Source: Candidatus Zambryskibacteria bacterium RIFCSPHIGHO2_01_FULL_46_25 (lineage in GTDB: Bacteria > Patescibacteriota > Minisyncoccia > Phycocordibacterales > Zambryskibacteraceae). Taken from it: a stretch of DNA of 64,000 nucleotides. Made by a program: the position numbers and the translations under genes. Each line of letters begins with the position of its first letter. Position 1 is the first letter of the stretch. The notes under the pieces were generated by a model. It was not told where the DNA came from and made no database searches. It worked only from the letters and a program-made list of their open reading frames with translations. This document shows, in pieces, positions 1 through 64,000 of the stretch. The DNA is taken from NCBI GenBank assembly GCA_001825155.1, contig MHVH01000005.1, positions 70,413 to 134,412 of the forward strand, given 5' to 3'.

Positions 1-225
1 CCCGTGATGGTCGGCATGAGAAAGATTTCCAAGCGAATAGCCGAGGGGCTCGATGCGTTCGGAGAGCTTGTGCGCGTCGGTTACGGCCGGGTCGAACTCG
101 ATCTTCGCCTTCTCGGTGCCGAAATTTACGGAGACGGCATTCACTCCGGCCGCTTTGCCGAGCTCCTTCTCAATGATTGTCGCGCACGAGGCACAGTGCA
201 TGCCCTTGATTCTGTAAATAGCCAT
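1..225 (-). CDS. copA: Copper-translocating P-type ATPase, N-terminal heavy-metal-associated (HMA) domain; the gene continues past the window start (partial)
   Basis: Minus-strand translation from an ATG at ~223-225 reads MAIYRIKGMHCASCATIIEKELGKAAGVNAVSVNFGTEKAKIEFDP..., carrying the GMxCxxC metal-binding motif. It is missing from the ORF track because there is no in-window stop. It sits 24 nt downstream of csoR on the same strand. Confidence 0.6.
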   Translation of the reverse strand, partial: MAIYRIKGMHCASCATIIEKELGKAAGVNAVSVNFGTEKAKIEFDPAVTDAHKLSERIEPLGYSLGNLSHADHHG

Positions 226-249
226 GTTATTTATAGTGAGCTTGTCGAA

Positions 250-510
250 CTATTTTCTCTTAAGTTTATAGACCTTCATCATCTCGCCGATTGCTTTCTT
301 TCTATCCCCTTTCTTTATCTGATTCACGACACAGTGGCTGAGGTGATGTTCAAGCAGAATATCTTCCACGTTCGAAAGAGCCTGCTTCACAGCCGAAGTC
401 TGGGTGATGACATCTATGCAGTATATGTCCTTCTCGATCATCTCTCTGAGTCCCCGTACCTGACCCTCGACGATCATGAGCCGTCTTGAAAGCGTTTTTT
501 TGTTGTCCAT
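250..510 (-). CDS. csoR: CsoR/RcnR-family metal-sensing transcriptional repressor (DUF156)
   Basis: An 86 aa all-helical protein, MDNKKTLSRRLMIVEGQVRGLREMIEKDIYCIDVITQTSAVKQALSNVEDILLEHHLSHCV..., with the Cys/His pattern typical of CsoR. It lies directly upstream of an HMA-domain ATPase gene. Confidence 0.7.
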   Translation of the reverse strand: MDNKKTLSRRLMIVEGQVRGLREMIEKDIYCIDVITQTSAVKQALSNVEDILLEHHLSHCVVNQIKKGDRKKAIGEMMKVYKLKRK

Positions 511-516
511 ATTACA

Positions 517-545
517 AGTATACCCCCCTGGGGGTATATGTCAAA
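517..545 (-). promoter_or_regulatory. csoR-copA promoter with a candidate CsoR operator in the spacer
   Basis: The minus strand reads TTGACA, 16 nt, TATACT, then ~5 nt to the csoR ATG. The spacer holds a GC-tract pseudo-palindrome, ATACCCCCC-TG-GGGGGTAT, of the TA-C-tract/G-tract-TA type bound by CsoR repressors. Confidence 0.45.
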
Positions 546-2298
546 TCGACGCTCGTCGTGGAGCAGTTACTCTATCCGGCGGGATGGCGTAATAATTTAT
601 GAGAAATTTTGTCGTGTTGAAGAAGGCGTCGGTCAGCGTTTCGGACGCATACTGCACTTCTTTCGGGTAGTAAGTAAAGAGAAATATCAGAAACTTCGGC
701 TCGTACGACGGGAAGTAACCGAAGAAGGAGTGGAGGAAACGGTCTTGATAGTATCCCCCGCCAGCGGGATTCGCAATTTGCGCCGTGCCGGTCTTCGCCG
801 CGATGCTGTAATTCGGCAAACTCATTTGTCCGTAGCGTAAGCTCGTATCCACCACCTCGGTAAGCATTCTTGAGAGCTCGGCGGAAGATTCTTTGCTTAT
901 CACCCTCTCTCCTTCCTCGGCGGTTGGATAGCCAATCGATTTACTGGGCCCAAGCTTATAGCGCACTTCTCTCGCCAGATGGGGCGTGATAAGTGTGCCG
1001 CCGTTTGCGAGCGCGGAGAAGGCTCTCACGGCCGTAATGGGGGTAAGGGCAATGCCTTGGCCGAATGATGCCTGCGCGGCCTCAAGGTCTCTATGAGTCT
1101 TCAAGTTCGAGACCAGAGACTTACCTTCGTTTGGCAGGTCTATGCCTGTAACACCCTCCAGTCCGAATCGGAGCATGTAGTCTTCGAATTTTCTCGTGCC
1201 CATTCTCGAAACAGCGAAGGCGACTCCGGTATTGAGCGACTGGTTGAGCACCTCCTGCATAGAAATGTTTGTGCCGTGCGATTTGCCGTCGTAATTGCAG
1301 AAGGTCTTGGTGTTCAAGGTCATGCAACCAGGGTCATTGTATGTGGTGCGGGCGGTCACGGCGCCGGCATCGAGGGCGGATGCCATAGTCATAGCTTTCA
1401 CTATCGAACCCATCTCATAACGATCCTCGACCAATTTGTTCCTGAACACGGCGGCGTTACTCTCGTTTTGCGGGAAGTTGGGGTCGAAGGCCGGCGTAAG
1501 AGCCATGGCCCGAATCTCTCCCGTCATGGGGTCTATGACAATACCTCCGGTGAAGTCGGAAGCGTATTGATTGTTTACCTTGGCAATTTCTCCTTCAAGG
1601 AAAGCTTGGACCGAGGGCTCTATGGTCGTCGCGATATCGCCATCAAGCGAAGCTTCGTCATCAACAACCTGTTTTATATTCGAGAATATCTCCGCGAAGA
1701 AATTGATGAAGACGTCATCACCTGCCCTGCTCAAAACTTTCTCATATTGCCTCTCAAGCCCGTAGCGGCCCGAGAGTTCGGCGCCTGTCGGCGCGAAGCC
1801 TACGAGGCCGACAGCGTGAGCGGCCATCTTCTCACCCGGATAAGTACGCCATCTTTCTCTCGTTACCCCCACACCGGGGATGTTGAGAATGCGTATCCTA
1901 TCCGCATTCTCTGCCGTAAGTCGCCGGGCAAGCTCTTCGTAAGGGTCGCTCGTTTTCGCCACCTTGGCGAGATAAATTTCCTTGTCTAGGGGAATGATTG
2001 CGTTCAACTTCTCATACGTTTCCTCAATCGCGTTGTATTCGATAATAATTCCCGGATTGATATAGAGAATGAAGCCGAGCTTGACCGTGGCGGCTGGCAC
2101 CAGGGCCCCATCTTTGGTGGTAAAGAATATTGAGCCCCGGTCAAAGTAGTTTACTCCGGCGACATACTGATGCTCCGCCTTAATCTTGAAATCTTCTCCG
2201 GAAATAATTTGTACCGCGTAGAGCTTGGCAATGAGAAAAAGCGCGAATAGGAGGATTAGTAGAGAAAGCAAACGCAGCCTGTTGGGAAAAGCTTTCAT
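541..2298 (-). CDS. ftsI: Class B penicillin-binding protein (PBP2/FtsI-type transpeptidase)
   Basis: 585 aa with an N-terminal membrane anchor. SXXK (GSIVKAM), SXN (SLNTG) and KTG (KTGTA) motifs are present. It sits in the dcw-cluster position after mraZ-rsmH-ftsL. Confidence 0.8.
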   Translation of the reverse strand: MKAFPNRLRLLSLLILLFALFLIAKLYAVQIISGEDFKIKAEHQYVAGVNYFDRGSIFFTTKDGALVPAATVKLGFILYINPGIIIEYNAIEETYEKLNAIIPLDKEIYLAKVAKTSDPYEELARRLTAENADRIRILNIPGVGVTRERWRTYPGEKMAAHAVGLVGFAPTGAELSGRYGLERQYEKVLSRAGDDVFINFFAEIFSNIKQVVDDEASLDGDIATTIEPSVQAFLEGEIAKVNNQYASDFTGGIVIDPMTGEIRAMALTPAFDPNFPQNESNAAVFRNKLVEDRYEMGSIVKAMTMASALDAGAVTARTTYNDPGCMTLNTKTFCNYDGKSHGTNISMQEVLNQSLNTGVAFAVSRMGTRKFEDYMLRFGLEGVTGIDLPNEGKSLVSNLKTHRDLEAAQASFGQGIALTPITAVRAFSALANGGTLITPHLAREVRYKLGPSKSIGYPTAEEGERVISKESSAELSRMLTEVVDTSLRYGQMSLPNYSIAAKTGTAQIANPAGGGYYQDRFLHSFFGYFPSYEPKFLIFLFTYYPKEVQYASETLTDAFFNTTKFLINYYAIPPDRVTAPRRASI

Positions 2299-2317
2299 GT
2301 CAACTCATTTTAACAGA

Positions 2318-2683
2318 CTAGCGGTTTAAAGTAAGTGAAGATGCCGGCGTACGGGTGACAAAGAGGGGTTCCTTGGCTTCTTTGAAACCTCGTTCGAGCG
2401 CTATTTCGGAAGTAACGGAATTCTTAAGCGAGATGTATGAAAATTCGAGCGAACCTATCTTCGAACCGGCATCGGCGAGATGAGCTTCGAGGTTGCCTCT
2501 AAGAGCGGTGTTTCTGGCAATGGCGTTTACGGCGTAGAAATATATGAAAAGGGATAGCACGGAAACGCTTGCCAAAAACCAGAAGGCCCGCTCCCGGGTA
2601 TCGTATGGCAAGGAGATGCTCCTCCTCCCTTCTCCGAACGGCAGGGCAAGTTGATTCTCGCTGAATTTTATTTTTCTAGTCAT
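2318..2683 (-). CDS. ftsL: FtsL-like small bitopic cell-division protein
   Basis: 121 aa with a single TM (FWFLASVSVLSLFIYFYAV). It occupies the ftsL slot between rsmH and ftsI. Confidence 0.5.
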   Translation of the reverse strand: MTRKIKFSENQLALPFGEGRRSISLPYDTRERAFWFLASVSVLSLFIYFYAVNAIARNTALRGNLEAHLADAGSKIGSLEFSYISLKNSVTSEIALERGFKEAKEPLFVTRTPASSLTLNR

Positions 2684-2684
2684 T

Positions 2685-3554
2685 TTATATTTTTTTGATA
2701 ATCCTTAGTTTCGCGCTTCTGGAACGAGGATTCTCTCTCGTTTCCTCTTCGCTTGGCGTTATTGGTTTTTTAGTAACAAGTTCGGCCTTCCCTTCCTTTC
2801 TATTATCGCGAAAAAAGTTTTTCACCATCCTGTCTTCAAGGCTGTGGAAGGAGATGACCGCGAATCTGCCTCCGGGCTTCAAGGCCTCGAAACCTTTCTC
2901 AAGTCCCTTCTCGAGCGCCGAGAGTTCTTCGTTGACCGCTATGCGCAAGGCTTGGAAGGTCTTTGTCGCTGGATGGATCTTGTCTCGGAAGGTTCTCGGA
3001 CGGACCGAGAGCACAGTGTCTGCGAGGTCGAAAGTCGTGGCGAAGGGTTGGATTTTTCTTCGTGACACAATCGCTCTTGCAATCTTTTTTGAGAATCGCT
3101 CTTCGCCGAATCCTCGCAGGATGAGCTCAATGGCATGCTCATCCCAGGAGTTGAGGATTTCGGCCGCTGTGGGGCCTGACTGTCCCATTCTCATATCGAG
3201 CGGTTCATCTTTCTGGAAACTAAATCCCCGCCCGGAAGTGTCCATCTGGTCGCTCGAGAACCCAAGGTCCAGGAGAATGGCGTCGGGCTTCGTTTCTCCG
3301 AGAAGCTTGTCGATGTCGCGGAAATTACCTGTGATATCCGCTCCAGTCGAGGGGTCTTGATCTATGGTGATAACTTTTACCTTATCGCCGTATCGCCTTA
3401 CTATCTCCCTTGTGTGTCCTCCTCCGCCGAATGTACCGTCGACGAGAGTTTCTCCGGGCTTGAGTGCGAGTCCGTCTACAACTTCTTGCAAAAGAACTGA
3501 CTTATGCGTACTCATTTTCAAGCTTCTTTCTGTAGGCGATCCAGCGCTTGTCAT
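2685..3554 (-). CDS. rsmH: 16S rRNA (cytosine1402-N4)-methyltransferase RsmH (MraW)
   Basis: 289 aa with a GTFGGGGHT SAM-binding motif. It sits in the conserved mraZ-rsmH arrangement. Confidence 0.9.
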   Translation of the reverse strand: MTSAGSPTERSLKMSTHKSVLLQEVVDGLALKPGETLVDGTFGGGGHTREIVRRYGDKVKVITIDQDPSTGADITGNFRDIDKLLGETKPDAILLDLGFSSDQMDTSGRGFSFQKDEPLDMRMGQSGPTAAEILNSWDEHAIELILRGFGEERFSKKIARAIVSRRKIQPFATTFDLADTVLSVRPRTFRDKIHPATKTFQALRIAVNEELSALEKGLEKGFEALKPGGRFAVISFHSLEDRMVKNFFRDNRKEGKAELVTKKPITPSEEETRENPRSRSAKLRIIKKI

Positions 3555-3897
3555 TCCATATCTCCACCCTGTCGTGCACGCCGGTGATGACGATAGAATT
3601 CTTCAACTCCGCGAATTCCCGCAAAAATTCGGGGACGAGAATCCTACCCAAGGAATCAATCTCAACTTCCGCCGCGCCGGCGAAGGTAAACCTGGCGAAG
3701 CGCGGGTCGGTCTCGACGTGTCCTAACTTCTTAACCTCTTGTGAGATTTGAAGCCAGGTCCCGCTGGGATAGAGAAAAAGGCAATGATCTTTGCCTCGAG
3801 TAACAACGACTTTCCTGCCGAGAGCTTTTCGGAATCTCGCTGGAAGAGAGAAACGATTCTTCTCGTCGATATTATGGGTGTATTCGCCAATAAACAT
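3502..3897 (-). CDS. mraZ: Transcriptional regulator MraZ
   Basis: 131 aa opening MFIGEYTHNIDEKNRFSLPARFR..., with the duplicated MraZ fold. It is the first gene of the dcw cluster. Confidence 0.85.
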   Translation of the reverse strand: MFIGEYTHNIDEKNRFSLPARFRKALGRKVVVTRGKDHCLFLYPSGTWLQISQEVKKLGHVETDPRFARFTFAGAAEVEIDSLGRILVPEFLREFAELKNSIVITGVHDRVEIWNDKRWIAYRKKLENEYA

Positions 3898-3904
3898 GTT
3901 TTTT

Positions 3905-4003
3905 TAATCATACCACTTTTTACCACCCCTTAACATTCTATCCCACCCCTCACCACAATACTAGACGGGAAACCCACCATTTCCTTGCAAAACTGTGGAT
4001 AAG
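3905..4003 (-). promoter_or_regulatory. mraZ promoter region with phased GTGG (MraZ-box-like) repeats and a DnaA-box
   Basis: The minus strand has TATGAT ~8 nt before the mraZ ATG. Four GTGG(G) direct repeats follow at 10/20/10 bp spacing. A perfect TTATCCACA DnaA-box consensus lies ~95 nt upstream. Confidence 0.4.
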
Positions 4004-4014
4004 TAAAAATAATG

Positions 4015-4046
4015 AAAAACGCCGGGCCCCGAATGGGTCCCGGCGT
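4015..4046 (-). terminator. Intrinsic terminator after the 4067..4597 gene
   Basis: A GC hairpin, GCCGGG(A)CCC-attc-GGG(G)CCCGGC, followed by TTTTT on the minus strand. Confidence 0.6.
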
Positions 4047-4066
4047 CATATCAGCATTCTCGGCGG

Positions 4067-4597
4067 CTAGGAAGCCTCTTCCTTTGGGAGCTGTGGCTCC
4101 CCGGCGTACACTTTCCAGTCTCTTTTCTTGAGGGTAAGGTGAAGCACATCCTTCACCTTGAGCGCCTCGTCGTAGAGAGAGTAGAAGTTTTCTTGGTATC
4201 CCTGGAAATTACGCCTCAACCTCTCGGAGGTTTCCTCGTACGTCTCATGACGACGGTAAACGTAATCAGAATGCCGTCGGTGGAATGCCTGATGTCCGAG
4301 CTGTTGAAGACTCATCTGCAGCTCCGCCGCGTCCCTTACCTCCCGGGCGTACTCATGGAGCTTCGTCTCGGCACCATCTCTCACGGGCGCGGTCAGATCT
4401 AGCTTGTACCGTACAAACTCAAGAGCTTGCCGGTACTTCCGGCTCAGAAGGTAGTACTTGGCAGCGACATCTCCGGTCGCCACGAAGAGCCCGAACAAGG
4501 TGGACACAATGACCAGCGCCGTAAGGGTGAACCAGGAGCTGAGAAAGTACATTGTTGCCAGAGTAACCAACACGAATTGCAGCAGAAAATTCCTCAT
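4067..4597 (-). CDS. Hypothetical membrane protein (2 N-terminal TM plus a charged cytoplasmic domain)
   Basis: ORF with a hydrophobic N-terminus, followed by a terminator. No family recognised. Confidence 0.45.
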   Translation of the reverse strand: MRNFLLQFVLVTLATMYFLSSWFTLTALVIVSTLFGLFVATGDVAAKYYLLSRKYRQALEFVRYKLDLTAPVRDGAETKLHEYAREVRDAAELQMSLQQLGHQAFHRRHSDYVYRRHETYEETSERLRRNFQGYQENFYSLYDEALKVKDVLHLTLKKRDWKVYAGEPQLPKEEAS

Positions 4598-4794
4598 AGT
4601 GCCGCTTCTCCCGACTCCTTATACAAAACCAGTTAGTCTGGAAATGTGGAAAACGTTAGGCGTTTTCCAAGGAGTTCTGCCGCCAACGATATATTGATTT
4701 TACCAGCTTGTCAATACAAAGCATTTAACATTAAATCTATTTACCAATTCGTGCGAATTTTAATTATTACTATTGTCATTCCGTCTATGTTATT

Positions 4795-4986
4795 ATGAGA
4801 AAGATGAAAAAAGATACTAATAAAGACGGCAGGTATAGAACCAAAAGGGAAGATGTCCTGGTTAGAACCATAGAGAAAAAGTATGGTGTTAATTTGAAAG
4901 TTCGTTCTGATGCCCAACTGCATACAGTACTAAAGAAGTACGGTGCAGCTTCCTTGTCCCAACTTTTAAGAAAGGTTCATGGCTAA
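4795..4986 (+). CDS. Small basic hypothetical protein (63 aa) in an AT-rich islet
   Basis: ORF in a ~35% GC segment. It overlaps the next ORF by 8 nt, which suggests translational coupling. Confidence 0.35.
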   Translation: MRKMKKDTNKDGRYRTKREDVLVRTIEKKYGVNLKVRSDAQLHTVLKKYGAASLSQLLRKVHG

Positions 4987-5512
4987 ACGAGTCTTACTAT
5001 CTAAACATCCGTTTTCAAAAATCAAGAATAAGAGGCTCAGAACTGATTTATATGATGCTTTGTATTTTATTGCTTATTTAATCGAAGGTATTGATAGGGC
5101 TAAGGAAAAAAGATACAAGGAAGAATTTTTAAGAGTAATTATTTTATATATAGCATCGGTTGTAGAAGCCTTATGTTTATTTTTGGTTGAGAGTAATAGT
5201 TTGATACTCAAAAAAGAAGAATGTAGTCATATACGCCAAATATCAATGCCTGGAGTTTCGGTTGAGACAGGGCAACTTGTTATAGCTATACAGAAAGATA
5301 AAGATATCAAAATAAGAGATCTTCCTTTTGCTGAAGCAATTAAGGTTTTATCCAAAAATAGGAAAATTAGTGATACTTTATACGAGAAATTAAACACATT
5401 GAGAACTACTAGAAATACCCAACATCTCTACAGTAGAAAAAATTCCTCAGTTTCTAATGACGACGTAAAGAATGCTTATTCTAGTCTCGATCTACTACTC
5501 AAGCAAATATAA
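4979..5512 (+). CDS. Hypothetical protein with a HEPN-like C-terminal R-x(3-6)-H motif (RTTRNTQHLY)
   Basis: 177 aa, predicted alpha-helical, AT-rich codon usage. It is paired with a small upstream ORF in toxin-antitoxin/Abi-like fashion. The motif call is inference only. Confidence 0.3.
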   Translation: MAKRVLLSKHPFSKIKNKRLRTDLYDALYFIAYLIEGIDRAKEKRYKEEFLRVIILYIASVVEALCLFLVESNSLILKKEECSHIRQISMPGVSVETGQLVIAIQKDKDIKIRDLPFAEAIKVLSKNRKISDTLYEKLNTLRTTRNTQHLYSRKNSSVSNDDVKNAYSSLDLLLKQI

Positions 5513-5537
5513 AACATATCACTGAATGTTAACGAAA

Positions 5538-5566
5538 AACCGCTCATTCCTCCGGATGAGCGGTTC
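5538..5566. terminator. Bidirectional intrinsic terminator between convergent genes
   Basis: A perfect 10-bp stem, AACCGCTCAT-N8-ATGAGCGGTT, between the stop of 4979..5512 (+) and the stop of 5596..6171 (-). Confidence 0.55.
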
Positions 5567-5595
5567 ATATGTTTGCCTCGCGGATTGCGAGGACT

Positions 5596-6171
5596 TTAGA
5601 AGTTGAACCTGGCTCCGATGACTCCCTTGTCGTCGCCGACGGCGTACGTTCCCCAGAACGAGACCTTGCCGAATTTCTTCTCGATATAGGGCCCTGTTCC
5701 GAGAAAACGCGTGCTGTTGACGCCGACGAAGAAGGTCTTCGTGACTTCGAAGGTAGCGAGATGGCGAAACCAGTATCCGCTTCCGCCGTGTTCGTGAATC
5801 GAGAGATAGGACCAGCGCCCTTTCCCGACCCAGAAACTCACCGATCCTCGGAGCGGGTTCTCGTCAGTCTCGATGCCGAGACTGCCCGACAACTCCATCC
5901 ACCCAGCTGGCGCGAACGTGAGTCCAGCATGTCCCTCGCTCCAGCCCTTCGAGCTCAGCGACCAGACCGTCCAGCCAAGCTTGCCCTTGATCGGACCCTT
6001 GGCGTAGATGTCGACCTGGGGAGTCGTGCTGTCGCTGATCGTGTTGTACGACTCGACGAAACCGGTCGTCTGCGCGCTCGCCGTACAGGCGAGCGCGAGG
6101 AGCGAAATGATCGCGGCGAGGACGATGAGGATTTTCACCTCGAGGACCCTGTCTCTGTTGATTTTCTGCAT
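5596..6171 (-). CDS. Secreted beta-barrel-like protein (OmpW/OmpA-like small OMP?) encoded by a high-GC3 foreign-looking gene
   Basis: The start is moved to MQKINRD, which has a GGAGG SD 4 nt upstream; the track's start at 6198 would sit inside the promoter. It has a signal peptide ending ASA-QT, alternating hydrophobic strands, and ends in aromatic ...GARFNF. GC3 is strongly biased, unlike neighbouring genes. Confidence 0.5.
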   Translation of the reverse strand: MQKINRDRVLEVKILIVLAAIISLLALACTASAQTTGFVESYNTISDSTTPQVDIYAKGPIKGKLGWTVWSLSSKGWSEGHAGLTFAPAGWMELSGSLGIETDENPLRGSVSFWVGKGRWSYLSIHEHGGSGYWFRHLATFEVTKTFFVGVNSTRFLGTGPYIEKKFGKVSFWGTYAVGDDKGVIGARFNF

Positions 6172-6207
6172 TGCTCCTCCTTGTGGAGCGAAAAACACTC
6201 TCTTCCT

Positions 6208-6236
6208 ATCTTAGCACAATATGAATATCTTGTCAA
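6208..6236 (-). promoter_or_regulatory. Extended -10 promoter, TTGACAAGAT-N13-TGCTAAGAT family copy 1
   Basis: On the minus strand: TTGACA, 17 bp spacer ending in TGC, then TAAGAT. 22 of 29 positions match the copies at ~18170-18198 and ~18581-18609. Confidence 0.5.
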
Positions 6237-6249
6237 TCCCTGCGGGATT

Positions 6250-6313
6250 GCTTCAGGTTCGCTCGGGCTCTGTGTAAGCAAGCTCCCACATTCCCTCGCT
6301 GCCTGAAGTCAAG
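6250..6313. repeat. 64-nt conserved intergenic element, copy A, immediately 3' of gyrB
   Basis: GCTTCAGGTTCGCTCGGGCTCTGTGTAAGCAAGCTCCCACATTCCCTCGCTGCCTGAAGTCAAG matches 29836..29899 at 61 of 64 positions. Its ends form a CTTCAGG/CCTGAAG inverted repeat. Confidence 0.6.
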
Positions 6314-6321
6314 CACAAGAA

Positions 6322-8289
6322 CTACACATCCAAAACGGCCTTCTTGGCATTTGATTGGATGAAAGATTTGCGGCTGGGCACGTCGGAGCCCATGAGGATG
6401 TCGAAGATGCGGTCCGCTTCGCGGGCGTCCTCCACCTTGACCTGCTTTAGAATCCTTTTTGCCGGGTCCATGGTCGTCTCCCAGAGTTCGTCCGAATTCA
6501 TTTCTCCCAAGCCTTTGTATCGCTGAATATCCCCTGCCTCTTCTTTCCCGACAATCTTTATTTTCTCCTCATCGGAGTAAGCGAAGTACGAATTCTTGCC
6601 CATCTTGATTTTATATAGCGGTGGCTGGGCGATGTAAACATGTCCGGCGTCAATAAGTGGACGGAAGAAGCGGTAAAGCAGGGTAAGAAGAAGGGTGCGG
6701 ATATGCGCGCCGTCAACATCGGCATCAGTGGCAATAATTATCTTGTGGTATCGGAGTTTCGAAATATCAAATGTGTCCCCTATCGCCGTGCCGAAAGCGA
6801 CGACCAGATTTTTGATTTGCTCGGAAGCGAGCATCTTGTCGAGGCGGGCGCGTTCTATATTTAAAATTTTCCCGCGCAAAGGAAGGATGGCTTGTATGCG
6901 ACGATCCCGACCCATCTTGGCCGTGCCACCGGCGGAATCTCCCTCGACAATAAATATTTCCGACTCCTCCGCCGAGCGGCTCTGGCAATCCGCAAGCTTG
7001 CCGGGGAGCGTCATGCCCTCGAGCGCGCCTTTGCGAAGCACGGAGTCCTTGGCGGCTTTGGCGGCCTTCCTCGCTTTCAAGGCTAGAACCACTTTGTTGA
7101 TGATAGATTTCGCGTCGTCCGGATTCTCCTCGAGGAACTGGCTAAAGGCTTCGCCGAAGACGGTCGTAACCATAGCCTGAGCCTCAACGGAACCAAGCTT
7201 CGCCTTGGTCTGACCTTCGAACTGGATTTCGCGCAGTTTGACCGAGAGCACGGCCGTGAGTCCTTCCAGCACGTCGTCGCCGGTGAAATTATCTTCCTTC
7301 TCGCCTACGAGATTATTCTTCCTCGCATAAGTATTAAGAGTGCGGGTAAGAGCCGTTTTGAAGCCGGTAACGTGCGTGCCACCTTCGGCGGTATAGATGT
7401 TATTGGCGAAGGGCAAGAGACGCGATGAGATATCCTCAACGTACTGCAAGGCGACCTCGACCACTTCGTAATCATTGCCGTTCGCCTTCTTTTCAACGTA
7501 GAAAATATTGCGATGCATCGGCTTCAAGTGCTCGTTCTCGAAGCGCACGAGCGAGACGAGCCCGCCCTCGAAATAGAATGAGGTTGAAGGAATGTCGAGA
7601 CCCAATTCTCTTATATAGAAAACATTTTCGTCATCCACTTTCGCTAGATTGCGGGCATCCAGCACCGAGATTCTCAAACCGCGCACGAGGTAGGCCTGCT
7701 GGCGCATGTGAGAGACAATAGTGTCGTAGTTGAAGTTGATGTCCGGGAAGATCTCTTTGTCCGGTTCGAAAGTGATGATGGTACCGGTCTTGTCCGACTT
7801 AGCAATTTTCTTCACAGCACTTTTCTTCTTGCCCTTGCTGTATTCCTGGATATATACGCCGCCATCACGATGCACAACAGCCTTGCAATAAACAGAAAGA
7901 GCGTTGACCACCGAGGCACCGACGCCGTGGAGTCCGCCGGAAATCTTGTAGCCATCGCCGCCGAATTTGCCCCCGGCGTGGAGCGTCGTCATGATAGTCT
8001 CAAGCGCGGAAACCTTCGTCTGTTTGTGAATGTCTACCGGAATGCCTCGACCGTTGTCTACCACACGAACTCTGTTGTTGGGAAGAAGAACGATTTCAAT
8101 GTCATTGGCGAAGCCGCCCATAGCCTCGTCGCGGGAGTTGTCGAAGATTTCCGTAACAAGGTGCTGGAGGCCGTCGGGACCGGTCGTGCCGATGTACATG
8201 CCGGGGCGCTTCCTGACTGGTTCCAAACCTTCTAGGACGGTAATAGATTCAGCGCTATAGCTGCTTGTTTTAGACTTCTTTTCTGCCAT
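6322..8289 (-). CDS. gyrB: DNA gyrase subunit B
   Basis: GHKL ATPase, Toprim and C-terminal domains are all recognisable (e.g. EGDSAGG, PLRGKILN). The start is trimmed to MAEKKSKTSSY...; the track ORF extends upstream to 8364 through a non-homologous leader. Confidence 0.9.
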   Translation of the reverse strand: MAEKKSKTSSYSAESITVLEGLEPVRKRPGMYIGTTGPDGLQHLVTEIFDNSRDEAMGGFANDIEIVLLPNNRVRVVDNGRGIPVDIHKQTKVSALETIMTTLHAGGKFGGDGYKISGGLHGVGASVVNALSVYCKAVVHRDGGVYIQEYSKGKKKSAVKKIAKSDKTGTIITFEPDKEIFPDINFNYDTIVSHMRQQAYLVRGLRISVLDARNLAKVDDENVFYIRELGLDIPSTSFYFEGGLVSLVRFENEHLKPMHRNIFYVEKKANGNDYEVVEVALQYVEDISSRLLPFANNIYTAEGGTHVTGFKTALTRTLNTYARKNNLVGEKEDNFTGDDVLEGLTAVLSVKLREIQFEGQTKAKLGSVEAQAMVTTVFGEAFSQFLEENPDDAKSIINKVVLALKARKAAKAAKDSVLRKGALEGMTLPGKLADCQSRSAEESEIFIVEGDSAGGTAKMGRDRRIQAILPLRGKILNIERARLDKMLASEQIKNLVVAFGTAIGDTFDISKLRYHKIIIATDADVDGAHIRTLLLTLLYRFFRPLIDAGHVYIAQPPLYKIKMGKNSYFAYSDEEKIKIVGKEEAGDIQRYKGLGEMNSDELWETTMDPAKRILKQVKVEDAREADRIFDILMGSDVPSRKSFIQSNAKKAVLDV

Positions 8290-8345
8290 AAATTTATACC
8301 CTATTTTATCATAAACGAGGCTAAAAACCAAGAGATTTGGGGATA

Positions 8346-8525
8346 TGAAAAAGCCCCGCGACAAGCAGCGAGGCCTTGTGATTTGGGGGTTGTTTCCGGA
8401 GAAGGTCCGGCCGAGTCTATGCCCTTTGTGTGGTTTGTCTTTACCGACAATCTTGTCGGCTAGTTTTCCTTGGGGGGCGGTGAGCTCAGCGTTCGTCTAA
8501 GTCCGGAAACAACCCGTTGCGGAAC
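8346..8525 (-). ncRNA. Candidate 6S-like (SsrS-like) small RNA of ~180 nt
   Basis: On the minus strand: TTGCGC, 17 bp spacer, TGC-TATTGT promoter at ~8532-8560. The 5' and 3' ends pair (GGGUUGUUUCCGGA / UCCGGAAACAACCC). There is an apical 7-bp hairpin, CCGACAA-GA-UUGUCGG, and an asymmetric internal region. An intrinsic terminator (GCCTCGC...GCGGGGC then TTTTT) sits ~60 nt before the gyrB start. Class assignment is inference. Confidence 0.3.
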
Positions 8526-8577
8526 CATTCAACAATAGCACCCGCTCAAAACAAGCGCAACTATTGAAAAGCCTTGT

Positions 8578-9759
8578 TTATACCCTTCTCACTTCCGCTT
8601 CGAATTCTTTCTCGGTGCTGGATTCGAGTTCCGCGTGGACTTTATTCACCTCGTCGTTCGTAAGCGTTTTTTCTAAGTGTCTGTAAGTGATGCGGAAGGT
8701 ATATGAAAGTTTATCCGCGCCGAATTTTTCCGCGTTCTCGTACTTATCCAGGAGTTCGACATTCTCGACCATGTCCTTACCCACTTCTCGTATGAGGTCG
8801 AAGTAGTCGTTGGGAACGAAATCTTTCGGCACGACGAAAGAAATGTCGCGCACCACCGGCGGGAATTTGGATACTTCTTTGTAAATTCGACCGAGTTTAA
8901 GTTGATTCTTAACTCGCGGGTCATCGGACCATAGTAAACGGATATCGGGCAGGTCCATAGAAATCATGGCGAAACGTTCTAACCCCGGACCGAAAGCCCA
9001 TCCGTTCCATTTTGACGAATCGACCCCGAGTTTCTCAAGAACGCTTCCTTTTACAACACCCGCGCCGCCAGTTTCAATCCACTGTCCATTTTTATCTGTT
9101 TCCATTTCGATCGATGGATCGGTGTACGGGAATTTATCCTCATTGAATCGCGTTTTTATATCCTTGCCGAAAACGGCCTTGCCGAAGCCAAGTAATGCAT
9201 TCTGGAGATCCTCCACCGTAAGCTTCTGCTTGTTTTTCGGCGCCAGGTACCAGCCGTCAATTTGATGGAAAACATTCATGTGATGCTTGTCGAGTTCATC
9301 CTTGCGATAAACTTTGCCGAATGAAAAGCAACCTACAGGCTCTCCCGCCGCCATTCGTCGTTTAATGTCTTCATTCTGGAGATAGTAGTACCACATTATC
9401 GTCGTGTGCGTACGCAGGATATGATTGTCATCAACGTAATATGTATCCGATTTCGATCTGACGGGGTGATCTGCCGGGAAGTCGAATAAATCGAATGTAA
9501 TCTCCGTAGAAACAATTTCGGGCACTTCGATTATGTCGAAACCTTTGAATTCCGTCGCGGCTAAAACTCTCTGAACTATTTCATGTATAGGGTTTCCGAC
9601 AGTCCGCGAGAGGTCTGGCATAGCCAAATAGCGCTTAATCCTCTCTGCTTCGGCGTCATGCCTCAGCTCAAGCTTCGTCTTAAGCTCCTTTTCTTCCGGT
9701 GATTCTATCTTGATATTCATAGCGGAATTATACGATAAAGCTTGAAAATGTCTAAACAT
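8578..9759 (-). CDS. Single-chain (mitochondrial-type, FARS2-like) phenylalanine--tRNA ligase: PheS catalytic core fused to a C-terminal FDX-ACB anticodon-binding domain
   Basis: Class II aaRS motifs are present (HPVRSKSDTYY, RTHTT, FGKVYRKDELDKHHMNVFHQIDG, GWAFGPGLERFAM). The C-terminus reads ...DISFVVPKDF...YFDLIREVGKDMVENVELLDKY...FRITYRHLEKTLTNDEVNKVHAEL, matching the FARS2 FDX-ACB domain almost motif for motif. An alternative start is MNIKIE at 9720. Confidence 0.8.
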   Translation of the reverse strand: MFRHFQALSYNSAMNIKIESPEEKELKTKLELRHDAEAERIKRYLAMPDLSRTVGNPIHEIVQRVLAATEFKGFDIIEVPEIVSTEITFDLFDFPADHPVRSKSDTYYVDDNHILRTHTTIMWYYYLQNEDIKRRMAAGEPVGCFSFGKVYRKDELDKHHMNVFHQIDGWYLAPKNKQKLTVEDLQNALLGFGKAVFGKDIKTRFNEDKFPYTDPSIEMETDKNGQWIETGGAGVVKGSVLEKLGVDSSKWNGWAFGPGLERFAMISMDLPDIRLLWSDDPRVKNQLKLGRIYKEVSKFPPVVRDISFVVPKDFVPNDYFDLIREVGKDMVENVELLDKYENAEKFGADKLSYTFRITYRHLEKTLTNDEVNKVHAELESSTEKEFEAEVRRV

Positions 9760-9785
9760 CCGTCTATACTGTGAAGAACTAAGCC

Positions 9786-11033
9786 ATGCCAGACATACAG
9801 GCTATTATTCTATATTGCTCACTCTTCGTATCCTTGTTTTTCGAAGTATTTCTTCTCATCACTTATATCGAAGTGAGGGGTGAGATTAAGGAGGAGGAGA
9901 AGCGGGACTTAAGGGGTATTACGGTATTTCCAAGCACTACTATCATAGTCCCTTGCTACAACGAGGAGAAGACGGTAGCGGCTACGGTCAAATCTATTTT
10001 GAACCTCGATTATCCCAAGGATAAGCTCTCCCTAATTCTTGTTGACGACGGCTCAAGGGACGGGACTCTGGCGGCTTTGCGGAAGTTCAAAAATCATCCA
10101 CAAGTAAAAATTCTTGCGAAAGAAAATGGCGGTAAGCACACAGCCGTAAACATGGCCTTGCAATCGGTTACGACTGACCTCGTCGGCTGCCTCGACGCGG
10201 ACTCCTTCGTAACTCCGGAGGCATTGAGGAAAATTATCCCCTACTTCGATGATCTTACTACTATGGCTGTCACTCCAGCCATCAAGATTCACGAACCATT
10301 GGGTGTGCTGCAACATATTCAAAATGTCGAATACAGCTGGTCGATTTTTCTGAGGAAAATGCTCTCAATGCTCGGCGCTCTCTACGTCACTCCGGGACCG
10401 TTCTCTATTTTCCGAACAAGAGTTTTCCGTGAGCTCGGCGATTACAAGAAGGCGCATATGACCGAGGATATGGAGATGGCTATGCGCATGCAGAAGCATC
10501 ATTACAAAATCGTCAATTCCCACGGCGCCCACGTTTATACCGTGGCACCAAGGACCCTCAAGGGACTCGTCAAACAGCGTACCCGCTGGTCGTACGGTTT
10601 CCTCAACAATGCCATCGACTACAAGGCACTCTTCTTCAACAGGAAATATGGGCACTTCGGCATGTTCATTATGCCAATTGCCACCCTCTCTCTCTTCACC
10701 TCCTTTGTCATGGTTGGGCGCATTGTGTCATCGGCGGGTTCGAGTCTGCTACACAGCTACACTCGTTTCCGTGCCATTGGCTTCGCCGGAGAATTCCACC
10801 TCCCTCCTCTCGACTGGTACTTCATCAACACAGGTGTGTTACCTATAGTGGTCATAACGGCCCTTAGCCTGACTTTCATTATCCTCTTCCTGTCTATCAG
10901 GCTTGCCGAAGGGCGCTTCAGATTCTCCAAAGGTCTTTTCTACTACCTTTTTCTCTACGCTTTCATGGCCCCCCTGTGGCTTACCCAAGCCATCTTTAAC
11001 ACGGTGTTTAAGCGTAAAGTATCTTGGCGCTAA
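9786..11033 (+). CDS. Processive family-2 glycosyltransferase (CesA/NodC/PgaC-like, membrane-embedded)
   Basis: 415 aa with a GT-A fold (VPCYNEE, DDGSRDGT, DADS). It carries a Q(Q/R)xRW motif (QRTRWSYG) and flanking TM helices. Confidence 0.8.
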   Translation: MPDIQAIILYCSLFVSLFFEVFLLITYIEVRGEIKEEEKRDLRGITVFPSTTIIVPCYNEEKTVAATVKSILNLDYPKDKLSLILVDDGSRDGTLAALRKFKNHPQVKILAKENGGKHTAVNMALQSVTTDLVGCLDADSFVTPEALRKIIPYFDDLTTMAVTPAIKIHEPLGVLQHIQNVEYSWSIFLRKMLSMLGALYVTPGPFSIFRTRVFRELGDYKKAHMTEDMEMAMRMQKHHYKIVNSHGAHVYTVAPRTLKGLVKQRTRWSYGFLNNAIDYKALFFNRKYGHFGMFIMPIATLSLFTSFVMVGRIVSSAGSSLLHSYTRFRAIGFAGEFHLPPLDWYFINTGVLPIVVITALSLTFIILFLSIRLAEGRFRFSKGLFYYLFLYAFMAPLWLTQAIFNTVFKRKVSWR

Positions 11034-11717
11034 ATGCTTGATTCCAGGAAATACCTTGTAGCTTTCCTCATAACTGCCGCTATCTTCGGCACGGCTGTTT
11101 TCGCAAGCAATAAACTCACGGGCAAGAAGCTTGAGGATGTCCGGGACATCGAGAGTCGAGTCGCCCTCGATATCCTCTCCTCGGAGACACAATTTGCCTT
11201 ACTTGCGGAGACGTCTTGTCGCGATATCGGACCCGGTTTTCTCTCCAAAGAACTTGGTCCTTTAGGTGAGCGCCTCTCCTATGCGGAGAATCAGACAGGC
11301 TTCGACGAGGCCGACATCGAGAGCCTCAAACGCTCTTATTTCCTCCTTGAGATTAAGGATTATCTTCTCATGAAGCGTCTTACGGAGAAGTGTAATATTA
11401 AGCCAACCTTCATTCTATACTTCTACTCTTCCGACAGAGACCGTTGCGAGGACTGCGAGAGAATGGGCTACGTGCTCACCGCCCTGCGCGACAAATACCC
11501 GGATCTCCGCGTATATTCCTTCGATTATCACAACGACCTTGGCGCCATCAAAACTCTTACTTCAATATACAAAGTTCGGGACGAACTCCCTGCTCTCATC
11601 ATCAACGGCACGCCTTATTATGGTTTCAAAACCGTTGAGGAGCTAGAGCAGAATGTTCCCGCCCTCAGGCTCCTCAAGAGCACCACAACAGCCGCAACCT
11701 CCACGCCAACAAGATAG
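11034..11717 (+). CDS. Membrane-anchored thioredoxin-fold protein with a CxxC motif (CEDC)
   Basis: Its start abuts the GT2 stop (TAA then ATG at 11034, no gap). It has an N-terminal TM, and the C-terminal region has thioredoxin-like spacing around CEDC. Inference. Confidence 0.4.
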   Translation: MLDSRKYLVAFLITAAIFGTAVFASNKLTGKKLEDVRDIESRVALDILSSETQFALLAETSCRDIGPGFLSKELGPLGERLSYAENQTGFDEADIESLKRSYFLLEIKDYLLMKRLTEKCNIKPTFILYFYSSDRDRCEDCERMGYVLTALRDKYPDLRVYSFDYHNDLGAIKTLTSIYKVRDELPALIINGTPYYGFKTVEELEQNVPALRLLKSTTTAATSTPTR

Positions 11718-11719
11718 AC

Positions 11720-12157
11720 TTACTTACCTATTATCGTTCGATTCTTGATGTATTTATCCATTCTCCATTTCCGGCCCTTTCCTCGGTTTAGATTTTTATA
11801 AAAAGGCGTGAGAGCGTGGCAATTCGGGCAGATTAATCTAAGATTCTCCTCTTTGTTGTTTTCAGAATTCCCATCCACATGATCAATCTCTAGCGGCACG
11901 ACTCCTGTGGTGGGGTGTTTCTCATTCCATCCACAAACACAGCATTTGTTGTTAAACTTTTTAACCAAGTAGATTTTTAAGTGTTTAGAAAAGTTTCTTG
12001 CGGTTATACCAATATTTCCATCTACCTCTCCTTTCTGCCAAGCACTTACCCATTTTAAATGCTGGTAATTCATTTGGCATTTAATGGAGCAAAATTTTAT
12101 GCGGTGGCGTTTTACAAGAAGAATGTTGCAACCCAAGCAAAATCTCTTTGCTTTCAT
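11720..12157 (-). CDS. HNH endonuclease with an N-terminal zinc ribbon
   Basis: 145 aa with a CxxC...CxxxC ribbon. It has an HNH core, EIDHVDGNSENNKEENLRLICPNCH. It is AT-rich (~35% GC) and sits directly downstream of tRNA-Thr. Confidence 0.75.
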   Translation of the reverse strand: MKAKRFCLGCNILLVKRHRIKFCSIKCQMNYQHLKWVSAWQKGEVDGNIGITARNFSKHLKIYLVKKFNNKCCVCGWNEKHPTTGVVPLEIDHVDGNSENNKEENLRLICPNCHALTPFYKNLNRGKGRKWRMDKYIKNRTIIGK

Positions 12158-12211
12158 AATAAAATTATATCACTATGTGGTGGTATATGGTGGTATACTT
12201 TCTGGTTATTG

Positions 12212-12284
12212 GGAATACGGGAGCCGAGGACAGGATTTGAACCTGCGACCGGCCGATTACAAATCGGCTGCTCTACCAACTGAG
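12212..12284 (-). tRNA. tRNA-Thr (anticodon TGT)
   Basis: Minus-strand sequence GCCGAGGTAGCTCAGTTGGTAGAGCAGCCGATTTGTAATCGGCCGGTCGCAGGTTCAAATCCTGTCCTCGGCT. The acceptor, D, anticodon (loop TTTGTAA) and T arms all fold. CCA is not encoded. Confidence 0.8.
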
Positions 12285-12314
12285 CTACCTCGGCAATGCT
12301 AATAGTTTACCTTT

Positions 12315-12800
12315 TTATTCTGTCTCTACAAATTGCTCCACTTTTAGTTTTTTCCCTACTGGTTTTCGCACCTGTTTCGGCTTCGGTACAATTGGTGGTT
12401 CCGCTTGTATATAAATATCTTCGTTAATCTCTCCATTACCCTTCTCCACTTCCGACATTGATTTGAAAAATTCCGATATCCCGTCCTGCTTTTTGAGCAA
12501 GTGCGAGTCGCGAAGGCGCTCAAGGTGTTTCTGCATGTTCTCTTCAAATCGCGCCAGCGTTTTATTGACAGAGCTTTTTGAATATCTCGGCAACTGCTTC
12601 ATGACGAAGAAGTGAGCTCTCTCTTTGCCGAGGGAGTAAAGTCGCACCGCTTCGTGATGGAGCTCGCGGCTTCGCTCTTCGCCCCTAGAAATCCATTTGA
12701 GAAGAAAAATGTTCGACTTCCTTCTCTCCTCCATGCGCTTAGTAAGCATAAGTATTACCAACACAAGACCTGAAATGAAGAAGATGTATGGAAGGACCAT
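12315..12800 (-). CDS. Hypothetical protein with an N-terminal TM and a charged C-terminal region
   Basis: ORF only. No family recognised. Confidence 0.4.
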   Translation of the reverse strand: MVLPYIFFISGLVLVILMLTKRMEERRKSNIFLLKWISRGEERSRELHHEAVRLYSLGKERAHFFVMKQLPRYSKSSVNKTLARFEENMQKHLERLRDSHLLKKQDGISEFFKSMSEVEKGNGEINEDIYIQAEPPIVPKPKQVRKPVGKKLKVEQFVETE

Positions 12801-12806
12801 AGTGAT

Positions 12807-13262
12807 CTATTTTACCGAATATCGAGCAAATCTGCCCAACTCCGTGCGTTCTCCGAACTTTTGTACCGTACCATTCACGAGGTCCGCGATAGTTCTTGAA
12901 GAGTCTTTGATAAAAGGCTGTAGGAGTAACTCCTCGCTCGTATCCGGATTCATGGCTGCTATGTGCATGGCAATATCCTTGGCTACCGCCTTGAATTCCG
13001 GATTCTTTGCCACAAAATCTGTTTCGCACATAAGCTCGAGAATGACGCCAACCGTGTCTCCGGCGTGAATATAGGCGGCGACGCAGCCTGCTCCGAGGTT
13101 CCTATCCCCTTTCTTCAAAGCGATACCGGAAGCATTCTTCTTTAAAATTTCAATGGCCTTAGTTTTATCACCATCGGCTTCTTCGAGCGCGAAGCGGCAC
13201 TGCGCTATGGAGAGTCCGGTCTCTTCTCTAAGCTGTTTGATTTGTTCCGTTGTTACTGTCAT
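12807..13262 (-). CDS. tsf: Elongation factor Ts (short form)
   Basis: An N-terminal UBA-like segment (TEQIKQLREETGLSIAQCRFALEEADGD) plus an EF-Ts core. It sits directly downstream of rpsB. Confidence 0.8.
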   Translation of the reverse strand: MTVTTEQIKQLREETGLSIAQCRFALEEADGDKTKAIEILKKNASGIALKKGDRNLGAGCVAAYIHAGDTVGVILELMCETDFVAKNPEFKAVAKDIAMHIAAMNPDTSEELLLQPFIKDSSRTIADLVNGTVQKFGERTELGRFARYSVK

Positions 13263-13983
13263 TTTGTTCTTTTTGTTCTTTGCCTTTATTGTAAGATTTT
13301 ACCATTTCATTCAATACGTACGCGATGCTCTGCCTCGATGCATCGTTGCCCGGTATGGCGTAGTCCAGTTCAAAGAGATTGGTATCGGAGCCGGCCAGAC
13401 CGACGACGGGCACGCGGATTTTCTTCGCTTCCGCCACGGCGATATTTTCTTTCTTCGGGTCTATGACAATAAGGAATTTCGGCAGTGATTTCAGGTTTGA
13501 AAGTCCGGCGAAGTAGAGTTCGAGCTTGGCGATTTCTCGGTCGATGAGCAGGCGCTCCTTCTTGGTATATTTGGAAAGTTCGCCCTTCTCTCTTTGCGAA
13601 GTTAATTCTTCGAGTCTAGCGATACGCTTCTTGATTTCCGGGAAGTTGGTAAGGGTACCGCCAATCCAGCGACCGGCTACATACGGCATTTCGAGTTCTC
13701 GGCCAGCCTTCTCTATGGCCTCGCGAGCCTCAGATTTGCCGCCCACAAAGAGGCCCATGGCGCCGAGCTTCCCCTGGCTTTCGACGAAAGAGAGTGCTTT
13801 CGCAAGTTCTTTAGAAGTCTTCTCAAGGTCGAAAATCTCTATATTACTCTTGGCGCCGAAGATGAAAGGTTTGGCCGAAGGGTGTCGGCGAGCCTTAACG
13901 AAGCCGAAGTGCGCTCCAACGGAAAAAAGAGCGTCCACAACGCTTTTTGTTCCCGTGTCTTTATCCGAATTTTTAACAATCAT
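13228..13983 (-). CDS. rpsB: 30S ribosomal protein S2
   Basis: 251 aa with conserved S2 blocks (FGAHFGF, GRWIGGTLTNF, VPVVGLAGSDTN). Confidence 0.9.
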   Translation of the reverse strand: MIVKNSDKDTGTKSVVDALFSVGAHFGFVKARRHPSAKPFIFGAKSNIEIFDLEKTSKELAKALSFVESQGKLGAMGLFVGGKSEAREAIEKAGRELEMPYVAGRWIGGTLTNFPEIKKRIARLEELTSQREKGELSKYTKKERLLIDREIAKLELYFAGLSNLKSLPKFLIVIDPKKENIAVAEAKKIRVPVVGLAGSDTNLFELDYAIPGNDASRQSIAYVLNEMVKSYNKGKEQKEQNDSNNGTNQTA

Positions 13984-14004
13984 CAGAGCGATACTTTAAC
14001 AAAT

Positions 14005-14877
14005 TTAGTCCACGGAGGCAAATTCCCGGAGTATGGGCTCCATTTCCCCCTTCATTATTTTCTCTATATTGTGCCAGCTTTTCTTGATGCGGTGGTCGGT
14101 GATGCGGTCTTGGAGAATGTTGTAGGTGCGGATTTTTTCCGAGCGGTCCGCGGTGCCTATCTGACTTTTCCTGTTCGCGGAGTACTTGGCCGCCTCCTCC
14201 TCTTCCTTGAGCCGTTCAAGTTTGGCGGTAAGGATGGTCATGGCTCTTTCCCTGTTCTTAAGCTGGCTTCTCTCCGCGGTAGAGCGCACGTCTATGCCCG
14301 TCGGTTTATGGATAATGCGCACGGCGGTTTCCACTTTGTTCACATTTTGCCCGCCGGCGCCGCCTGAGCGGGATGTTTCTATCTCGAGGTCTGTTGGTTT
14401 TATTTCAACAGTGGTTTTCTTCCTCACCGGCAAGATAGCAACGGAAGCGGTTGAAGTATGGACCCGGCCCATCTTCTCGGTATTCGGCACTCGCTGGACG
14501 CGATGCACGCCGGTCTCGAATCGGAGCTTCTTGTAAACATCCTTGCCGCGAATCTCAAACGCCGCTTCCTTGTAGCCACCCAAAGGGCTTTCGGATGTAT
14601 ACAGAGGCGACACGCCCCATTTTTGGAATCCGGCATACAAGGTATACATTTCGGCGAGTTCCTGAGCGAAGAGAGCCGCCTCTTCTCCTCCGGCGCCCGC
14701 CCGAACCTCGAGGATTACTTCGTTCGGAAACGTTTCGTCGGAGCTTTCCGGTACGGCAAGAAGAATCCTATCCATCTCGGAGAGAATGAGCTGTTTCGAT
14801 TCTTCGTCCTGCAATTCCAAATACGTCTTTGCCATGTAGGCTGTCTTTGGGTTACTTTTATATTTTTCGATATCCAT
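14005..14877 (-). CDS. prfA: Peptide chain release factor 1-like, N-terminally short, with a PNT tripeptide
   Basis: GGQ motif ([19 protein letters not shown]). An RF1-type C-terminus ([24 protein letters not shown]). The codon-recognition segment reads [17 protein letters not shown]. At 290 aa it lacks most of domain 1. Confidence 0.75.
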
Positions 14878-14959
14878 AGAGTTAAATCCTAAGAACCAAA
14901 TCCTAAATCCTAAAAATAGGATTTAGATATTAGGATTTGGAATTTGCAAAAAGCTGTAG

Positions 14960-15223
14960 TTACTTCTTGCTTTTTGCCTTTGCTTGTCTAAGCTTGAAGC
15001 GTTCTACGCGACCGGCGGTGTCGAGAACCTTGTCCTGTCCGGTGTAGAAAGGATGCGTGGCGGAAGAGATTTCCACGCGGAAGACCGGATACTCTTTCTT
15101 ATCCGCTTTGGACTTGCCCGTCTCGGTGGTCTTCACCGTCGAAGGAATGATAAATTCCGTCCCATCGGAGTTGTCTATGAAAAGCACGGGGCGATAATTG
15201 TCCGGGTGTATCTCCTTTTTCAT
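14960..15223 (-). CDS. rpmE: 50S ribosomal protein L31
   Basis: [17 protein letters not shown]...HPFYTG. Confidence 0.85.
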
Positions 15224-15234
15224 GATGCGAATTG

Positions 15235-15633
15235 TTACGAATTTGATCGAATGACGCGAATAGGTTTCAGGTATTTATTTCGAAAATTGGCGATAATGCC
15301 AAGTTTTAGTTTCCCGGCTACCAAGTACCTTTGAGTCTGGATATAATCCAACTTACTTATCAAAGGCTTTGCTTTCAGCTCGATCAACAACTGGTTATTT
15401 ATAACAAAATCCGCCTTATTTGTAAAGCGATTGTCGATATTCTCTAGTGGTAGCGGACTTTCACGCTTGTATGAAATATCTGACTCTATGAGTAATTGTT
15501 CCAGAGCTTCGGCATATTGTTTCTCTTTACAATAGCGTCCAAGAGAATTGTGAATCTCAAAAAGCAAGCCAGTTATTTTATACGAAAGCTCCGGATAAAT
15601 AACTTTCTCGGATACTTTTACATTAGATGCCAT
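15235..15633 (-). CDS. GxxExxY-family protein (PD-(D/E)xK nuclease fold)
   Basis: [13 protein letters not shown]...[19 protein letters not shown]...[15 protein letters not shown] matches the family's blocks (IIGxAIEVHKxLG / YEEAL / DLLVEDKVILELK). Confidence 0.65.
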
Positions 15634-15672
15634 TTCATTCGTATCATTCGATCATATTCGCCAATATTCGTG

Positions 15673-17076
15673 TTACAGATTCTGCAACGGGTCGATCTTG
15701 TCTCTTTGAATACTCTCGGCTATGGACATGACATTTACTCCATAACTTAAACCAGGACCGGCTTTGCCGTTGACATAGCAAGTTCGGCCAGAATTATATT
15801 TGCACGCGGCCGTGCGTTCATTGGTCCAATCTTGAGTGCCCGCCCCCAATTCGCTCAGATAAAGTGCCATGGCGGTAATCGCGTGCTCCGGGTTCCAAGG
15901 GTCCGGAGTTCGTATGTTCAGCGCGTTAGAAATTCTGGATTTAAACAATTCCCAAGTCGTTGGTATGAATTGCGCCGGACCCATAGCACCACCCCATCCG
16001 GCTACTTGAGGGCAAGAAAGAGGTACTCCTTCTGGGCTTGAATACCTGTCAATCTCACTTATGATTCTAACAAAGGCAGATTGGTCATCGCGATACGAGC
16101 ATGGACTATTCGGACCGTTACAAGTTTTACCGTTCTTAAGATAATTGCTGTAGTGAAGAGGTCCAGGCATGATATCTTGCCATTTTTTAACATCTTGCGG
16201 TCTATTACATCTCCCCACATTTGCGCCAAGTTTAGATTCATATTGTAGAATAGCCAGTATGAAAGCTGGTCTGACTCCTGTTTTTGCGCTGGCGATTTCG
16301 GCGTATTTGAGAGCATCACCGAATTCAATAGGCCTGATGTCGAGAAGTTGAAAGAGTTCCGCCCTGATCTTTGCGGCTTTGACTTGCCTATCGGTAACGA
16401 CCTGCTCGTAAGTTTTCTTGTTAGCATCATTGATAGCCAAAAGAGTTTTTTTCTCCGCATTGACTACCTCCACCTCCTTTTTGGCCGCCTCCATAGCGGC
16501 TTTGGCGGCCGCTTCCGCTTCGCGCTTCTTGGCTAAAGCGGCTTTCTCGGATTCGGTGAGCTTCTTTACCGTGCGGAGCTCGGCGAAGAGTTCCGAGAGA
16601 GCATCTTCGGTCGAAGCGTAAGTATCCATGTCAACGAAAAATTCCGAGAGATTTTTATCCGAAAGCACGGCTTCGACAAGCGAATAAGAATTGATGTCAT
16701 TGGTCTTTCTCAAAATATCGGCAATAGCGGCGCGGCCACGGCCGATGCGAGTGTCGAGCACGTTAATCTGGGACTGTTTGACAGCGATATCTTTTGTTAA
16801 AAGAGTAATTTGATTGTTCTTGCTTCTAATGTTGGCTTGTGCGGTATTAATTTTGGCTGTCAAAAATGCGATATCACTGGCAAAACCGGCTCCCAAACCC
16901 CTTAATCTATCCACCTCCTTCTGAGCCTCACTTGCTTCTTGTACTAATTTATCGAGTTCGGCGCACGCCACTGGCTCGCGTGCTCGCACATCGTTCGGAC
17001 AAGTTGCTGACTGCGCCGAGACAATGGTCGGCGACAACGATAAAACAAATATTAAATATGAGAGGAACTTGTGCAT
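15673..17076 (-). CDS. Secreted coiled-coil protein with a C-terminal lytic transglycosylase (SLT/GEWL-like) domain
   Basis: A signal peptide, then ~250 aa of coiled coil. An SLT signature follows (ILQYESKLG...GPAQFIPTTW). Confidence 0.65.
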   Translation of the reverse strand: MHKFLSYLIFVLSLSPTIVSAQSATCPNDVRAREPVACAELDKLVQEASEAQKEVDRLRGLGAGFASDIAFLTAKINTAQANIRSKNNQITLLTKDIAVKQSQINVLDTRIGRGRAAIADILRKTNDINSYSLVEAVLSDKNLSEFFVDMDTYASTEDALSELFAELRTVKKLTESEKAALAKKREAEAAAKAAMEAAKKEVEVVNAEKKTLLAINDANKKTYEQVVTDRQVKAAKIRAELFQLLDIRPIEFGDALKYAEIASAKTGVRPAFILAILQYESKLGANVGRCNRPQDVKKWQDIMPGPLHYSNYLKNGKTCNGPNSPCSYRDDQSAFVRIISEIDRYSSPEGVPLSCPQVAGWGGAMGPAQFIPTTWELFKSRISNALNIRTPDPWNPEHAITAMALYLSELGAGTQDWTNERTAACKYNSGRTCYVNGKAGPGLSYGVNVMSIAESIQRDKIDPLQNL

Positions 17077-17087
17077 GAGAGATAAAC

Positions 17088-17774
17088 TTATTCGGTTTTC
17101 TTCTCGTTCTTTTCTGCGGGAGTAGCTTCGACCTCTGGCGTTTCGCCTTCAGTTTCTTCCTTACCCTTCTTCTCCACCTCGATGCTTGAGAGATCAATAG
17201 GCGCGACTTCCTCCTCCTTCTCTTCTCTAGGAGCGGAGACCGTGATAATCACCTCTTCCGGATTAATTTTGAGCTCGACGCCGTTTGGCAGAGTAATATC
17301 TTTTGCCAGAATCTGGTCGCCGAAATTGGCGAGACCCGATACGTCAACGGTAATATTGTGAGGCAAGTTTTTGGGCATAGACTCGACCTCCAATTCGTGA
17401 AGAACCTGGACTAGGATGCCGCCCAAGTCCTTGACCGCTGGGCTTACACCCGTAAGTTCGATAGGTAGAGCAACCTCAACTTTGTGACCCTTCTCGAACA
17501 CGTAGAAGTCGGCGTGCCTGGGCGCGCCGCTTACGGGGTCAATGTCCACATCTTTAATTAAGCTTTCTTTATTTCCGTCGGGAGTGTCGAGCGTTACCAC
17601 GCTTGATTCGCCTGCCTCCTTCCAAACCTTGAGAAAGTCGATTTTCGGGATGGAAATGGAGGTGGATGCTTCCTTCTTGCCATAAAAGACTGCGGGAATT
17701 TGTCCCGCCTTTCTGATTTCCTCCGGTTTGGTATCGGTATTCCGTATATGTGCCTTCAAAGTAAGCATAAACAA
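17088..17774 (-). CDS. rplY: 50S ribosomal protein L25 (general stress protein Ctc form)
   Basis: An L25 N-domain (PAVFYGKKEASTSISIP) plus a Ctc-type extension and an acidic tail. Confidence 0.8.
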   Translation of the reverse strand: MFMLTLKAHIRNTDTKPEEIRKAGQIPAVFYGKKEASTSISIPKIDFLKVWKEAGESSVVTLDTPDGNKESLIKDVDIDPVSGAPRHADFYVFEKGHKVEVALPIELTGVSPAVKDLGGILVQVLHELEVESMPKNLPHNITVDVSGLANFGDQILAKDITLPNGVELKINPEEVIITVSAPREEKEEEVAPIDLSSIEVEKKGKEETEGETPEVEATPAEKNEKKTE

Positions 17775-17795
17775 GATTCTAGCAGATTTTAAGCA

Positions 17796-17827
17796 AAAGA
17801 AAAGGGCAGGCCGGTAGCGGTCTGCCC
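17796..17827 (-). terminator. Intrinsic terminator of the 17853..18131 gene
   Basis: GGGCAG-N12-CTGCCC followed by TTTTCTTTT on the minus strand. Confidence 0.55.
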
Positions 17828-17852
17828 TTTGGGGGTGGGTGATGAAGATGAC

Positions 17853-18131
17853 CTAGACGAGAACGTTCCTGCGGTGGAAGACAGGTCCGCGCTGGTGGCG
17901 ACGGATGGCGTAGCCATCCATGGAGACGGCGACCACCTTGGCCACGAGCTTGTGGCCAGACCTGGTGGTGAATCGCACCTTGTCGCCAATCCCCGCAACG
18001 GCGGGTGCCGGCGTCAGAGTGACGGTGGGTTCGCTCGCGTAGTTGGCCACCGTCCTGGTCGCGAAGTAGCTCATGGCGACGCTGCCGACGATGATCATCC
18101 CGATGACCACGACGAAAAACATGAACTCCAT
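17853..18131 (-). CDS. Small membrane-anchored protein (92 aa); high-GC3 foreign-looking gene with its own promoter, SD and terminator
   Basis: GGAGG SD 4 nt before the ATG. A 5'-UTR hairpin, AACAGC-agtc-GCTGTT. An N-terminal TM (FMFFVVVIGMIIVGSVAMSYFA). Codons nearly all end in G/C. Confidence 0.5.
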   Translation of the reverse strand: MEFMFFVVVIGMIIVGSVAMSYFATRTVANYASEPTVTLTPAPAVAGIGDKVRFTTRSGHKLVAKVVAVSMDGYAIRRHQRGPVFHRRNVLV

Positions 18132-18169
18132 AAATCCTCCTCGAACAGCGACTGCTGTTCTCTGTTTTT

Positions 18170-18198
18170 ATCCTAGCATACTATATATATCTTGTCAA
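18170..18198 (-). promoter_or_regulatory. Extended -10 promoter, family copy 2 (TTGACAAGAT...TGCTAGGAT)
   Basis: See the copy at 6208..6236. It lies directly downstream of the terminator of the next cassette. Confidence 0.5.
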
Positions 18199-18205
18199 GC
18201 ATATG

Positions 18206-18233
18206 AAAAGGGGCGAACCTTTCGGCCGCCCCT
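18206..18233 (-). terminator. Intrinsic terminator of the 18357..18560 gene
   Basis: GGGGCG-N11-CGCCCC followed by TTTT on the minus strand. Confidence 0.5.
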
Positions 18234-18356
18234 GTAGCGCACGTGTTGCCCCCTTTAGGGCATTAAGTCATATTCGCATAAATTCTCCGGTTGGCACCTC
18301 GGCATGTTGCCCTGCCTCAGCGGGTGCCCCGCTCAAAAAGTTGATGTGGCGGCGGG

Positions 18357-18560
18357 TCACCACTTATTGTGACCGCCGTCCTGCTGGTCGAGACTGGGGA
18401 GGCGCGGAACCTGTCCGCAACCGCCACGCCCGACCATCGCGTCGAAGAGCTCATCGAAGCTCCCCCGCACGCGACCCTCGTCCTGGGCTCGCGTGAGACG
18501 ACCGATGAACATGTCGTCTTCACTACCAAGAACACGTTTCCGAGAAACTGATCGTACCAT
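18357..18560 (-). CDS. Small soluble protein (67 aa from its ATG); high-GC3 foreign-looking gene
   Basis: The track ORF's TTG start at 18599 lies upstream of the -10. The first ATG (MVRSVSRK...) has a GAGGTG SD ~7 nt upstream. GC3 bias is strong. Confidence 0.4.
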   Translation of the reverse strand: MVRSVSRKRVLGSEDDMFIGRLTRAQDEGRVRGSFDELFDAMVGRGGCGQVPRLPSLDQQDGGHNKW

Positions 18561-18580
18561 GTGTGGCACCTCTACTAATA

Positions 18581-18609
18581 ATCTTAGCATAATATACAAA
18601 TCTTGTCAA
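18581..18609 (-). promoter_or_regulatory. Extended -10 promoter, family copy 3 (TTGACAAGAT...TGCTAAGAT)
   Basis: 22 of 29 positions match the other two copies. Confidence 0.5.
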
Positions 18610-18675
18610 GCACATTTATTAACTTATCCACACCTCACCAAGGCAACGCCTTGGTAAATGGCTTTGTTGAGCCGT

Positions 18676-20343
18676 TTATTCCAACGCAATATGGGATTCC
18701 AAATATTCGATAGTGCCGTTTACCTTCTTGCCTGGGTTAAAAATGTTTAAGGGATCGAAAATGTGCTTCACTTTCTTAAATAGTTCCAAAATTTCCGGCG
18801 AATACATTTTATTGAGATACGGCGTGCGCACGATGCCGTCGTTGTGTTCGCCAGTGATGGAGCCTTTGTACTCGCGAACGAGGTTATAAATCCTCTCCCC
18901 CGCTTCCTTGATGATGGCCACATTCATTTTGTTTTTCATATTCATAAGCGGAATGATGTGGAAGTTACCGTTGCCCGCGTGACCGGCAATAGTGTAATTG
19001 AGTTTATATTCGTCGAGAATTAACTTCATCTTTGGCAAGAATTCCGCCATGTCCTCCGGCCTCACTACTACATCGTCGACAAATGGTGCCGTGCGAGCTC
19101 CGTGAATGTGTTTCCTAAGCAGGTTGAAGCTCTCTCGCCGTACGGTCCAGTATTTCTCCGATTCTTCTTCCGACAAAGTTTTCCTCGATACGAGTTTAAA
19201 TGGATGAATAATTTCCTCAAGCTTCTCCATTTTGTTGTCTACCTCGGCTTTCGAGCTCCCGGAATATTCCACGAGGAGAATCAACTTCGGAATCCCACCT
19301 TTGAGTATCATGAAGGCTTCCGGCACGAAGGACCATATGAGGGAGAAGAAATGTTTCGGCTTCATACTCTTTAGCATTTCCGGGAAGAAGCGTACGGCAA
19401 GCTTCATGGTGGCATCGTCATAGGATTCTATCGAGTCCGGCTTCGTTGGGAGAATGGCGTTGATAAGCTTAGGCAAGTGAGTAAGGTCGTGGATGAAGAT
19501 AACAAAGAGCTCAGAAGCCTTCTCGACCGATACCAGTTGAACGGTTGCCTCGGTCATAATACCGAGAGTGCCTTGGGCGCCCGTCAGAAGTTTGTTGAGG
19601 TCAAACATTCCTTCCAACCCTTCGACAGGCTCAGGGTAAATATTCCAAAGGTAGTAACCGGCGGAGTTTTTGGAAACATTCGGCTTAGCTTGCCGTATCG
19701 CTTCTTTATTATTCTCCAATAATTCAAAGAGTTGTGTGTAGAGATTGCCTTCGAAATCCCCTTGAGCCATTTTTATCTCAAGTTCCGCCTTGGACAGAGG
19801 TTTAACCTCATATTCATGTCCATCGGAGAAAATGTATTTCGAAGAAACGACATAATCCTCCATTTTGCCATAGCGCAGAGTCTTCTCCCCCGCGCAATTG
19901 TTGGCTATCATGCCACCCAAGGCGCAAAGATTCTTTGACGCGGGATAGCAAGGCAGTATCAATTTCTTCTCCAGAGTTTTTTTCTCAAAATCTCTGTAAA
20001 AAGCTCCAGGCTCTGTGATACATAGGCCTTGCCTATGTATTTCACCGATTCTGTTCATATGCTTTGTGACATCGGCGACAATGGATTCTCCCAGCGGGCC
20101 GCCCGACATGTCTGAGCCGGCTGCCCGTATAGTAAGCGATACTTCTGGGCCAATAGATTTATGTTCGTGGACAAATTGGACCAGAGCGGCAAGGTCCGCG
20201 GCGTCTTTTGGATATACGACCAGCTTCGGTCTTACTTTAAAAAGGCTTGCGTCGCGGCTGTACGTTTCGAGCACCTCGTCATCATCTATCACTTCACCTT
20301 TGAACACATGCCTTAGTGCGTCAGCCAATATCATGCCTGTCAT
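18676..20343 (-). CDS. FAD-linked oxidase (GlcD/D-lactate dehydrogenase family)
   Basis: 555 aa with an N-terminal PCMH-type FAD-binding domain plus the C-terminal FAD-oxidase domain. Confidence 0.75.
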   Translation of the reverse strand: MTGMILADALRHVFKGEVIDDDEVLETYSRDASLFKVRPKLVVYPKDAADLAALVQFVHEHKSIGPEVSLTIRAAGSDMSGGPLGESIVADVTKHMNRIGEIHRQGLCITEPGAFYRDFEKKTLEKKLILPCYPASKNLCALGGMIANNCAGEKTLRYGKMEDYVVSSKYIFSDGHEYEVKPLSKAELEIKMAQGDFEGNLYTQLFELLENNKEAIRQAKPNVSKNSAGYYLWNIYPEPVEGLEGMFDLNKLLTGAQGTLGIMTEATVQLVSVEKASELFVIFIHDLTHLPKLINAILPTKPDSIESYDDATMKLAVRFFPEMLKSMKPKHFFSLIWSFVPEAFMILKGGIPKLILLVEYSGSSKAEVDNKMEKLEEIIHPFKLVSRKTLSEEESEKYWTVRRESFNLLRKHIHGARTAPFVDDVVVRPEDMAEFLPKMKLILDEYKLNYTIAGHAGNGNFHIIPLMNMKNKMNVAIIKEAGERIYNLVREYKGSITGEHNDGIVRTPYLNKMYSPEILELFKKVKHIFDPLNIFNPGKKVNGTIEYLESHIALE

Positions 20344-21194
20344 AGGTTGTTGAATAGTTTGAGTCGCTCGATAACCACCTCTTTCATGCTCTTCACCGCT
20401 TCCTGCATAAATTTATATGGGGCTATCTCGCCCGATTTTATACCTTCCTCAATACCCGCTTTATAAGCTAGGCGGAGTTCTGTATTGATATGAATAATTC
20501 TAATGCCGGCCGCAATCGCTAAGCGGAAGTCTTCGTCGCTTATGCCCGAGCCGCCATGAAGGACGAGAGGTACTTCAGAAATTTGCTCAAGCTTTTTGAT
20601 TAGCTCAATGTCGAGATCTGGTTCTCCGGCTTTGACTATCCCGTGAATATTTCCCACAGAGGGAGCAAAAAGGTCAATGCCAGTTTGTTTTACGAATTCT
20701 GCCGCCTCGTCTGGATTTGTCTTCGCCACTCCTGCCGGAATTTCCTCCAGAACTTTCGATGATGTGCCAATGAAGCCAAGCTCTCCTTCGACCAAGGCCG
20801 GGCCTTGAGAATTTGTATTTAAGGCCCGGCCTTCGGCATAATCCACAACCTTTTTTGTCATGGCAACATTTTCTTCAAATGATTTTGCGGCGCCATCTAT
20901 GATGACGCTATCTACCCCCGCGTCTATGGCGGCCTTCGCCCTCTCGACGGAGTAAGTGTGGTCGGCGTTTATGAAGACGGGCAGGCCGTTGCCGCGGGCA
21001 ACTTTTACCAGAGAGACTATTTCGGCAAGGCCGATAAACTCTCTCTCCCCTTCCGATACGCCGATAATCACCGGAACTCCAAGCTCTTTCGCAGCTTCTA
21101 CCACAGCCTTGAATCCTTCGGAATCTGAAATATTGAAATGGCCTATGGCAACACCCTTCTTCTTTGCGTCGGCAATACACTCGCTTAATGTCAT
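20340..21194 (-). CDS. fba: Class II fructose-bisphosphate aldolase
   Basis: HFNISD, FINADHTYS and LVLHGGSGISDE motifs. Confidence 0.85.
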   Translation of the reverse strand: MTLSECIADAKKKGVAIGHFNISDSEGFKAVVEAAKELGVPVIIGVSEGEREFIGLAEIVSLVKVARGNGLPVFINADHTYSVERAKAAIDAGVDSVIIDGAAKSFEENVAMTKKVVDYAEGRALNTNSQGPALVEGELGFIGTSSKVLEEIPAGVAKTNPDEAAEFVKQTGIDLFAPSVGNIHGIVKAGEPDLDIELIKKLEQISEVPLVLHGGSGISDEDFRLAIAAGIRIIHINTELRLAYKAGIEEGIKSGEIAPYKFMQEAVKSMKEVVIERLKLFNNL

Positions 21195-21210
21195 GCTATT
21201 ATTTTATCAA

Positions 21211-22197
21211 ATGCACGACTTTATAGCGATTGGCGATATCGTGACCGATGCCTTCATCAAACTTAAGGATGCGAGCGTCCACTGCGACATCAACAACGAG
21301 AAATGCGAGATATGCATGGCTTTCGCCGATAAGATTCCCTATGAATCGGTTGAGGAAGTAAGCGCCGTTGGTAATGCTTCGAATGCCTCAGTCGCCGCGG
21401 CGAAACTCGGGCTCAAAAGTGCTTTGGTCTCAAATCTGGGCGATGACAGCAACGGACACGAGTGTCTCGAGACGCTAAGGGTGGCTGGCGTCGATACGCA
21501 ATACGTAACTGTCCACGCGGGCAAGAAATCTAACTATCATTACGTGCTCTGGTACGAGAATGAGCGCACTATTCTCATAAAACATGAGACGTATGACAGG
21601 AAATTGCCTGATATAGACTCACCCAAGTGGCTTTACTTCTCCTCTCTCGGTCCAGATACGGAAGCCTATCACTCCAAAATAGCGGAGTATCTGAAGAGCC
21701 ACGCGGAAGTTTCTCTCGCCTTCCAGCCTGGAACATTCCAACTCAAGTTGGGAAGGGAAAAATTGATGGAAATTTATAAGCGGACCAAAATATTTTTCTG
21801 CAATATCGAGGAGGGAGAAAAGATTCTCGGCATTGATACTCTCGGCGTGCAAGAACTTTTGAAAAGATTGCGTGAGCTGGGTCCGGAAATCGTAGTAATT
21901 ACCGAGGGGCCCAAGGGCGCTTATGCGTATGATGGCTCAAAAATTTACCACCAGCTTCCCTACCCGGACCCGAGACCCGCTCTCGAGCGTACAGGCGCTG
22001 GAGACGCATTCTCTGCCACCATAGTTGCCGCACTCGCTCTCGGGAAGGATCTGCCGGAGTCTCTCCAGTGGGGCGCTATTAATGCTTCTTCTGTCGTGCA
22101 GTATGTCGGCGCGCAGAAAGGACTCCTCTCCCGCCCCCAAATCGAAGAATATCTAAAGACTGCTCCTCCGGAATTCGAAACAAAAGTTTTAAACTAA
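21211..22197 (+). CDS. PfkB-family carbohydrate kinase (ribokinase-like; possibly a PfkB-type phosphofructokinase given it sits beside fba)
   Basis: The start is trimmed to MHDFIAIGDIV.... A GG motif and a C-terminal TGAGDAF anion-hole motif are present. The track's N-terminal extension is antisense to fba. Confidence 0.75.
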   Translation: MHDFIAIGDIVTDAFIKLKDASVHCDINNEKCEICMAFADKIPYESVEEVSAVGNASNASVAAAKLGLKSALVSNLGDDSNGHECLETLRVAGVDTQYVTVHAGKKSNYHYVLWYENERTILIKHETYDRKLPDIDSPKWLYFSSLGPDTEAYHSKIAEYLKSHAEVSLAFQPGTFQLKLGREKLMEIYKRTKIFFCNIEEGEKILGIDTLGVQELLKRLRELGPEIVVITEGPKGAYAYDGSKIYHQLPYPDPRPALERTGAGDAFSATIVAALALGKDLPESLQWGAINASSVVQYVGAQKGLLSRPQIEEYLKTAPPEFETKVLN

Positions 22198-23199
22198 TTC
22201 CTTAACCGCTTTTATAATCGCGTCTTTGTCCATTCCATAGTGCTTGAGGAGTTCTTCCGGTTTGCCTGACTGGCCGAATTGGTCGTGGACGCCGACGAAT
22301 CGCATTGGCACAGGCTTGTGTTCCGCCAAACACTCCGCCACAGCACTGCCCATGCCACCGGCTACCTGATGCTCCTCGACCGTTACTATGGCCTTGGCCC
22401 TATTGGCGAGAGCGACTATGGCCTTTTTATCCAGCGGTTTGATGGTAGAGAGATTCATCACTTCCACTGCAATACCCTTCTCCTCAAGCTCCTTTGCCGC
22501 AAGTAGAGCTTGGTAGAGGAGCGCGCCGGTGGCAATAATGCCTACCCTTGGTTTGTTTCCTTGCCAGAAAATTTGTGCCTTGCCAATCTCAAACGGAGTT
22601 TCGTTTGTCGTCATGACAGGCGTCTTCTCGCGAGCGAGGCGAAGATATACAGGAGTGTTTGTAACCGCGCTAGCTTCGGTAGCCTTTCTAGCTTCAATTG
22701 CATCGCAAGGAGAAATGACGACCATGCGTGGCAGTACGCGAGCGATTGCCAAGTCCTCTAGAGCTTGGTGCGTGCCACCATCCGGACCAACGGAAACTCC
22801 GGCGTGCGAGCCGGCAATCTTAACCGGTCTATTGTTATAACAGATAGTAGTGCGAATCTGTTCCCAGTTTCTGCCGGGAGAAAACATGGCATAAGAGCTA
22901 ATGAAAGGAATTTTACCCATGGCGGCAAGGCCGGAAGCGACCGAGGCCATATTCTGCTCCGCCACGCCCATTTCGATAAACCTTTGCGGGAACTTCTCCG
23001 CGAAGAAGTGCATTTGGGTCGATTCCGTAAGATCGGCGCACAATCCTACTACGCGCTGATTTTGCTCTCCTGCGGAGAGCAATCCTTCGCCAAATCCTTT
23101 TCGTATCGGCACTTGCTCGACATCCTTGTCGAAAATTTTCTTATTGAGATGTAAGTCTGGGTTGAGCATATTACTCGTGTTCGGACTTAATCTTCCCAC
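22189..23199 (-). CDS. Transketolase, C-terminal (pyrimidine-binding) subunit of a split enzyme
   Basis: 336 aa homologous to the C-terminal half of Tkt. It overlaps the N-terminal subunit gene by 29 nt. Confidence 0.85.
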   Translation of the reverse strand: MGRLSPNTSNMLNPDLHLNKKIFDKDVEQVPIRKGFGEGLLSAGEQNQRVVGLCADLTESTQMHFFAEKFPQRFIEMGVAEQNMASVASGLAAMGKIPFISSYAMFSPGRNWEQIRTTICYNNRPVKIAGSHAGVSVGPDGGTHQALEDLAIARVLPRMVVISPCDAIEARKATEASAVTNTPVYLRLAREKTPVMTTNETPFEIGKAQIFWQGNKPRVGIIATGALLYQALLAAKELEEKGIAVEVMNLSTIKPLDKKAIVALANRAKAIVTVEEHQVAGGMGSAVAECLAEHKPVPMRFVGVHDQFGQSGKPEELLKHYGMDKDAIIKAVKELV

Positions 23200-24037
23200 C
23201 TAAGGTGCGCAGCTCTTTCAAAGCAAGAGCCCCCTCCTCTTTGCTCGGTGGTTTGCCATGCCAGCGATAGTCGCGCTCAAATTCCGGCACGCCCTTGCCG
23301 GCTATGGTGTGAGTGATGATTACCGTTGGCTTGCCGAAAATGCTTTTCGCCGCGGCGAAGGTGTCCGCAATCTCCTCGATATTGTGCCCGTCAATCTCTA
23401 TCACGTGCCAATTCCATGCTCGCCACTTGTCCGAAAGACTTTCGAGAGGCATCACTTCCTCCGTGTAGCCATCTATTTGGATATTATTCCTGTCGACGAC
23501 AGCAACCAAGTTGTGAAGCTTCTCCTTGCCGGCAAGCATAGCCGCTTCCCAAGTCTGCCCGCACTCCATTTCCCCATCAGAGAGCAGAGCGTAAATGCGT
23601 CTCTGCGAAGTAAGACCGTGGTCAATTTTGTCCGCGAGCGCCATACCCACCGCCTGCGAGAGACCGGAACCAAGTGGTCCGGAGCTGGTCTCAAGCATTG
23701 GCAAATAATCTCTGTGAGGATGACCTTGCAATCTGCTGCCGAACTTCCGCAAAGTCTTGAGTTCTTCTATCGAGAAATATCCCGCGTGAGCCATGGTCGA
23801 ATACAAAACAGGACAAATGTGCCCGTTTGAGAGCACGAGTCTATCCCGCTCCGGCCAGTCCGGCTTCTTGGGCTTATGCTTAAGTGTATGGAAGAAGAGG
23901 ACGGTGAAGATGTCAGCCATATCAAGAGGCCCCGCGGTGTGTCCCGAGCCGGCTTCTATCAAAGATTCGATGATAGAAACGCGAATCTTGTTCGCCTGCT
24001 CCTCAAGCTCTTTTATTCTTTCGTCAGTGAGTTCCAT
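23171..24037 (-). CDS. Transketolase, N-terminal (TPP-binding) subunit
   Basis: 288 aa with GSGHTAGPLDMADI and LSNGH motifs. Confidence 0.85.
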   Translation of the reverse strand: MELTDERIKELEEQANKIRVSIIESLIEAGSGHTAGPLDMADIFTVLFFHTLKHKPKKPDWPERDRLVLSNGHICPVLYSTMAHAGYFSIEELKTLRKFGSRLQGHPHRDYLPMLETSSGPLGSGLSQAVGMALADKIDHGLTSQRRIYALLSDGEMECGQTWEAAMLAGKEKLHNLVAVVDRNNIQIDGYTEEVMPLESLSDKWRAWNWHVIEIDGHNIEEIADTFAAAKSIFGKPTVIITHTIAGKGVPEFERDYRWHGKPPSKEEGALALKELRTLGGKIKSEHE

Positions 24038-24573
24038 ATTTCTTTGAAATGCGACCCTACTACAAGTCTGTCCGTTCCGGCATCGAGAAGCTTTTGGTAA
24101 TTATTAAGATTTACACCGCCGTCTACCGAAATGGGTTTGTCGGGAAACTTTTCCTGCAGGAGCTTAACCCTGCCAAATATTTTATCATCCAGCGGTTCGC
24201 CCTGCTTGCCGATATCATCTATCGACATGAGGTGGATAAAATCCACGAAATCGAAGAAGGGCATGAATTCTTCGAGCGGCCTGTCGATCTCCACGGCGTA
24301 GCCGATTTCCGCCCGGTCTCTGTACTGGACGAGCGCCGCCGAAGGTTTGTGGATACTCACGCGCTTGGCTCCTCTCTTGATCCACCTTTCGATTATGGAA
24401 TCCGGATCCTCGACCATAAGATGTACCTCGAAATCTCTCGTATTCTTGTCTGTCCATATATCTTCCTCCAAAACATCCATGTGGAAGAACGTGATTGAGC
24501 CCGGCAACTCCGCCAAACTCTTCTCAAGCTCCTCTACCGAATGCGGCAAAATTGCCGGAATGATTTCGTGCAT
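24013..24573 (-). CDS. rpe: Ribulose-phosphate 3-epimerase-like
   Basis: FFHMDV and EVHLMVEDP motifs plus a C-terminal SVDGGVN segment. Divergent. Confidence 0.6.
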   Translation of the reverse strand: MHEIIPAILPHSVEELEKSLAELPGSITFFHMDVLEEDIWTDKNTRDFEVHLMVEDPDSIIERWIKRGAKRVSIHKPSAALVQYRDRAEIGYAVEIDRPLEEFMPFFDFVDFIHLMSIDDIGKQGEPLDDKIFGRVKLLQEKFPDKPISVDGGVNLNNYQKLLDAGTDRLVVGSHFKEIWNSLTKE

Positions 24574-25016
24574 TATCTGTCGAGTTTAGTAATTCTTCTT
24601 ACGTGACGTTCGTCGCCGGAGAAGGGCGTTTCAAGCCAGAGCTTTACGGTTTCGAGAGCTTCATTGGCTTCGATAAATCGGGCGCCGAGGGAAAGAATAT
24701 TCGCGTCATTGTGTTCGCGAGAGAGCCGCACTATCTCTATTGAACCGCCGTAGTAAACCGCGGCCCGCACGTTTTTAAATCTGTTGGCGCACATAGCCTC
24801 GCCCTGGCCCGACATCCCTATGACTATTCCTCTTGACTCCAACTCGTTTGCGACGGCTTGCGCGACCGGCTTCATAAAATCCGGATAATCGTCGTTCGGG
24901 TTGAGAGAAAAGGCACCCTTGTCCTCGATTTCATGGCCAAGCACTTTTAGATACTCAATTAGTTTGGCTTTGAGTTCGAATCCCGCGTGATCTGATCCGA
25001 TGTAGATTTTGGTCAT
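24573..25016 (-). CDS. rpiB: Ribose-5-phosphate isomerase B
   Basis: MTKIYIGSDHAGFELK...GMSGQGEAMCANR. Confidence 0.85.
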   Translation of the reverse strand: MTKIYIGSDHAGFELKAKLIEYLKVLGHEIEDKGAFSLNPNDDYPDFMKPVAQAVANELESRGIVIGMSGQGEAMCANRFKNVRAAVYYGGSIEIVRLSREHNDANILSLGARFIEANEALETVKLWLETPFSGDERHVRRITKLDR

Positions 25017-26017
25017 TAGAAATTAGAAATTACTTGGCCGAGCTTCACCACATGTCGGACAAGTGTATTCGTATACCCCATTTCGTTGTCATACCACGAG
25101 TAAACGGCGCAAAGGTCGCCGCCGGTGACATGCGTAAGCGACAGGTCGGCAATAGCGGCGTGAGGATTGCCGATAATGTCGGTTGAAACGATTTGCTCGC
25201 GAGTGACGGCAAGGATGCCCTTCCATCTTTCTTCTTTCGCGGATTCTTCAAGCATCGAATTGATTTCCTCCGGAGTAGTCTCGCGCGAGGAGACGAAGCC
25301 GATTGCCGAAAGAGAGCCGGTAGACACCGGCACTCTCATGGCTACGCCGTCGAACTTCCCCAGAAGTTCGTGCACCGCGCGGCCGACGGCGATGGCGGCG
25401 CCGGTCGAGGACGGCACTATGTTAATGGCCGCCGCCCTGCCACGGCGGAAATCCCCGCCTTTCACCGGCGAATCGGTAAGTGTTTGGGTCGCGGTATAGC
25501 CGTGGATGGTATTGAGAAACGCCTTTTTGATACCAAGCTTCTCGGAGAGTATCTGCATGATGGGCGAGGCGGAGTTTGTAGTGCAGGAGCCGTTTGAAGT
25601 AATTTTACAAACCTTGAGGTCATCTTCGTTAACGCCCATGAGCACGGTTTTCGAGTCGGATGAGTCCTCATCCTTGGCCGGCGCGGTGATGACGACCCTC
25701 TTGGCGCCGGCGGCAAGATGCGCCCGCGCTTTCTCATAACTTTCGAATGCTCCAGAGGATTCGACGACGATATCGATATTCAAATCTTTCCAGGGAAGAT
25801 TGGCTGGCTCCTTCTCGGAAAGGAATTGCGCTTTGAAGCTCCCGTCCCACGAGCCGTAAACACTGTCGTGCTTCAAGAGATATTCAAGGTTGTCCTTGTC
25901 GCCCAGGTCATTGACCGCCACGACCTCAAGTTCGGGAATGCTCGATGCCAGTTTGTAAAAAGCTCTGCCGATCCGGCCGAAACCGTTGATTGCCACTCGT
26001 ATTTTTTTCGTTTCCAT
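25016..26017 (-). CDS. gap: Glyceraldehyde-3-phosphate dehydrogenase
   Basis: INGFGRIGR Rossmann motif and a catalytic SNGSCTTNSASP segment. Confidence 0.9.
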   Translation of the reverse strand: METKKIRVAINGFGRIGRAFYKLASSIPELEVVAVNDLGDKDNLEYLLKHDSVYGSWDGSFKAQFLSEKEPANLPWKDLNIDIVVESSGAFESYEKARAHLAAGAKRVVITAPAKDEDSSDSKTVLMGVNEDDLKVCKITSNGSCTTNSASPIMQILSEKLGIKKAFLNTIHGYTATQTLTDSPVKGGDFRRGRAAAINIVPSSTGAAIAVGRAVHELLGKFDGVAMRVPVSTGSLSAIGFVSSRETTPEEINSMLEESAKEERWKGILAVTREQIVSTDIIGNPHAAIADLSLTHVTGGDLCAVYSWYDNEMGYTNTLVRHVVKLGQVISNF

Positions 26018-26442
26018 TACTTAGATTCTAGCACATCGCTTTCTCCGGCGTTGAGCTCGAGGACGTATTTTACCGCCCGCGGTGGATAAAAGACTTGAGG
26101 ATAAGTATCGGGCGAGACGCTCTTCTCGACGCCTATTATGCCGAAGTTTTCGTCCAGCCAGACTATGTCTATTGGGAAATTCATGTCCTTCATCCAGAAA
26201 CCGTGAAGTCCCGATTTCTCGAAGATGAAGAGAAGCCCCGTCCTCGCCGCGAGCGCTTCTCTGCCCGAGAGACCGCGCATTCTCTCCAGGTCCGAATCGG
26301 CAATCTCGACTTGGATTTCCGTATTCGCAATTACTATAACCCCCTCTCGTATCTCCCCCTTAGCAGGGGGAGAAGTGAAAAACGCGTAAAATGACCAGGC
26401 GATAATCGCGACTCCCAGTATCAAAAAGAATTTATCCCGCAT
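26017..26442 (-). CDS. DUF192 (COG1430) family protein
   Basis: 141 aa with an N-terminal anchor and conserved DUF192 blocks (MRGLSGR, GFWMKDMNFPIDIVWLD). Confidence 0.65.
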   Translation of the reverse strand: MRDKFFLILGVAIIAWSFYAFFTSPPAKGEIREGVIVIANTEIQVEIADSDLERMRGLSGREALAARTGLLFIFEKSGLHGFWMKDMNFPIDIVWLDENFGIIGVEKSVSPDTYPQVFYPPRAVKYVLELNAGESDVLESK

Positions 26443-26443
26443 A

Positions 26444-26478
26444 ATCCAAGTATAGCAAAACCCCGCCGAAGCGGGGTT
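26444..26478 (-). terminator. Intrinsic terminator after the RRM-protein gene
   Basis: A perfect AAAACCCCGC-cgaa-GCGGGGTTTT hairpin. Confidence 0.65.
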
Positions 26479-26510
26479 TTGCTTGTGTAACTTCCGCCGA
26501 AGCGGATTGA

Positions 26511-26804
26511 TTACATCGGTCGGCGATTCATACCGCCGCCATTGCCATTGCGAGGCTCGAGCGGACGCGCGACATTGACGGTGAGTTTCCTGCCCTCGAA
26601 GTCCTGGCCATTGAACATGTCAATCGCCTTCTGAGCTTCCTCTTCGCTAGACATTTCTACGAAGCCGAAACCCTTGGACCTTCCGGTCATGCGGTCAATG
26701 ATAATTGCCGCGGAAACGACGTTTCCAGCCTTCGAGAAAGCTTCTGTCATAGTAGCTTCGGTCGAAGTGTAAGGAATACCGCCAACATATAACTTGGTTG
26801 TCAT
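26511..26804 (-). CDS. RRM-type RNA-binding protein (glycine-rich tail)
   Basis: RNP2 (LYVGGIPY) and RNP1 (KGFGFVEM) motifs. It is preceded by an extended -10 promoter (TGTGATATAAT) and a ~110-nt structured 5' UTR. Confidence 0.8.
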   Translation of the reverse strand: MTTKLYVGGIPYTSTEATMTEAFSKAGNVVSAAIIIDRMTGRSKGFGFVEMSSEEEAQKAIDMFNGQDFEGRKLTVNVARPLEPRNGNGGGMNRRPM

Positions 26805-26970
26805 TTACTTAACTGCCGGCATTATTCTAAAACCATGTAAGTGCCGGCTTTCTCATTTCGCGCTCTCTCGGATTTACCTCGAAGATCACCAGAACGAGAA
26901 CCTTACATGTTTGTATTATATCACACCCAATCATTAGACGCAACGCTGTGGATAAACTTACCCCCACATC

Positions 26971-27171
26971 TCAATCTTGCTTCAGATATGGCTTAATTTT
27001 ACTCCACAGTAGGTGCCTTATACCCAAGAGTTCCAAGCCGACAAGCAGTAGAAACCCAACCGGTGTAAACGGGGTGATGATGGATAGTCCCCCGATAATG
27101 ACCAGAACAATACCAACCACCCTCTTTCTCTTTGGGTTCAAATCCAGGTAATTTTTAATTTTTTCTTTCAC
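26971..27171 (-). CDS. Small hydrophobic membrane protein (66 aa)
   Basis: ORF with 2 predicted TM. Confidence 0.3.
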   Translation of the reverse strand: MKEKIKNYLDLNPKRKRVVGIVLVIIGGLSIITPFTPVGFLLLVGLELLGIRHLLWSKIKPYLKQD

Positions 27172-27174
27172 TTG

Positions 27175-27194
27175 GCGGAAGCGGAGAGATTCGA
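27175..27194. repeat. 20-nt exact duplicate of the tRNA-Ser 3' end (att-like scar)
   Basis: GCGGAAGCGGAGAGATTCGA recurs at ~27301..27320 inside the tRNA. The ~105 bp between the copies carries two perfect hairpins (GGAAGTCC...GGACTTCC and GACAAATTTT...AAAATTTGTC). Confidence 0.5.
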
Positions 27195-27301
27195 TTTTCT
27201 TATGGAAAATTACCAGGAAGTCCCCCGGACTTCCCTTCGAACCTCTCCTTGACTTAAGTATGACAAATTTTAATACAGAGACGTATCAAAATTTGTCATT
27301 G

Positions 27302-27386
27302 CGGAAGCGGAGAGATTCGAACTCTCGATACCTTGCGGCATGCCACGTTTCCAACGTGGTGCACTAGACCACTATGCGACGCTTCC
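27302..27386 (-). tRNA. tRNA-Ser (anticodon GGA), long variable arm
   Basis: Minus strand GGAAGCG-TC-GCA-TAGTGGTCTAG-TGC-A-CCACG-TTGGAAA-CGTGG-CATGCCGCAAGGTAT-CGAGAGTTCGAATCTCTC-CGCTTCC-G. It has a 3-bp D stem and an extra arm typical of tRNA-Ser. Confidence 0.8.
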
Positions 27387-27411
27387 TTTCGGCTTTATTT
27401 ATAGCACAGTT

Positions 27412-28047
27412 CTACGCCACCGCTTCTGGGACAGTGGCGAGAGCGGAATAAGAGACAACTTTGTTCCGACCTGTCTCCTTGGCTCTGTAGAGCGCTTCGT
27501 CGGCGTGTTTGACGAGCGCCTCTAGACCAACACCTTCTTGAGAAGATGCCACACCGGCGCTTATGGTAATTTTGAAACCGGGAATTTCTGTAAATTCCAA
27601 TTCTTCCACCTTCTGCCTAATCTCTTCCGCCTTGGCAGCGGCATCCTGTTCACTCGCGCCTAAGAGGTTCACGATTATCTCCTCCCCGCCCCATCTGGCC
27701 GCCGTGTCCCCTGTTCTTAAACTCACGCTTATAACACTAGCAATCTTCTTAAGTACCACGTCTCCCATGTCGTGCCCGTGCGTATCATTCACTTTTTTGA
27801 AATGGTCTATGTCGAAGAAAATTACCGAAAGATTCCTGAAACCGAAGTGCTGTTTGCGCTGTAGAAAGCCATTTGCCTGCAACTGAAGCTGTTGGCTGAT
27901 AATCTCCAGATAGACGCTTACTTCGTGGTCGAAGAAGGCTCTGGTCTTGAGTCCGGTCAGAGTGTCATGGATAAGATTGTCCTCGAGCTCATCAATCTGA
28001 TGCTCGAGTTCCTTTACCCGCTCTTCTAAAGTCTTATTTTCCATCAC
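27412..28047 (-). CDS. GGDEF-domain diguanylate cyclase with an N-terminal coiled coil
   Basis: The GG(D/E)EF site reads RWGGEEI. Confidence 0.75.
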   Translation of the reverse strand: MMENKTLEERVKELEHQIDELEDNLIHDTLTGLKTRAFFDHEVSVYLEIISQQLQLQANGFLQRKQHFGFRNLSVIFFDIDHFKKVNDTHGHDMGDVVLKKIASVISVSLRTGDTAARWGGEEIIVNLLGASEQDAAAKAEEIRQKVEELEFTEIPGFKITISAGVASSQEGVGLEALVKHADEALYRAKETGRNKVVSYSALATVPEAVA

Positions 28048-28055
28048 TTATTATT

Positions 28056-28769
28056 TTACCATCTTCCGGAGGCGCCACCGCCGCCGGACATACCGCCACC
28101 GAAGCCTCCAAACCTGCCACCACCCTTCCCTCCTCGTCCACCGCCGAAAAAAATAGGAAAGACGGTGCTCTTACCCTGCCTCTTCCTCCTGATATTAATG
28201 AAAATGACGATGAGAATGATGGCAAGATAAACGATGTCAACCCAAGGGAAAGGTTTCTTGGACCGAGGAGGCGGCTCCTCGGTTTCAATATCCGACACAA
28301 TTCTGCTTACAGCCGCCTGCACACCCTCGTCATATCGTTCCTCTTGGAAGGCCGGCGTCAAAACATCGCGGATAATGCCCGCGCTCTCGATATCGGTAAT
28401 AATCGGCTCAAGTCCGTAGCCAACCTCTATCCTCATTTCTCTATCATCTCTTGAGATGAGGAGGAGAAGACCATTATCCTCCTTTGCTTTGCCTATGCCC
28501 CATTTCTGGAAAAGTTCGACGGCGTAAGTCTCGATAGTCTGGTCTGCGCCAAGCGAGGTGATAGTCACCACGGCAATCTCATTGCCGGTCGTTTGTTCAA
28601 ATTGCACGAGTGTCTGCTCCAAGCTAGCCACCGTCTCTGGGCGGAGCATGTTTGCGGTATCGCTGATGTGTCCCGTCAGCGAGATGAGCGCGTAAAGTGG
28701 GATACCAATCAACGAATAGCATACGAATGAAACGAATAAGATTCGTATAATTCGTGGCATTATTCGCAT
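28056..28769 (-). CDS. TPM-domain (TLP18.3/YgcG-like) protein with a Gly-rich C-terminus
   Basis: Signal/TM, then a TPM fold, then a C-terminal GGGRGGKGGGRFGG tail. It is the conserved partner of LemA. Confidence 0.7.
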   Translation of the reverse strand: MRIMPRIIRILFVSFVCYSLIGIPLYALISLTGHISDTANMLRPETVASLEQTLVQFEQTTGNEIAVVTITSLGADQTIETYAVELFQKWGIGKAKEDNGLLLLISRDDREMRIEVGYGLEPIITDIESAGIIRDVLTPAFQEERYDEGVQAAVSRIVSDIETEEPPPRSKKPFPWVDIVYLAIILIVIFINIRRKRQGKSTVFPIFFGGGRGGKGGGRFGGFGGGMSGGGGASGRW

Positions 28770-28781
28770 ATTAGTATCGAG

Positions 28782-29336
28782 CTAGAAATTCACTTGAGGG
28801 GCGTTCTCGGCGCCATTGGCCGCTTCGAAGTAGGAGCGTTCGCCGAAGCCGAACAATCTGGCTAGCATATTCTTCGGAAATCTCTTGACAGTAGTGTTGT
28901 AGGCGCGAATCTCGTCATTGAAGCGAGTGCGCTCCACCGAGACACGGTTCTCGGTCCCTTCAAGCTGTGCCATCAGATCTCGGACATTGCTTGATGATTC
29001 AAGTTGAGGGTAATTCTCGACGATAACCAAGAGCCTGCCCAAAGCGCCTTCGACTTGGCTTGCGGCGGCAGCCTTCTCATCTGGAGTAGTGGCTCCGGCA
29101 TAACGAGTGCGAGCATCCGCGATATCGCCAAAAACAGTTTGCTCCTGAGTGAGAATTGCTTTTACCGAGTTGACGAGATTGGGAATCAGGTCAAATCGTC
29201 TCTGGTACTGCGTCTCCACCTTCGCCCATTGAGCGTCGGCGTTTTCGTTCAATGTAACCAAGCCGTTGTAGCCGGAGAATCCCCATATAGCTAGAATCGC
29301 CACAACCCCGATAAGCACAATAATACTTTTATTCAT
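28782..29336 (-). CDS. LemA-family protein
   Basis: An N-terminal TM and a LemA signature, RRFDLIPNLV...RVSVERTRFNDEIRAYN. Confidence 0.8.
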   Translation of the reverse strand: MNKSIIVLIGVVAILAIWGFSGYNGLVTLNENADAQWAKVETQYQRRFDLIPNLVNSVKAILTQEQTVFGDIADARTRYAGATTPDEKAAAASQVEGALGRLLVIVENYPQLESSSNVRDLMAQLEGTENRVSVERTRFNDEIRAYNTTVKRFPKNMLARLFGFGERSYFEAANGAENAPQVNF

Positions 29337-29389
29337 ATGATTTATTTAATTATTAAAATCATTTTAACACATCTAAAAAGATAGAAAAG

Positions 29390-29788
29390 AAAAAGGGTGG
29401 AGGCTTCAATTGCTAGCCTCCACCCTTACGAACACGGGCTCTGCGTACCCTTTGTCGGGGAATCTCTAGCGGAGCAGTTGCCACGGGCCTTGCTTAGGCG
29501 TTCGGATGCCATGCCTCGCGCTCAAGGCGGGAGGTGCTTACTGGAACATCACTGTTGCCAATCGGCGCTGGGCTGGCCGGTCTACACCGGCCTTTTTCAA
29601 ACACCTCGATTTTGGTCGCGGCGGCGCATCACGAGGATGCGTCGCAGCCACCACCGCTCGAGGTCAGCGGTTTAACGAACGACGAGCACGGAACGTCTCG
29701 GAATCTTCTTTGCTGGGTTCTCGAAAGGAACCCCGCTTAGGTAAATCCCGATGAGAACGACCTCAATCCGGACCCCCTTTCTTTAGCC
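29390..29788 (-). ncRNA. GC-rich structured non-coding RNA (~400 nt) of unknown class
   Basis: On the minus strand: TTGACA, 17 bp spacer, TATGAT promoter at ~29796-29824. An intrinsic terminator, GGGTGGAGGC-N9-GCCTCCACCC then TTTTT, sits at ~29395-29426. There is no ORF of 60 aa or more on the transcribed strand, and no GC3 bias. Several internal hairpins are visible. Confidence 0.35.
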
Positions 29789-29835
29789 TGTATTTATCAT
29801 ACACCCAAACCTGTTTTTTGTCAATGCTTCGCATC

Positions 29836-29899
29836 GCTTCAGGTTCGTTCGGGTTCTGTGTGAGCAAGCTCCCACATTCCCTCGCTGCCTGAAGTCAAG
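29836..29899. repeat. 64-nt conserved intergenic element, copy B, immediately 3' of groEL
   Basis: 61 of 64 positions match copy A at 6250..6313. As with copy A, a short palindrome and then a -35 TTGACA follow it. Confidence 0.6.
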
Positions 29900-29904
29900 T
29901 TCTA

Positions 29905-31572
29905 TTAATAATCCATTCCCCCGTGGGAGTGCGGTAAATCTGGAAAAGGCTTCGCCTTTTCTGGCTCATCCGCTATGGCGACCTCTGTAGTGAGAAGGAT
30001 GGCGACGGCTGAGGCGGCATTCTCAAGCGCCACTCTCGCGACTTTTACCGGGTCGATAATCCCCTCTTCGAACATGTCGGTTACAAACATATCCGTAAGC
30101 GCGTTGTAGCCGGAGTTGGCTTGTCCCTTCATCACTTCATTCAAAACTACTCCATCTTCCTTGCCGGCATTCCTCGCGATTTGGCGCAGAGGTTCCTTGA
30201 GCGCCTCCACCACGGCCATGTAGCCCGCGGCAAACTCTGCCGCCTCCGCGTTCTCGGGAGCGAGTTTGGATTCCTTGGACTCCTTATACTTCGCCTCAAT
30301 TTTCTTTGAAACTTTGGCATAAGCACTGCCGCCACCAGCGACAACTCCCTCGGCAATGGCGGCCTTGGTGGCATTGACGGCATCCTCAATCTTCAATTTC
30401 AAATACTTCATCTCCGTTTCTGTCGCGGCGCCGACCTTGATGACAGCCACACCGCCGGTGAGCTTGCCAATGCGCTCCTTAAGTTTCTCAATATCGAACT
30501 TGGAAACTGAGTTTCCAAGTTGGGCGCGGAGGCTCTCGACTCTCGCAACAATCTCGGCCTTCTTGCCTTTGCCACCTACTATAATCGTAGAGTCCTTCGT
30601 GGAAACCACTCTCGACGCGCGACCGAGCATATTGAATTCCGCCTTTTCGAAAGTGAGACCGACATCTTCCGAAACAACTTTGGCACCAACGGTAGCCGCA
30701 ATGTCCGCCAGCAATTCCTTCTTCTTGTCGCCGTAGCCGGGAGCCTTAATCGCAAGCACATTGAAAGAGCCTCGCAACTTGTTTAAAACAAATGTGGTCA
30801 ACGCTTCCCCATCAACATCTTCGGCGATTATTACAAGGTCTTTCTTATCGCTCGCGGCAAGCTTCTCGAGCAAGGGTAAAATATCCTTGATGACCGAAAT
30901 TTTCCTGTCAGTAATAAGAATGGCCGGGTCCCGATACTCGGCTTCCATCCTCTCGGCATTGGTAATCATATAAGCTGAGATATAGCCCTTGTCGAACTCG
31001 AGCCCTTCGACAATTTCCGAATCAATGCCCATAGACTGGGACTCCTCGACCGTAACCACGCCGTCCTTGCCAATCTTCTTTATGGTATTAGCGATGATTG
31101 TGCCTATCTCTTCCGACTCGGCGGAGATTGTCGCCACTTGCCTCACTTCCGCATCGGCTTTGATGGGCTTCGCCATCTTCTTCAAAGCGTCTATGGCATC
31201 GGCAGCCGCGGCCTCGATACCTCTCCTTATGCCCATGGAATTTGTCCCCGAGGAAGACTTCTTGAATCCCGCTTCGACGAGCGCCTGGGTCAATACAACC
31301 GATGTGGTCGTACCGTCACCGGCGGCGTCATTGGTCTTCGTCGCCACCTCCTTCACAATCTCGGCGCCCATGTTCTCGAACTTGTCGGCAAGCGTTATTT
31401 CCTTGGCAATGGTTACACCATCATTGGTAATAGTCGGCGCGCCATAGCCCTTGTCGAGAACGACGTTTCTGCCTCTCGGACCAATGGTAATCCTCACCGC
31501 GTCAGCAACCGCATCCACTCCGCGCTTAAGCGCCTCCCTGGCATCCTGATTAAAAAGTATTTTCTTTGCCAT
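29905..31572 (-). CDS. groL: Chaperonin GroEL (divergent C-terminus)
   Basis: 555 aa with AAGDGTTT and other GroEL blocks. Confidence 0.9.
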   Translation of the reverse strand: MAKKILFNQDAREALKRGVDAVADAVRITIGPRGRNVVLDKGYGAPTITNDGVTIAKEITLADKFENMGAEIVKEVATKTNDAAGDGTTTSVVLTQALVEAGFKKSSSGTNSMGIRRGIEAAAADAIDALKKMAKPIKADAEVRQVATISAESEEIGTIIANTIKKIGKDGVVTVEESQSMGIDSEIVEGLEFDKGYISAYMITNAERMEAEYRDPAILITDRKISVIKDILPLLEKLAASDKKDLVIIAEDVDGEALTTFVLNKLRGSFNVLAIKAPGYGDKKKELLADIAATVGAKVVSEDVGLTFEKAEFNMLGRASRVVSTKDSTIIVGGKGKKAEIVARVESLRAQLGNSVSKFDIEKLKERIGKLTGGVAVIKVGAATETEMKYLKLKIEDAVNATKAAIAEGVVAGGGSAYAKVSKKIEAKYKESKESKLAPENAEAAEFAAGYMAVVEALKEPLRQIARNAGKEDGVVLNEVMKGQANSGYNALTDMFVTDMFEEGIIDPVKVARVALENAASAVAILLTTEVAIADEPEKAKPFPDLPHSHGGMDY

Positions 31573-31590
31573 ACTATTTACTATCTACTG

Positions 31591-31887
31591 TTACTTAATA
31601 ACTGCCAATACATTCTCTTCTTTAATAAGATAGAATTCCTCGCCATCCAGCTCAATCTCGTCGTAAGAATATTTGGAGAAAAAGACGACATCGCCCGCCT
31701 TCACCTTCTTGCCCTCGCCCACGGCAACCACTTTTCCATGGGCGGATTTCTCATTGACGACAGCGTCGGGGAGAATAATTCCGTAGGAAGGCTTCTTACC
31801 CTTGAGCTCCTCGGCGGTAAACGGCTTGACCAACACCCTGTCTCCTATAGGAATAATTTTGCCTTTTTTTACTGGTTTTTTCTGCAT
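31591..31887 (-). CDS. groS: Co-chaperonin GroES
   Basis: 98 aa including PIGDRVLVK and a mobile loop. Confidence 0.9.
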   Translation of the reverse strand: MQKKPVKKGKIIPIGDRVLVKPFTAEELKGKKPSYGIILPDAVVNEKSAHGKVVAVGEGKKVKAGDVVFFSKYSYDEIELDGEEFYLIKEENVLAVIK

Positions 31888-31993
31888 ATTTTTGGATTCG
31901 ATTCCTTAATCGGCTCAAATTGTATTCTTTAAAAGCGTGAAGTCAAATTGCCAACTTAATAAATCGGAGTATAATAGCGTGGTACAGGTAATG

Positions 31994-32218
31994 GCCCAGA
32001 TTCTTCCCTACATACAAATTGTTTTGAGCGTTCTGCTCATCGCTCTCATCCTGCTTCAACGCTCCGAGGCTAGTCTTGGCGCCGCGTTCGGCGGGGATTC
32101 TTCGACGGGAAATCGCTTCACCAGGAGAGGCTTCGAGAAAACGCTTTTCAAAGGCACGATTCTGGTCGCCGCCCTTTTCGCGTTATCCGCTTTCGCTTCC
32201 CTACTTCTCGGTCGATAA
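31994..32218 (+). CDS. secG: Preprotein translocase subunit SecG
   Basis: The start is trimmed to MAQILPYIQIVLSV.... Two TM with an intervening GAAFGG loop. Confidence 0.65.
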   Translation, partial: AQILPYIQIVLSVLLIALILLQRSEASLGAAFGGDSSTGNRFTRRGFEKTLFKGTILVAALFALSAFASLLLGR

Positions 32219-32298
32219 CTTAAATGCGTTACAAAGAAATACGGGCGCTTCTTCTGAAGCGCTTCCACATACCGAAGGCTCGAGCCATTTCAAGAACT

Positions 32299-33981
32299 AT
32301 GCGGTCTTTCACCATGGCGGAGAAAGCAGTTTTCTATTTCTTCGCAAGTGTTTTCATCCTTTCTGGCTTCATCATGGCATGGCAGGTGAGCGAAGCCTTT
32401 CTCGTCGAGGTGCCTATCCGGGGTGGAACGCTCGCGGAGGGTGTGGTGGGTAATCCTCGTTTTATCAATCCGGTGCTCGCCCTATCGGAAGCGGACAAGA
32501 ACCTGACAGCCGTCGTCTACTCTGGTCTCGTAAGGCTCACGCCAGAAGGCTTGATTACGAACGATCTTGCCAGTCAAGTCCAGATTTCTAAAGATGAGCG
32601 CGTTTATACCGTAACCATTAGCAAAGACGCCCGCTTCCACGACGACGCGCCGGTAACGGCTGACGACATAATTTTCACCATCAGTAAGATTGCCGACCCT
32701 GTCATCAAGAGTCCGCGCCGAGGCAATTGGGACGGTGTCGCGGTGGAAAAGGTCGATGAACGCACGGTAACCTTCACACTGAAGAAGGCTTATACTCCAT
32801 TTATTTACAACCTGACGACCGGCATTCTTCCCAAGCATATTTGGAATAATGTCTCAAACGACGAGTTTTCCTTCAGTCAATTCAACACCTTGCCGGTTGG
32901 CTCCGGACCGTTTGAGGTCGTGAGAGTAGACAGAAACAAGGGAGGTATTCCGGACTATTACATGCTTAAACCCAACAGCCACACGTCGGGGCGCGAGCCT
33001 TATATTGAGAACCTGGTTTTCCATTTCTATCCATCGGAGACGGCGCTCATAGACGCCTACAACAACGGCACGGTCGACTCGGTAAGCGGCATTTCTCCGG
33101 AAAATGTTGCCAAGGTAAATTCGCACGGATCGCAAGTTATCCACTCACCTCTTCCCAGGATATTTGCCGTCTTTTTCAACCAGACGAAGTCTAAGGCGCT
33201 CGCGAACCTGGGGGTAAGACGGGCGCTTGATCTCGCCGCTCCGAAAGAGAGAATAGTCGAAGATATTCTTGGCGGCTATGCTACGCCTATCGATGGCCCC
33301 ATCCCTGCTGGTATTTACGACTGGAGTATTGGTGGAACGAATATGAAATCTCCCGAAGAGAGATTGGAACTTGCTCGACAAATGCTTTCGAAAGATGGCT
33401 GGGTACTCAATTTAGAGAACGGGGTGTTGGAAAAGAAGAGCGGATCTGCTATCATTACTTTGTCGTTTTCCATCTCTACTGGCGATGTGCCCGAATTGAG
33501 GCAAGTGGCGGAAGAACTTAAGGGCGCGTGGGAAAAGCTGGGTGCCAAGGTCGATATTCTGGTGTACGAAACCGGCGACCTGAATCAAAACGTCATCCGC
33601 CCGAGGCAGTTTGAAAGTCTCCTCTTCGGAGAAGTGGTGGGCAGAGATGCGGACGTTTATCCCTTCTGGCATTCCTCGCAGAGAAACGACCCGGGATTGA
33701 ACATCGCTCTCTATGCAAATACAAAAGCGGACAAATTGCTCGAGAACGCCCGTTCAACAAGCGACAAGAAATCGGCCGAGAAAAATTACAAAGCCTTTTA
33801 TGAAGAGATTAGAAATGATTCGCCGGCCGTATTTCTTTACACGCCGAGTTTCCTTTACATAGTTCCGGAGAATCTCAAGGCGGTTAATCCTGGCCCATTG
33901 GCGATCACACAGGACAGATTCCTCGGTATAAGAGATTGGTATATTGAAACCGACAAAGTTTGGAAAATATTCCTTAATTGA
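32299..33981 (+). CDS. ABC-transporter substrate-binding protein, family 5 (Opp/Dpp-like), membrane-anchored; orphan with no adjacent permease
   Basis: An N-terminal TM, then the SBP_bac_5 architecture. The start is chosen at MRSFTMAEK.... Confidence 0.75.
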   Translation: MRSFTMAEKAVFYFFASVFILSGFIMAWQVSEAFLVEVPIRGGTLAEGVVGNPRFINPVLALSEADKNLTAVVYSGLVRLTPEGLITNDLASQVQISKDERVYTVTISKDARFHDDAPVTADDIIFTISKIADPVIKSPRRGNWDGVAVEKVDERTVTFTLKKAYTPFIYNLTTGILPKHIWNNVSNDEFSFSQFNTLPVGSGPFEVVRVDRNKGGIPDYYMLKPNSHTSGREPYIENLVFHFYPSETALIDAYNNGTVDSVSGISPENVAKVNSHGSQVIHSPLPRIFAVFFNQTKSKALANLGVRRALDLAAPKERIVEDILGGYATPIDGPIPAGIYDWSIGGTNMKSPEERLELARQMLSKDGWVLNLENGVLEKKSGSAIITLSFSISTGDVPELRQVAEELKGAWEKLGAKVDILVYETGDLNQNVIRPRQFESLLFGEVVGRDADVYPFWHSSQRNDPGLNIALYANTKADKLLENARSTSDKKSAEKNYKAFYEEIRNDSPAVFLYTPSFLYIVPENLKAVNPGPLAITQDRFLGIRDWYIETDKVWKIFLN

Positions 33982-33998
33982 AAATTCTAAATTAAAAA

Positions 33999-35783
33999 TT
34001 GAAAATTATGAACCCTACTACCTTCACCCATAGTCTCCGGCAAAAAAGCATGAGAAGGCATTCGAATAACCCTATTCCGCAGAAGAAGCCCCACGATGTC
34101 ATTCCACCCATTAATGACGCTTTGCGCATCATTCCTCTCGGCGGTGTCGAAGAAATTGGCAAGAATATGACCGTCATCGAATACGGAAACGACATTATTA
34201 TCGTCGATGCCGGCATTCAGTTTTCCGACCCGGAAACTCCCGGTGTCGACTATATCCTCCCCAACATCAAATACCTGGAAGACAGGAAGGACCACATCCG
34301 AGCTCTCATCATCACCCACGGCCACCTGGACCACATTGGTGGCATTCCCTATCTCATAACCCGCCTTGGCAACCCCCCTATCTATACGCGCGAATTCGGC
34401 TCTCTCCTTATAAGAAAACGTCAAGAAGAATTCCCCCAGCTCGCTCCTCTTGATATCCGCATCGTCGAGGCAAGCGACAAATCTATTCCGATTACGCCCA
34501 ATTTCAAAGTGCGCTTCTTCGGTCTGACCCACTCTATCCCAGACTCGACTGGTGTCATCATCGAGACGCCATTCGGTGACATCGTCAATACCGGCGACGT
34601 CCGCGTGGAAAATGAAGCCGGTGTGCCTGTGGAAAAAGAGATAGAACAATACAAAATTTTCAAAGATCGGAATGTCCTCCTCTTTACCATGGATTCGACC
34701 GGCATCGACAAGCCAGGCTTCTCACCCTCCGAGGCCTCAATTCTCAAAAATATCGACGGCATAGTGGCCCAGGCTCCCGGTCGCGTCATCATTGCCACCT
34801 TCGCCTCGCAGGTCGAGCGCATTATCGAGTTTCTAAACAGCGCCAGGCGCTACGGCAAAAAAGTGGTCATAGAAGGCCGCAGTATGAAAACAAACATCGA
34901 CATCATCAAGCACTTAAATCTGGTTAACATCGACCACATAGTCCCAATCGAAGATATAGAGAAGTATCCGCCCAATAAAATCATGATGATTGCCACAGGC
35001 GCTCAGGGCGAGGAATTCGCCGCGCTCATGAGAATGTCGAACAAAACTCACAAGTTTATCCGCCTTCAGCGCTCGGACACCATCATCCTCTCTTCGTCCG
35101 TTATCCCCGGCAACGACCGCGCCGTAGAGAAACTTAAAGACAATCTCTTCAGGCATGACGCGAGAATCATTACTTATCTCGATTCAGACGTGCACACATC
35201 GGGACACGGCAAGCGCGGCGAACTAGAGTGGGTCCACAAGCAGGTTCCTTACAAATTCTTTATGCCCGTCCACGGTAGCCATTTCCGCCTCAAGATGCAC
35301 GCGGAACTCGCCGCCAATCTTGGCTGTCCGCGAGAAAATATCATAGTTCCAGACAACGGCTCAATAATCGAACTTAGAAATGGTGGTACCGAGTTCGTGA
35401 AGCTTCCTGAGAAAGCACCATCGGATGATATGGTGGTGGAGGGACTCAATATCGGCGATATTTCCGAGGTGGTTATTCGCGACAGGAAGATGCTCTCCGG
35501 CGACGGTATCTTCGTTGTCATCGCTCTCGTCAACTCCAGAAGCGGACGACTCAAGAAGTCCCCCGACATTATCGCCAGAGGCTTCGTTTACTTGCGTGAA
35601 TCGCAAGAGCTTCTAAGCGAAGCAAGGAGCATCATCAAGCGCTCTATCGAATCGATAACCGTCGGCGCCCAGCCCATCAACTTCGACATGGCGAAAAACG
35701 CGGTGAGCGAAGACATCTCCCGCTTTCTCTTTCAGAAAACCGCCAAAAAGCCGATTGTGATACCAGTGATACTAGGCGTTTAG
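33999..35783 (+). CDS. rnj: Ribonuclease J (metallo-beta-lactamase/beta-CASP)
   Basis: HGHLDHIG motif, a beta-CASP domain and a C-terminal domain. The true start may be a downstream Met. Confidence 0.85.
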   Translation: MKIMNPTTFTHSLRQKSMRRHSNNPIPQKKPHDVIPPINDALRIIPLGGVEEIGKNMTVIEYGNDIIIVDAGIQFSDPETPGVDYILPNIKYLEDRKDHIRALIITHGHLDHIGGIPYLITRLGNPPIYTREFGSLLIRKRQEEFPQLAPLDIRIVEASDKSIPITPNFKVRFFGLTHSIPDSTGVIIETPFGDIVNTGDVRVENEAGVPVEKEIEQYKIFKDRNVLLFTMDSTGIDKPGFSPSEASILKNIDGIVAQAPGRVIIATFASQVERIIEFLNSARRYGKKVVIEGRSMKTNIDIIKHLNLVNIDHIVPIEDIEKYPPNKIMMIATGAQGEEFAALMRMSNKTHKFIRLQRSDTIILSSSVIPGNDRAVEKLKDNLFRHDARIITYLDSDVHTSGHGKRGELEWVHKQVPYKFFMPVHGSHFRLKMHAELAANLGCPRENIIVPDNGSIIELRNGGTEFVKLPEKAPSDDMVVEGLNIGDISEVVIRDRKMLSGDGIFVVIALVNSRSGRLKKSPDIIARGFVYLRESQELLSEARSIIKRSIESITVGAQPINFDMAKNAVSEDISRFLFQKTAKKPIVIPVILGV

Positions 35784-35900
35784 CAATCCACAACATATCC
35801 ACAGTTTTGATTTGACGGAAATTTTACTTAGTGCACAATTATACGTGCAAAGCGCTCTCCGCAAGGCGAGCGCTTTGCATTTGTACTGTATAATTATTTC

Positions 35901-37043
35901 ATGCTTCGGCTCATTCCGGTTTTTATATCAAGCATATTCCTTTCTCTAAATTTCGGGCTTCTCTTGTACGTCAATTCCACTTTCCTCGCGAGCTTCCTTA
36001 CGCCCGGAGGCGTAAGCTCGGTGTTTCTGGCAGCTTCGCTTGTAAATGCCGTCATTTTCTTTTTCGCGACAAGACTGCTCAATTTCTTCGGCAAGGAGAA
36101 GGTTTTGCTTTTCTTTATGCTCTCTGCGTCTCTTGGCGCGGTCGGACTCGCTTTCTCAGCAAACGCAGTAACGGCCGTAGTTTCCTTCATTGTTTACGAG
36201 AGCTTCCTCTTCATGGTCTATTATTGTCTTGATATATTTGTTGAGGAAAAGACGCCAGACAAGCACGCAGGTGAGGTTAGAGGCGTTTATTACATGCTCA
36301 TAAACGGAGGCGTAGCGGCGGGACCTCTGCTTCTCTCGTTTCTCGTCGTAGATGACAACCTGCGAGTATCTTATCTTGCCGCCGTAGCACTTCTTGCAGT
36401 ACCTCTTGTCATATCCTTCGTCTTCTTGTTCGGCGCCAAAAAAACATTGCACCGTTGGGGACACGCGGGCTTGCCCATAAAAGCATGGTGGAAGAAAAGG
36501 AATATAAGAGCCGTAAGTCTCGCCAAGCTTGCCCTCGAGACCTTCTACGGCGTTATGGTAATCTACACGCCGATATATCTTCATGGCACGTTGGGCTTCG
36601 AATGGTCCGAGCTTGGCATCATATTCACGATTATGTTACTACCATTCGTGGTGCTCGAATGGCCGGCTGGAGAGCTTGCGGACCGCTTCTGGGGCGAGAA
36701 GGAGATGATGAGTGTTGGCTTCTTCCTCATGGGCATAGCGCTACTTACAATGCCGTTTATTCCAAAAGCTTTTGTAATCTGGATGCTTATACTTCTCCTC
36801 TCCCGCATAGGCGCTTCGCTCGTCGAGATTACAACAGAGAGTTATTTTTTCAAAAAAATTGACGCAAAGGACACCGGCATACTTGCCATCTTCCGGCTCT
36901 TGCGCCCGGTTGGCATCATCTTCGGCGCTGGCATCGGTGCGGCAAGCCTCCAGTTCTTTACTCTCGAGAAAATCTTCTTCATCCTTGCTGTCGTGGTCTT
37001 CTTCGGCATGCGTGAGGCTTTGTACCTTAGAGATACACTCTAA
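35901..37043 (+). CDS. MFS-type transporter (~12 TM)
   Basis: Hydrophobicity pattern and MFS-like loops. Confidence 0.6.
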   Translation: MLRLIPVFISSIFLSLNFGLLLYVNSTFLASFLTPGGVSSVFLAASLVNAVIFFFATRLLNFFGKEKVLLFFMLSASLGAVGLAFSANAVTAVVSFIVYESFLFMVYYCLDIFVEEKTPDKHAGEVRGVYYMLINGGVAAGPLLLSFLVVDDNLRVSYLAAVALLAVPLVISFVFLFGAKKTLHRWGHAGLPIKAWWKKRNIRAVSLAKLALETFYGVMVIYTPIYLHGTLGFEWSELGIIFTIMLLPFVVLEWPAGELADRFWGEKEMMSVGFFLMGIALLTMPFIPKAFVIWMLILLLSRIGASLVEITTESYFFKKIDAKDTGILAIFRLLRPVGIIFGAGIGAASLQFFTLEKIFFILAVVVFFGMREALYLRDTL

Positions 37044-37044
37044 A

Positions 37045-37683
37045 CTATTTCCGCTTCCACTCGGTTAGATTGGAGGCTTTAATTTCAATCCCTTCTGCCT
37101 TGCGCAGGTTTCTAACTTGTTTGAGTGTCAGAATTTTGAAGTGCTTTGAGATATCTAGCTCATGAGCCAGCGTTGCCAAATTTTCTTCTGTTGTAATCCA
37201 CCCTGTGCCAAGTTTAGATAGGTCAAATGGTTTGGAGTATTGTCTCAAAGTCTTTTTGCCGCTGTTGAGGAAATATTCATGGAAATAAGACATGGCCAGT
37301 TCGCGGATAGATTTGTAAACAGGGTCGCGGTAACGCAACACAGGATGGTTTGTTTTAGAAATAGCTCCCCAACATCCCCTCTCATTGAAAAGGGCCACTA
37401 CGTGGTCGAAGTCGGGGCGAACTGTCTTGAGGTCGAGAAGTAGCGGCAGCCGCCCCTGTATCCAGAGGGCGGCCGCCGCCAAAAGTGCCCCCTCGAAGCA
37501 ATGCGCCCGTTTGTTTTGTAATGTAAGCTTGGGTGAAGAGTGCGTCTGTCCCCCCTCCTCGAAGTTGAATGGCGTCGCATTCAAGAAATCCTGAATCTTC
37601 GCCGGAGTGGAAAGTTTCTTGAGTTTGGACCACTCACCTTGTTTCAATCCGGAAGCATGGAAATTAAGCTTCGAGACTTTCAT
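37045..37683 (-). CDS. Hypothetical protein with a conserved Cys (KRAHCFEGALLAAAAL); possibly a papain-like/NlpC-LRAT-type fold
   Basis: ORF only. The fold assignment is speculative. Confidence 0.35.
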   Translation of the reverse strand: MKVSKLNFHASGLKQGEWSKLKKLSTPAKIQDFLNATPFNFEEGGQTHSSPKLTLQNKRAHCFEGALLAAAALWIQGRLPLLLDLKTVRPDFDHVVALFNERGCWGAISKTNHPVLRYRDPVYKSIRELAMSYFHEYFLNSGKKTLRQYSKPFDLSKLGTGWITTEENLATLAHELDISKHFKILTLKQVRNLRKAEGIEIKASNLTEWKRK

Positions 37684-39338
37684 TTACGCTTGGTAAATTT
37701 GAGCGCCGCGACAACAAAAGCGGTAAAGAGCGGATGTGGATTCAAGGGACGAGCCTTGAATTCCGGATGGAACTGACTAGCTATGAAAAATGGGTGGGTC
37801 GAAACGGGCAATTCGGCAACTTCGCACAATCGACCATCTGGGGAGACGCCCGAGAACACCATGCCAGCCTTGGTAAGATTATCGACGTATTCAGGATTAA
37901 CCTCGTATCGATGCCTGTGCCTCTCAGAGATTTTTTTCTCACCATACGCTTTGGCTGCCAGACTTCCAGCTCTTAACACGGCAGGCCATTCACCCAGTCG
38001 CATACTGCCTCCGTAATTTGCCTGGGCAAGCTTATCCTTCTGCTCACTCATGATACCTATAACGGGATGCTTAGTGTCAGGGTCAACCTCTGTTGTATGA
38101 GCACCTTTGAGTCCAGCTTTATTCCTAGCGAACTCTATGACAGCGAGTTGCATACCGTAGCAAAGTCCAAGGTACGGAATTTTGTTTTCCCTAACATATT
38201 TGATAGCGCCTATAATCCCCTCAACTCCGGTAGAGCCGAAACCGCCCGGCACCACCACTCCCGCGTAATTTTTCAACTCAGAATATTTCCTCTTGCCAGT
38301 CTCATACTCCTTGGCGTTAATCCATTCGAGCTTTGGCTTCGCTCCACGCCAATAAGAAGAAAACTTAATAGCTTCGATTACTGAAACATAGGCATCCGCC
38401 AATACGAAATCACCGGTATCGAAGTATTTTCCGATTACCGCTATTTTAAGAATCTTTTTCGCTGACTTGGCTTTCGATACGAACTTTCTCCAGTTTTTCA
38501 AATCCTTTTGTCTAGGCTTTAAACCAAAGTGGGCAAGAATACGCTCACTTAACCCGTCGTTTTCGAAATTTACTGGCACATCATATATGCTCTCGATGTC
38601 CGGAGCGGCGATAATATCCTCTTCGGCAATACCTGTGGTCATGGAAATCTTTTCCTTCCTTTTCTTATCTATCGAGAGCTCGCTTCTCGCGATAATCATG
38701 TCGGTATTGATTCCGTATGAGGAAAGCTGTCTCACCGCGTTCTGCGTCAGTTTCGTCTTCATCTCGCCAATCTTGCCCGGTACGGGAAGATAGGAAACCA
38801 TGATGAACATTACGTCTCCAGGGTGGCGCATTTTGAGAAGTCTGGCCGCTTCGAGAAAAATGGCGTTTTGGTATTCTCCGATAGTGCCTCCTATTTCAAA
38901 CACGGTTATCTCAGCACCCGACTTCTTAACCGAAGCGTGAATGCGTTTGATAATCTCCTCGGTTACGTGGTAGACGGGCTCAACGCACTTGCCCTGGTAA
39001 CCTAGCGCTCGTTCGCGGTCTATGACACACTTGAGCACCATTCCATTGGTTAGATAATTTTCCTTGGGCATGTCTTTATTGAGGAAGCGTTCGTAGTTGC
39101 CCATGTCCTGGTCGGTCTCGAGACCGGAATCGAGTACGAAAACTTCTCCATGTTCAACTGGATTCATGGTCCCGGCATCCACGTTTAAATAAGGATCAGC
39201 CTTCATCAGGCTGACATTGAAACCCTTTGACTGGAGTATTGTGCCGATTGACGATGTGGTAACTCCCTTACCTACTCCGCTCATTACGCCTCCGACGACA
39301 AAAATATATTTTGGCCGGATTTCTTTCTTTCGCTTCAT
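37680..39338 (-). CDS. pyrG: CTP synthase
   Basis: GGVMSGVGKG P-loop plus a C-terminal glutamine amidotransferase domain (GLCYGMQ). Confidence 0.9.
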   Translation of the reverse strand: MKRKKEIRPKYIFVVGGVMSGVGKGVTTSSIGTILQSKGFNVSLMKADPYLNVDAGTMNPVEHGEVFVLDSGLETDQDMGNYERFLNKDMPKENYLTNGMVLKCVIDRERALGYQGKCVEPVYHVTEEIIKRIHASVKKSGAEITVFEIGGTIGEYQNAIFLEAARLLKMRHPGDVMFIMVSYLPVPGKIGEMKTKLTQNAVRQLSSYGINTDMIIARSELSIDKKRKEKISMTTGIAEEDIIAAPDIESIYDVPVNFENDGLSERILAHFGLKPRQKDLKNWRKFVSKAKSAKKILKIAVIGKYFDTGDFVLADAYVSVIEAIKFSSYWRGAKPKLEWINAKEYETGKRKYSELKNYAGVVVPGGFGSTGVEGIIGAIKYVRENKIPYLGLCYGMQLAVIEFARNKAGLKGAHTTEVDPDTKHPVIGIMSEQKDKLAQANYGGSMRLGEWPAVLRAGSLAAKAYGEKKISERHRHRYEVNPEYVDNLTKAGMVFSGVSPDGRLCEVAELPVSTHPFFIASQFHPEFKARPLNPHPLFTAFVVAALKFTKRK

Positions 39339-40237
39339 TCCGCTGATTTTAGCACACGAAGCCCGATAATTTCCATGAATATCTCTGGGTCTATAGATAT
39401 TCCGCCAATTCTAATCGAGAGGTGCAAGTGGGGCCCTAGAACATACCCCGTATCTCCCGTCTTGCCTATCTCCTCACCCTTATCCACATCCGCGCCCAGT
39501 GGGACGCCAATTTCGGAGAGATGCATATAAATAGTATGGAGACCCAAACCGTGGTCGATGATGATGGTATTGCCGTAATTTCTTAAAAACCGATTGAAAA
39601 CTATCTTGCCGAAATTCATCGCATACACCGGCGTGCCGACAGCGGCGCGAAAGTCGGTGCCCTTATGGCTAATACTCGAGGCGCCGGTAAGCCTCGAGTA
39701 ACCGTACGTGTCGGTAATGGTTATAGGCTCGTCTATCGGTAACCTGAATTCGCCTTCCCAGAGTTTCTCATCCTCCGTCGGCACAGCGCTTATAAGCTTG
39801 CCTTCTTCGACAAGAGTATTTATAAGCTCACGCTCCGCTTCAGGCGTGTCGCCACCGAGTTTTTCCGGAATGCCAAGAGGTGCTTTGGCTATGTAGCGCT
39901 CACCCACCGCGAGGCGGCTTGTGATGATTCTACCGTCGTTAAGGGTCAATACCATGGGCAATGAGCCAGACTTGCTTCGCAAGTCAAGACCTACGAGAGC
40001 CGAGAGTTTGCCGTCGTGGATGAAGGTTTTGAGCTCCTTATCATTCACTTTCAGAGACTTCGCGGTCGTAGTGCCGTGAATCTGTATAAGCACCGGGTCG
40101 CCTTGCTCGATTTTATCCGGCAGTATCGATATAGAAATTTCTTCCGCTATAGGTTGCTTGTCTTCACTTGGCGGTTTCACCGCCAAGTAGCCACCAATAC
40201 CCAAAATAATTATTACCAATATCAAAAGCAATCTCAT
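39335..40237 (-). CDS. M23-family (LytM-domain) peptidase
   Basis: HKGTDF...GNTIIIDHG...GPHLHLS zinc-site motifs. It has an N-terminal anchor. Confidence 0.8.
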   Translation of the reverse strand: MRLLLILVIIILGIGGYLAVKPPSEDKQPIAEEISISILPDKIEQGDPVLIQIHGTTTAKSLKVNDKELKTFIHDGKLSALVGLDLRSKSGSLPMVLTLNDGRIITSRLAVGERYIAKAPLGIPEKLGGDTPEAERELINTLVEEGKLISAVPTEDEKLWEGEFRLPIDEPITITDTYGYSRLTGASSISHKGTDFRAAVGTPVYAMNFGKIVFNRFLRNYGNTIIIDHGLGLHTIYMHLSEIGVPLGADVDKGEEIGKTGDTGYVLGPHLHLSIRIGGISIDPEIFMEIIGLRVLKSAE

Positions 40238-40287
40238 ATTTATAGTATAACGTTTCTATTTCAGATTTGACATAATTATAGTAAATA

Positions 40288-40791
40288 TTGCATACTGCAA
40301 ACGCGGGTAAATCCGCAGAAAGGCAGCTCTTTATGAGACTCAAGATTTCGCTTGTTGTGGAAGAGGAAGTGATGATTCCGCAGAATGAGAGCCCGGTTCT
40401 GCAGAATCCTGGGCTCTTCGGGAACAAGAGCGAGGTAGTCGCCAAAACGGTGAATTTCTTACGATGCGGTTGTCCGAGCGTCCAACTGATCTCAGGTAAC
40501 CCCTACAGCGAACAGTTAGCGAAGGATATGCTCGATAAATTTCAAGGCATGTTCTCGAGTCTCCAGAAGCCCGGTGAGCAGTTCGAAATCCAGGCACCGA
40601 GTGGCCGCTGGAGCCAGGAATCCATCATCACCATCACCCGCATCGTCGCGTCGGACAGAACCATTCCGCCACATCCGAACCTCATCGAAATCGAGCAAGC
40701 TGCCATCAAGCAGACTCTCGAAAGAGGACCCTGGACCCAGGAAGAAGCTGCGAGGGTTTTGAAAGACTTCCGAATGAAGATCAAGTGGTAA
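40288..40791 (+). CDS. Hypothetical protein
   Basis: ORF followed by a GC hairpin and T-run terminator at ~40805-40845. A likely internal start is MRLKISL at 40333. Confidence 0.4.
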   Translation: MHTANAGKSAERQLFMRLKISLVVEEEVMIPQNESPVLQNPGLFGNKSEVVAKTVNFLRCGCPSVQLISGNPYSEQLAKDMLDKFQGMFSSLQKPGEQFEIQAPSGRWSQESIITITRIVASDRTIPPHPNLIEIEQAAIKQTLERGPWTQEEAARVLKDFRMKIKW

Positions 40792-40883
40792 CTCGACCTG
40801 ATTCAACTGAAGGGCGGCGCGAGGAGATACTCCTCCGCCGCCTTTTCTCATTCCCTTTTATTTTCTACGCAAAAACCAACATA

Positions 40884-40920
40884 CATAATAAAAACGCTAT
40901 AGCGGAATTATTATGTATAT
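40884..40920. repeat. Palindromic 37-bp element flanking PaaX-like gene 1 (3' side)
   Basis: CATAATAAAAACGCTATAGCGGAATTATTATGTATAT. 34 of 37 positions match the copy at 41519..41555. Confidence 0.55.
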
Positions 40921-40928
40921 GAGGAAAG

Positions 40929-41498
40929 TTAATTTATCAAATCGAATTCCATGCGCAGATATTTATCATTCTCAATCTGGTCGGCGATTATGTAGAGCAA
41001 GTCGCGACCGATTCCGTAATCAGTTTTCAGCAAACCGATGACATCTTCGCAGTCATAAGGATAAACCCAGACACTATCTTGCAAGTGGTAAAATCCGGCT
41101 TGCTTGAATATTTCCCTCACCTCATCCCTAATCGCCTTCTTTCTTTCCGGAATATCGAAAATTATTACCCGCCACTTTTTATCCCACTTCTTCGGCTTTT
41201 TCAATTTAAAATCTTCTCTTCTCCAGCGTTCCAAGATTTCCTTACCATCTTTAGCCAACTCATAGTGTCCGTGCTCGAATTTAATTAACCCCTTGCTTCT
41301 CAGACGGCTTGCCGTTGATCTTATTACTTCGTTTTTCCGCGGAGAAGAAGGTAGGTCAAGATCAAGCAGAATATTCAAAACTCTAGGTACGAGAAGCGAA
41401 GCGCCCAGCCGGCCACCCGAAGCGACAGTGAGAAGTATTGCTTCTTGTATTTCCGTTCGCCTGATAATTTTCTTATTTTCTTCTTCCAGTTTCCCCAT
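40929..41498 (-). CDS. PaaX-like regulator (winged-helix N-terminus plus a PaaX_C/Cas2-fold C-terminal domain), paralog 1
   Basis: WDKKWRVIIFDIPERKKAIRDEVREIFKQAGFYHLQDSVWVYPYD matches the PaaX C-terminal signature. It is ~55% identical to 53323..53889. Confidence 0.55.
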   Translation of the reverse strand: MGKLEEENKKIIRRTEIQEAILLTVASGGRLGASLLVPRVLNILLDLDLPSSPRKNEVIRSTASRLRSKGLIKFEHGHYELAKDGKEILERWRREDFKLKKPKKWDKKWRVIIFDIPERKKAIRDEVREIFKQAGFYHLQDSVWVYPYDCEDVIGLLKTDYGIGRDLLYIIADQIENDKYLRMEFDLIN

Positions 41499-41518
41499 AC
41501 TTACATTATAATCAACTA

Positions 41519-41555
41519 CATAATAAAAACGCTATAGCGTTTTTATTATGTATAT
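41519..41555. repeat. Palindromic 37-bp element flanking PaaX-like gene 1 (5' side); candidate operator
   Basis: CATAATAAAAACGC-TATA-GCGTTTTTATTATG is an almost perfect palindrome. It lies ~20 bp upstream of the ATG. Confidence 0.55.
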
Positions 41556-41653
41556 ATGATTTGTGTCTCTTTTGCGAGATTTTGACATTGGTCAGACAAA
41601 ACGAAAAGCCGCCTCTAGACAGAGCGGCTTTTCTTGTGGTTTGCAGAGTTATG

Positions 41654-42589
41654 TTATCTAAGTTGGAGTCGGAGTGTCGAGGTGGAGTTGCGCTTGCCTT
41701 GGTTGTCATTGTCGCGGTCATCATCATTTTTATCGTTGTCATCGTCTTTATTGTCATCATTCTCAATTTCAATTTCGGTTTCTGATTTCAGCTTCGTTTC
41801 GCCGTCATCCTTGATTTCGATCTTGAATTTGCCGTCTTCCTCCTTTACCTCTATGCGACCCTTGTTACCGGAAGTGTTTATTTTTATCTTGCCGGCTGAG
41901 GGTGATGTCGAAGCAGTCGAGGTGGCAGTTGAGCCCTTAATCTTCAGCATGAAGTCGCCATTTTTCTTGAGTTCGACCTTCACATCTTCGGCATTGACCA
42001 TGGTCTCAAGCCTCTCGATTACAGATTCGACCGCTGCCAGAGCTTGAGTATTGCCCTTGGCTTCGAGATCAGCGGCGACATCACTAAGGTAGGAGATAGC
42101 CACGTTTACTCCTACGGCCACTCTGCCGTCGGTATTCTTGGGAGTAGAGGTGGCGTTGGTCGAAGTAGCGGCTTGCGGTGAGTTTGTCGAACCCGTAGTC
42201 GTTGCCGATGCGGACAAACGCGCTCTAGAAATAAGTTTCTCAACCTCCTCAAGACGCTCTTCGGAGAATTTCACCTTGAGTTCGGCTTTGCCCTTACCGG
42301 AGAAAACCAAACGGACATTCTCGACGGCACGGTCCACCGGGAAGAGTATGTCGCCCGGGACGGCGCTGTTGGCTGCGACAGCCGTGCCACCGCTTATAAA
42401 CACCAGCATACCGATAAGTAATGGGATCATGTTTTTGTGGTTAGTTTGTAATGCGAATATTTGGAAGACCGAGCGCGACTCCATGCGCGAAGAAATTTCC
42501 GCCCACGTAGCATTGCTCTCGGATAACGAAAGGTTCCTGAATTTCAAGCTCTTCAAGATTTTTTCCGGGTTGTCAGTTTTCTTTTTCAT
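41654..42589 (-). CDS. DUF5667-type membrane protein (anti-sigma-factor-like) with an acidic low-complexity C-terminus
   Basis: It overlaps the upstream ECF sigma gene by 17 nt. A cytoplasmic N-terminus, a TM, an extracytoplasmic DRAVEN... domain, and a D/N/K-rich tail. Confidence 0.5.
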   Translation of the reverse strand: MKKKTDNPEKILKSLKFRNLSLSESNATWAEISSRMESRSVFQIFALQTNHKNMIPLLIGMLVFISGGTAVAANSAVPGDILFPVDRAVENVRLVFSGKGKAELKVKFSEERLEEVEKLISRARLSASATTTGSTNSPQAATSTNATSTPKNTDGRVAVGVNVAISYLSDVAADLEAKGNTQALAAVESVIERLETMVNAEDVKVELKKNGDFMLKIKGSTATSTASTSPSAGKIKINTSGNKGRIEVKEEDGKFKIEIKDDGETKLKSETEIEIENDDNKDDDNDKNDDDRDNDNQGKRNSTSTLRLQLR

Positions 42590-43106
42590 ACTTTAGCAAT
42601 TCTCTTAACTTCGTTAACGCGCGATGGTGTCTGATCTTAATCGCGCCTTCCTTTTGTTCCAGAAAGCGGGCAATGATCTTGAACTCGAGACCCTCGAAAT
42701 ACCGAAGCCGAATCACTTCCCTGTCGATAGCGTTGAGCTTTTCAACCATATCAAGGACGAAGGCTATTTCGCCCGGATCTCTTGAGTCGGAATCGGGAAC
42801 AACGTCGGAGAGGTCTTCGAGAGATACGACGGGTTTAAAGAATCGATACAGCCGGGCGACTCTCCTCCTCGCTATGATGCAGAGGAAAGAGAAGAATTCG
42901 CCGTCGGAGGAGTACGAGAACTTGCCGCCGGAGAGAGCCTTCCAAAGGTCAATGTAGGTTTCCTGGAGAATATCGAGCGCTTCTTCACGGTTCCGCACTC
43001 TGGCTCTGATGAGCCGGAAGATGCCATCTTTGGTCTCTTCATAGAGCAGGCGGAAACACTCTTTGTCTCCGTCAACACATCCGTCTATCAGCCTTTGGAA
43101 TGTCAT
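42573..43106 (-). CDS. ECF-family RNA polymerase sigma factor
   Basis: Region 2 (LYEETKDGIFRLIRARV...ETYIDLW) and region 4 (REVIRLRYFEGLEFKIIARFLE...IKIRHHRALTKLR). The start is trimmed to MTFQRLIDG. Confidence 0.75.
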   Translation of the reverse strand: MTFQRLIDGCVDGDKECFRLLYEETKDGIFRLIRARVRNREEALDILQETYIDLWKALSGGKFSYSSDGEFFSFLCIIARRRVARLYRFFKPVVSLEDLSDVVPDSDSRDPGEIAFVLDMVEKLNAIDREVIRLRYFEGLEFKIIARFLEQKEGAIKIRHHRALTKLRELLKYEKEN

Positions 43107-43427
43107 TGTGCCTTCTACCTTACTAATGTCCGGGGGTTTTGAAAAGGTTACATTGACAAAACCTAGAAAATATTCTGCGGTAACCAGTCGAAGAGGCGCT
43201 TCCGATGCTGGTCGAGAGTCCACGCGCTCTTGCCTTTGAAAAGGGAGAGATGGGCTTCCTTGAACTTCTCAAGAAGCGTCAAGGTCGCGCGAGGATAGCC
43301 CTCGGGCATATTTTTGTTATAACTTTCTAGAAACTCCGTTTCTGTAAGCGGGATATCGTTCGGCACTATTCGTGAGGAGGTTTTCTTCATCTACACATCA
43401 TACCATAAATGGATAGAAAATTCAACG

Positions 43428-44018
43428 CTACTTAAGAAGTTTCTCGAGTATCGGCTTAATTCTCTCGGCCATAAGCTTGTACCCCTCGTCATTCGGATGG
43501 AGGCTGTCGGACATAAGTTTCGAGTTTTCAAAAATATTTTCCAAAATATCCGGAACATAGGCGGCCTTTTTATTTACAGCTAAATTCTCGAATTCTTTGT
43601 CGAAATTGCTCCCGATGCCAACCAGAATCACAGCCGAGCCCCGGGCCTGTATCGCATCAACTATTTTACTTAAATTTCGGAATGTCTCTTCCGGTGGCAC
43701 ACTGGCAAGATAATCGTTGCCGCCAAGAAGCACAATAACTACTTTCGGCTCGTATTTGTCGAGCTCACTTATTCTCACTAGCGCGCCCAGAGTAGTGTCC
43801 CCGCTTACGCCCAGATTCACGATAGGTACATCGAGCTCTTCCGAGAGCATTGACACGAATCCGCCTGTCTTTGATGACCCGACACCCACCACGAGACTAT
43901 CGCCGAAAGCTACTACATCTGTGCCAGAAGAAGGATAGTTCCTAATGCCCGGCGCTCGATAATAAAAGAGTCCGGCAATCGCCACGGCGGCAAAGATTAT
44001 GAAAAATATCTTTTTCAT
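43428..44018 (-). CDS. SGNH/GDSL-family hydrolase (secreted)
   Basis: GDSL block (VVAFGDSLVVG) plus a C-terminal DxxH. Confidence 0.75.
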   Translation of the reverse strand: MKKIFFIIFAAVAIAGLFYYRAPGIRNYPSSGTDVVAFGDSLVVGVGSSKTGGFVSMLSEELDVPIVNLGVSGDTTLGALVRISELDKYEPKVVIVLLGGNDYLASVPPEETFRNLSKIVDAIQARGSAVILVGIGSNFDKEFENLAVNKKAAYVPDILENIFENSKLMSDSLHPNDEGYKLMAERIKPILEKLLK

Positions 44019-45032
44019 TTATTTCACAAATACTTTAAGCGCGTTTATAAGGCTCGCGGATTTGAATACTTTCGGCAGTTCGCTCTGCCAGCCCACTTTC
44101 GAAGTATCTACGTCCGGCACAACGCCGTTGCCCTCGATTGGCTCGTTATCAGCACGTACGGTGAGATTGTTTACCAGAAGCAGAAGATACTTGGTCTCCG
44201 GGTCTATCTCGGTCGCCAAGGGATAAGTGTTCTCTATCGTGCCCCAACCCTTCGTGGTTACGCCGACACTCTTGGCCAGGCGATATTTCTTGAAGGCGTC
44301 TATGGTAAGTTCCGCCGTTGATTGGGTTGCGTTGTCGGAGAAGAAAGCGATTTCCTTGTACCGCTCGAAGTCCGGATATTTAGGCATAGTCGTTCTAATT
44401 ACTTTTTTCTCGCCATGAGAAAAGAGGTCGAAAGCATATTGGTCAGGTCCGATGAAGAGACCTAGGAACGCGGGCAGGAAGTCGAGCGAGCCGCCGATAT
44501 TGCCACGGAAATCGAATATTATCGAGTCCATGCCGGGCGTGGTCGAAGCTTTTGTAAGCGCGTTGCCGATTTCTTGTAACGTTGTCGGCGCGATTTGCTT
44601 CACGCCAAGATAAAGTGTTTTTCCCGCGATACGTGACTCGACCGTCGGTTCGACTTCTCCCGTTTCCGGATTCTTGTTGTTTACGACGTCTCGGAATTCT
44701 TTCTCCTGCTTGTCCGACAAGAGGCCATTCCTGCCCTTCGGCTCGAGATTGCTGAGAGTGGCTATGACAATGTTTAATGCCGTTTCTTTCTTGGTCGCGG
44801 TTGAGGTGGCGCGGCCGAGCTCCTCCTTGACTTGAGCAAGCGTATTGATTCTCTCGGTTGATGAGGCGACATTGCCCGCCCAGTAGTTCTCCTGGATTTT
44901 GTCGTATGCTTCCATGACGAAACTCGCGTAAACATCCTCGCCGGAAGCCCGCTCGACATAAATCTTGTAAGAATAGAATCCCGCTCCAGCAAGCGCCGCC
45001 GCCACAAGTAAGATGACTAGAAGTTTCTTCAT
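44019..45032 (-). CDS. S41-family (tail-specific protease-like) peptidase
   Basis: FDFRGNIGGS motif, a catalytic Ser region and an N-terminal anchor. Confidence 0.65.
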   Translation of the reverse strand: MKKLLVILLVAAALAGAGFYSYKIYVERASGEDVYASFVMEAYDKIQENYWAGNVASSTERINTLAQVKEELGRATSTATKKETALNIVIATLSNLEPKGRNGLLSDKQEKEFRDVVNNKNPETGEVEPTVESRIAGKTLYLGVKQIAPTTLQEIGNALTKASTTPGMDSIIFDFRGNIGGSLDFLPAFLGLFIGPDQYAFDLFSHGEKKVIRTTMPKYPDFERYKEIAFFSDNATQSTAELTIDAFKKYRLAKSVGVTTKGWGTIENTYPLATEIDPETKYLLLLVNNLTVRADNEPIEGNGVVPDVDTSKVGWQSELPKVFKSASLINALKVFVK

Positions 45033-45409
45033 TCAACTATGAGTGCCCCCTTCATCCCCATGGCACGATGGTTGCCGACCGAGCAGTAGAATTCAAAGCT
45101 GCCTTTCTTGGTCGCGCGGAAGTCTATGGTCTCGCTCTGATTGGCTTGAAGCACTTGCGTTCTGGCGTCGAATTCGTCTATAACCCAATCATGCGTGCCC
45201 TGCTCGTTCTGGAACACGATTCTTACCGTATCCCCTTCCTTCACCCTAATCTCAGAAGGCGTGAAGGAGAACGGCTTGCCAACCACGACAAAGGTTTTCA
45301 CCTCTGAATCCATTAACACCAGTTCGGCGTCCTTGTTCATAATCTTGTAACCTCCCCAGAACACTAGCGCTAAGGCTATGATTATCAATATATATTTCAT
45401 ATAATTCAT
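45029..45409 (-). CDS. Cupredoxin (plastocyanin/azurin-like blue copper protein), membrane-anchored
   Basis: Type-1 Cu ligands: H (GTHDW), then C-x2-G-N-H-x4-M (YCSVGNHRAMGM). The start is chosen at MNYMKYILIII. It is the first gene of an operon with the S41 peptidase and the GDSL hydrolase. Confidence 0.65.
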   Translation of the reverse strand: MNYMKYILIIIALALVFWGGYKIMNKDAELVLMDSEVKTFVVVGKPFSFTPSEIRVKEGDTVRIVFQNEQGTHDWVIDEFDARTQVLQANQSETIDFRATKKGSFEFYCSVGNHRAMGMKGALIVE

Positions 45410-45427
45410 TATATCTAACTCTAAATT

Positions 45428-45940
45428 ATGATTGCAACAATTTTTCCACTTCTTGGCATCATGGCATTCCTTCTCCTTTGGATCCACTCGATGATGGGGG
45501 TCTTCGAGCCATGGCTAAGACCTCGGATGCCTTTCGACGCCTTCGTCCACTACACGGCGCTCATCATCCTCTTTTGCATTGTCCTCCATCCCCTTCTGCT
45601 CCTCATACTCATCGAGTTCAATTTCGCACTACTCTTCTCCGGCAATCCACTGGCAATATCTCTGGGTGTTGCCGGCTTCCTCCTCCTCATCACATACGAC
45701 ATTGGCAAGGCGCTCAAACGTAGGGAATTCTTCACCCGACACTGGAACACCATATTGCTCATAAGCACAATCGGATTTATCCTTACTTTCTTTCACTCCC
45801 TCATGCTCGGGAGCCACTTGCAGTCCGGCCCCTTGCGCGCGCTCTGGATTTTTTTCGGCACGACCGCCATCCTCGCCACCATTTATACGTATGGGGTGAA
45901 GAGGTTAAGATATAATCAAAACAATGAAAAAAGATTTTGA
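45428..45940 (+). CDS. Hypothetical polytopic membrane protein
   Basis: ORF with ~5 TM. Confidence 0.4.
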   Translation: MIATIFPLLGIMAFLLLWIHSMMGVFEPWLRPRMPFDAFVHYTALIILFCIVLHPLLLLILIEFNFALLFSGNPLAISLGVAGFLLLITYDIGKALKRREFFTRHWNTILLISTIGFILTFFHSLMLGSHLQSGPLRALWIFFGTTAILATIYTYGVKRLRYNQNNEKRF

Positions 45941-46337
45941 TAATTGGAATAGGCGGAAGAAGCAGCTCCACAATAGCGAAGTGATAATCGATGCTCATCC
46001 TCGTGAAGTTTGGTGGTGCTCATTCGGTGTAAACATCGGAGCTGAGACTGATGGCGGAGACAAAAATTTTGAAAGGCCTTGTTTGATTCTAAAAGTTTAT
46101 AACCGAGAAACCATGTTGGCCCTGCCTATTACTGGCAAAGCTAAGCCAGATGATTTTCATTACAAAATTATAGTTACTAGGAAAAAGCCTAACTCTGAAG
46201 AACTAGAGAAAAGAGATGCCTGGGTAAAGCTTACTCAGTCACGAGTGATCAGTAATAAAAGATTGCTTCGTAAAGTAGATATGATTCCTGAAGCGGAGTT
46301 TATTGAAATTAGAAACAGATTTCAAAAGTTCGTGTAA
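45924..46337 (+). CDS. MazF/PemK-like toxin-fold protein (orphan; no antitoxin recognised)
   Basis: REVWWCSFGVNIGAETDGG...RPCLIL resembles the PemK/MazF N-terminal strands. AT-rich. Confidence 0.4.
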   Translation: MKKDFDNWNRRKKQLHNSEVIIDAHPREVWWCSFGVNIGAETDGGDKNFERPCLILKVYNRETMLALPITGKAKPDDFHYKIIVTRKKPNSEELEKRDAWVKLTQSRVISNKRLLRKVDMIPEAEFIEIRNRFQKFV

Positions 46338-46682
46338 AAACATCGGACCCCGCCATTGCTGGCGGGGTCCTCGGAGGCCGAAGCCCTAATGTAATTAGTA
46401 TAGACGTATCGGTTTAAAAGTCAATACGGGTGTGTATAAGCCAAAGGGACCCATTGCTGGGGCCCTAAAGCTAATGAAAGCCGCCGCACCGCAATTTAAG
46501 GAAAAGCAATTATGTACAGTATATCAGTATATTGTGCATTTGCGTTATAAGTTCCCGACCGTGAGGAGTTAACGTATGACAAATTTTCAAGACTTTTCAA
46601 CGGCTCACTCACTTGAGCCGTTCACACAATAAGCCTACGACCGTTTTCTTATTATGTGAAAAGCGAGGAAAGTCTTTGCTAA

Positions 46683-47252
46683 TTATTTTTTGACGGCTTC
46701 GGTAAATGTCAGCTTCGAATAGTCCTTATCGTTTATTCCTTCGAGCGCATAAATTTGCGTCGTGGAAAACTTCTTCATATTCGCCTTGTCCAGACCAAGC
46801 CATTCGATTGCCTTGTCTATTTCCTCCCAGCTATCCGCCTCGATTTCCAGATACGGGTCGAGAAGCGGCCACTCGTCGATATCGAACTCGATGCCGTCTT
46901 TTTCGTAACGAGTGCGCTTATTCTCAAAATAGAATTTATTTGCCAACCCAAGTTCATAGAGAAAAGCCGCCGTCTCACCAAAATCGCTTACTGCAAATTC
47001 GATCTCCTTCATTCCCGCATCATTGCCTGAATTTCCTCGTCTTCCCAAGCGCTGTTTGAAAGAAAGCATGATTTTATCACTCTCATCACGCAGGCGAATC
47101 CAGGCACCCTTTTTATCAAGGCTTAGGTCCGGGTAATCGAAAACCTGTCGTTTGTAGAAATATTCCCCTACTTTTTTAGCTCCAAGTTCAACAAGTTTTT
47201 TCTCCAAAGCCTCCTTATCGACTTTTAGAAATTTAACTTCTATTTCTTCCAT
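46683..47252 (-). CDS. CYTH-domain protein (class IV adenylyl cyclase/triphosphate tunnel metalloenzyme family)
   Basis: An EIEVKF start, and an IRLRDE...LSFKQ segment consistent with the CYTH tunnel fold. Confidence 0.65.
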   Translation of the reverse strand: MEEIEVKFLKVDKEALEKKLVELGAKKVGEYFYKRQVFDYPDLSLDKKGAWIRLRDESDKIMLSFKQRLGRRGNSGNDAGMKEIEFAVSDFGETAAFLYELGLANKFYFENKRTRYEKDGIEFDIDEWPLLDPYLEIEADSWEEIDKAIEWLGLDKANMKKFSTTQIYALEGINDKDYSKLTFTEAVKK

Positions 47253-47338
47253 GTGGTCTAGGATAACACAACTGGACGAGTGGATGGAATTTTCAATAAT
47301 TAGGTTATAATTGAATTATAAAAATAATTTAAATTTTA

Positions 47339-47401
47339 TGGCAAAAGGAAACAACCGCCAGCAGAAGAAAGTAAAGAAGCCAAAGAAGAGCAAGAAGTAG
47401 C
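47339..47401 (+). CDS. Candidate 20-aa lysine-rich micro-protein (MAKGNNRQQKKVKKPKKSKK)
   Basis: A tiny ORF preceded by two TATAAT-like boxes. There is no SD, so coding status is uncertain. Confidence 0.2.
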
Positions 47402-47407
47402 TTTAAG

Positions 47408-47620
47408 CTAAGCGTGATCGGCTGTCGTGGGCTTCTTCGGGATGATGAGGATGGCGAAGATGTATGCCACTACACCCGGCACGAAGCCGGTGAAGACGAC
47501 TATAAGGAGCCACAGGAGGCGCAGAAGCACGGAGTCAATGTCGAAGTATTCCCCCAATCCTCCGCAAATCCCCGCGAACACCTTGTCGGTATTGCTCCTA
47601 TAAAGCTTTTTGTGTGCCAT
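47408..47620 (-). CDS. PspC-domain membrane protein
   Basis: VFAGICGGLGEYFDID plus a TM. Confidence 0.7.
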   Translation of the reverse strand: MAHKKLYRSNTDKVFAGICGGLGEYFDIDSVLLRLLWLLIVVFTGFVPGVVAYIFAILIIPKKPTTADHA

Positions 47621-47654
47621 GGGGATATTATAGCAAATTTTAATTCTGAAACTT

Positions 47655-47740
47655 GGCTACATTATACGACCAAGTTAGAACCTGTTTCTAGCAGAACAAT
47701 TGATCGCGCGCCCTGCGGGCGTGCTCGCCTCGGGCTGTTA
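47655..47740. repeat. Left arm of a ~85-bp inverted repeat pair (partner at ~50430..50517)
   Basis: The core GGCTACATTATACGACCAAGTTAGAACCT is near-identical in reverse orientation at ~50488..50516. An imperfect extension includes a GCGCGCC...GGCGCGC hairpin. The arm carries an outward-facing TATAAT. Confidence 0.55.
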
Positions 47741-48027
47741 CCGTTAGGGCTATGAGCGCCTAAACGCCTAGGTTCAGGCATTTCTAGCGAACGGCTCAAA
47801 ATTACCATTATTGACCAGAACGGCACTTTCGGCCTCGGTAGGGATTTCTGGGGCCACAGGTGGCACAGCGATAGGTTCAGAAGTGCTTGATGGAAGTGAT
47901 GCATCAAGGGTAGGCTCTTGGTGGCTTGGTGGAGTAGATATTTCTTCGGGAATGGGGTTTTGAGGTTCGTCAGGCATAAAAAATATTTTAACAGACTTTA
48001 ATTATCCCCAAGTTTATCGTTTAATCA

Positions 48028-48056
48028 TTGACTTTTCATTGATTCACCGCTATGAT
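48028..48056 (+). promoter_or_regulatory. Sigma70-type promoter (TTGACT, 17 bp spacer, TATGAT)
   Basis: A consensus-like promoter with no downstream plus-strand CDS. Confidence 0.45.
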
Positions 48057-48062
48057 GGCTAT

Positions 48063-48152
48063 GGTGCTTGTGAGGGCTTCGGCTCTCCCGCGGTTAAGTA
48101 TAAACTGCAGCCAAGTACCATCAAAGCACATCGCGCAAGCGGTGTTTTTTGA
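48063..48152 (+). ncRNA. Candidate ~90-nt small RNA
   Basis: It starts after the promoter above. It contains a GGGC-UUCG-GCUC tetraloop hairpin. Its 5' and 3' segments pair (GGUGCUUG / CAAAGCAC, CCAUCAAA / UUUGAUGG). It ends in a T6 run. Confidence 0.3.
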
Positions 48153-48175
48153 TGGTAAATTTATTTGATAATAAC

Positions 48176-48664
48176 TCAGTCATTTTCAGGGTTTCCGCTA
48201 TACATAACTCTCTCATTGGTGTTCTTATTAGTTCCCCAGAATGGTATTAGACTCCAAAAGAATTTCTCACCTCCCTCCACCTCTTTGACTATAACTTTCA
48301 GTCTAATTTTTGAACCGCGCGATTCCATGACGGCGATAAATTCATAGTAAGTGGTAACTTTCATCACTTTTTCCCAACGACTATTTATCTTAACTCTTTC
48401 AATCTTTTTCGTAGTCCATATTCCTTGTAGAGTTTTAGATTGACTTATAATTTCTGGAGCTAGTTTTATATGTCTAAATCTTGCAAACTGATCGTTTGAA
48501 ACACGAGTGTTATTCCAACTTTTAAATACTAGGTGGTCCCATCCTTTTACATTAAAATGTACGTCACCTGCAAAATAAGGACAACGAACTTTACCAATTT
48601 TCTTATAAAAATCTTCAGCCAGATTTTTTACCTCATTAAATTTCTCAACTGTAAATTCCATCAT
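48176..48664 (-). CDS. Hypothetical protein (162 aa), AT-rich
   Basis: ORF only. Confidence 0.4.
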   Translation of the reverse strand: MMEFTVEKFNEVKNLAEDFYKKIGKVRCPYFAGDVHFNVKGWDHLVFKSWNNTRVSNDQFARFRHIKLAPEIISQSKTLQGIWTTKKIERVKINSRWEKVMKVTTYYEFIAVMESRGSKIRLKVIVKEVEGGEKFFWSLIPFWGTNKNTNERVMYSGNPEND

Positions 48665-48733
48665 ACATCATAAATTATATTACTTTGTTAGTTTCTTTCA
48701 TAATCCTGTCAGTTTCAACAAGAGCGACAATAA

Positions 48734-50017
48734 TTATAAACTACAACTCTTCGTCGAAGTTCCACCCTTCTCATTACGGAAGATACAAAGAAATTGATTA
48801 ACATGAGCATTATAAGAACTCATGAAATCTATTTGGTCAGGAGATAAACCGCGATTCTCTTCCATAATTTTTACTACCTCCTTTAACTGAAAGAGTATTG
48901 AATCTAAAACCATTAAGGATTTAGAGAAATTTGGATTAGTGGCTACAAGTGAAATGTGTTCGGTATAAATATCCTCCATCTCTTTCAATGCTTCTTGCCA
49001 TGATGTCAGTACTTCCGACTTATATTTCGGTAGCTTATCCTTATATGCTTGAACTTTCTCATCATAATCATCCATAAATTGCCTCTCTTCAATAGAAAGG
49101 TCGTTGTTTTTCTCCATTGCCACAAGTATGGATTTTAATTGAAAGTGTATGGAATCTAAGGCTGAAATTGATTCGGTAAAATCAGTCCCTCTAACTTTAA
49201 GTGATGCTTGCGATGTCTCCACATCTTTTAGTGCGACTTGCCACGAGGCCAATACCTCAGGCGTATATTTTGGTAATTTCTCATTTAAATAAACACCGAC
49301 AGAAATGAATAATATTACTATTAATACGAAAACACTCATTTCTTTTTTAGGTGTTTTTGTATCTTTCTTGAAAACAATGTAAATCAAAACTAATGCCAGA
49401 ACCCACGTAATAGAAAAACTAAAAATAGTTCCCCAATCATCCCAATGTATTACTGATAGGTTGAAAATAGCATGAAAAACAATTGCCAAAGTAAGTGCAA
49501 GAGTTGTAATAACGACACGCTTTCTTACAGATTTGTAAAATGAGAATGCTAAGGCGACTCCGATAATGCTACTTGCAACTACGTGTAAGAGACTTGCCCC
49601 AATAAAGCGTAAATTACCAGTGATAACGCTTCGAGTGGTATCTTCTCCAATAAGCGGTCCGACGACATAGAGAACATTTTCTAAAGCGGCAAAACCAAGT
49701 GCCGCTACTATCATATAAATTAGTGTCTTTGCCCTATCAATTTTAAGGAACTTAATAGCACATAAGACTACAGACAACTTAATAACTTCCTCCACAGTAG
49801 CCCATAAGAAAAGGACGATTGGTGGTGAGCCTGGGATAAATATGCTAAATGCTTTCTGAAATGGGAGAGCGAATAATACTGCAATAGCTCCACCCACAAA
49901 GACAAATATTGCGGACTTATTATCAAGACTCTGTTTTCTCGTCCAAAACCATACCCATATCAGTATGGAAATTGAACTTGCTACGACTGCGATGGAAATT
50001 GGATAAGCTAACTGCAT
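48734..50017 (-). CDS. PrsW-family intramembrane protease-like protein with two ~75-aa tandem extracytoplasmic repeats
   Basis: EExxK (VEEVIKL), FAALEN and HVVxS/HAIFN motifs sit in TM helices. The C-terminus has duplicated LPKYxxEVLxSWQxALK...LDSIxFQLK units. Confidence 0.5.
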   Translation of the reverse strand: MQLAYPISIAVVASSISILIWVWFWTRKQSLDNKSAIFVFVGGAIAVLFALPFQKAFSIFIPGSPPIVLFLWATVEEVIKLSVVLCAIKFLKIDRAKTLIYMIVAALGFAALENVLYVVGPLIGEDTTRSVITGNLRFIGASLLHVVASSIIGVALAFSFYKSVRKRVVITTLALTLAIVFHAIFNLSVIHWDDWGTIFSFSITWVLALVLIYIVFKKDTKTPKKEMSVFVLIVILFISVGVYLNEKLPKYTPEVLASWQVALKDVETSQASLKVRGTDFTESISALDSIHFQLKSILVAMEKNNDLSIEERQFMDDYDEKVQAYKDKLPKYKSEVLTSWQEALKEMEDIYTEHISLVATNPNFSKSLMVLDSILFQLKEVVKIMEENRGLSPDQIDFMSSYNAHVNQFLCIFRNEKGGTSTKSCSL

Positions 50018-50086
50018 TTTGTATTATTTAAAAACCAAAGTATCTTTTTATAAAATAATATTTAAATCAGTTACTCACTTTTCTTT

Positions 50087-50338
50087 TTACCAACCAAGCT
50101 TATTTTTTAGGCAATCAATACAATTTATATTTTCTTTAACCACTGATTTGATATTATTCTCATCGAGCATTATTCCACAGAGAGCCACACCACTCTTTTG
50201 AGGCACGTTTTGATTGTTAAGTGGTCCCCCTTTATGTTTAATGCGTTCCCAATGGGTTATTTTTTTCATTTTATTGGACTGGTATTTATTAAAATTATTA
50301 TCACAATTGTTCACCCTATTATACAATGAATTTTTCAC
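50087..50338 (-). CDS. Hypothetical small protein (83 aa), AT-rich
   Basis: ORF only. Confidence 0.3.
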   Translation of the reverse strand: MKNSLYNRVNNCDNNFNKYQSNKMKKITHWERIKHKGGPLNNQNVPQKSGVALCGIMLDENNIKSVVKENINCIDCLKNKLGW

Positions 50339-50429
50339 CTTCGCCCCTTTCCGCTCATACCACTCAAAAAAGTCTTATCACCGCGAAAATTAAAATAGTA
50401 TGATAAGCGGAAAGGGGCGAGGGTTCGCC

Positions 50430-50517
50430 GAGCGAAGCGAGGCGTTAGCGCGCCGAAGGCGCGCGGTTAATGGTTCTGCTGGAAATAGGTTCTAACTTGG
50501 TCGTATAATGTAGCCCG
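50430..50517. repeat. Right arm of the inverted repeat pair
   Basis: See 47655..47740. It lies ~95 bp from the 3' end of tRNA-Gln. Confidence 0.55.
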
Positions 50518-50611
50518 AATAAAACTCACATCATTTTCAGAGAATTTTTCTCGCGCGGCGCGGAGCGCCGCGCGCCAGAATTTTAGTCCTGACGAAGTAA
50601 GTCACATTCGG

Positions 50612-50682
50612 GCTGCCGGACTTGGACTCGAACCAAGATACTCGCCTCCAGAGGGCGATGTCCTACCATTAGACGATCCGGC
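50612..50682 (-). tRNA. tRNA-Gln (anticodon CTG)
   Basis: Minus strand TGCCGGA-TC-GTCT-AATGGTA-GGAC-A-TCGCC-CTCTGGA-GGCGA-GTAT-CTTGG-TTCGAGT-CCAAG-TCCGGCA-G, with a U1-A72 pair as in bacterial tRNA-Gln. Confidence 0.8.
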
Positions 50683-50777
50683 AATACGGGCTCAGATTAC
50701 ATTAAAAATCGGTTGTTTTCAATACATAGATTAAGAAAAGGGCCGTCGCTACGGCCCCTTTCGGGAATTCTTTTGAT

Positions 50778-50969
50778 TTATTTCGTCGGTTTGACGCCTT
50801 CCGCCTGTTTCGGCTTCAGACGCCAGAGCTTCTCGAGCATATCGCCCTCTTCCCCGCACCCCTTGCAGACGTCGATGTGATAGCCCCCCTCGCATGCATT
50901 CGAACAGTCGTGTCCAGGCTTGCCCCACGGCACTTCGCACATCAAACAAATACACCAAGTTACCTTCAT
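50778..50969 (-). CDS. Small Cys-rich protein (63 aa, 7 Cys; putative metal-binding/zinc-ribbon)
   Basis: MKVTWCICLMCEVPWGKPGHDCSNACEGGYHIDVCKGCG.... A perfect GGAGGTG SD lies 4 nt before this ATG; the track ORF starts 10 codons earlier. It sits directly downstream of ftsX. Confidence 0.45.
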   Translation of the reverse strand: MKVTWCICLMCEVPWGKPGHDCSNACEGGYHIDVCKGCGEEGDMLEKLWRLKPKQAEGVKPTK

Positions 50970-51046
50970 AATCACCTCCGACGAGTCTTTCTCTACCATA
51001 CCACAGCCGCGTTTGGGTGTAATTATAGTCTGTGCACAACGCCGAT

Positions 51047-51988
51047 TTAGACTTTCAAGTATTTCCTTATTGCCAGAATACTCGACAACGCTCCGATAAT
51101 TATACCAGCGGACATGATGATAAGAGCAATCTCGGCAAAGCTCGCCAGATAGTAAGAGAAAATATTGAATCCGGTAAAGAAGCTCTCCGTTGCTCCCCCA
51201 AGCCAGTATGTAATGGGGAAAAAGAGTATGAGCGCCAAGAGTCCCGCCACCACTCCGTAGATAATTCCAACCATAACGAACGGTCCTTGGATATAGGCTG
51301 TGGAGGCGCCCACAAGCCTCATAACACTTATCTCATCCTTGGCTATGTAGATAGTCAAGCGAATAGTGTTGAAAGCGATAAGCATGGATATGACCGCGAG
51401 AATGATAGTGAGAGCGAAGCCAAGCCTGTCCGCAGAATCTATAATCTTGGCGAGTTTGTCTATGGCTGTTTTGTTCTGGAAATAATTTACCCTGTCGATG
51501 ATGCTGATACCTTTCTCCGAGAGGGCGCTGCCGCTTTCAAGGAATTCCGCCACCGAGGCGTATTGGGAAGGATTGCGAGCCTTGATATTGAGGACTGCTC
51601 CCAAGGGGTTCTCCCCCAGCTCATCAAGAGCCGCGAGTATCGCCTGGTCGTTTGCATGCCTATTTTTGAACGCCGTCAGAGCCTCTTCGCGGGAAATGTA
51701 TGTTACGAGAAGCACTTCCTGCAGGGACTCGAGCGAATGCTTGATCTCGAGAACGTTCTCTTCCGATGCCGTGGGGACGAAGGTAACATTGATATCAATC
51801 TTGTCGCGTAATTCCGCAAGAGACGTCTCAAGTATCGCGCCAGAGAAGAAAATAAGACCGATAGTCATAAGCGTTACCATCATGACGAGGACGGAAGCAA
51901 GTGATACAGTGCCATTCCTCCAGAAATTGAAGAAGCCCGTGCGCATGACCCTCTTCAAATTCGTCCAGTACATTTCTTTGCCTGACAT
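51047..51988 (-). CDS. ftsX: Cell-division ABC transporter permease FtsX
   Basis: Four TM with a large periplasmic loop. It follows ftsE. Confidence 0.8.
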   Translation of the reverse strand: MSGKEMYWTNLKRVMRTGFFNFWRNGTVSLASVLVMMVTLMTIGLIFFSGAILETSLAELRDKIDINVTFVPTASEENVLEIKHSLESLQEVLLVTYISREEALTAFKNRHANDQAILAALDELGENPLGAVLNIKARNPSQYASVAEFLESGSALSEKGISIIDRVNYFQNKTAIDKLAKIIDSADRLGFALTIILAVISMLIAFNTIRLTIYIAKDEISVMRLVGASTAYIQGPFVMVGIIYGVVAGLLALILFFPITYWLGGATESFFTGFNIFSYYLASFAEIALIIMSAGIIIGALSSILAIRKYLKV

Positions 51989-52012
51989 GTTACTTGTAGT
52001 GAGTTTATCGAA

Positions 52013-52714
52013 CTATTTAATGAAATATTTGCCGCTCTTGTCGTCGCGGACAATCCTGCCCTTGTCCATGGCGATGACGCGCTTGCCGAGTGAATCTATT
52101 ATACCCTTGTTGTGCGTGGTAAGAATGACGATGGTGCCAAGGTCATTAATCTTCTTTAATATCTGGACAACGTCGTAGGTATTAACAGGGTCAAGATTCC
52201 CCGTGGGCTCATCCGCGATAATAACATCCGGCTCGTTGACGAGTGCCCGCGCGATGGCCACTCTCTGCTTCTCTCCGCCGGAGAGCTCTCGGGGGAAATT
52301 CCAAATTTTATTTGACAGGTCAACCAAGTTAAGCACGTGTGGCACGTCCTGCTCGATTTCCTCGTCGCTTCTGCCGGCCGCCTCCATGGTGAAGGCGATA
52401 TTCTCATAGACGGTCTTGTTCGGCAGGAGACGGAAATCTTGGAAAACCATACCAATCTTCCTGCGGAAATTATTGATAGCTTTCTTGTCTAGGGTGTGGA
52501 CATTCGTTTCGTCAAAAAAAATGGCCCCCTCAGTAGGCTTCTCCTCGGCCAGGAAGAGTTTGAGCAAAGTCGTCTTGCCGGCGCCCGATGGGCCGACTAT
52601 CGAGACGAATTCCCGCGGCTCTATGGAGAAGCTCACATTATCCAGAGCGACCGATTCATCGGGATAAACTTTTGATACGCGTTCAAAAGAGATCATTAAC
52701 AAACATTTTATCAC
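52013..52714 (-). CDS. ftsE: Cell-division ABC transporter ATPase FtsE
   Basis: Walker A (GPSGAGKTT), LSGGEKQR and Walker B motifs. The likely start is [11 protein letters not shown] at 52696. Confidence 0.85.
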
Positions 52715-52788
52715 GCACGTACGGTTGTAACAATAGAAAAAGGGCGGACCGCGTGGTCCGCCCCTTCACGGTTGCGCTACTGGCAATG

Positions 52789-53160
52789 TCAGCGGTCAAG
52801 ATCGAGAACGACCTTGATGGGAATACCGCGGCTGCCATATGGGCTCGTGTTGGCTATCACGTTATGACAGTCATCGGTATCAACATACAGACCCTCTGGC
52901 ATAGTCACGCATGGGTTGAGTGTAGCCCTGAGAAGATCGGGCTTGAATGCCGCAGTATCCATGGGCAGTGGACTCCTCATGGCCTCTGGATACCGTGCAT
53001 AGTATGCCGGCAACATTGCCTTCTGCCACTCGGCAATCTCGACCTTGAGCGCGGCGTTCTCTCGACGGGCCTTTTCCAGGTCCCAAGCCGCCACAGTATA
53101 GAGAAGCGTTAGAGCTGCGAGCATGAAAAGCGCCACGACGACTCCATTCCTTGGTGACAT
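52789..53160 (-). CDS. Membrane-anchored coiled-coil protein (FtsB/DivIC-like?) encoded by a high-GC3 gene
   Basis: Start at MSPRNG with a GGAGG SD 5 nt upstream. The promoter TTGACA, 17 bp spacer, TATAGT sits at ~53203-53231. TM, then a coiled coil (ARRENAALKVEIAEWQ). Confidence 0.4.
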   Translation of the reverse strand: MSPRNGVVVALFMLAALTLLYTVAAWDLEKARRENAALKVEIAEWQKAMLPAYYARYPEAMRSPLPMDTAAFKPDLLRATLNPCVTMPEGLYVDTDDCHNVIANTSPYGSRGIPIKVVLDLDR

Positions 53161-53288
53161 CTTGACCTCCAACGGCAAAGCCGCAATTTGCGTTCTTTTT
53201 TTACTATACACTTGATTATTTCTTCTGTCAAATCACACTATTAAACCAGGTGAAAACCTTCTTTTATTATTTTCAAATACTCCCCATT

Positions 53289-53324
53289 ACGTTATAATAT
53301 TACGAATGTAAGAAAGTAACGTAT
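53289..53324. repeat. Palindromic 36-bp element upstream of PaaX-like gene 2 (contains TATAAT and abuts the ATG)
   Basis: ACGTTATAATATTACGAATGTAAGAAAGTAACGTAT. A similar copy lies at ~53929..53964 (ACGTTATTTTCTTACGAATGTAGGATAATAACGTAT). Confidence 0.5.
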
Positions 53325-53889
53325 GGGTAACCTAGAGAATAGAATCAAGAAAAAACGCAGGAAAGAGAATTTGCAGAAAATAATTCTCGCCTCTGTCGCG
53401 GCCGCAGGCGTATTGAGTATTGGGCTTCTTGCCCCAAACGTTCTCAAGGCGATGGATAAATTAGGTATATTACCCAACCCGCGCCGGAGAGAATACATTT
53501 CTTCCTCTGGTTCCAAATTGGTAAAAAGAGGGTTGCTAAAATTCGAGGATGGGCATTATCAGCTGACAAGTCAAGGCGAGAAACTTCTGAGACGTTGGGA
53601 GTTGGCTGATTTTAAGTTAAAGAGGCCTAAGAGATGGGACAAGAAATGGAGGCTGATCGTATACGATATTGCCGAGAGAGGAAAAGGTAAAATACGAAGG
53701 CAAATATTTGAGTTGTTTAAGATCGCCGGTTTTTACAGATTGCAAAATAGCATCTGGGTTTACCCTTATGATTGTGAGGATATAATCGGATTGCTTAAGA
53801 CTGACTTTGGCGTAGGGAGAGAAATTTTATACATAATCGCCGACGAGATAGAGAATGATAAATATCTCCGTGATTATTTTGAAATTTAG
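53323..53889 (+). CDS. PaaX-like regulator, paralog 2
   Basis: WDKKWRLIVYDIAERGKGKIRRQIFELFKIAGFYRLQNSIWVYPYD. Confidence 0.55.
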   Translation: MGNLENRIKKKRRKENLQKIILASVAAAGVLSIGLLAPNVLKAMDKLGILPNPRRREYISSSGSKLVKRGLLKFEDGHYQLTSQGEKLLRRWELADFKLKRPKRWDKKWRLIVYDIAERGKGKIRRQIFELFKIAGFYRLQNSIWVYPYDCEDIIGLLKTDFGVGREILYIIADEIENDKYLRDYFEI

Positions 53890-53928
53890 ATTAAACTTTA
53901 GACAGGGCGTGGGCACATTACATGCCAT

Positions 53929-53964
53929 ACGTTATTTTCTTACGAATGTAGGATAATAACGTAT
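53929..53964. repeat. Second copy of the paralog-2 palindromic element, in the promoter region of the 54004 gene
   Basis: It lies ~40 nt upstream of the ATG at 54004. Confidence 0.5.
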
Positions 53965-54003
53965 TAAGCAACCTGCCAAAATTATTTATGGTATTATTTT
54001 GAT

Positions 54004-54627
54004 ATGAGCAAATATATAGCCATAGTTATCGCGCTTGTTGTGGTGGGGAGCGCCTTTTTTATCAACATTTCCGCTCCGAAGCCGGACGGAAACGTGGGTG
54101 GAATGGGATTAATGCTCCCTTCTTTGTCCTTTTCTCTCTCCAATATTCGCATGCCGAGCCTTGTGGCGAAGCCCTTGCCGCCTGAGGGAGTTCAAGCATG
54201 GAAGACATTCGAGCAGTACAGAACTTTCGCCCAAGAAGGCAATCTCGATGGCGTAAAAAGCCTTTCTCATCAAGTATCAGAAACTTGCGCCAATCCGGCC
54301 ACGTTCGCGGAGTGCCAAGTGTTGATGAATAACGTAGTGGTCTTCACCGAAAATTTCCGCGAAGAAGATTTCAAGAACGTATTCTTTGACGAGCGGCAGA
54401 TTGTCATGTTTACCGACCCTACCGAAACCGCGGAAGGTGATTCTCTAGCGCAAGTGATACTCTTCTTCACGCGAAGAGAATCCGGCGAGCCGAAGGTGCT
54501 CGGCATGCGATTCTGCTTCAAAATGAAATCGGATGAAGAAAAAAACTGCTTCAGCGGCGACCCCGCGACCCGAGATCTGGACGGCAACGGCTGGTGGGAT
54601 TCCGTCGAATCGCTATTCTACAAATAG
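54004..54627 (+). CDS. Secreted/anchored hypothetical protein
   Basis: An N-terminal hydrophobic segment. No family recognised. Confidence 0.4.
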   Translation: MSKYIAIVIALVVVGSAFFINISAPKPDGNVGGMGLMLPSLSFSLSNIRMPSLVAKPLPPEGVQAWKTFEQYRTFAQEGNLDGVKSLSHQVSETCANPATFAECQVLMNNVVVFTENFREEDFKNVFFDERQIVMFTDPTETAEGDSLAQVILFFTRRESGEPKVLGMRFCFKMKSDEEKNCFSGDPATRDLDGNGWWDSVESLFYK

Positions 54628-54639
54628 ACACAATGTCGC

Positions 54640-54855
54640 TTACTTAAGGCAAGGAGCAAACTGACAATAAGGAGGAGTTCTATAAACTTCCGAACCATCT
54701 GGACATATGGCATAATCCGCGGAGCATGCCCAGCTGCCGTCTATAACGGTTTCTTTCGGCTCCGCGATGTTTTTGCTAAATATCGAATAGGAAAACAAAC
54801 CGAATAGAAGAATGAAAATAGTTCCCCAGATAATCGTGCGTACATCAAGCGTCAT
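54640..54855 (-). CDS. Small membrane protein with a Cys-rich extracytoplasmic tail
   Basis: ORF only. Confidence 0.3.
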   Translation of the reverse strand: MTLDVRTIIWGTIFILLFGLFSYSIFSKNIAEPKETVIDGSWACSADYAICPDGSEVYRTPPYCQFAPCLK

Positions 54856-55442
54856 AATCTAAAATTTAACAAGGCATCGAATGCTTCCGGAAGACTCGTG
54901 ATGCCAGCCCTTGCGTCAAAATGACCCTTCCCATGACATTCGAGAACTTTGGCGCCGGCTTTCTTAATCCAGGCTTCTTTGTTTTCCGGAGCGACAAACG
55001 GATCATCGTCGGAGAGAAGTACCGTAGCCTTGCCGGCAAGAATCTTCTTGATTCTTTCATCATTTCGCGGAGTGTTGACCCATGGCGCCACTATTTTTCT
55101 ATCTTCTTCCGTATCAATGTTTCGAACGTCATACCAGCCGGCGATGAAAACTGCTCCGCCGATTTTAGTTTCTTCCGGCAAGGTTTCAAGAAACCGCAAA
55201 ATCGCCTGGCAACCGATGCTATGACCGACAAAAAAAGTATTTTCGTTTGGAATGCCGACTAAGTTTTGCAGAAATGGAACCCAAGTTCCAATCTTTGGTT
55301 CGTCCGTATCCGGCATGGCGGGTGCCATGACCTCAAATCCGTTTTTCTTCAATTCATCCGCGAGCCACTTGAGCATCGGTTCCTCGGGCGACCCACTCCA
55401 CCCATGAATTATGTAAACCTTAAATTTTGGTTTTATATCCAT
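54852..55442 (-). CDS. Alpha/beta serine hydrolase (RBBP9/YdeN-like)
   Basis: GHSIG nucleophile elbow in a ~190 aa alpha/beta fold. Confidence 0.65.
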   Translation of the reverse strand: MDIKPKFKVYIIHGWSGSPEEPMLKWLADELKKNGFEVMAPAMPDTDEPKIGTWVPFLQNLVGIPNENTFFVGHSIGCQAILRFLETLPEETKIGGAVFIAGWYDVRNIDTEEDRKIVAPWVNTPRNDERIKKILAGKATVLLSDDDPFVAPENKEAWIKKAGAKVLECHGKGHFDARAGITSLPEAFDALLNFRL

Positions 55443-55454
55443 AAACTCAATATA

Positions 55455-56057
55455 TCAGGATTCCAGATTTTTTATATCTTCCAGAAGCTCAGGGAATTCG
55501 GGCATATTCAGATGCCCGCGGTCTTCAAAAATCCTGATTTTCGCATTCGGCAGAGCCTGTTGGAATTTCCCCAGCGATGAAAACGGCACAACCGGGTCAT
55601 CTTTACTATGATATATCATAGTATTCTCTGTTTGGAGATCGAGCTTCTCCGGCAGAGCGAAGCTTAAGAGAGAATAGCCTTCGCTATCTTTTTCATAAAC
55701 TCCGGCGACGAGCATTATGGCCCCGATTTTCTTCGGGAATTTGTTTTCGGAAAGATATTTTGCGAGAAACGAACTACCGAGAGAGTGTCCAATAAGGATA
55801 ACACCATCATTGAGAAACGGGATAAATTTCTCAAACCAAAGTTTCCATTCTTCAAACCTAGCATTGGTCCTGTTGGGCATCATGGGAATAATGACATCGT
55901 ATTTTCCAGCCAGCTTTTCTCTTAGCCACGGCTTCCAGTCGTCTGTGCTACTCTTCCACCTATCGATGTCAATTTCATAATTTCGCAGAAAATTCAGATA
56001 CTCTTCGTATGTCGCGAATGTGTCTCCCCCACCAATGATGAGTACCTGCTTTTTCAT
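55455..56057 (-). CDS. Alpha/beta serine hydrolase (RBBP9/YdeN-like), tandem paralog
   Basis: GHSLG nucleophile elbow. Confidence 0.65.
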   Translation of the reverse strand: MKKQVLIIGGGDTFATYEEYLNFLRNYEIDIDRWKSSTDDWKPWLREKLAGKYDVIIPMMPNRTNARFEEWKLWFEKFIPFLNDGVILIGHSLGSSFLAKYLSENKFPKKIGAIMLVAGVYEKDSEGYSLLSFALPEKLDLQTENTMIYHSKDDPVVPFSSLGKFQQALPNAKIRIFEDRGHLNMPEFPELLEDIKNLES

Positions 56058-56145
56058 AAAGATATTCTACCAATTTAAGTGAATTGACACTCTTTGACAA
56101 GAGAGTAAACTAGTGTCAGAACTGAAACAAACAAGGAGAATTACC

Positions 56146-57174
56146 GTGAACATTCACTATGTCTGGGGGAAGGCCGATTCTTTGCGAGGAGGCCTTTATC
56201 ATCTTCGCACCAAGGATGGCCGGAGGCGCCGGCCGGAGTATGTGACTGAATTCGGAGTGGAGTCGTTTGTCGACGATGAGTGCGCCATCCTCGAGAGCAA
56301 GGCGTTCCGAAACATGGCGCGCAAGACACAGGTCGTGACGATTCCGCAAAGCGCCATGATCAGGAATCGGCTCTCTCACGTAATGGAGGTTGTGGGCCAG
56401 GCGACTCGGCTTTCCGAGGCGCTTGGACTCAACACCAATCTGGTGAGAGCCGCCTCGCTTGGGCATGACATGGGACATGTCCCGTTTGGACATCCCGGCG
56501 AAGCCTGGATGCAGGGAGCTATGAAGCGCCACGACTTCTGCCACGAAGTGATGGGTGTCGTCATCGCCCAACATATCGAGCGACGCGGGCGAGGACTCGA
56601 CCTCTGTCACGAAACGCTCGAGGCCATGATGCGCCACAGCGGCAACCTGGCGAAGGAAGGCATGACCCAGGAAGCCTGGCTCTTGAGGTACGCCGACAAA
56701 ATTGCGTACCTCTTCCACGACGTGAACGACATCTTGGACCGTCTCGGATATCCCGCGAAGCCGGAGCTCCTTCAACTCATCGACGAGTTCGGCGACAACC
56801 AGAGGAGGCGAACCAGGACCGCGAGGTCCGGTCTCATCATCGAATCTGTCGAACTCGGGCGAGTGAGCTTCGAGGAATTGGAGCTTGGCATCAAGTTCCA
56901 GAAACTTCGGGATCTCATGTACGAGATTTACCCGAAGGTCATCGACCAGAACGTGGGAGCCACTATGGAGAAACTCCTCCGCGCTCTGGAAACGTTCGAC
57001 CTCGCCGACCCCTTTATGCTCCTCGCCTTGATGAACGATACTGACGCCATCTACCTTTCGTCGGTGGCATCGCCGAGCATGGAGGCATTCAAGAGAACGG
57101 ACCTGTGGGAAATCCGCCCGTATCTCGCCGAGATCGGCAAGGTGGACCTCTGCGACCCAGACCTTAATTGGTAA
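56146..57174 (+). CDS. dGTPase-like HD-domain triphosphohydrolase; high-GC3 gene
   Basis: HD motif (RLSHVMEV...GHDMGHVPFGH). The start is set at the GTG after an AGGAGA SD; the track's start at 56113 overlaps the -10. The promoter TTGACA, 16 bp spacer, TAAACT sits at ~56080-56110. Confidence 0.65.
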   Translation: MNIHYVWGKADSLRGGLYHLRTKDGRRRRPEYVTEFGVESFVDDECAILESKAFRNMARKTQVVTIPQSAMIRNRLSHVMEVVGQATRLSEALGLNTNLVRAASLGHDMGHVPFGHPGEAWMQGAMKRHDFCHEVMGVVIAQHIERRGRGLDLCHETLEAMMRHSGNLAKEGMTQEAWLLRYADKIAYLFHDVNDILDRLGYPAKPELLQLIDEFGDNQRRRTRTARSGLIIESVELGRVSFEELELGIKFQKLRDLMYEIYPKVIDQNVGATMEKLLRALETFDLADPFMLLALMNDTDAIYLSSVASPSMEAFKRTDLWEIRPYLAEIGKVDLCDPDLNW

Positions 57175-57232
57175 ATTAAGGTCAAATTGGTAGTTCGCGT
57201 TCGAAGGGCCGCCACAGCGTGGCGGCCCTTTT

Positions 57233-58435
57233 CTATTGCAATAAATTCTCTATCTCCACCAGTCGTTCGTATTTGCGGGCTTTTTCTTTCTGCCTCAGCG
57301 AGCCGGCTTTGATGAAGTCACACTCGAGTCCAACGGCCAAGTCGGAGATGAAGGTATCAAACGTCTCCCCCGCTCTATGCGAGACAAACGGCGTCATGCT
57401 GGCCTTCTTTGCCGCGTTTACCGCGCCTATGGTCTCGCTCAAGGTACCAATCTGATTCGGCTTGATGAGAACTGAGTTCACCGCTCTTGTTTGCGCCGCC
57501 TTATCAATCCTTTTTATATTGGTGCAAAGCAGGTCATCTCCGATAATAAGCATTTTCTCTCCAAGCGATTTCATCATGGCGGTAAATCCATCCCAGTCGT
57601 CTTGAGCAAAGCCATCTTCTATATAAGCTAGAGGGTGTTTTGTCGCCAATTCTTCATACCATTTCAAGAGTTCATCCCGATTAAATTTATTTTTTCCAAT
57701 CTCGTATAAACCGTTTTTATAGAAGCTGGACGCTGCCGCGTCTATACCGATTTTAATTTGTTCGAGAGAATAGCCGGCATTCTTTATCGCCTCTTCTATC
57801 ATCACGACCGCTTCCTCATTCGAGCCAAGCTTCGGAGCGAAGCCGCCTTCCGCTCCATAAGAAATGCTAAAACCTTTTATTAAAATCAGCTCCCGCAGAG
57901 CGGCAATCACCTTCCCCGCCGAAGACACCTTCGCGCGGAAACCGGAAATGCCCACGGGCACCATCCAGAATTCCTGGAGCTCAAGGCCGCTATCAGAATG
58001 CATACCGCCCTCTATGATATTGAGTGCCGGCACCGGAGGAACAAAGTGCTCGTTCCCGGCAATTTTGCCTATATATTCGAAGAGCTCCAAACTAAGCTCC
58101 TTGGCACAAGCGCGAGCGAAGGCATAAGAGACGGCGAGCGCGGCATTGGCTCCCAGCCGCGATTTGCTAGCCGTGCCATCGAGATTTATGAGCGCTTCAT
58201 CGAGGCTCTTCTGGTCGAATTCCCGCCCCGCTAGACTCGCCGCAATCTCACCATCTACATTTGCCACAGCCTGCGACGCTCCAAGCTCTACCGCTTCGTG
58301 GATACCCACGCTTGTGCCGGATGGCACGGAAGCCACTCCCTCCGCTCCGCTCTCGAGCTCGCACAAGACTTCGACAGTCAACTTGCCTTTAGAGTCTGGA
58401 ATCTCTTTCGCTTTAAGTAATTTTATCTTCGCCAT
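57233..58435 (-). CDS. eno: Enolase
   Basis: SHRAGETFDTFISDLAV and other enolase blocks. Confidence 0.9.
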   Translation of the reverse strand: MAKIKLLKAKEIPDSKGKLTVEVLCELESGAEGVASVPSGTSVGIHEAVELGASQAVANVDGEIAASLAGREFDQKSLDEALINLDGTASKSRLGANAALAVSYAFARACAKELSLELFEYIGKIAGNEHFVPPVPALNIIEGGMHSDSGLELQEFWMVPVGISGFRAKVSSAGKVIAALRELILIKGFSISYGAEGGFAPKLGSNEEAVVMIEEAIKNAGYSLEQIKIGIDAAASSFYKNGLYEIGKNKFNRDELLKWYEELATKHPLAYIEDGFAQDDWDGFTAMMKSLGEKMLIIGDDLLCTNIKRIDKAAQTRAVNSVLIKPNQIGTLSETIGAVNAAKKASMTPFVSHRAGETFDTFISDLAVGLECDFIKAGSLRQKEKARKYERLVEIENLLQ

Positions 58436-58444
58436 ATCAAAATA

Positions 58445-59242
58445 TTAGAGGGGTCTGAATGCCAGTTTGCCGGCCAAATGCCTTTCGGCTTCCAATATTA
58501 CTTTTTCCATGGCGGTTACGGCCTCGACTGGATGCTCGCCCACGGAAGTTTCTTCGGAGAGCATTACGGCATCAGAGCCTTGGAGAATGGCATTCGCCAC
58601 ATCCGTTACTTCCGCTCGGCTGGGTCTGTCGTTGCGAACCATGGAGAGAAACATTTCTGTCGCGGTTATAACCGGCTTCCCGGCCGCCTTGCACTTGGAA
58701 ATTATGTCAGCTTGGATAAAAGGGATTTTCTCAAGCGACACCTCATGTCCTAGGTCTCCGCGCGCAATCATAATAGCGTCCGATGAATTTATAATGCCAT
58801 AAAGATTTTCGAGAGCCTCTTTCCTCTCAATCTTGGCAATAATCTTTTGCTTGCCGCGGCAATTACTTATTTCCCTCCTGTATGCCTCCACATCTTCCGC
58901 CGAAGCGACAAATGAGAGCGCTACCCAATCAATATCCTTCTCTGCTCCGAACACAAGAGACTTCCTGTCCTGCTCCGTCACGCCGGACCGGCCGGGCTCG
59001 TAGCTATGCCCCCCTCCGGCAGCCTTCCTCGATCCGGGCAAATCTTGGATGATAGGAATCTTTTTGCCGTGCTTGCGCTCAAGCCTGCGAATCGTTTCCA
59101 GCTGACTCTCTCGTCTGCCGAAGTCCGACCAAGCGAAGTTGAATCTCACTACGTCCATTCCGTGCTCAAGCATGGCTTCGAGAACATACTCCTTCTCCGA
59201 TGCCGGACCTATGGTTACGATAATTTGCGCTTTCGATATCAT
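58445..59242 (-). CDS. Pyruvate kinase-like protein: A-domain barrel only (no B lid domain, no C-terminal domain)
   Basis: TIGP, NFAWSD, MIARGDLG, ITATEM and the QGSDAVMLSEETSVG segment align to the PK barrel. The ~100-aa B domain is replaced by ~15 residues, and the protein ends after the barrel. Confidence 0.7.
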   Translation of the reverse strand: MISKAQIIVTIGPASEKEYVLEAMLEHGMDVVRFNFAWSDFGRRESQLETIRRLERKHGKKIPIIQDLPGSRKAAGGGHSYEPGRSGVTEQDRKSLVFGAEKDIDWVALSFVASAEDVEAYRREISNCRGKQKIIAKIERKEALENLYGIINSSDAIMIARGDLGHEVSLEKIPFIQADIISKCKAAGKPVITATEMFLSMVRNDRPSRAEVTDVANAILQGSDAVMLSEETSVGEHPVEAVTAMEKVILEAERHLAGKLAFRPL

Positions 59243-59243
59243 A

Positions 59244-59876
59244 TTATGCCGGTACTTCTGATTCTGTTTGCCTCACTTCCTTCTTAACCGTGCGCCCTTC
59301 GCCGTCAACCTCGTATATAAAAATTGCGCCGAATGGCATCTCGATATCTGCAATACCATCGTCGGAAATATTTTCAATATATTTTATCAGCGCCCGGACA
59401 GAATTTCCGTGCGCCACCACTAATACATTTTTCCCCTCCTTAACCTTAGGCAAAATATTTTGCATGAAATAAGGCAGGACGCGCCCATAAACCATTTTCA
59501 AAGTCTCGCCATTCGGTATGGGATAATCCCAACCGCGGCGGAGCTTCTTATATTCCTCCCCTCCCAGAAGTTTCTCCATATCCCACTTGTTCTTGCCAGT
59601 ATAATCCCCATAATCGCGCTCATTCAGTGCTGCGGAATGCTCGGTCGGTATTTCATAGCGCTTGCAAACATTGAGCATGCAAGAAAGAGTTTCTATGCTC
59701 CGCACCAACATCGATGCGAAAGCCTGATCAACCTTAATATCTTGTATGAGAAGTCCCATATCCTCAGACTTTTTGAAACCATACGGGTCAAGATGCCGAT
59801 CGCGAAGACCCGTCCATTTTCCTTCCTTGTTCCACTCCGATTCGTGATGCCGGGCGAGAATGAGCTTACCGGTCAT
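59244..59876 (-). CDS. gpmA: 2,3-bisphosphoglycerate-dependent phosphoglycerate mutase
   Basis: LARHHESEWN histidine-phosphatase motif and VVAHGNSVRAL. Confidence 0.8.
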   Translation of the reverse strand: MTGKLILARHHESEWNKEGKWTGLRDRHLDPYGFKKSEDMGLLIQDIKVDQAFASMLVRSIETLSCMLNVCKRYEIPTEHSAALNERDYGDYTGKNKWDMEKLLGGEEYKKLRRGWDYPIPNGETLKMVYGRVLPYFMQNILPKVKEGKNVLVVAHGNSVRALIKYIENISDDGIADIEMPFGAIFIYEVDGEGRTVKKEVRQTESEVPA

Positions 59877-60853
59877 GGCATTGGGTTTACTAAGTTTCTG
59901 GGCGTAGCACCTTCGAGAAAATCGATGACGTTGTCTGCCGCGAGTTCAGCCATCTGGTTTCTCGCCTCAATACTCGCGGAGGCGATGTGTGGCGTAAGAA
60001 TTATGTTCTGGAGCTTGATGAGCCCGTCTGATATCTTCGGCTCGAATTCGAAGACGTCGAGAGCGGCGCCGGCGATAACACCTGTCTTTAAAGCTTCTTC
60101 AAGTGCCGATTCCTCGACCACCGGTCCGCGGGAGGTGTTAATGAGAAAACTGGTGGGCTTCATCTTACTGAAACTCTCTTTGTTCATGAGATGCCTTGTG
60201 GACTCAAAAAGCGGTACGTGGAGTGATACGATATCCGCTTCGCTCAAAACTTCTTCAAGCGAACTCTTGTATACTGCTCCGCATTCCGCTTCGAATTTTT
60301 CATTCCTTGCCACATCGGTATAAACAATCTTCATGCCAAGACCCCGAGCGTATTTGCCTACTCTGCCGCCAATCCTGCCGGCGCCGACTATGCCAAGCGT
60401 TTTCCCCAGTACATCGGTACCGATGAAGTTCATGGGCGACCAGCCTTGGTAAAGACCCTTTCGCACGTATTCGTCCGACTCGACAATGCGCGCCGCCAGA
60501 GCAAGCATCAGGGCGATGGTGTGCTCCGCCACCGCTTCCGATGTGAGCTCCGCCGGAGCATTCGCCACCATAATGCCGCGTCGACCGGCTTCGGCAACAT
60601 CTATGTTGTCGAAGCCGGTCGCATAATTCGCGTAGAGCTTTACCGAAGGAGTTGCGTCAAAGATTTTCGAATCGATTTTATCCGTAAGCAGCGTTATCAC
60701 CGCGTCATAGGGTTTCGTTTTAAGAAACCCTAAAAGTTGATCCTGTGTCGGAATGGATTCGCTCTCGTTTACATCCACTTCATATCCCTTATCTCGAAGT
60801 TTTTGAATTCCTATTTCCGGAATTTTCCGCGTCACAAAAATAACCTTTGTCAT
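59873..60853 (-). CDS. D-isomer-specific 2-hydroxyacid dehydrogenase (glycerate/phosphoglycerate dehydrogenase-like)
   Basis: NAD fold (GIVGAGRIGGRVG) and a catalytic His/Glu/Arg region. Confidence 0.75.
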   Translation of the reverse strand: MTKVIFVTRKIPEIGIQKLRDKGYEVDVNESESIPTQDQLLGFLKTKPYDAVITLLTDKIDSKIFDATPSVKLYANYATGFDNIDVAEAGRRGIMVANAPAELTSEAVAEHTIALMLALAARIVESDEYVRKGLYQGWSPMNFIGTDVLGKTLGIVGAGRIGGRVGKYARGLGMKIVYTDVARNEKFEAECGAVYKSSLEEVLSEADIVSLHVPLFESTRHLMNKESFSKMKPTSFLINTSRGPVVEESALEEALKTGVIAGAALDVFEFEPKISDGLIKLQNIILTPHIASASIEARNQMAELAADNVIDFLEGATPRNLVNPMP

Positions 60854-60882
60854 GGCTAGATTATAACACCAATCGGCGGGTA

Positions 60883-62100
<1,218 letters not shown>

Positions 62101-62147
62101 AGCCTTGCGCGAAGAAGGGAAACCCTTGAGTACTTAATACTCCCCAA

Positions 62148-62175
62148 GTATATACTATCTAAAATTAGTTGTCAA
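62148..62175 (-). promoter_or_regulatory. Proximal promoter of the helicase gene (TTGACA, 16 bp spacer, TATACT)
   Basis: On the minus strand, ~40 nt upstream of the ATG. Confidence 0.45.
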
Positions 62176-62244
62176 TATCCCACCCTCACTCCCTCCCCGA
62201 CATACTATGTCGAGGAAGAGTTATTGGGTTATAAATCAAAAATC

Positions 62245-62630
62245 CGAGCATGAAGCTCGGACTACTCAAAAGATCGCGTGTTCTTGAAATACGGTCTGGA
62301 AGTTGCAGACTCTGCACCGGACCTATGCAGTCTTACCTTGTCTGCAACTTCCCTACCAGGAGGGAGCCTTCTCCTCTCCCATCAGAGAGACTTTCGAGAC
62401 TCGAGCGGCCAGAGCCGCCTCTAGTAACTGTCTTCCTCCAGTTGGCCGGGTGGCTTCGTGGCAACGGCGACCTAGGATGACCGTTGATGCGACTCCTTCT
62501 CCCGCTGGAAGCTGAGGTCGTCGGCCTGCATCGCCGATCCTCGCGGAGTTACGTACTTGGTACCACCGGGACATTCCCGCATCTCTCCTGATCTGGGTAG
62601 AGATATTACTCAAATTAAAATGCGTGTCAA
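62245..62630 (-). promoter_or_regulatory. Distal promoter (TTGACA, 16 bp spacer, TAATAT at ~62603-62630) plus a ~350-nt GC-rich structured leader/ncRNA upstream of the helicase gene
   Basis: The promoter starts right after the VanX-like stop. The transcribed region contains a 13-bp perfect stem, GGAAGTTGCAGAC...GTCTGCAACTTCC (~62298-62352), and other hairpins. The only ORFs are short, overlapping and without GC3 bias. Confidence 0.35.
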
Positions 62631-62640
62631 ATATCAGTAT

Positions 62641-63282
62641 TTAAATATGTACTACTGGACCATAAAAGCATTCTTCTTTTCCGGAATACGCGGCCCACAT
62701 TCTGTCGCCGTATGAGTAGTGCCACCATTCGAGCGGATAATTCGCGAAACCAGCTTTTGTCATCGCGTCATATAAAACCTTCCTGTTTCTCCTCTGCTCG
62801 TCTGTTATCAAGTTATTTTCGGTATGCACCTTTACTCCGAAGTCAGTCAGCGCTGTTCCCATATCCAGCCTATTCCCCCGCTCATCGAGCACAGTAACAT
62901 CCACAGCGCCTCCATACTGGTGAGAAGAACCTCCTGGGGGTGAAGTGTATCTGTTTACCAGCCTTCTCCATTTCGGGTATTGGAAAATCATTAGAAAGAA
63001 GTGCTTCCTGGCTAGTTGCTTCTGCCTCCGTGCGTATAGTTCTTTCTGCATCCAGATTGGCCTGTAAGCGGTTACGATGAGCAATTTGTAGCCGGGAGGC
63101 AAGTTGTCGGCTACGGCATAAAGTAATTCTTGAGCCGATTTTCTCAAGCGGGCATCCAGATACCTATGTTCCTTCAGAAGCGATATGCGCTCTGTTTCTC
63201 GAATTTCCACCAGAGGTTCCCCATTCTCAACAATCTTTACTTTCTGTATCTCCTCAAGCGGCAGTCCTTTCGTAATTTGCAT
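62641..63282 (-). CDS. D-Ala-D-Ala dipeptidase-like M15 peptidase (VanX/DdpX family)
   Basis: SSHQYGGAVDVT (SxHxxGxAxD) and EWWHY motifs. Confidence 0.75.
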   Translation of the reverse strand: MQITKGLPLEEIQKVKIVENGEPLVEIRETERISLLKEHRYLDARLRKSAQELLYAVADNLPPGYKLLIVTAYRPIWMQKELYARRQKQLARKHFFLMIFQYPKWRRLVNRYTSPPGGSSHQYGGAVDVTVLDERGNRLDMGTALTDFGVKVHTENNLITDEQRRNRKVLYDAMTKAGFANYPLEWWHYSYGDRMWAAYSGKEECFYGPVVHI

Positions 63283-63402
63283 GGTTTAAAGAATATCACG
63301 TGCTGGTTGGATACTTGCCATACCAAAGCTTGGTGCGAAGGATGGGAATGAGATTGGAACCATTCTAACCCAACATCTTTAAGGTTGAAGCTAGTTTGAC
63401 TA

Positions 63403-64000
63403 CTACATGAGAAAGATTAGAGCTAAACCACTAATAACAATTGACCATAGACGTTTGTCTTTCAAAAAATCCAGCCTCCCAACATATCTTCTTTTTGAGG
63501 AAAACAGCATAGATACTATTATCATAAAGATAATCAAAATCAGCGCCATTCCCAACATAAGATTTAATGTGTCCCGAGCGGTCAAATTAGCAGTGGCGAT
63601 GGTTATATTGGTTAATATAAAAGCGATAATGGCTGAAAATATACCTAAAATTTCGATTAGTCTTTTTTGTTCTCCTCGTATTTTTTGCTCTATACTATCC
63701 TCAAAAAAATCTACTCTTTCCATCATCATCTGAAAGTCATTCAATCTATCACTCAAACTATTCAGTCGAGTTTCAATATCCCACTTACCAAGACCGACTA
63801 TTTTTACCTTACTAAGAAACTCTCTTTCGTTCTTAATTAAAACCTCAGCTTCAGTAATTTTTTTCTTTTTAAGAAGTTGTTCAAAATATTGTTTAACTGC
63901 AAGAAAATAATTATATACGAAAATGGCGTTATCTTCGTCTAATTTAATGGCTGTTCTATGTTCATCTAAAGCATTCTCAAAAGTAAAATTTGATGCTAAA
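63403..64000 (-). CDS. Hypothetical protein with a C-terminal 2-3 TM region; the N-terminus lies beyond the window end (partial)
   Basis: The reading frame is open from 64000 down to the stop at 63403. The track reports only the part from an internal TTG. AT-rich. Confidence 0.4.
   Translation of the reverse strand, partial: LASNFTFENALDEHRTAIKLDEDNAIFVYNYFLAVKQYFEQLLKKKKITEAEVLIKNEREFLSKVKIVGLGKWDIETRLNSLSDRLNDFQMMMERVDFFEDSIEQKIRGEQKRLIEILGIFSAIIAFILTNITIATANLTARDTLNLMLGMALILIIFMIIVSMLFSSKRRYVGRLDFLKDKRLWSIVISGLALIFLM

Follow-up and report, generated by a model that had tools for sequence, protein, structure and literature searches.

A hitherto undescribed family of hairpin-forming insertions, ~75 bases long, in Zambryskibacteria, often located at promoter −35 boxes

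Here we report a previously undescribed family of ~75-base hairpin-forming insertions of Zambryskibacteria (CPR), which in kind is a small non-autonomous insertion element, unusual in its architecture and in the way that it targets and restores the promoter −35 box. Each member is a discrete unit, gained or lost between genomes, that carries the same short motif on both sides, keeps a single orientation and has a conserved fold. The reading that we favour, and to which we assign a probability of roughly 0.6, is that of a small, non-autonomous mobile insertion of 74–76 bp whose family, in the sampling to date, occurs only in Zambryskibacteria (Parcubacteria, CPR). The genomes of CPR/Patescibacteria are very small and densely packed with genes, and to our knowledge CPR bacteria otherwise appear almost free of transposons. 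Insertion inside a −35 box that is at the same time restored may be a way of staying nearly harmless where intergenic DNA is scarce. The literature on MITEs, structured repeats and small non-autonomous elements in CPR/Patescibacteria yielded nothing relevant.

The window (the whole 64-kb stretch of DNA analysed here) has a 67-nt direct repeat, 94% identical, at positions 6247–6313 and 29833–29899, and a pattern describing its 58-nt core matches these two sites alone, with 0 matches expected from shuffles. Both copies are on the minus strand, copy 1 starting 14 nt past the stop codon of gyrB (6322–8364) and copy 2 starting 11 nt past that of groEL (29905–31572; groES, 31591–31887). This bears out an initial annotation which, working from the letters of the window, had described an element repeated after gyrB and groEL in the same orientation and ending in a CTTCAGG/CCTGAAG inverted repeat. 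Along the minus strand each copy reads CTTGA, a 58-nt imperfect hairpin, a short hairpin and a near-consensus promoter. The termini CTTCAGG/CCTGAAG close the folded 58-nt hairpin (MFE −23 to −30 kcal/mol, z about −2.3 to −2.5), and the short palindromes match their earlier description exactly and lie at 6234–6250 and 29822–29836. A promoter scan places TTGACA-17-TAAGAT with a TG (10/12 matches) at 6236→6208 and TTGACA-17-TATGAT (11/12 matches) at 29824→29796. The TTGACA that the annotation had seen adjoining each palindrome is integral to the arrangement; the −35 box shares the last TTG of the palindrome in both copies. The two promoters read into GC-rich DNA, again as described: GC content is 0.585 in a 200-aa ORF after copy 1 and 0.574 in an ncRNA after copy 2, against 0.482 for the window. 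The features are as follows.

6232–6307, minus strand: inserted segment of copy 1, inferred 76 bp, TTCAGG…CCTGAAG-CAATCCCGCAGGGA-TTGAC; based on the empty-site alignment with locus L030
6251–6308, minus strand: conserved 58-nt imperfect hairpin ("big hairpin") of copy 1; covariance model 90.8 bits
6234–6250, minus strand: short variable hairpin of copy 1, CAATCCC-GCA-GGGATTG; the −35 box begins with its last TTG
6308–6312, minus strand: left direct repeat TTGAC of copy 1, read as the original −35 half-site; 9 nt past the gyrB stop codon
6208–6236, minus strand: promoter of copy 1, TTGACA-17-TAAGAT, TG-extended; the −35 box is the right direct repeat
5596–6198, minus strand: 200-aa ORF, read as driven by the copy 1 promoter
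29820–29893, minus strand: inserted segment of copy 2, inferred 74 bp, TTCAGG…CCTGAAG-CGATGCGAAGCA-TTGAC; boundaries modelled on copy 1 and on the filled/empty pairs
29837–29894, minus strand: conserved 58-nt hairpin of copy 2; covariance model 87.3 bits
29822–29836, minus strand: short hairpin of copy 2, CGATGC-GAA-GCATTG, with a G·T wobble; a near-identical hairpin occurs in L015, an unrelated locus
29894–29898, minus strand: left direct repeat TTGAC of copy 2; 6 nt past the groEL stop codon
29796–29824, minus strand: promoter of copy 2, TTGACA-17-TATGAT; the −35 box is the right direct repeat
29388–29790, minus strand: GC-rich RNA unit of ~400 nt, read as driven by the copy 2 promoter
26509–26516, plus strand: empty target site, GATTACAT, where the RRM-protein gene has one TTAC across its stop codon; filled in L018
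2680–2690, minus strand: empty site with 1 nt between the rsmH stop codon and an ftsL-like start codon; L020 has the unit at this junction

The initial annotation had left room for these two copies being the only ones. The family as now assembled comprises 17 copies in about 15 genomic contexts, all in metagenomes and MAGs of Zambryskibacteria. Scanning one genome for each GTDB species with a 20-mer gave 1 match in a different Zambryskiibacteriota MAG (L009), a gapped-pattern scan of JGI metagenomes gave 12 loci (among them L016, the window's own gyrB copy), and a covariance model built from the earlier copies recovered 3 more (L005/L022, L019b and L021b) that had escaped the exact patterns. 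Of four 21-kb syntenic groEL regions of relatives, L022 contains 1 copy, the one already known, and the remaining three, 65 kb in all, contain none, so that the spread is patchy: 2 copies in the 64-kb window, 1 in L022 and 0 in those 65 kb. Two pattern scans of viral contigs and BLAST searches of phage and plasmid collections returned 0 matches. Taken together, these searches describe a low-copy, dispersed and patchily distributed family. A scan of the window against Rfam 15 at gathering threshold reported only 3 tRNAs, with nothing relevant around either copy at E ≤ 10, and ARAGORN likewise reported only 3 tRNAs in the window. Annotation pipelines could mistake such units for 3′ UTR motifs, sRNAs or terminators.

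As for the host, the groEL protein of the window is identical to that of "Parcubacteria group bacterium GW2011_GWB1_49_7", and the same groEL is present in GCA_001823915.1, GCA_001824055.1 and one JGI metagenome, whose loci are base-for-base identical over the region; the next groEL proteins are 83–87% identical and labelled Candidatus Zambryskibacteria. The loci L001–L003 and L016 are all identical to the window, and within-species polymorphism of the element was not seen among them.

Presence and absence of the unit at orthologous sites, with two copies of the motif in the filled state and one in the empty state, is observed directly in three filled/empty comparisons, each of which shows a clean insertion of 74–76 bp. 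The clearest empty site is in L030, where an orthologue of the 200-aa gene occupies the same neighbourhood, upstream of mraZ-rsmH, behind an uninterrupted promoter, TTCTTATACTTGACAAATAGATAATATTATGCTAGGAT, which reads TTCTTATACTTGACAAATAG…. Deletion of the 76 bp at 6232–6307 from the window gives TTCTTGTGCTTGACAAGATATTCATATTGTGCTAAGAT, which aligns with the L030 promoter across the junction, and the alignment takes in the 5′ flank TTCTT(G/A)T(G/A)CTTGACAA. An empty gyrB site would read GTGCTTGACAAGATATTC across its junction. In L018 the filled site reads …GAGATTAC/element/…CCTTAC/ATTGAG, with the unit lying between the stop codon of the RRM-protein gene and a native 3′-UTR hairpin and with TTAC on both sides; the window and L022–L025 have a single TTACAT at the RRM gene stop codon. 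Small hairpins past this stop codon were considered as excision footprints and set aside, being an orthologous native 3′-UTR hairpin that is still found beside the L018 insert. In L020 the unit separates rsmH from ftsL. A long target duplication at this site was also dismissed, the similarity of the flanks being due to Lys/Arg-rich codons at gene ends. The groEL–LemA spacer, which carries copy 2 in the window, is just 20–55 nt long in relatives. A dispersed family with filled and empty sites thus identifies an insertion-type module, one of the possibilities raised by the initial annotation, and not an ordinary conserved 3′ UTR.

The motif TT(G)AC stands immediately 5′ of the element in 15 of the 17 copies. 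TTGAC flanks nine copies on either side and YTAC another 4; in 2 copies TTGCC on the left is matched by TTGAC on the right, and the flanks of 2 more are degenerate. No copy among the 17 mixes TTGAC with YTAC. The resulting direct repeats, of 5 nt for TTGAC (9 exact) or of 3–4 nt for YTAC (the first base often differing), are always the same motif and not arbitrary sequence. The YTAC copies share no common variant of the big hairpin, which implies that the type of flank follows the site and not the lineage of the element. In all 11 copies with TTGAC on the right a TAnnnT lies 16–17 nt past that TTGAC, against 15 of 119 for all TTGAC in the window, and all 11 are in one orientation, the small hairpin facing the promoter. 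Relative to promoters, both register and orientation are fixed. In unculturable organisms the element may accordingly serve as a marker of real promoters, the 11/11 TTGAC-flanked copies marking TTGAC(A/T)-17-TAnnnT.

The neighbouring genes show no such regularity. The downstream genes are unrelated to each other (rpoB, rplU, small membrane proteins or lipoproteins, an ncRNA), and one YTAC copy lies directly upstream of clpP. On the upstream side some copies adjoin the end of a gene and others a canonical terminator or a divergent gene, with a GGDEF protein and rsmH among the neighbours. The earlier proposal of a mobile cassette that targets the 3′ ends of highly expressed genes does not fit these sites, which are defined by TTGAC or YTAC, usually within a −35 hexamer, and have varied upstream neighbours.

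We propose that the unit integrates in one orientation at TT(G)AC, mostly inside the −35 hexamer TTGAC/A of a strong sigma-70-type promoter. The left copy of the motif would retain whatever overlapped it, for example an upstream stop codon, while the right copy would rebuild the −35 box with the proper 17-nt spacing to the −10 box. With the motif present at both sides after insertion the promoter would stay functional, and because the stop codon and the −35 box both survive, insertion would be nearly neutral and could persist in a very compact genome. Movement probably takes place in trans via a folded single-stranded intermediate, and the candidate mover is a HUH/Y1-type enzyme, as in IS200/IS605 and REP/RAYT. 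This candidate is suggested by the lack of terminal inverted repeats, the short asymmetric TTAC-like target, the 3–5-nt repeats and the hairpins, four features that point away from DDE transposases and towards enzymes acting on folded single strands. The ends of the inserted segment, TTCAGGCAGCG… on the left and …(variable hairpin)TT(G)AC on the right, are not complementary; the segment has no terminal inverted repeats, and its sole inverted repeat is internal to the 58-nt hairpin.

Several observations count against mobility. No transposase or recombinase was found near any copy or among the ~40 of 77 window ORFs scanned, with no PF01797-type match, and an autonomous version, with a gene between the big and small hairpins, was seen in 0 of 17 copies. 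To these we add the lack of within-species polymorphism, the conservation of the hairpin, an expansion of the hairpin in L021b and a mismatch with the geometry of IS608. A different account of the same exchange, which we hold to be unlikely though still worth stating, is a promoter-homing element whose folded unit itself recognises the −35 box, integrates strand-specifically and rebuilds the promoter by means of an enzyme unlike any known transposase or of a host enzyme.

The unit consists of the 58-nt imperfect hairpin, followed 0–1 nt on by the short variable hairpin, between the flanking direct repeats; its GC content is 52–60%. Across 16 copies, standard pairs occupy 98.5% of the pair cells of the big hairpin, with changes on both sides in 6 of the 18 pairs; controls with slid partners pair in just 23–46% of cells, and none of 500 shuffles reached the observed pairing score. 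In 12 copies the search pattern itself dictated the outer stem and part of helix 2, so the invariance of those stems is partly an effect of ascertainment. L019b, which was not selected by pattern, has compensatory changes in all three helices (CTTCGGG/CCCGAAG in the outer stem, GAG/CTC in the second helix and GTAG/CATAC in the inner helix). The apical CUUG loop also covaries, C·G to U·A, in an alignment read by eye. These compensatory changes point to folding as a single strand. The unpaired stretches CAGCGA, AAU, AGAG and GAGCGAA are nearly invariant, which implies recognition by a partner; a 58-nt hairpin with invariant internal loops must have something that binds it, be it a new transposition system or an RNA–protein module. 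A hammerhead-like reading of CUGAAG…GACA, made by eye, was rejected, as the core does not fit, and Rfam agrees.

The short hairpin was recognised in all 16 tabulated copies, 0–1 nt past the big one, with stems that are unrelated between copies, which upholds the earlier observation that this palindrome is kept in structure and not in sequence. Its 5′ arm always begins with CAA, which pairs with the TTG of TTGAC, a pairing on which the promoter-homing account draws. The same or nearly the same small hairpins occur at unrelated loci (L005/L017, window copy 2/L015 and L012/L021b), indicating that the small hairpin is inherited together with the big one. It is not derived from the target, given that its stems are unrelated to either flank and identical ones recur at unrelated loci, nor is it a general feature of promoters, the other promoters of the window having no abutting hairpin.

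That the module might act as duplex DNA, as an UP-element-like or activator-binding site that boosts the downstream promoter, had been suggested in the initial annotation, and its position directly upstream of the −35 box, fixed in 11 copies, speaks for this. UP elements are A/T-rich duplex DNA at −40 to −60. The unit, at 52–60% GC, is not A/T-rich, compensatory base changes would be pointless for duplex binding and instead indicate single-strand folding, and four to six copies have no downstream promoter. The comparison with L030, as we read it, further indicates that orthologous promoters work without the element. We consider a role as a duplex site very unlikely.

A structured RNA that serves the host deserves more weight, although we still judge it to be an unlikely explanation. 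The unit would then be a cis-acting RNA kept by selection between the end of one gene and the promoter that follows, where it might serve as a transcription insulator, a processing site of RNase III type, an mRNA 3′-end stabiliser or a terminator that lacks a U-tract; its movement may lie far in the past, or domestication may have taken place. The strong conservation of the unpaired nucleotides together with the covarying stems would suit such a role. The big hairpin is ~93% conserved in sequence across the family, and it is 93–98% identical between hosts whose orthologous genes are only 70–80% identical; this excess over the flanking coding DNA denotes either recent spread between hosts or strong constraint, and the latter fits a host function equally well. 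Both window copies, and those of L005, L011, L012, L014, L017 and L020, follow the stop codon of a co-directional gene by no more than ~20 nt, and that gene has no other terminator.

In L021b, a 77-nt two-hairpin expansion lies inside the big hairpin and the remaining fold is intact, a preservation of structure that would also accord with a host RNA. Structure-preserving expansion of this sort is more typical of functional RNA. The alignments contain 6 G·U against 2 C·A pairs, a slight and not significant bias towards the strand that is sense to the upstream gene; an assignment of the functional strand from G·U versus A·C counts was dropped on this ground.

Other features are difficult to reconcile with a host RNA. 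The unit lies antisense in the 3′ UTR of a convergent gene in L009, L013 and L018, an arrangement seen in the YTAC copies, several loci already have a canonical terminator that ends the upstream gene before the element, and the same intergenic sites in relatives have neither the element nor a replacement structure. No Rfam family matches it, and the flanking direct repeats and the exact −35 register would be left unexplained. The tail past the small hairpin is GACA… or ACAU…, with no U-tract, and an intrinsic-terminator scan called neither window copy; together with the four copies that lack a promoter, this speaks against the conserved terminator-and-activator region that had been put forward as a third possibility. 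A host RNA function may nevertheless coexist with the mobility that we favour.

We regard as improbable a further explanation, according to which the element is the 5′ boundary or attachment site of horizontally acquired GC-rich cassettes, each made of promoter, payload and terminator, whose cargo arrives by recombination at TTGAC. Four of the 17 copies do precede GC-rich, lineage-specific transcription units: over the 400 nt that follow window copies 1 and 2 the GC content is 0.605 and 0.575, respectively, over those that follow L015 it is 0.63, and over the 236 nt sampled downstream in L005/L022 it is 0.67; the surrounding loci are at 0.46–0.51. The element and ncRNA of the window are missing between groEL and LemA in L004, L005, L007 and L022–L025, while L022 has a different element and GC-rich unit between a GGDEF gene and tRNA-Ser, where the window has ~25 nt, so that the two units are mutually absent at syntenic positions. 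The L022 unit is not a homologue of the window ncRNA (no similarity by BLAST), and the window ncRNA finds no support as an RNase P RNA or a tmRNA from Rfam or ARAGORN.

Against a cassette boundary, most copies precede core or ordinary genes such as rpoB, rplU and, at one site, clpP, or lie inside the dcw operon; no common right-hand boundary was seen, and other variable ORFs of the same hotspot have no element. The supposed cargo of copy 1 is native, the L030 orthologue having the same neighbourhood and an intact promoter without the element, and the 6 of 6 loci with homologues of the 200-aa gene have no element. This ORF, previously called foreign and OMP-like, is not evidently either; it has no Pfam match and belongs to a Parcubacteria-only family with 17 homologues. 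What is left in favour of a cassette end is the 4 of 17 copies noted above and the mutual absence of two of their units. As an extension of the promoter-homing account, small GC-rich units with a promoter of their own, the window ncRNA and the L022 mini-gene among them, may be picked up by the same exchange at TTGAC.

Among known systems, the closest parallels to the mobile insertion are the ends of IS200/IS605 elements and of their non-autonomous derivatives, PATEs, which share with it the lack of terminal inverted repeats, hairpins at or near both ends, covarying hairpins that fit recognition on a folded single strand, and orientation-specific insertion 3′ of a short asymmetric motif, here YTAC and TTGAC. 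IS608 inserts 3′ of TTAC and ISDra2 3′ of TTGAT (PMC5934647). In IS608 each hairpin foot has a guide tetranucleotide on its 5′ side, and a spacer sets the cleavage site apart from the hairpin (PMC5934647), whereas here the left motif abuts the foot of the big hairpin (0 nt) with no guide-tetranucleotide spacer visible, and the small hairpin's 3′ arm runs into the right motif. IS608 moreover does not duplicate its target and has its own cleavage motif, TCAA, at the right end, while here the motif is on both sides. The two hairpins of the present unit are also unlike one another, and no tnpA or tnpB was found. Given the different geometry and the lack of a transposase, we liken the family to IS200/IS605 and do not claim membership.

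REP/REPIN sequences mobilised by RAYTs are likewise short, dispersed, intergenic imperfect palindromes, often just past genes, and REPs are moved in trans by a single HUH enzyme. The four YTAC copies, and only those, read GTAG or GTAA beside the hairpin on the reverse strand, reminiscent of the GTAG head of REPs. REPs differ in length (20–40 nt, against 74–76 nt here) and in number (tens to hundreds of copies, against ~2 per 64 kb here), in that they often form clusters or inverted pairs, and in having neither flanking direct repeats nor promoter targeting; no RAYT gene was seen among the ~40 of 77 window ORFs scanned.

The Correia elements of Neisseria and the enterobacterial ERIC and IRU MITEs are small non-autonomous insertions with short flanking direct repeats, whose transcripts fold as long hairpins and whose ends can provide or restore promoter hexamers. 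They are bounded by terminal inverted repeats, a DDE transposase generates their fixed TA duplication, and both orientations of insertion occur, in contrast to the family described here, with no terminal inverted repeats, a repeat of 3–5 nt of specific motif and a single orientation. Multiple copies and presence/absence, by which MITEs are recognised, are both found here (17 copies in ~15 contexts, filled/empty pairs). Integron attC sites resemble the unit in being structured sites at gene boundaries, recognised as folded single strands and kept more in structure than in sequence, which is true here for the small hairpin. attC sites have RYYYAAC/GTTRRRY cores and follow promoterless cassettes; here, in most copies, neither hairpin contains those cores, and the genes downstream are equipped with promoters of their own. 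Unlike attC, which is variable in sequence throughout, the family retains a 58-nt hairpin that is ~93% conserved.

The element, a big conserved hairpin joined to a small variable one, recurs on the 3' side of the same small membrane-protein gene in three genomes (L009, L013 and L015). Its relative orientation in L009 and L013 is opposite to that in L015, and the small hairpins differ, suggesting that separate insertion events took place repeatedly beside this gene. A variant copy comes from another locus, L021:

L021 86-216, plus strand: element copy with a 77-nt insertion carrying two additional hairpins

Within the big hairpin, the insertion occupies the internal loop GGG^AAU and leaves the outer helices intact.

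The element copies followed by GC-rich sequence include two in the window and one in the related locus L022:

5596-6198, minus strand: gene for a 200-aa protein (58.5% GC) with a signal-peptide-like N-terminus
29388-29790, minus strand: transcription unit of ~400 nt (57% GC) with its own consensus promoter and intrinsic terminator
L022 13880-14180: unit of ~280 nt (67% GC), 3' of the element copy, with promoter, 38-aa ORF and terminator

The 200-aa protein has no Pfam domain, and its 17 homologues, every one from Parcubacteria-type metagenomes, are each encoded behind a strong promoter of their own. The unit at 29388-29790, whose terminator hairpin lies at 29390-29427, contains no ORF and gave no match in Rfam or with ARAGORN; with an MFE z-score of -4.0, it is a candidate unclassified structured RNA, and the groEL-LemA interval of the relatives examined lacks it entirely. 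The L022 unit shows no similarity to this window RNA. An AGGAG ribosome-binding site stands ahead of its 38-aa ORF. Directly downstream of the unit lies tRNA-Ser; the window has just ~25 nt at the same place.

Another variable structure was found in the 3' UTR of the gene for an RRM RNA-binding protein:

26440-26513, and in L022-L025: small hairpin of variable sequence

Six genomes were compared; in five, the hairpin comes after the stop codon, ATGTAA, which in some cases is itself paired with a downstream TTACAT. The real terminator of the gene lies further downstream.

Three promoters have in common an extended consensus, GCTTGACAAGAT…T(A/G)TGCTA(A/G)GAT:

18160-18198, minus strand: promoter
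18571-18609, minus strand: promoter
6198-6236, minus strand: promoter

This probably represents a local strong-promoter consensus (TG-extended -10 TAAGAT) rather than a trace of mobility.

The window also encodes small stand-alone nucleases or toxins and PaaX-like paralogues with a Cas2-like middle domain:

11720-12157, minus strand: HNH endonuclease, adjoining tRNA-Thr
15235-15633, minus strand: PD-(D/E)XK nuclease, with ribosomal and translation genes on either side
45924-46337, plus strand: MazF/PemK toxin
40872-41562, with 40929-41498 on the minus strand inside it: PaaX-like protein
53323-53889, plus strand: PaaX-like protein

A 155-nt inverted repeat is common to the PaaX-like paralogues of the window, one of which is flanked by a palindromic repeat of 39-51 nt (TACATAATAAAAACGCTATAGCG…), and a further PaaX/Cas2-like paralogue adjoins groES in the related locus L004.

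Follow-up and report, generated by a model that had tools for sequence, protein, structure and literature searches.

The 64-kb window, that is, the whole stretch of DNA analysed here, encodes two paralogous proteins on opposite strands, as the preliminary description had stated: P1 (189 aa; 40929..41498, minus strand) and P2 (188 aa; 53323..53889, plus strand), which are 56% identical (BLASTP 9e-78). P1 consists of a winged helix-turn-helix (wHTH; residues ~1-95) followed by a Cas2-like PaaX_M domain (residues 103-177), and P2 has the same architecture. The Pfam model PaaX_M (PF20803, "PaaX central Cas2-like domain") matches both above its gathering score (7.1e-21 for P1 and 2.2e-12 for P2). 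The AF2 model (pLDDT 73, moderate confidence) shows a wHTH followed by a beta-alpha-beta-beta-alpha-beta fold; its best PDB fold matches are Escherichia coli PaaX (8A39) and Rv0674 (3KFW), followed by winged-helix domains and Cas2, and Foldseek aligns its winged helix with 8A39, cullin WHB and PadR. The Pfam matches and the predicted fold thus bear out the PaaX-like wHTH plus Cas2-fold architecture first read from the sequence. The domain content by Pfam agrees only in part with that reading: PaaX_M is present, but the winged helix is recovered as weak, sub-threshold HTH_45/CggR_N matches in both proteins (residues ~58-94), the PaaX N-terminal model has no match in either, and PaaX_C is lacking, the chain stopping about 12 aa past the Cas2-like domain. 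Since the ligand domain of PaaX is absent, there is no obvious signal input. The TIGR02277 equivalog scores 41.7 and 29.2 bits, below its 264.55-bit cut-off. The Cas2 model TIGR01573 (NCBIfam cut-off 24.5 bits) gives 24.9 bits for P1 and 23.6 bits for P2, with only model positions 2-39 of 96 matched, and the Pfam CRISPR_Cas2 match is below cut-off. PADLOC returned partial Cas2 profiles only, none of its defence-system models being matched beyond these, and no Y1_Tnp/HUH profile matches P1 or P2.

Each gene is flanked on both sides by its own palindrome, as had been noticed, and the repeat pairs are specific to their locus. At locus 1 the upstream copy (41517..41552, within a 39-nt repeat at 41517-41555) is a perfect 18+18 palindrome, TACATAATAAAAACGCTA followed by TAGCGTTTTTATTATGTA, lying 19-54 nt 5' of the ATG and overlapping the -35 region and spacer. 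The -10 box TATAAT (41505..41510, minus strand), read from the sequence, stands 6 nt 5' of the ATG in a leaderless-type arrangement, and a consensus scan missed it because the -35 is poor. The downstream copy (40882..40917, in a 39-nt repeat at 40882-40920) has 3 mismatches relative to the upstream copy; it begins ~11 nt past the stop codon, and the terminator of the convergent gene comes next. The two 39-nt repeats are 92% identical. At locus 2 the two 37-nt repeats are 84% identical. The upstream one (53288-53324, palindrome 53288..53323) harbors the -10 TATAAT at 53293-53298, with a -35 TTTTCA (53270-53275) 17 nt farther upstream, and the last base of the palindrome is the A of the ATG, so that the earlier statement that this copy contains the -10 and touches the start codon holds. 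The downstream one (53928-53964, palindrome 53928..53963) lies 38 nt past the stop codon and 40 nt 5' of the ATG of the gene at 54004. The likely promoter of this gene is marked by TGGTATTAT (53989-53997), 6 nt 5' of its ATG; the downstream palindrome, previously placed in that promoter, is indeed near it, but 5' of the -35 and not inside. Within the 64 kb no further copies of the locus-1 or locus-2 elements are present, and none were expected from 100 shuffles.

Bracketing by an own palindrome is the rule for a very large family of Patescibacteria. A matched flanking pair, for which the 99th percentile of a cross-locus null had to be exceeded, is found in 68 of 82 homologous Patescibacteria loci. 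The family comprises 3283 cluster representatives at 50% identity and at least 593 loci in the species-level genomes scanned, with up to 7 paralogs in one metagenome-assembled genome (MAG). Genomes carrying that many paralogs are expected to be smaller than 1 Mb. The paralogs of each genome have different palindromes, in agreement with the proposed diversifying family. The palindrome ends on the ATG and carries TATAAT in its left arm at 44 of 70 loci. Identity between the upstream and downstream copies (70 loci) is 0.9-1.0 at positions ±1-4 and 0.83-0.99 at ±12-17, as against 0.56-0.83 at ±5-11, and every locus has C at -3 and G at +3. On the protein side, the N-terminal half is diverging (mean identity 0.44) and the Cas2-like half is conserved (0.65), including D115, the Asp that closes beta1 as in Cas2, and the motif YPYDCED, which is invariant; no conserved His pair occurs among the family columns that are at least 95% conserved. 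At 74 loci the neighbours are housekeeping genes that recur between genomes; none encodes a recombinase. Viral contigs contain no member of the family. Rfam searches of the window and four loci returned tRNAs only, the palindromes matching no known RNA family. The neighbours of the window genes matched none of 80 homologous loci in synteny, and the closest homologs of P1 occupy another locus, Obg-REG-MYG1. In the literature searched (PaaX/Cas2, Cas2-like/winged helix, Parcubacteria palindromes) we found no prior description of a palindrome-bracketed PaaX/Cas2-like arrangement.

Protein and palindrome co-vary across the family, and the residue-base code survives phylogenetic control. At residue 58, in the recognition helix, Y goes with G at base -15 (47/49), and V or I with A (22/23). 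At residue 125, in helix alpha1 of the Cas2-like domain, D goes with C at base -5 (33 cases), K with G (3/3), and N, R, T or E with T. On a neighbor-joining tree, coincident changes on one branch number 10 for residue 125 with base -5 (1.3 expected) and 4 for residue 58 with base -15 (0.3 expected); mismatched control pairs give 0 and 2. Both window proteins obey the code: P1 has V58 and D125 with a TACA...ACGC palindrome, and P2 has Y58 and R125 with a TACG...TTACG palindrome. The co-evolution of each repressor with its palindrome, initially suggested from two loci, therefore holds on the tree. The pattern at residue 125 suggests that the Cas2-fold domain may read DNA bases, for which no report was found in the literature searched. 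The code lends itself to experiment, Y versus V/I at residue 58 calling for G versus A at -15, and D, K or N/R/T at residue 125 for C, G or T at -5.

Given the observed architecture, bracketing, covariation, promoter overlap, solo sites and filled or empty loci, we lean, without great confidence, towards PaaX-like dimers acting on cognate palindromes in autorepression, at a second site and in small regulons. Binding is most likely by a homodimer of each protein on its 36-38 bp palindrome, whose half-site would be bipartite, with an outer module (-18 to -12, for example TACGTTA or TACATAA) read by the wHTH recognition helix and an inner module (-7 to -1, with the invariant C -3/G +3) read on the dyad by helix alpha1 of the Cas2-like domain. 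The upstream site overlaps the -10 and the start codon or, in the leaderless-type variant, the -35; from there the protein would repress its own transcription in the manner of PaaX at Px, and this placement is consistent with PaaX-type autorepression. The second site past the stop codon, which is under the same sequence constraint, is presumably bound by the same protein, and may serve to enclose the gene in a repression loop or act as a roadblock that would free each autoregulated cassette from neighbouring transcription. Further cognate sites would form a small regulon for each paralog, some of them bracketing other genes and others being scars of lost cassettes. In keeping with operator use beyond self-regulation, a third cognate copy is present at the far end of a divergent Obg-GatB operon (L014) and another around a tRNA (L060). 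The downstream copy, which the preliminary description had placed in the promoter of the next gene at locus 2, is not as a general rule an operator of that gene: the downstream neighbour is convergent at 43 of 74 loci, and the copy lies outside any neighbour's promoter at 58% of them. Nor is it an intrinsic terminator, there being no U-tract enrichment (TTTT at 21% versus 19% in controls). It may serve in looping or insulation, or may mark the end of a slowly mobile cassette as a terminal repeat.

Many palindromes of this type stand alone. Of 128 in a metagenome sample centred on palindromes, 78 have no adjoining regulator gene; solo palindromes occur at about one per 30-80 kb overall, each variant being rare with few copies per genome, in convergent, divergent and tandem intergenic regions alike. 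This spread is not predicted by a pure operator role. The window itself harbors two such orphans. The first (about 46541..46576, also delimited as 46540-46577) is of the family type, TGCGTTATAAGTTCCCGA followed by CCGTGAGGAGTTAACGTA, and then comes ATGACAAATTTTCAAGA, possibly the decayed 5' end of a regulator gene; by the residue-base code its reader should carry Y58 and D125, which would be neither P1 nor P2. The second (about 46623..46658, also 46622-46659; CACACAATAAGCCTACGA followed by CCGTTTTCTTATTATGTG) has the 3' end of the PemK gene on one side and that of the CYTH gene on the other. Moreover, a 37/38 copy of the locus-1 palindrome stands alone on a Zambryskibacteria MAG contig (A3A26; L114) from the same groundwater metagenome. 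These solo sites, in the sample, in the window and in the MAG, do not agree with self-contained cassettes. Regulator-less palindromes at many sites had been named in advance as evidence against the cassette proposal, and such palindromes were found; a lack of any DNA-binding fold, named likewise, is not what the AF2 model shows.

Exact 36-nt doublets of two different palindromes, arranged head-to-tail, were found 21 times, and one of them fills the syntenic slot of a cassette; the orphan pair of the window has no homology to the L155 doublet locus. Identical 38/38 palindrome pairs surround HicAB, a deaminase and a 451-aa gene; with the downstream copy in regulator cassettes at other places they agree at 37/38 positions. 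Perfect 36-mers make up 10-15% of the downstream and solo copies. Two general origins for the solo sites were rejected: as 5' modules of other genes, only 3 of 78 precede an ORF of at least 50 aa beginning at the palindrome end, and as decayed cassettes throughout, a gene 5' remnant is present at only ~9 of 249 palindrome sides, 3 of these ~9 being real genes at contig ends. The ...ACGTATG palindrome end is a mere extension of the palindrome (CAT...ATG).

Gain and loss of cassettes between species is real and is delimited by the palindromes. Two loci (L145 and L057) have the palindrome-gene-palindrome arrangement, and L162/L101, with collinear flanks, lack the gene and retain one hybrid palindrome, whose left part is like the upstream copy and right part like the downstream copy. 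Cassettes are also present or absent between genes that are otherwise adjacent (L091 versus L089/L090; L032 versus L099), and two empty sites other than L162/L101 have no palindrome whatever. Outer direct repeats, 20-80 nt in length, lie beyond the palindromes at 6 of 74 loci (0.7 expected), but at neither window cassette, and some loci have duplicated gene 3' ends. In the population of the window the cassettes keep the same place and orientation in 22 contigs, with no presence/absence or inversion polymorphism in 22-23, and paralog lineages have conserved synteny across species. Of the mobility earlier suggested, the part that stands is thus gain and loss between species; on the population time-scale nothing moves, and no difference in location was seen in the 22 contigs compared.

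These data bear on another explanation, unlikely in our estimate, in which the cassette moves or recombines, if slowly, and encodes its own site-specific DNA enzyme. The wHTH would target the palindromes, which would serve as (sub)terminal repeats for excision and integration, and the Cas2-like domain would nick or cleave; comparable to REP/RAYT or Xer-dif, such an element would leave solos, doublets and bracketed foreign genes as its products. The precise filled/empty pair with its single hybrid palindrome argues for this explanation, as do the presence/absence pairs, the foreign genes between identical palindromes, the outer direct repeats and duplicated 3' ends, the position of the nearest homologs of P1 at another locus and the perfect 36-mers. 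The doublets in exact phase, one of them in the slot of a cassette, likewise speak for the mobile element; the repressor model does not account for doublets, and they count against it. The conserved Cas2-type Asp and acidic/Tyr residues, together with the P1 score at the NCBIfam Cas2 cut-off, point the same way, and D115 and YPYDCED may be more than simple DNA binding requires, which counts against a pure repressor. However, neither protein nor neighbours have a recombinase, transposase or HUH motif, the 22-23 contigs show no presence/absence or inversion polymorphism, the paralog lineages are syntenic, viral contigs lack the family, each variant has few copies per genome, unlike REPs, the window cassettes lack outer direct repeats, and loss between 36-bp direct repeats is possible without a dedicated enzyme. 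A combined form, in which the wHTH-Cas2-like proteins are a new sequence-specific DNA enzyme as well, and DNA enters between repeat copies and is later lost leaving one, appears decidedly improbable. In that form a dimer bound to the 36-bp repeat, its Cas2 fold placed over the dyad, would act at the repeat or its edges, and the inserted DNA could be the gene of the protein itself, a toxin-antitoxin pair or some other gene. It would amount to a Cas1-independent, repeat-duplicating cassette system, possibly related to the repeat recognition of CRISPR adaptation, in a lineage largely without CRISPR.

It is very improbable that only the upstream copy is an operator and that the downstream one, arisen by duplication, works at the RNA level as a 3' hairpin, terminating transcription or stabilising mRNA. 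The downstream palindromes would fold stably if transcribed (z-scores -3.1 and -3.8), and a terminator-like pattern fits the upstream copy at locus 1. Against this, downstream copies retain the positions that covary with the protein, complementarity in the linker, where the stem would have to form, is only 0.6-0.7, U-tracts are not enriched, and solo copies also lie in divergent promoter regions. A single-gene addiction or defence module, with a toxic Cas2/VapD-like nuclease checked by autorepression through its fused wHTH, would account for the number of paralogs in such small genomes and for their occurrence alongside toxin-antitoxin genes. It could draw on the Cas2-like matches in PADLOC and NCBIfam, the 7 paralogs reached in a MAG, the bracketing of HicAB by the same palindromes and the PemK gene adjoining the orphans of the window. 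We judge it extremely doubtful: no PADLOC system model goes beyond the partial Cas2 profiles, positions are syntenic among housekeeping neighbours, and the covariation would have the Cas2-like helix reading DNA bases, which is unexpected of a toxin domain.

To our knowledge, almost nothing is known of gene regulation in candidate-phyla-radiation bacteria. As the family is large, with up to 7 paralogs per small genome, it may be one of the main groups of proteins by which they bind DNA sequence-specifically. The putative repressors, each matched with a predicted 36-bp operator, offer a natural library of orthogonal parts, and if the bracketing palindromes were recombination substrates they would define a new class of gene cassette.

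Among known systems, the closest is PaaX, the repressor of E. coli and Pseudomonas that responds to phenylacetyl-CoA. E. coli PaaX autorepresses Px, and its operator is TGATTC-N27-GAATCA, 39 bp (PMC9493321). The window proteins share with PaaX the wHTH followed by the Cas2-like PaaX_M domain, PaaX being the best PDB match in fold and sequence, and the predicted operators of the family likewise overlap promoters, with outer arms ~23-24 bp apart within 36-38 bp. In contrast to PaaX, they end at 188-189 aa without the phenylacetyl-CoA-binding PaaX_C and keep a Cas2-type FDIPE motif that is absent from E. coli PaaX in the alignment; no paa genes are found among the window ORFs or called neighbours. 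The family palindromes have an extra inner half-site, apparently read by the Cas2-like domain, and predicted operators lie on both sides of the gene, with many paralogs per genome. To Cas2 the proteins are similar in the ferredoxin-like beta-alpha-beta-beta-alpha-beta fold, the HMM match spanning beta1-alpha1 with the terminal Asp of beta1, but this match covers ~37 residues only, the domain is fused to a wHTH, and no Cas1-like ORF, other cas genes or CRISPR array are present within the 64-kb window. Public records give many family members the name "CRISPR-associated endonuclease Cas2"; these are very probably mis-annotations, which could inflate CRISPR counts in these phyla.

Another comparison is with short single-copy genes between palindromic repeats. 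In REP/REPIN-RAYT systems a single-copy gene lies between palindromic repeats of a class particular to it, and these repeats are also dispersed intergenically (PMC3337134). The present family resembles them in its short single-copy genes (~500-570 bp) between own palindromic repeats, in the intergenic solo repeats and in the several distinct gene/repeat pairs per genome. It differs in that the protein is not an HUH/Y1 transposase, each variant has few copies per genome against hundreds for REPs, the repeats are near-perfect dyads over the gene's own promoter, and doublets join two different palindromes head-to-tail, as opposed to inverted REPs of one class. Small modules such as toxin-antitoxin systems or regulators also lie between short palindromic sites in the pdif modules of Acinetobacter and in integron cassettes. 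The palindrome-delimited presence and absence at L145 and L057 versus L162/L101 recalls these modules; no integrase or Xer link was found, and no recombinase is encoded in or beside the cassettes. The sites of the family are 36-38 bp with a C-N4-G core, in contrast to 28-bp Xer sites or attC, and each module has its own site variant, both flanking sites being its own.

The two regulator genes encode P1 (40929..41498, minus strand, 189 aa) and P2 (53323..53889, plus strand, 188 aa), and belong to a Candidatus Zambryskibacteria (Patescibacteria) recovered as an aquifer genome. The proteins are 56% identical overall (45% over the first 100 residues, 69% over the remainder), in agreement with the preliminary description of PaaX-like paralogs on opposite strands. 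Pfam PaaX_M ("PaaX central Cas2-like domain") matches both at aa 103-177 (7e-21 for P1, 2e-12 for P2), and weak winged-helix matches lie around aa 58-94. NCBIfam PaaX matches both partially and far under its cut-off, and NCBIfam Cas2 also gives a partial match, with P1 at 24.9 bits against a cut-off of 24.5. An AlphaFold2 model (pLDDT 73) contains helices at 2-28, 33-45 and 55-68, a beta wing at 72-81, a helix at 83-95 and a beta-alpha-beta-beta-alpha-beta C-terminal part at 109-172. In the PDB it matches E. coli PaaX (8A39) and Rv0674 (3KFW) best, followed by winged-helix domains and Cas2 proteins, so the architecture first proposed, a PaaX-type wHTH joined to a Cas2 fold, is supported by PaaX_M for the second part and by the weak matches, model and fold matches for the first.

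Each gene lies between two copies of a palindrome of its own, as had been noticed: at 41517-41552 (upstream, a perfect 18+18) and 40882-40917 (downstream) for P1, and at 53288-53323 and 53928-53963 for P2. Neither element has a further copy elsewhere in the 64 kb, where none is expected by chance. The upstream copy of locus 2 does hold the -10 (TATAAT at 53293-53298) and ends on the ATG; at locus 1, as read from the sequence, TATAAT lies 6 nt ahead of the ATG and the palindrome spans -19 to -54. A leaderless-type layout, with 6 nt separating TATAAT or TGGTATTAT from the ATG, is seen at regulator 1 (41499-41510) and at the secreted-protein gene 54004 (53989-54006).

Other repeats are also present in the window. 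A 67-nt repeat (6247-6313 and 29833-29899, 94% identical), with an inverted repeat CTTCAGG...CCTGAAG inside, lies directly 3' of the minus-strand housekeeping genes gyrB (6322..8364) and groEL (29905..31572). Three copies of a 39-nt family (6198-6236, 18160-18198 and 18571-18609), reading TTGACAAGATAT...TG-TAAGAT on the minus strand, correspond to a strong sigma-70-type promoter.

The window proteins belong to a large family, with 1749 relatives in a search of 5.8 billion proteins and, among 1.84 billion representatives searched exhaustively, 3283 matches, nearly all of 175-205 aa and aligned end to end. Contigs from one genome per species hold at least 593 loci with a relative; the best 80 of these are all from Patescibacteria MAGs, with up to 7 loci in a single MAG. 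When the 150 nt upstream and downstream of 82 genes were compared, the best ungapped match exceeded the 99th percentile of a null of flanks taken from different loci in 68, and these matches are palindromes of 34-42 nt. Counted from the dyad, they share an outer arm at -18..-12 (TACGTTA, TACATTA, CACACAA, CTTGTTTA, TTGCAAT and others), a looser AT-rich linker and an inner arm at -7..-1 with a variable central dinucleotide. C(-3) and G(+3) do not vary in any locus examined, and the arms differ among paralogs of the same genome. The upstream and downstream copies of one locus have identities of 0.9-1.0 over +-1-4, of 0.83-0.99 over +-12-17 and of only 0.56-0.83 over +-5-11. The dyad lies 17 nt from the ATG in 44/70 loci, with TATAAT in the left arm, so that the palindrome ends ...ACGTATG; it lies 36-38 nt upstream in about 10/70, locus 1 of the window among them.

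Mutual information among 85 non-redundant proteins having both palindromes is highest for base -5 with residue 125 and base -15 with residue 58. Residue 58, in the third helix of the wHTH, is Tyr with G at -15 in 47/49 cases and Val/Ile with A in 22/23. Residue 125 belongs to helix alpha1 of the Cas2-like domain and has the invariant R124 beside it. Asp is paired with C at -5 in 33 cases, Lys with G in 3/3, and Asn, Arg, Thr or Glu with T, the Asp-C and Lys-G pairings being chemically ordinary. Residues 128, 129, 132 and 133, in the same helix and at helical spacing, also score high. On a neighbour-joining tree built without the covarying columns (168 branches), there are 17 changes of residue 125 and 13 of base -5, and the two coincide on a branch 10 times (1.3 expected). 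For residue 58 (6 changes) and base -15 (8 changes) there are 4 such coincidences against 0.3 expected, and for mismatched control pairs 0 and 2. The suggested co-evolution of regulator and palindrome is thus upheld when phylogeny is controlled for, and P1 (V58, D125; TACA...ACGC) and P2 (Y58, R125; TACG...TTACG) both obey the code. From this covariation we infer that the protein contacts the covarying bases of its own palindrome.

The downstream neighbour is convergent in 43/74 loci, so the downstream copy is not as a rule part of the next gene's promoter, and the role proposed for it at locus 2 does not extend to the family. This copy usually lacks TATAAT and is more often a perfect palindrome (11/95 against 2/96 upstream copies). 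It is predicted to fold as a hairpin if transcribed, and U-tracts after it are no commoner than in control sequence.

A window scan with a position matrix built from the other loci found six family-type palindromes, the four flanking copies and two orphans 82 nt apart (46540-46577 and 46622-46659), where a PemK toxin gene (45924-46337) and a CYTH gene (46683-47252) face each other with their 3' ends. By the code, neither appears cognate to P1 or P2. A few solo palindromes elsewhere precede decayed regulator 5' ends, as the orphan at 46540 possibly does. In 80 loci fetched by an unbiased scan of metagenome contigs (pattern ATACGTTA-N8-C-N4-G-N8-TAACGTAT), only 50 of 128 such palindromes flank a family gene; the remaining 78 lie between genes, 30 of them in tandem, 12 in convergent and 10 in divergent settings, and almost never have an ORF directly after them. 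These and the window orphans contradict the idea that the cassettes are self-contained. One solo (L114:1301-1338), in a Zambryskibacteria MAG of the same groundwater metagenome, matches the locus-1 downstream copy at 37/38 positions, and another site on that contig resembles the locus 2 palindrome. L014 has a third cognate copy at the far end of the divergent Obg-GatB operon, and L060 has such copies around a tRNA. Identical 38/38 pairs also enclose other genes, HicB/HicA (L099), a cytidine-deaminase-like gene with its ATG at the palindrome end (L167) and a gene for a 451-aa protein (L093). Regulator cassettes at unlinked loci have these palindromes as their downstream copy. All 119 fetched loci together contain 21 doublets, in which one palindrome directly adjoins a different one at a period of exactly 36 nt, and only 5 pairs at other close spacings; no doublet occurs in the 80 cassette-centred loci or adjoins an intact cassette, and that of L156 occupies the same intergenic slot as the cassettes of L023, L065 and L074.

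Doublets often lie between terminator hairpins (L095, L097, L114, L119, L120, L125, L127, L133, L150, L155, L156, L169 and others). Just beyond a downstream copy in L091 (5100-5180), three direct repeats of TCTACAAA(T/C)T resemble half-sites of that cassette's TGTACAAA palindrome. L021:1383-2138, about 750 nt of GC-rich DNA without a convincing ORF or an Rfam match, separates a TrmB-like gene from a third copy of the palindrome.

Every one of the 22-23 contigs from the window's population has cassette 1 at the same place and in the same orientation. The genes directly beside 74 cassettes belong to 120 Pfam families, are housekeeping genes and recur across genomes (PGK seven times; MYG1, Obg, class II aminoacyl-tRNA synthetases and HIT six times each), so paralog lineages keep conserved positions; no recombinase is among the top neighbour families. 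The order GatB-(Obg)-REG-MYG1-DsbB-x-VTT-SecA, where REG is the regulator, is home to the closest homologs of P1, which is itself located elsewhere. Gain and loss occur between species: the VTT-SecA interval holds an extra cassette in L091 and about 45 nt with no palindrome in L089 and L090, and the interval between RecR and its neighbour holds a cassette in L032 and is a 10-nt gap in L099. L145 (2169-2978) and L057 carry a complete cassette where the collinear L162 (4453-4630) and L101 have no gene and a single palindrome, its left part like the upstream copy and its right part like the downstream one. Since six genomes have a cassette at this locus, the parsimonious reading is loss by recombination between its two palindromes. 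Of the suggested mobility, the data show gain and loss between species and none within the window's population, and the paralog lineages are syntenic. As further hints of earlier rearrangement, besides the decayed regulator starts and the L156 doublet, outer direct repeats of 20-80 nt lie beyond the palindromes in 6/74 cassette loci (0.7 expected) and at neither window cassette; gene 3' ends are duplicated in L099 and in L145, there the end of the left-hand gene (GGGVMDK(I/V)LK), repeated at the cassette's far side. The HicB/HicA pair beside RecR lies between identical palindromes at L099:1067-1676 and L158:2226-2776; at this locus the palindrome and about 85 nt of the RecR 3' end are duplicated, and a 99.65% identical strain lacks 938 nt (a 246-aa gene and one palindrome copy).

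We slightly favour, as a whole, an account in which these proteins are PaaX-type repressors of a family that is specific to the lineage, has strongly expanded and has lost the ligand domain. Each would recognise a long bipartite palindrome, with the wHTH on the outer arms and the Cas2-like domain on the dyad, reading the inner arms, and would repress its own promoter. The equally constrained site behind the gene would most simply be a second binding site of the same protein, used in looping or as a roadblock insulating the unit, and extra cognate sites elsewhere may represent small regulons or leftover scars. In the main rival, the protein would double as the enzyme of a cassette that moves only slowly, and the palindromes would be its recombination substrates. 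The filled/empty pair of loci, the foreign genes between identical palindromes, the outer direct repeats, the exact 36-nt doublets, and the invariant Cas2-type Asp and YPYDCED motif are in its favour; however, no recombinase signature was found, and with the population stability and conserved synteny we regard it as rather unlikely. Readings of the downstream copy as an RNA hairpin and of the protein as a toxin are weaker.

In the literature searched we found no description of family-wide bracketing, of a residue-base code, of base reading by a Cas2 fold, of dispersed solos and doublets, or of palindrome-delimited gain and loss. The domains themselves are known, and the UniRef name of the proteins is "PaaX-like central Cas2-like domain-containing". 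Many members (P0005, P0015, P0033, P0035, P0057 etc.) are named "CRISPR-associated endonuclease Cas2" by NCBI/JGI; these are wHTH fusions without cas neighbours. By the respective membership tests the family stands apart from PaaX proper, Cas2 and RAYT, with a modest probability that it belongs to an altogether new category. E. coli PaaX represses its own promoter and has the operator TGATTC-N27-GAATCA (PMC9493321), a geometry that the palindromes of the family match, and we class the family as a variant of this kind, a PaaX-like repressor with its operator.

Follow-up and report, generated by a model that had tools for sequence, protein, structure and literature searches.

A 2.8-kb inverted-repeat segment beside tRNA-Gln in a Patescibacteria genome as the probable cargo arc of a decayed serine-recombinase island

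Closest described systems and the present locus

The recombinases of phiC31, Bxb1 and A118, SprA of SPbeta, CcrAB of SCCmec, TnpX of Tn4451 and XisF belong to the same class as the large serine recombinases (LSRs) considered here, with Resolvase, Recombinase and zinc-ribbon domains. LSR elements and prophages of the phiC31 group follow the same logic as the present family: attP recombines with attB across a short common core, the recombinase gene lies at the island end, and accessory cargo is carried along. In sequence the two are only remotely related: PDB hits lie at E 1e-8 to 1e-9, and hits to the NCBIfam Ccr and XisF models fall far under their cut-offs. Unlike the phiC31 group, the family described here targets the 3′ ends of tRNA genes, and its crossover lies within the recombinase ORF, so that integration would swap the last 11–17 residues. 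It also carries an extra inverted copy of attP (p.a, its two parts), which yields two nested pairs of inverted repeats, and the copy in our window lacks the recombinase.

SSV1-type integrases of archaeal viruses are tyrosine recombinases with attP inside int, and integration into a tRNA gene splits int into two large parts. The present family resembles them in having its attachment site within integrase coding sequence, a tRNA target and an ORF that is altered on integration, but it uses a bacterial serine recombinase and exchanges no more than a short C-terminal tail. In the yeast 2-micron Flp/FRT system, the Gin G-segment of Mu and the Cin C-segment of P1, the element is split into arcs by inverted repeats that contain the recombination site, and the recombinase lies on one of these arcs; flipping in Mu and P1 exchanges one C-terminal coding end for another. 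The present family differs in using a large serine integrase, where those systems have Flp or a small invertase, and in being integrated next to a tRNA; its alternative C-termini are the recombinase's own, and inversion is only hypothetical.

Tyrosine-integrase tRNA islands share the insertion at tRNA 3′ ends, the variable and often defence-related cargo, and successive insertion scars, of which the partial tRNA-Gln repeats of one related locus (L023) are an example; they differ in recombinase family, in duplicating a tRNA 3′ half where the present family has a 15-nt core, and in lacking an inverted-repeat interior. MITEs and non-autonomous transposons derived from IS elements are likewise short segments with inverted-repeat ends and no mobility gene within. 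The segment studied here departs from them in having no target-site duplication, in not being multicopy, in repeats that consist of a recombinase tail plus hairpins, and in its linkage to LSR and tRNA genes.

We analyzed a 2.8-kb segment within a 64-kb stretch of DNA (the window). We conclude that it is probably the cargo arc of a decayed, LSR-moved integrative island at the 3′ end of tRNA-Gln(CTG). Its features are as follows (related loci are given by L numbers).

47655–47732, plus strand: left arm, a decayed copy of the LSR tail module, then QNN, a stop codon and a GC hairpin
47733–47800, plus strand: conserved spacer ("seg"), with 80–91% matches in L032, L037, L039, L045, L049 and L054
47774–47977, minus strand: truncated Pro-rich gene, a 67-aa ORF with homology to a 186-aa gene of L045 within 47801–47977 only
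48028–48155, plus strand: small-RNA candidate with a promoter match and a predicted terminator
48176–48664, minus strand: 162-aa LPD3-like protein, low-GC cargo
48734–50017, minus strand: 427-aa PrsW-family intramembrane protease (Pfam 3.4e-19), low-GC cargo
50087–50338, minus strand: 83-aa ORF (60 aa from an internal ATG according to some gene callers), low-GC cargo
50337–50437, minus strand: hairpin module 3′ of the LSR stop codon, with two short GC hairpins and a long stem
50438–50515, minus strand: right arm, the LSR tail module TLYDQVRTYFQQNH with its stop codon (50467–50469) and the first hairpin
50516–50576, minus strand: first LSR 3′ remnant, encoding AALRAAREKFSENDVSFIRA, contiguous with the right arm
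50552–50609, plus strand: second LSR 3′ remnant, in the opposite orientation, encoding AARSAARQNFSPDEVSHIRA
50610–50684, minus strand: tRNA-Gln(CTG), 94 nt from the right arm

The arms and the tRNA-side junction

The two arms form an inverted repeat of 78 nt that is 83% complementary, with 2705 nt between its halves. Their outermost 28–29 nt are identical and occur at only these two places in the window; the number of such matches expected by chance, from shuffled sequence, was 0. Between the arms, GC content drops to 31–39% across about 48200–50400, compared with 45–52% in the flanks. An earlier note on this DNA was thus right that inverted arms bracket a low-GC segment close to tRNA-Gln, although the low-GC block spans only the 83-aa, PrsW and LPD3 genes, and the stretch at 47733–48175 has 44–47% GC.

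Read from the outside inward, each arm consists of an LSR gene's 3′ end and then hairpins. Together with its outer flank, the right arm encodes a peptide ending in AALRAAREKFSENDVSFIRA and then TLYDQVRTYFQQNH before the stop codon, and translation of arm plus flank gives an in-frame LSR C-terminus, on both strands; where this arm differs from its relatives, the changes are synonymous or stop-to-stop (CAG/CAA, AAC/AAT, TAA/TGA). The left arm encodes ATLYDQVRTCF at 47656–47691, ended by a premature TAG at 47689–47691, and has lost the hairpin module. Both arms thereby carry the tail motif xLYxxxRTxF, a stop codon and GC hairpins (compare L064, L066 and the seven homologs with arm-type tails). 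Distant family members (57–59% identical; targets tRNA-Asn and tRNA-Phe) have unrelated arm nucleotides and encode the same motif, as HLYEFARTYF and GLYELARTHF. The arms are the C-terminal coding end and terminator hairpins of an LSR gene, the putative P′ half of its attP, and it is the peptide rather than the nucleotide sequence that is conserved in them. The long stem of the hairpin module pairs 50337–50358 with 50403–50424; the module is kept in relatives, and variable cargo starts directly after it.

The first LSR remnant and the right arm together are an intact attP-like P.P′ unit. From 50552, the plus strand encodes a peptide ending in SPDEVSHIRA and continues as AGLGLEPRYSPPEGDVLPLDDPAI across the antisense strand of tRNA-Gln(CTG); because the second LSR remnant runs into the antisense tRNA in this way, we read the boundary as an attR-type junction, and the integration target is the 3′ end of this tRNA gene. 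At the other end, the left arm abuts DNA upstream of PspC, which makes an attL-type junction. The tRNA-side junction is of the typical form (GCAGCCC/GAAT, the slash marking the junction), and its common core with the left junction (GTAGCC/AAGT) is weak, G.AGCC, so the PspC-side junction may be secondary or rearranged. Inspection by eye found no convincing dyad symmetry around the crossover.

Both LSR remnants use a single hairpin and meet back to back there, at 50552–50574. This hairpin, which had been taken for a 25-bp perfect palindrome, is 23 nt long, CGCGCGGCGC-GGA-GCGCCGCGCG, with a 10-bp stem and a 3-nt loop, and encodes AALRAAR. With an intact LSR as tblastn query, matches in the 64 kb were confined to 50512–50634 and 50546–50686. 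Since the window thus holds two C-terminal remnants and no LSR gene, we class its copy as a decayed derivative rather than an autonomous member. By a by-eye estimate, the two remnants are ∼55–60% alike at the nucleotide level. They are much more diverged than the corresponding repeats of intact elements, which makes a simple, recent deletion of the LSR arc unlikely; the joining, at the hairpin, of remnants from two different elements is an equally possible account.

The arm is not a degenerate tRNA-Gln fragment: it has only short words in common with the antisense tRNA (GGGCT.C and GACCAAG), and these fit two half-sites read by one protein rather than common descent. Three matches to the arm in the viral collection were coincidental, inside a phage gene encoding a peptide that ends in STLYDQVRTLKLK.

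Island architecture in related loci and rival readings

Intact LSRs were found in a variant from the window's own population (L003) and in at least 12 related loci; in related Parcubacteria loci their reading frames run into a tRNA gene (tRNA-Gln, tRNA-Asn or tRNA-Phe) at its 3′ end, on the antisense strand. The domains of the intact LSR used as query are Resolvase, Recombinase and Zn_ribbon_recom, and this protein also matches a PHROG integrase family (1.9e-74). At E<1e-40 the recombinase family numbers more than 7,000 homologs, and among the best 120 of them, 79 had antisense-tRNA-type tails and 7 had arm-type tails; no relatives of this LSR turned up in the viral collection. One related locus, L034, is a clean insertion: tRNA-Gln is followed by an LSR remnant, cargo, an arm and then the tRNA's own terminator, and a 15-nt direct repeat, GCAGCCCGAATAAAA, stands at both junctions.

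In a recurrent layout, an arm is followed by a cargo arc, then by a second, inverted arm to which a piece of LSR tail is fused, and finally by an LSR arc and the tRNA. The LSR arc is flanked by p inverted repeats of 73–158 nt that are 96–100% identical (L025, L027, L031, L035, L054, L064, L065, L066 and L067; in L053 they are shorter, 44–55 nt at 95–100%, and cut by the contig end), and cargo arcs of 3–6 kb are enclosed by arm inverted repeats of 161–216 nt at 93–100% identity (L020, L054, L064 and L066); several comparisons with related loci use short-read metagenome contigs, a kind of assembly that repeats of 100–300 nt can mislead. The window retains the cargo arc and both arms, the two p copies are collapsed onto a common hairpin, and the LSR arc that lies between them in relatives is gone. 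The relatives' cargo varies and includes restriction-modification systems, a GNAT gene, a reverse transcriptase and others. In the population from which the window comes, at least four alternative partners occur for the DNA beyond the right arm; in L003, to which seven further places are similar, an intact LSR arc and tRNA-Gln(TTG) stand exactly where the window has just the hairpin. The earlier proposal of a tRNA-linked accessory islet of mobile origin is supported. No empty site, with tRNA-Gln directly followed by PspC, was found among homologs of the neighboring CYTH gene, and relatives at 85–88% identity are nonsyntenic here.

These observations suggest the following scheme. The crossover site would lie inside the LSR's own reading frame, 11–17 codons before the stop. 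One part of attP, p, would comprise the penultimate ∼35–50 LSR codons, including the GC hairpin that encodes AALRAAR; the other, a, would comprise the last codons (xLYxxxRTxF to the stop) and the terminator hairpins. Integration would fuse p with the tRNA 3′ end, in antisense, and a with the DNA that follows the tRNA. Given the extra inverted p.a copy of intact relatives, the integrated element reads, in order, downstream gene, a, cargo arc, inverted p.a, LSR arc, p and tRNA; the two a copies are the inverted repeats around the cargo, and the two p copies bound the LSR arc. The copy in the window would have arrived by LSR integration and then lost its LSR arc, presumably by recombination at the hairpin, leaving the p remnants abutting back to back at 50552–50574. 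The left a has its premature stop and no longer has its hairpin module, and the Pro-rich winged-helix gene is truncated. The residue would be an immobilized fossil in which PrsW survives together with the LPD3-like gene, the 83-aa ORF and the small-RNA candidate.

The segment had previously been read as a transposon or MITE-like element, that is, a nonautonomous unit with terminal inverted repeats and outward promoters. The repeats are indeed real and statistically nonrandom, a sigma-70-like match (TAGAAA/TGGAAA-18-TATAAT, 10 of 12 positions) faces outward in either arm, and the host gene abutting an arm usually starts 10–40 nt away and points outward (PspC; L006, L020, L039, L045, L064 and L066). 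That reading is nonetheless very improbable. The cargo showed no transposase domain, and there is no transposase elsewhere in the segment or window; the outer flanks CTGAAACTTG (left) and CGAATAAAAC (right) have no direct repeat between them that would mark a target-site duplication; and the arm, far from being a scattered REP-like repeat, occurs only once or twice per genome in eight stretches from species-representative genomes. The outward-facing neighbors are more simply explained by the gene downstream of a tRNA usually being codirectional with it. As for the outward promoters, the hexamers claimed earlier are present, but they do not account for the arms: each arm TATAAT is the reverse complement of ACA-TTA-TAC, the Thr-Leu-Tyr codons of the recombinase tail, and no promoter match lies inside the arms of distant family members, although their peptide is conserved. 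Another proposal, unrelated to mobility, is that the arms are a duplicated promoter/operator or a structured RNA regulating PspC and a short tRNA-side transcript. We give this very little credence: the PspC start codon does follow the left TATAAT at a distance of 35–40 nt, the right TATAAT faces a hairpin ∼45 nt away, and GC hairpins occur within the arms, but PspC has a separate TATAAT directly upstream of its ATG, Rfam searches of the region and ten related loci returned tRNAs only and nothing at the arms, and in many lineages the arm has LSR genes, tRNA genes or unrelated cargo beside it and varies synonymously as LSR coding sequence.

An active, phase-variable cassette, in which a recombinase supplied in trans flips the cargo between the arms, is somewhat more plausible but still unlikely for this copy. 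Its recombinase and inverted-repeat design is conserved, the 93–100% identity of the repeats in intact relatives suggests ongoing exchange, an intact LSR arc is present in L003, a variant that co-occurs in this population, and cargo orientation differs relative to the LSR between L031 and L054 and relative to a common flank between L007 and L045. These differing orientations come from different species or, in L007, from a possibly chimeric singleton, and repeats longer than the assembly k-mer leave orientation ambiguous in those contigs. In the window the arms measure just 78 nt at 83% identity, there is no LSR, and the population contigs with the window's PrsW or PspC gene that cross the left arm are all in one orientation relative to PspC. 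A single cargo orientation in ∼20 assemblies thus gives no evidence that the segment flips, contrary to the earlier suggestion that it might be invertible; in intact relatives, inversion is a possibility. L007 itself holds window-type cargo, 100% identical over 2.3 kb, in another organism's flank. We weighed it as proof that the segment had recently been transferred horizontally and inverted, but set it aside because it is a singleton that may be an assembly chimera, with both switch points in common repeats and a contig of the same sample (L016) that starts exactly at one of them.

Returning to the decayed island, we infer, tentatively, a role for the two inverted attP copies and a way in which the double inverted-repeat design might work. 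The window could be the fossil of a widespread, undescribed two-arc LSR class in Patescibacteria, in which the inverted attP pair lets the gene and cargo arcs flip, a reading that we put forward as possible but doubtful. Flipping would be carried out by the recombinase itself or by homologous exchange between the 96–100% identical repeats, and the C-terminus would then alternate between the native tail (xLYxxxRTxF) and a tail from the antisense tRNA. If so, the change of tail would give the element a built-in control over the activity or direction of its recombinase, and LSR and cargo arcs could reassort between elements.

Wider significance and the cargo of the window

Patescibacteria have been reported to carry genomic islands with accessory genes, restriction-modification systems among them (PMC12455944); the words integrase, recombinase and tRNA are all absent from the main text of that article. 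Our literature searches returned nothing on a double-inverted-repeat LSR island architecture, and the island family in these ultra-small groundwater bacteria is large and seemingly undescribed. The locus points to a concrete mechanism and a recognizable sequence signature for a large share of CPR islands. The elements also constitute many natural recombinase/attachment-site pairs, with sites readable from the gene 3′ end and the tRNA, which are of practical interest for serine-integrase tools. A crossover inside the integrase frame together with an inverted attP duplicate may be a new way to regulate a serine integrase. For the window itself the result is modest: its odd inverted repeats are explained as remnants.

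We identified the PrsW, LPD3-like and 83-aa genes as horizontally acquired cargo; PADLOC and PHROGs gave no convincing family for any of the three. The PrsW-like protease had been predicted to carry two tandem repeats, and these are found at its C-terminal end, 45% identical (E=8e-22). For the 162-aa protein the LPD3 match is borderline, at 26.4 bits where the cut-off is 27. What had been listed as a Pro-rich mini-ORF is the 5′ part left by truncation of a winged-helix gene, which relatives have in intact form; the 186-aa version in L045 has a C-terminal winged helix-turn-helix, and ∼740 nt are deleted at 47800/47801 in the window. In relatives, the spacer lies between the arm/hairpin module and the 3′ end of this gene. 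The small-RNA candidate stands as first described, with a promoter match (TTGACT-17-TATGAT at 48028–48056), a predicted transcript at ∼48063–48155 and the only terminator-like match of the region (stem 48128–48145). Its core was absent from the viral collection. Its fold z-score is −4.8, and it is near-invariant between the window and L045, despite different neighboring genes.

Inverted repeat and gene content beside tRNA-Gln

The 2.8-kb segment beside tRNA-Gln(CTG) is bounded by two 78-nt arms in inverted orientation, 83% complementary and spaced 2705 nt apart. The outer 28 nt of the arms are identical, and the window holds no third copy of them; shuffled sequences gave an expectation of 0 such matches. 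On alignment, the likeness ends at the outer boundary and dwindles over ~80 nt inward. GC content is 31–39% at ~48200–50400 compared with 45–52% outside. These results confirm the inverted repeat and the low-GC segment described in an earlier note on this DNA, and the two tandem repeats that it reported in the PrsW protein were also recovered (45% identity, E = 8e-22). The GC palindrome described there is indeed a self-complementary GC element, but it takes the form of a hairpin whose 10-bp stem encloses a loop of 3 nt. Every gene of the region is on the minus strand. The features are as follows.

PspC, 47408–47620, minus strand
Left arm, 47655–47732, 78-nt inverted-repeat copy
Pro-rich ORF, 67 aa, minus strand
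162-aa protein with a borderline LPD3 match, minus strand
PrsW protease, 427 aa, minus strand
83-aa ORF, minus strand
Hairpin module, 50337–50437, between the right arm and the low-GC cargo
Right arm, 50438–50515, 78-nt inverted-repeat copy
GC hairpin, 50552–50574
tRNA-Gln(CTG), 50610–50684, minus strand
Beyond the tRNA, a Cys-rich ORF of 73 aa and then FtsX/FtsE, minus strand

Along the minus strand, the hairpin module is followed by the 83-aa ORF, PrsW, the LPD3-like gene, a small-RNA candidate, the Pro-rich gene, a conserved spacer, and finally the left arm, which adjoins the sequence upstream of PspC. A break at 47800/47801 truncates the Pro-rich gene; its copy in the related locus L045 runs ~740 nt further to a winged-helix C-terminus. 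The small-RNA candidate (48028–48155, plus strand; fold z-score −4.8), located between the LPD3-like and Pro-rich genes, is near-invariant between the window and the related loci L045 and L049, with 2–3 differences over the stretch that spans the −35 box and the terminator; around it, the LPD3 gene has ~87% nucleotide identity and the Pro-rich protein ~61%. It was seen only alongside the LPD3-like gene.

Arms as recombinase tail modules

We searched public collections with a 20-nt core of the arm. The core was present in eight stretches of species-representative Parcubacteria genomes, in one or two copies apiece, and in 31 metagenome stretches; three viral matches were discarded as coding coincidence. 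Once the copies had been oriented and aligned, the outer side of the arm was usually a conserved stretch with the same GC hairpin, and arm and outer stretch formed one open reading frame running from outside to inside. The right-arm unit encodes AALRAAREKFSENDVSFIRA-TLYDQVRTYFQQNH-stop and has GC hairpins after the stop, and tblastn identified it as the C-terminus of a neighboring 497-aa protein of L003, a variant locus in the window's own population. Resolvase, Recombinase, and Zn_ribbon_recom domains were detected in this protein, which also matches a PHROG integrase family (1.9e-74) and is a large serine recombinase (LSR). The nearest solved relatives of the enzyme are SPbeta SprA/YokA and the A118 integrase (E ~1e-9), and its matches to NCBIfam Ccr and XisF are far under the cut-offs; it is only distantly related to the known large serine recombinases, to which it belongs.

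Arm variants differ by CAG/CAA, AAC/AAT, and TAA/TGA, a pattern that fits coding constraint. The left arm reads ATLYDQVRTCF-stop and is a decayed copy, because this stop is a premature TAG. In each arm, the codons ACA-TTA-TAC give the outward TATAAT when reverse-complemented. Both arms are modules of the LSR tail. The earlier proposal of a mobile accessory module beside a tRNA survives in spirit, but not as a transposon or MITE with outward promoters.

The GC hairpin at 50552–50574 codes both ways, with AALRAAR read from the minus strand and RAARSAAR from the plus strand, and is kept in nearly all LSR 3′ ends of the clade. It is also the meeting point of two recombinase remnants, and many assemblies of the window's population break at it (contig ends at 50514–50572).

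Island layout and integration at tRNA genes

In the loci recovered by the arm search, the neighboring arm was not contiguous with the intact LSR. The LSR pointed away from the arm and toward the tRNA, and the arm was instead abutted by a short copy of the LSR's own last ~37–55 codons. The LSR 3′ end and this arm-side fragment constitute inverted repeats of 73–112 nt with 96–99% identity. We denote by p the penultimate LSR codons including the GC hairpin and by a the arm, that is, the last codons and the terminator hairpins, p.a being attP-like. As a guard against selection bias, we picked five distant homologs (57–76% identity) by protein similarity alone.

Repeats at the loci of five distant homologs (locus; tRNA; p repeat; arm repeat in the region examined)
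L064; tRNA-Asn; 96 nt, 96%; 161 nt, 98%, bounding 3-kb cargo
L066; tRNA-Phe; 90 nt, 100%; 216 nt, 95%, bounding 4.3-kb cargo with a reverse transcriptase
L065; none detected; 158 nt, 100%; none
L067; tRNA-Asn; 113 nt, 100%; none
L068; tRNA-Asn; weak, 33 nt; none

The arms of L064 and L066 are unrelated to the window arm in nucleotides, yet the same tail motif is encoded after the fragment (HLYEFARTYFTLNS-stop in L064 and GLYELARTHFMQNTTP-stop in L066), and no promoter-like match was found within either arm. The tail peptide is kept where the nucleotide sequence is not. The integrated layout reads downstream gene, a, cargo arc, inverted p.a, LSR arc, p, tRNA, where the cargo arc is the DNA between the two arms and the LSR arc is the recombinase gene between the two p copies. 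This layout with two pairs of inverted repeats is conserved across members with different target tRNAs. Further arm-bounded cargo arcs were found in L020 (202 nt, 100%, 4.2 kb) and L054 (202 nt, 93%, 5.9 kb).

Cargo varies strongly among related elements. It includes an AlwI-type endonuclease with two D12 methylases; a second methylase-centered cluster, probably a restriction-modification system as read from ORF translations alone; an MmeI-type enzyme accompanied by HNH and LexA-like genes; a GNAT gene together with an 838-aa protein; an XRE-family helix-turn-helix regulator plus a second, small gene; a multicopper oxidase operon; and a reverse transcriptase (RVT_1), which in L066 (4218–8019) is accompanied by small neighboring genes. 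In L067 (1–9998), T4SS coupling-protein, relaxase, LexA-like, and methylase genes adjoin the same type of recombinase, a set that could be a conjugative or mobilizable element in Patescibacteria. In two loci, the recombinase arc contains tRNA genes, with the start of the LSR on one side of them and the inverted LSR-tail fragment on the other: two tRNA-Arg genes in L035 (2742–2892) and tRNA-Arg and tRNA-Ala in L068 (1246–1606).

The intact LSR gene runs into the antisense 3′ end of tRNA-Gln in at least 12 loci. The LSR family numbers more than 7,286 proteins at E < 1e-40. Among the best 120 homologs, 79 have tails that translate tRNA T-arms and acceptor stems in antisense (patterns ..GFEPR.. 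and ..GFEPTTNSLTGSCSTN..), and 7 have arm-type tails (TLYDQVRTFF, RLYDETRTYF, QVYHLARTHF, and LVYDFARTYF); the other 34 have neither pattern or are truncated. LSRs of this family are located at tRNA 3′ ends and read into them. In the related locus L034, the order is tRNA-Gln(CTG), antisense LSR 3′ remnant, small cargo, reversed arm, and then directly the tRNA's own terminator, and both junctions carry the 15-nt sequence GCAGCCCGAATAAAA. L034 is a clean minimal insertion flanked by a 15-nt direct repeat, and this repeat places the crossover inside TTTTATTCGGGCT(G/A)C. The LSR part preceding the crossover (p) would be left beside the tRNA, and the final 11–17 LSR codons with the hairpins (a) would be carried to the far end of the island. 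Moreover, the loci L042 and L044 share an arm and the adjacent 808 nt at 99.9% identity; the partner of this arm is an LSR 3′ end in L042 and a terminator-type flank in L044. Subject to assembly caveats, the pair would look as expected for attP and attL of a single element.

We infer that the free form is a circle in which two inverted attP copies divide the LSR arc from the cargo arc. Integration via one attP copy would give the observed layout, and the near-perfect identity of the repeats may reflect continuing exchange. If the LSR arc flipped, the enzyme would exchange its native tail for the tRNA-antisense tail or the reverse.

Several loci carry additional tRNA-Gln sequences. On the minus strand of L038 (1241–1440), a second, tRNA-Gln-like copy comes after an intact tRNA-Gln(TTG). 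This second copy has a GC-rich insertion of ~60 nt in its D-loop and is joined at the T-arm to arm sequence, with the junction 8 nt deeper than usual. L023 (6182–6720) contains partial tRNA-Gln fragments as direct repeats, and in L021, tRNA-Gln(CTG) genes at 2125–2198 and 6366–6441 flank a methylase-centered island (probably a restriction-modification system). The patterns in L023 and L021 resemble scars left where one tRNA was hit by insertions in succession.

The basic integration logic is the same as in other LSR islands. In contrast to them, tRNA 3′ ends are targeted here, the crossover lies inside the integrase ORF, and attP is duplicated and inverted. In archaeal integrases of the SSV1 type, attP lies within int, and a recombinase is combined with inverted repeats in 2-micron, Mu, and P1; these systems resemble the present family but do not include it. 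Full-text literature searches returned nothing on this LSR-island architecture, and in a paper on Patescibacteria genomic islands, integrase, recombinase, and tRNA are all absent from the main text (PMC12455944).

The window copy and variation in its population

In the window, tRNA-Gln(CTG) is followed by an LSR remnant that encodes, on the plus strand, AARSAARQNFSPDEVSHIRA and then, across the antisense tRNA, AGLGLEPRYSPPEGDVLPLDDPAI. The hairpin of this remnant is also part of a second, opposite remnant that leads into the right arm. Relatives have the LSR arc between their two p copies; the window lacks it. As the hairpin is self-complementary, its inverted copies are also direct repeats, and it is thus plausible that the arc was lost or exchanged by recombination there. 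Arm identity is 83% in the window versus 93–100% in elements still holding the LSR, which suggests that high repeat identity goes with an intact LSR. The diverged arms, the premature stop in the left arm, the truncated regulator gene, and the missing LSR mark the window copy as decaying and immobilized. We class the locus as a new, decayed member of an LSR-island variant that seems to be undescribed.

Contigs that match the window at 99.9% identity on the side of the cargo and PspC continue beyond the right arm in at least four ways: the arrangement of the window; an intact LSR arc with a 329-aa gene and tRNA-Gln(TTG), in L003 and seven further similar places listed; a different LSR-fragment allele (L004 and L013); and another gene start against the arm (L006 and L015). 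In L003, foreign sequence switches to window-type sequence between the p part and the inner arm, and this switch point is at or beside the proposed crossover. Contig names suggest that L003 was assembled by MEGAHIT with k = 141; if so, the ~62 shared nt would be too short for a k-mer chimera. We left out as evidence L007, where the window cargo (100% identical over 2.3 kb) lies within another organism's flank, because it may be a chimera. The 2.8-kb segment, previously thought possibly invertible, gives no sign of flipping, since every contig crossing the left arm has the cargo in the same orientation.

Contigs from at least three assemblies of the population also end at ~37445–37485, inside a 212-aa gene (37045–37683), which points to another site where strains of the population vary structurally, 13 kb from the island. 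A perfect AT-rich palindrome of 36 nt (ACATAATAAAAACGCTATAGCGTTTTTATTATGT) at 41517–41552 is intergenic and looks like a bidirectional terminator. At 45924–46337, a MazF/PemK-type toxin gene overlaps by 17 nt an upstream gene on the same strand for a 170-aa partner that fits no known family; 1.3 kb separates the two genes from the island.
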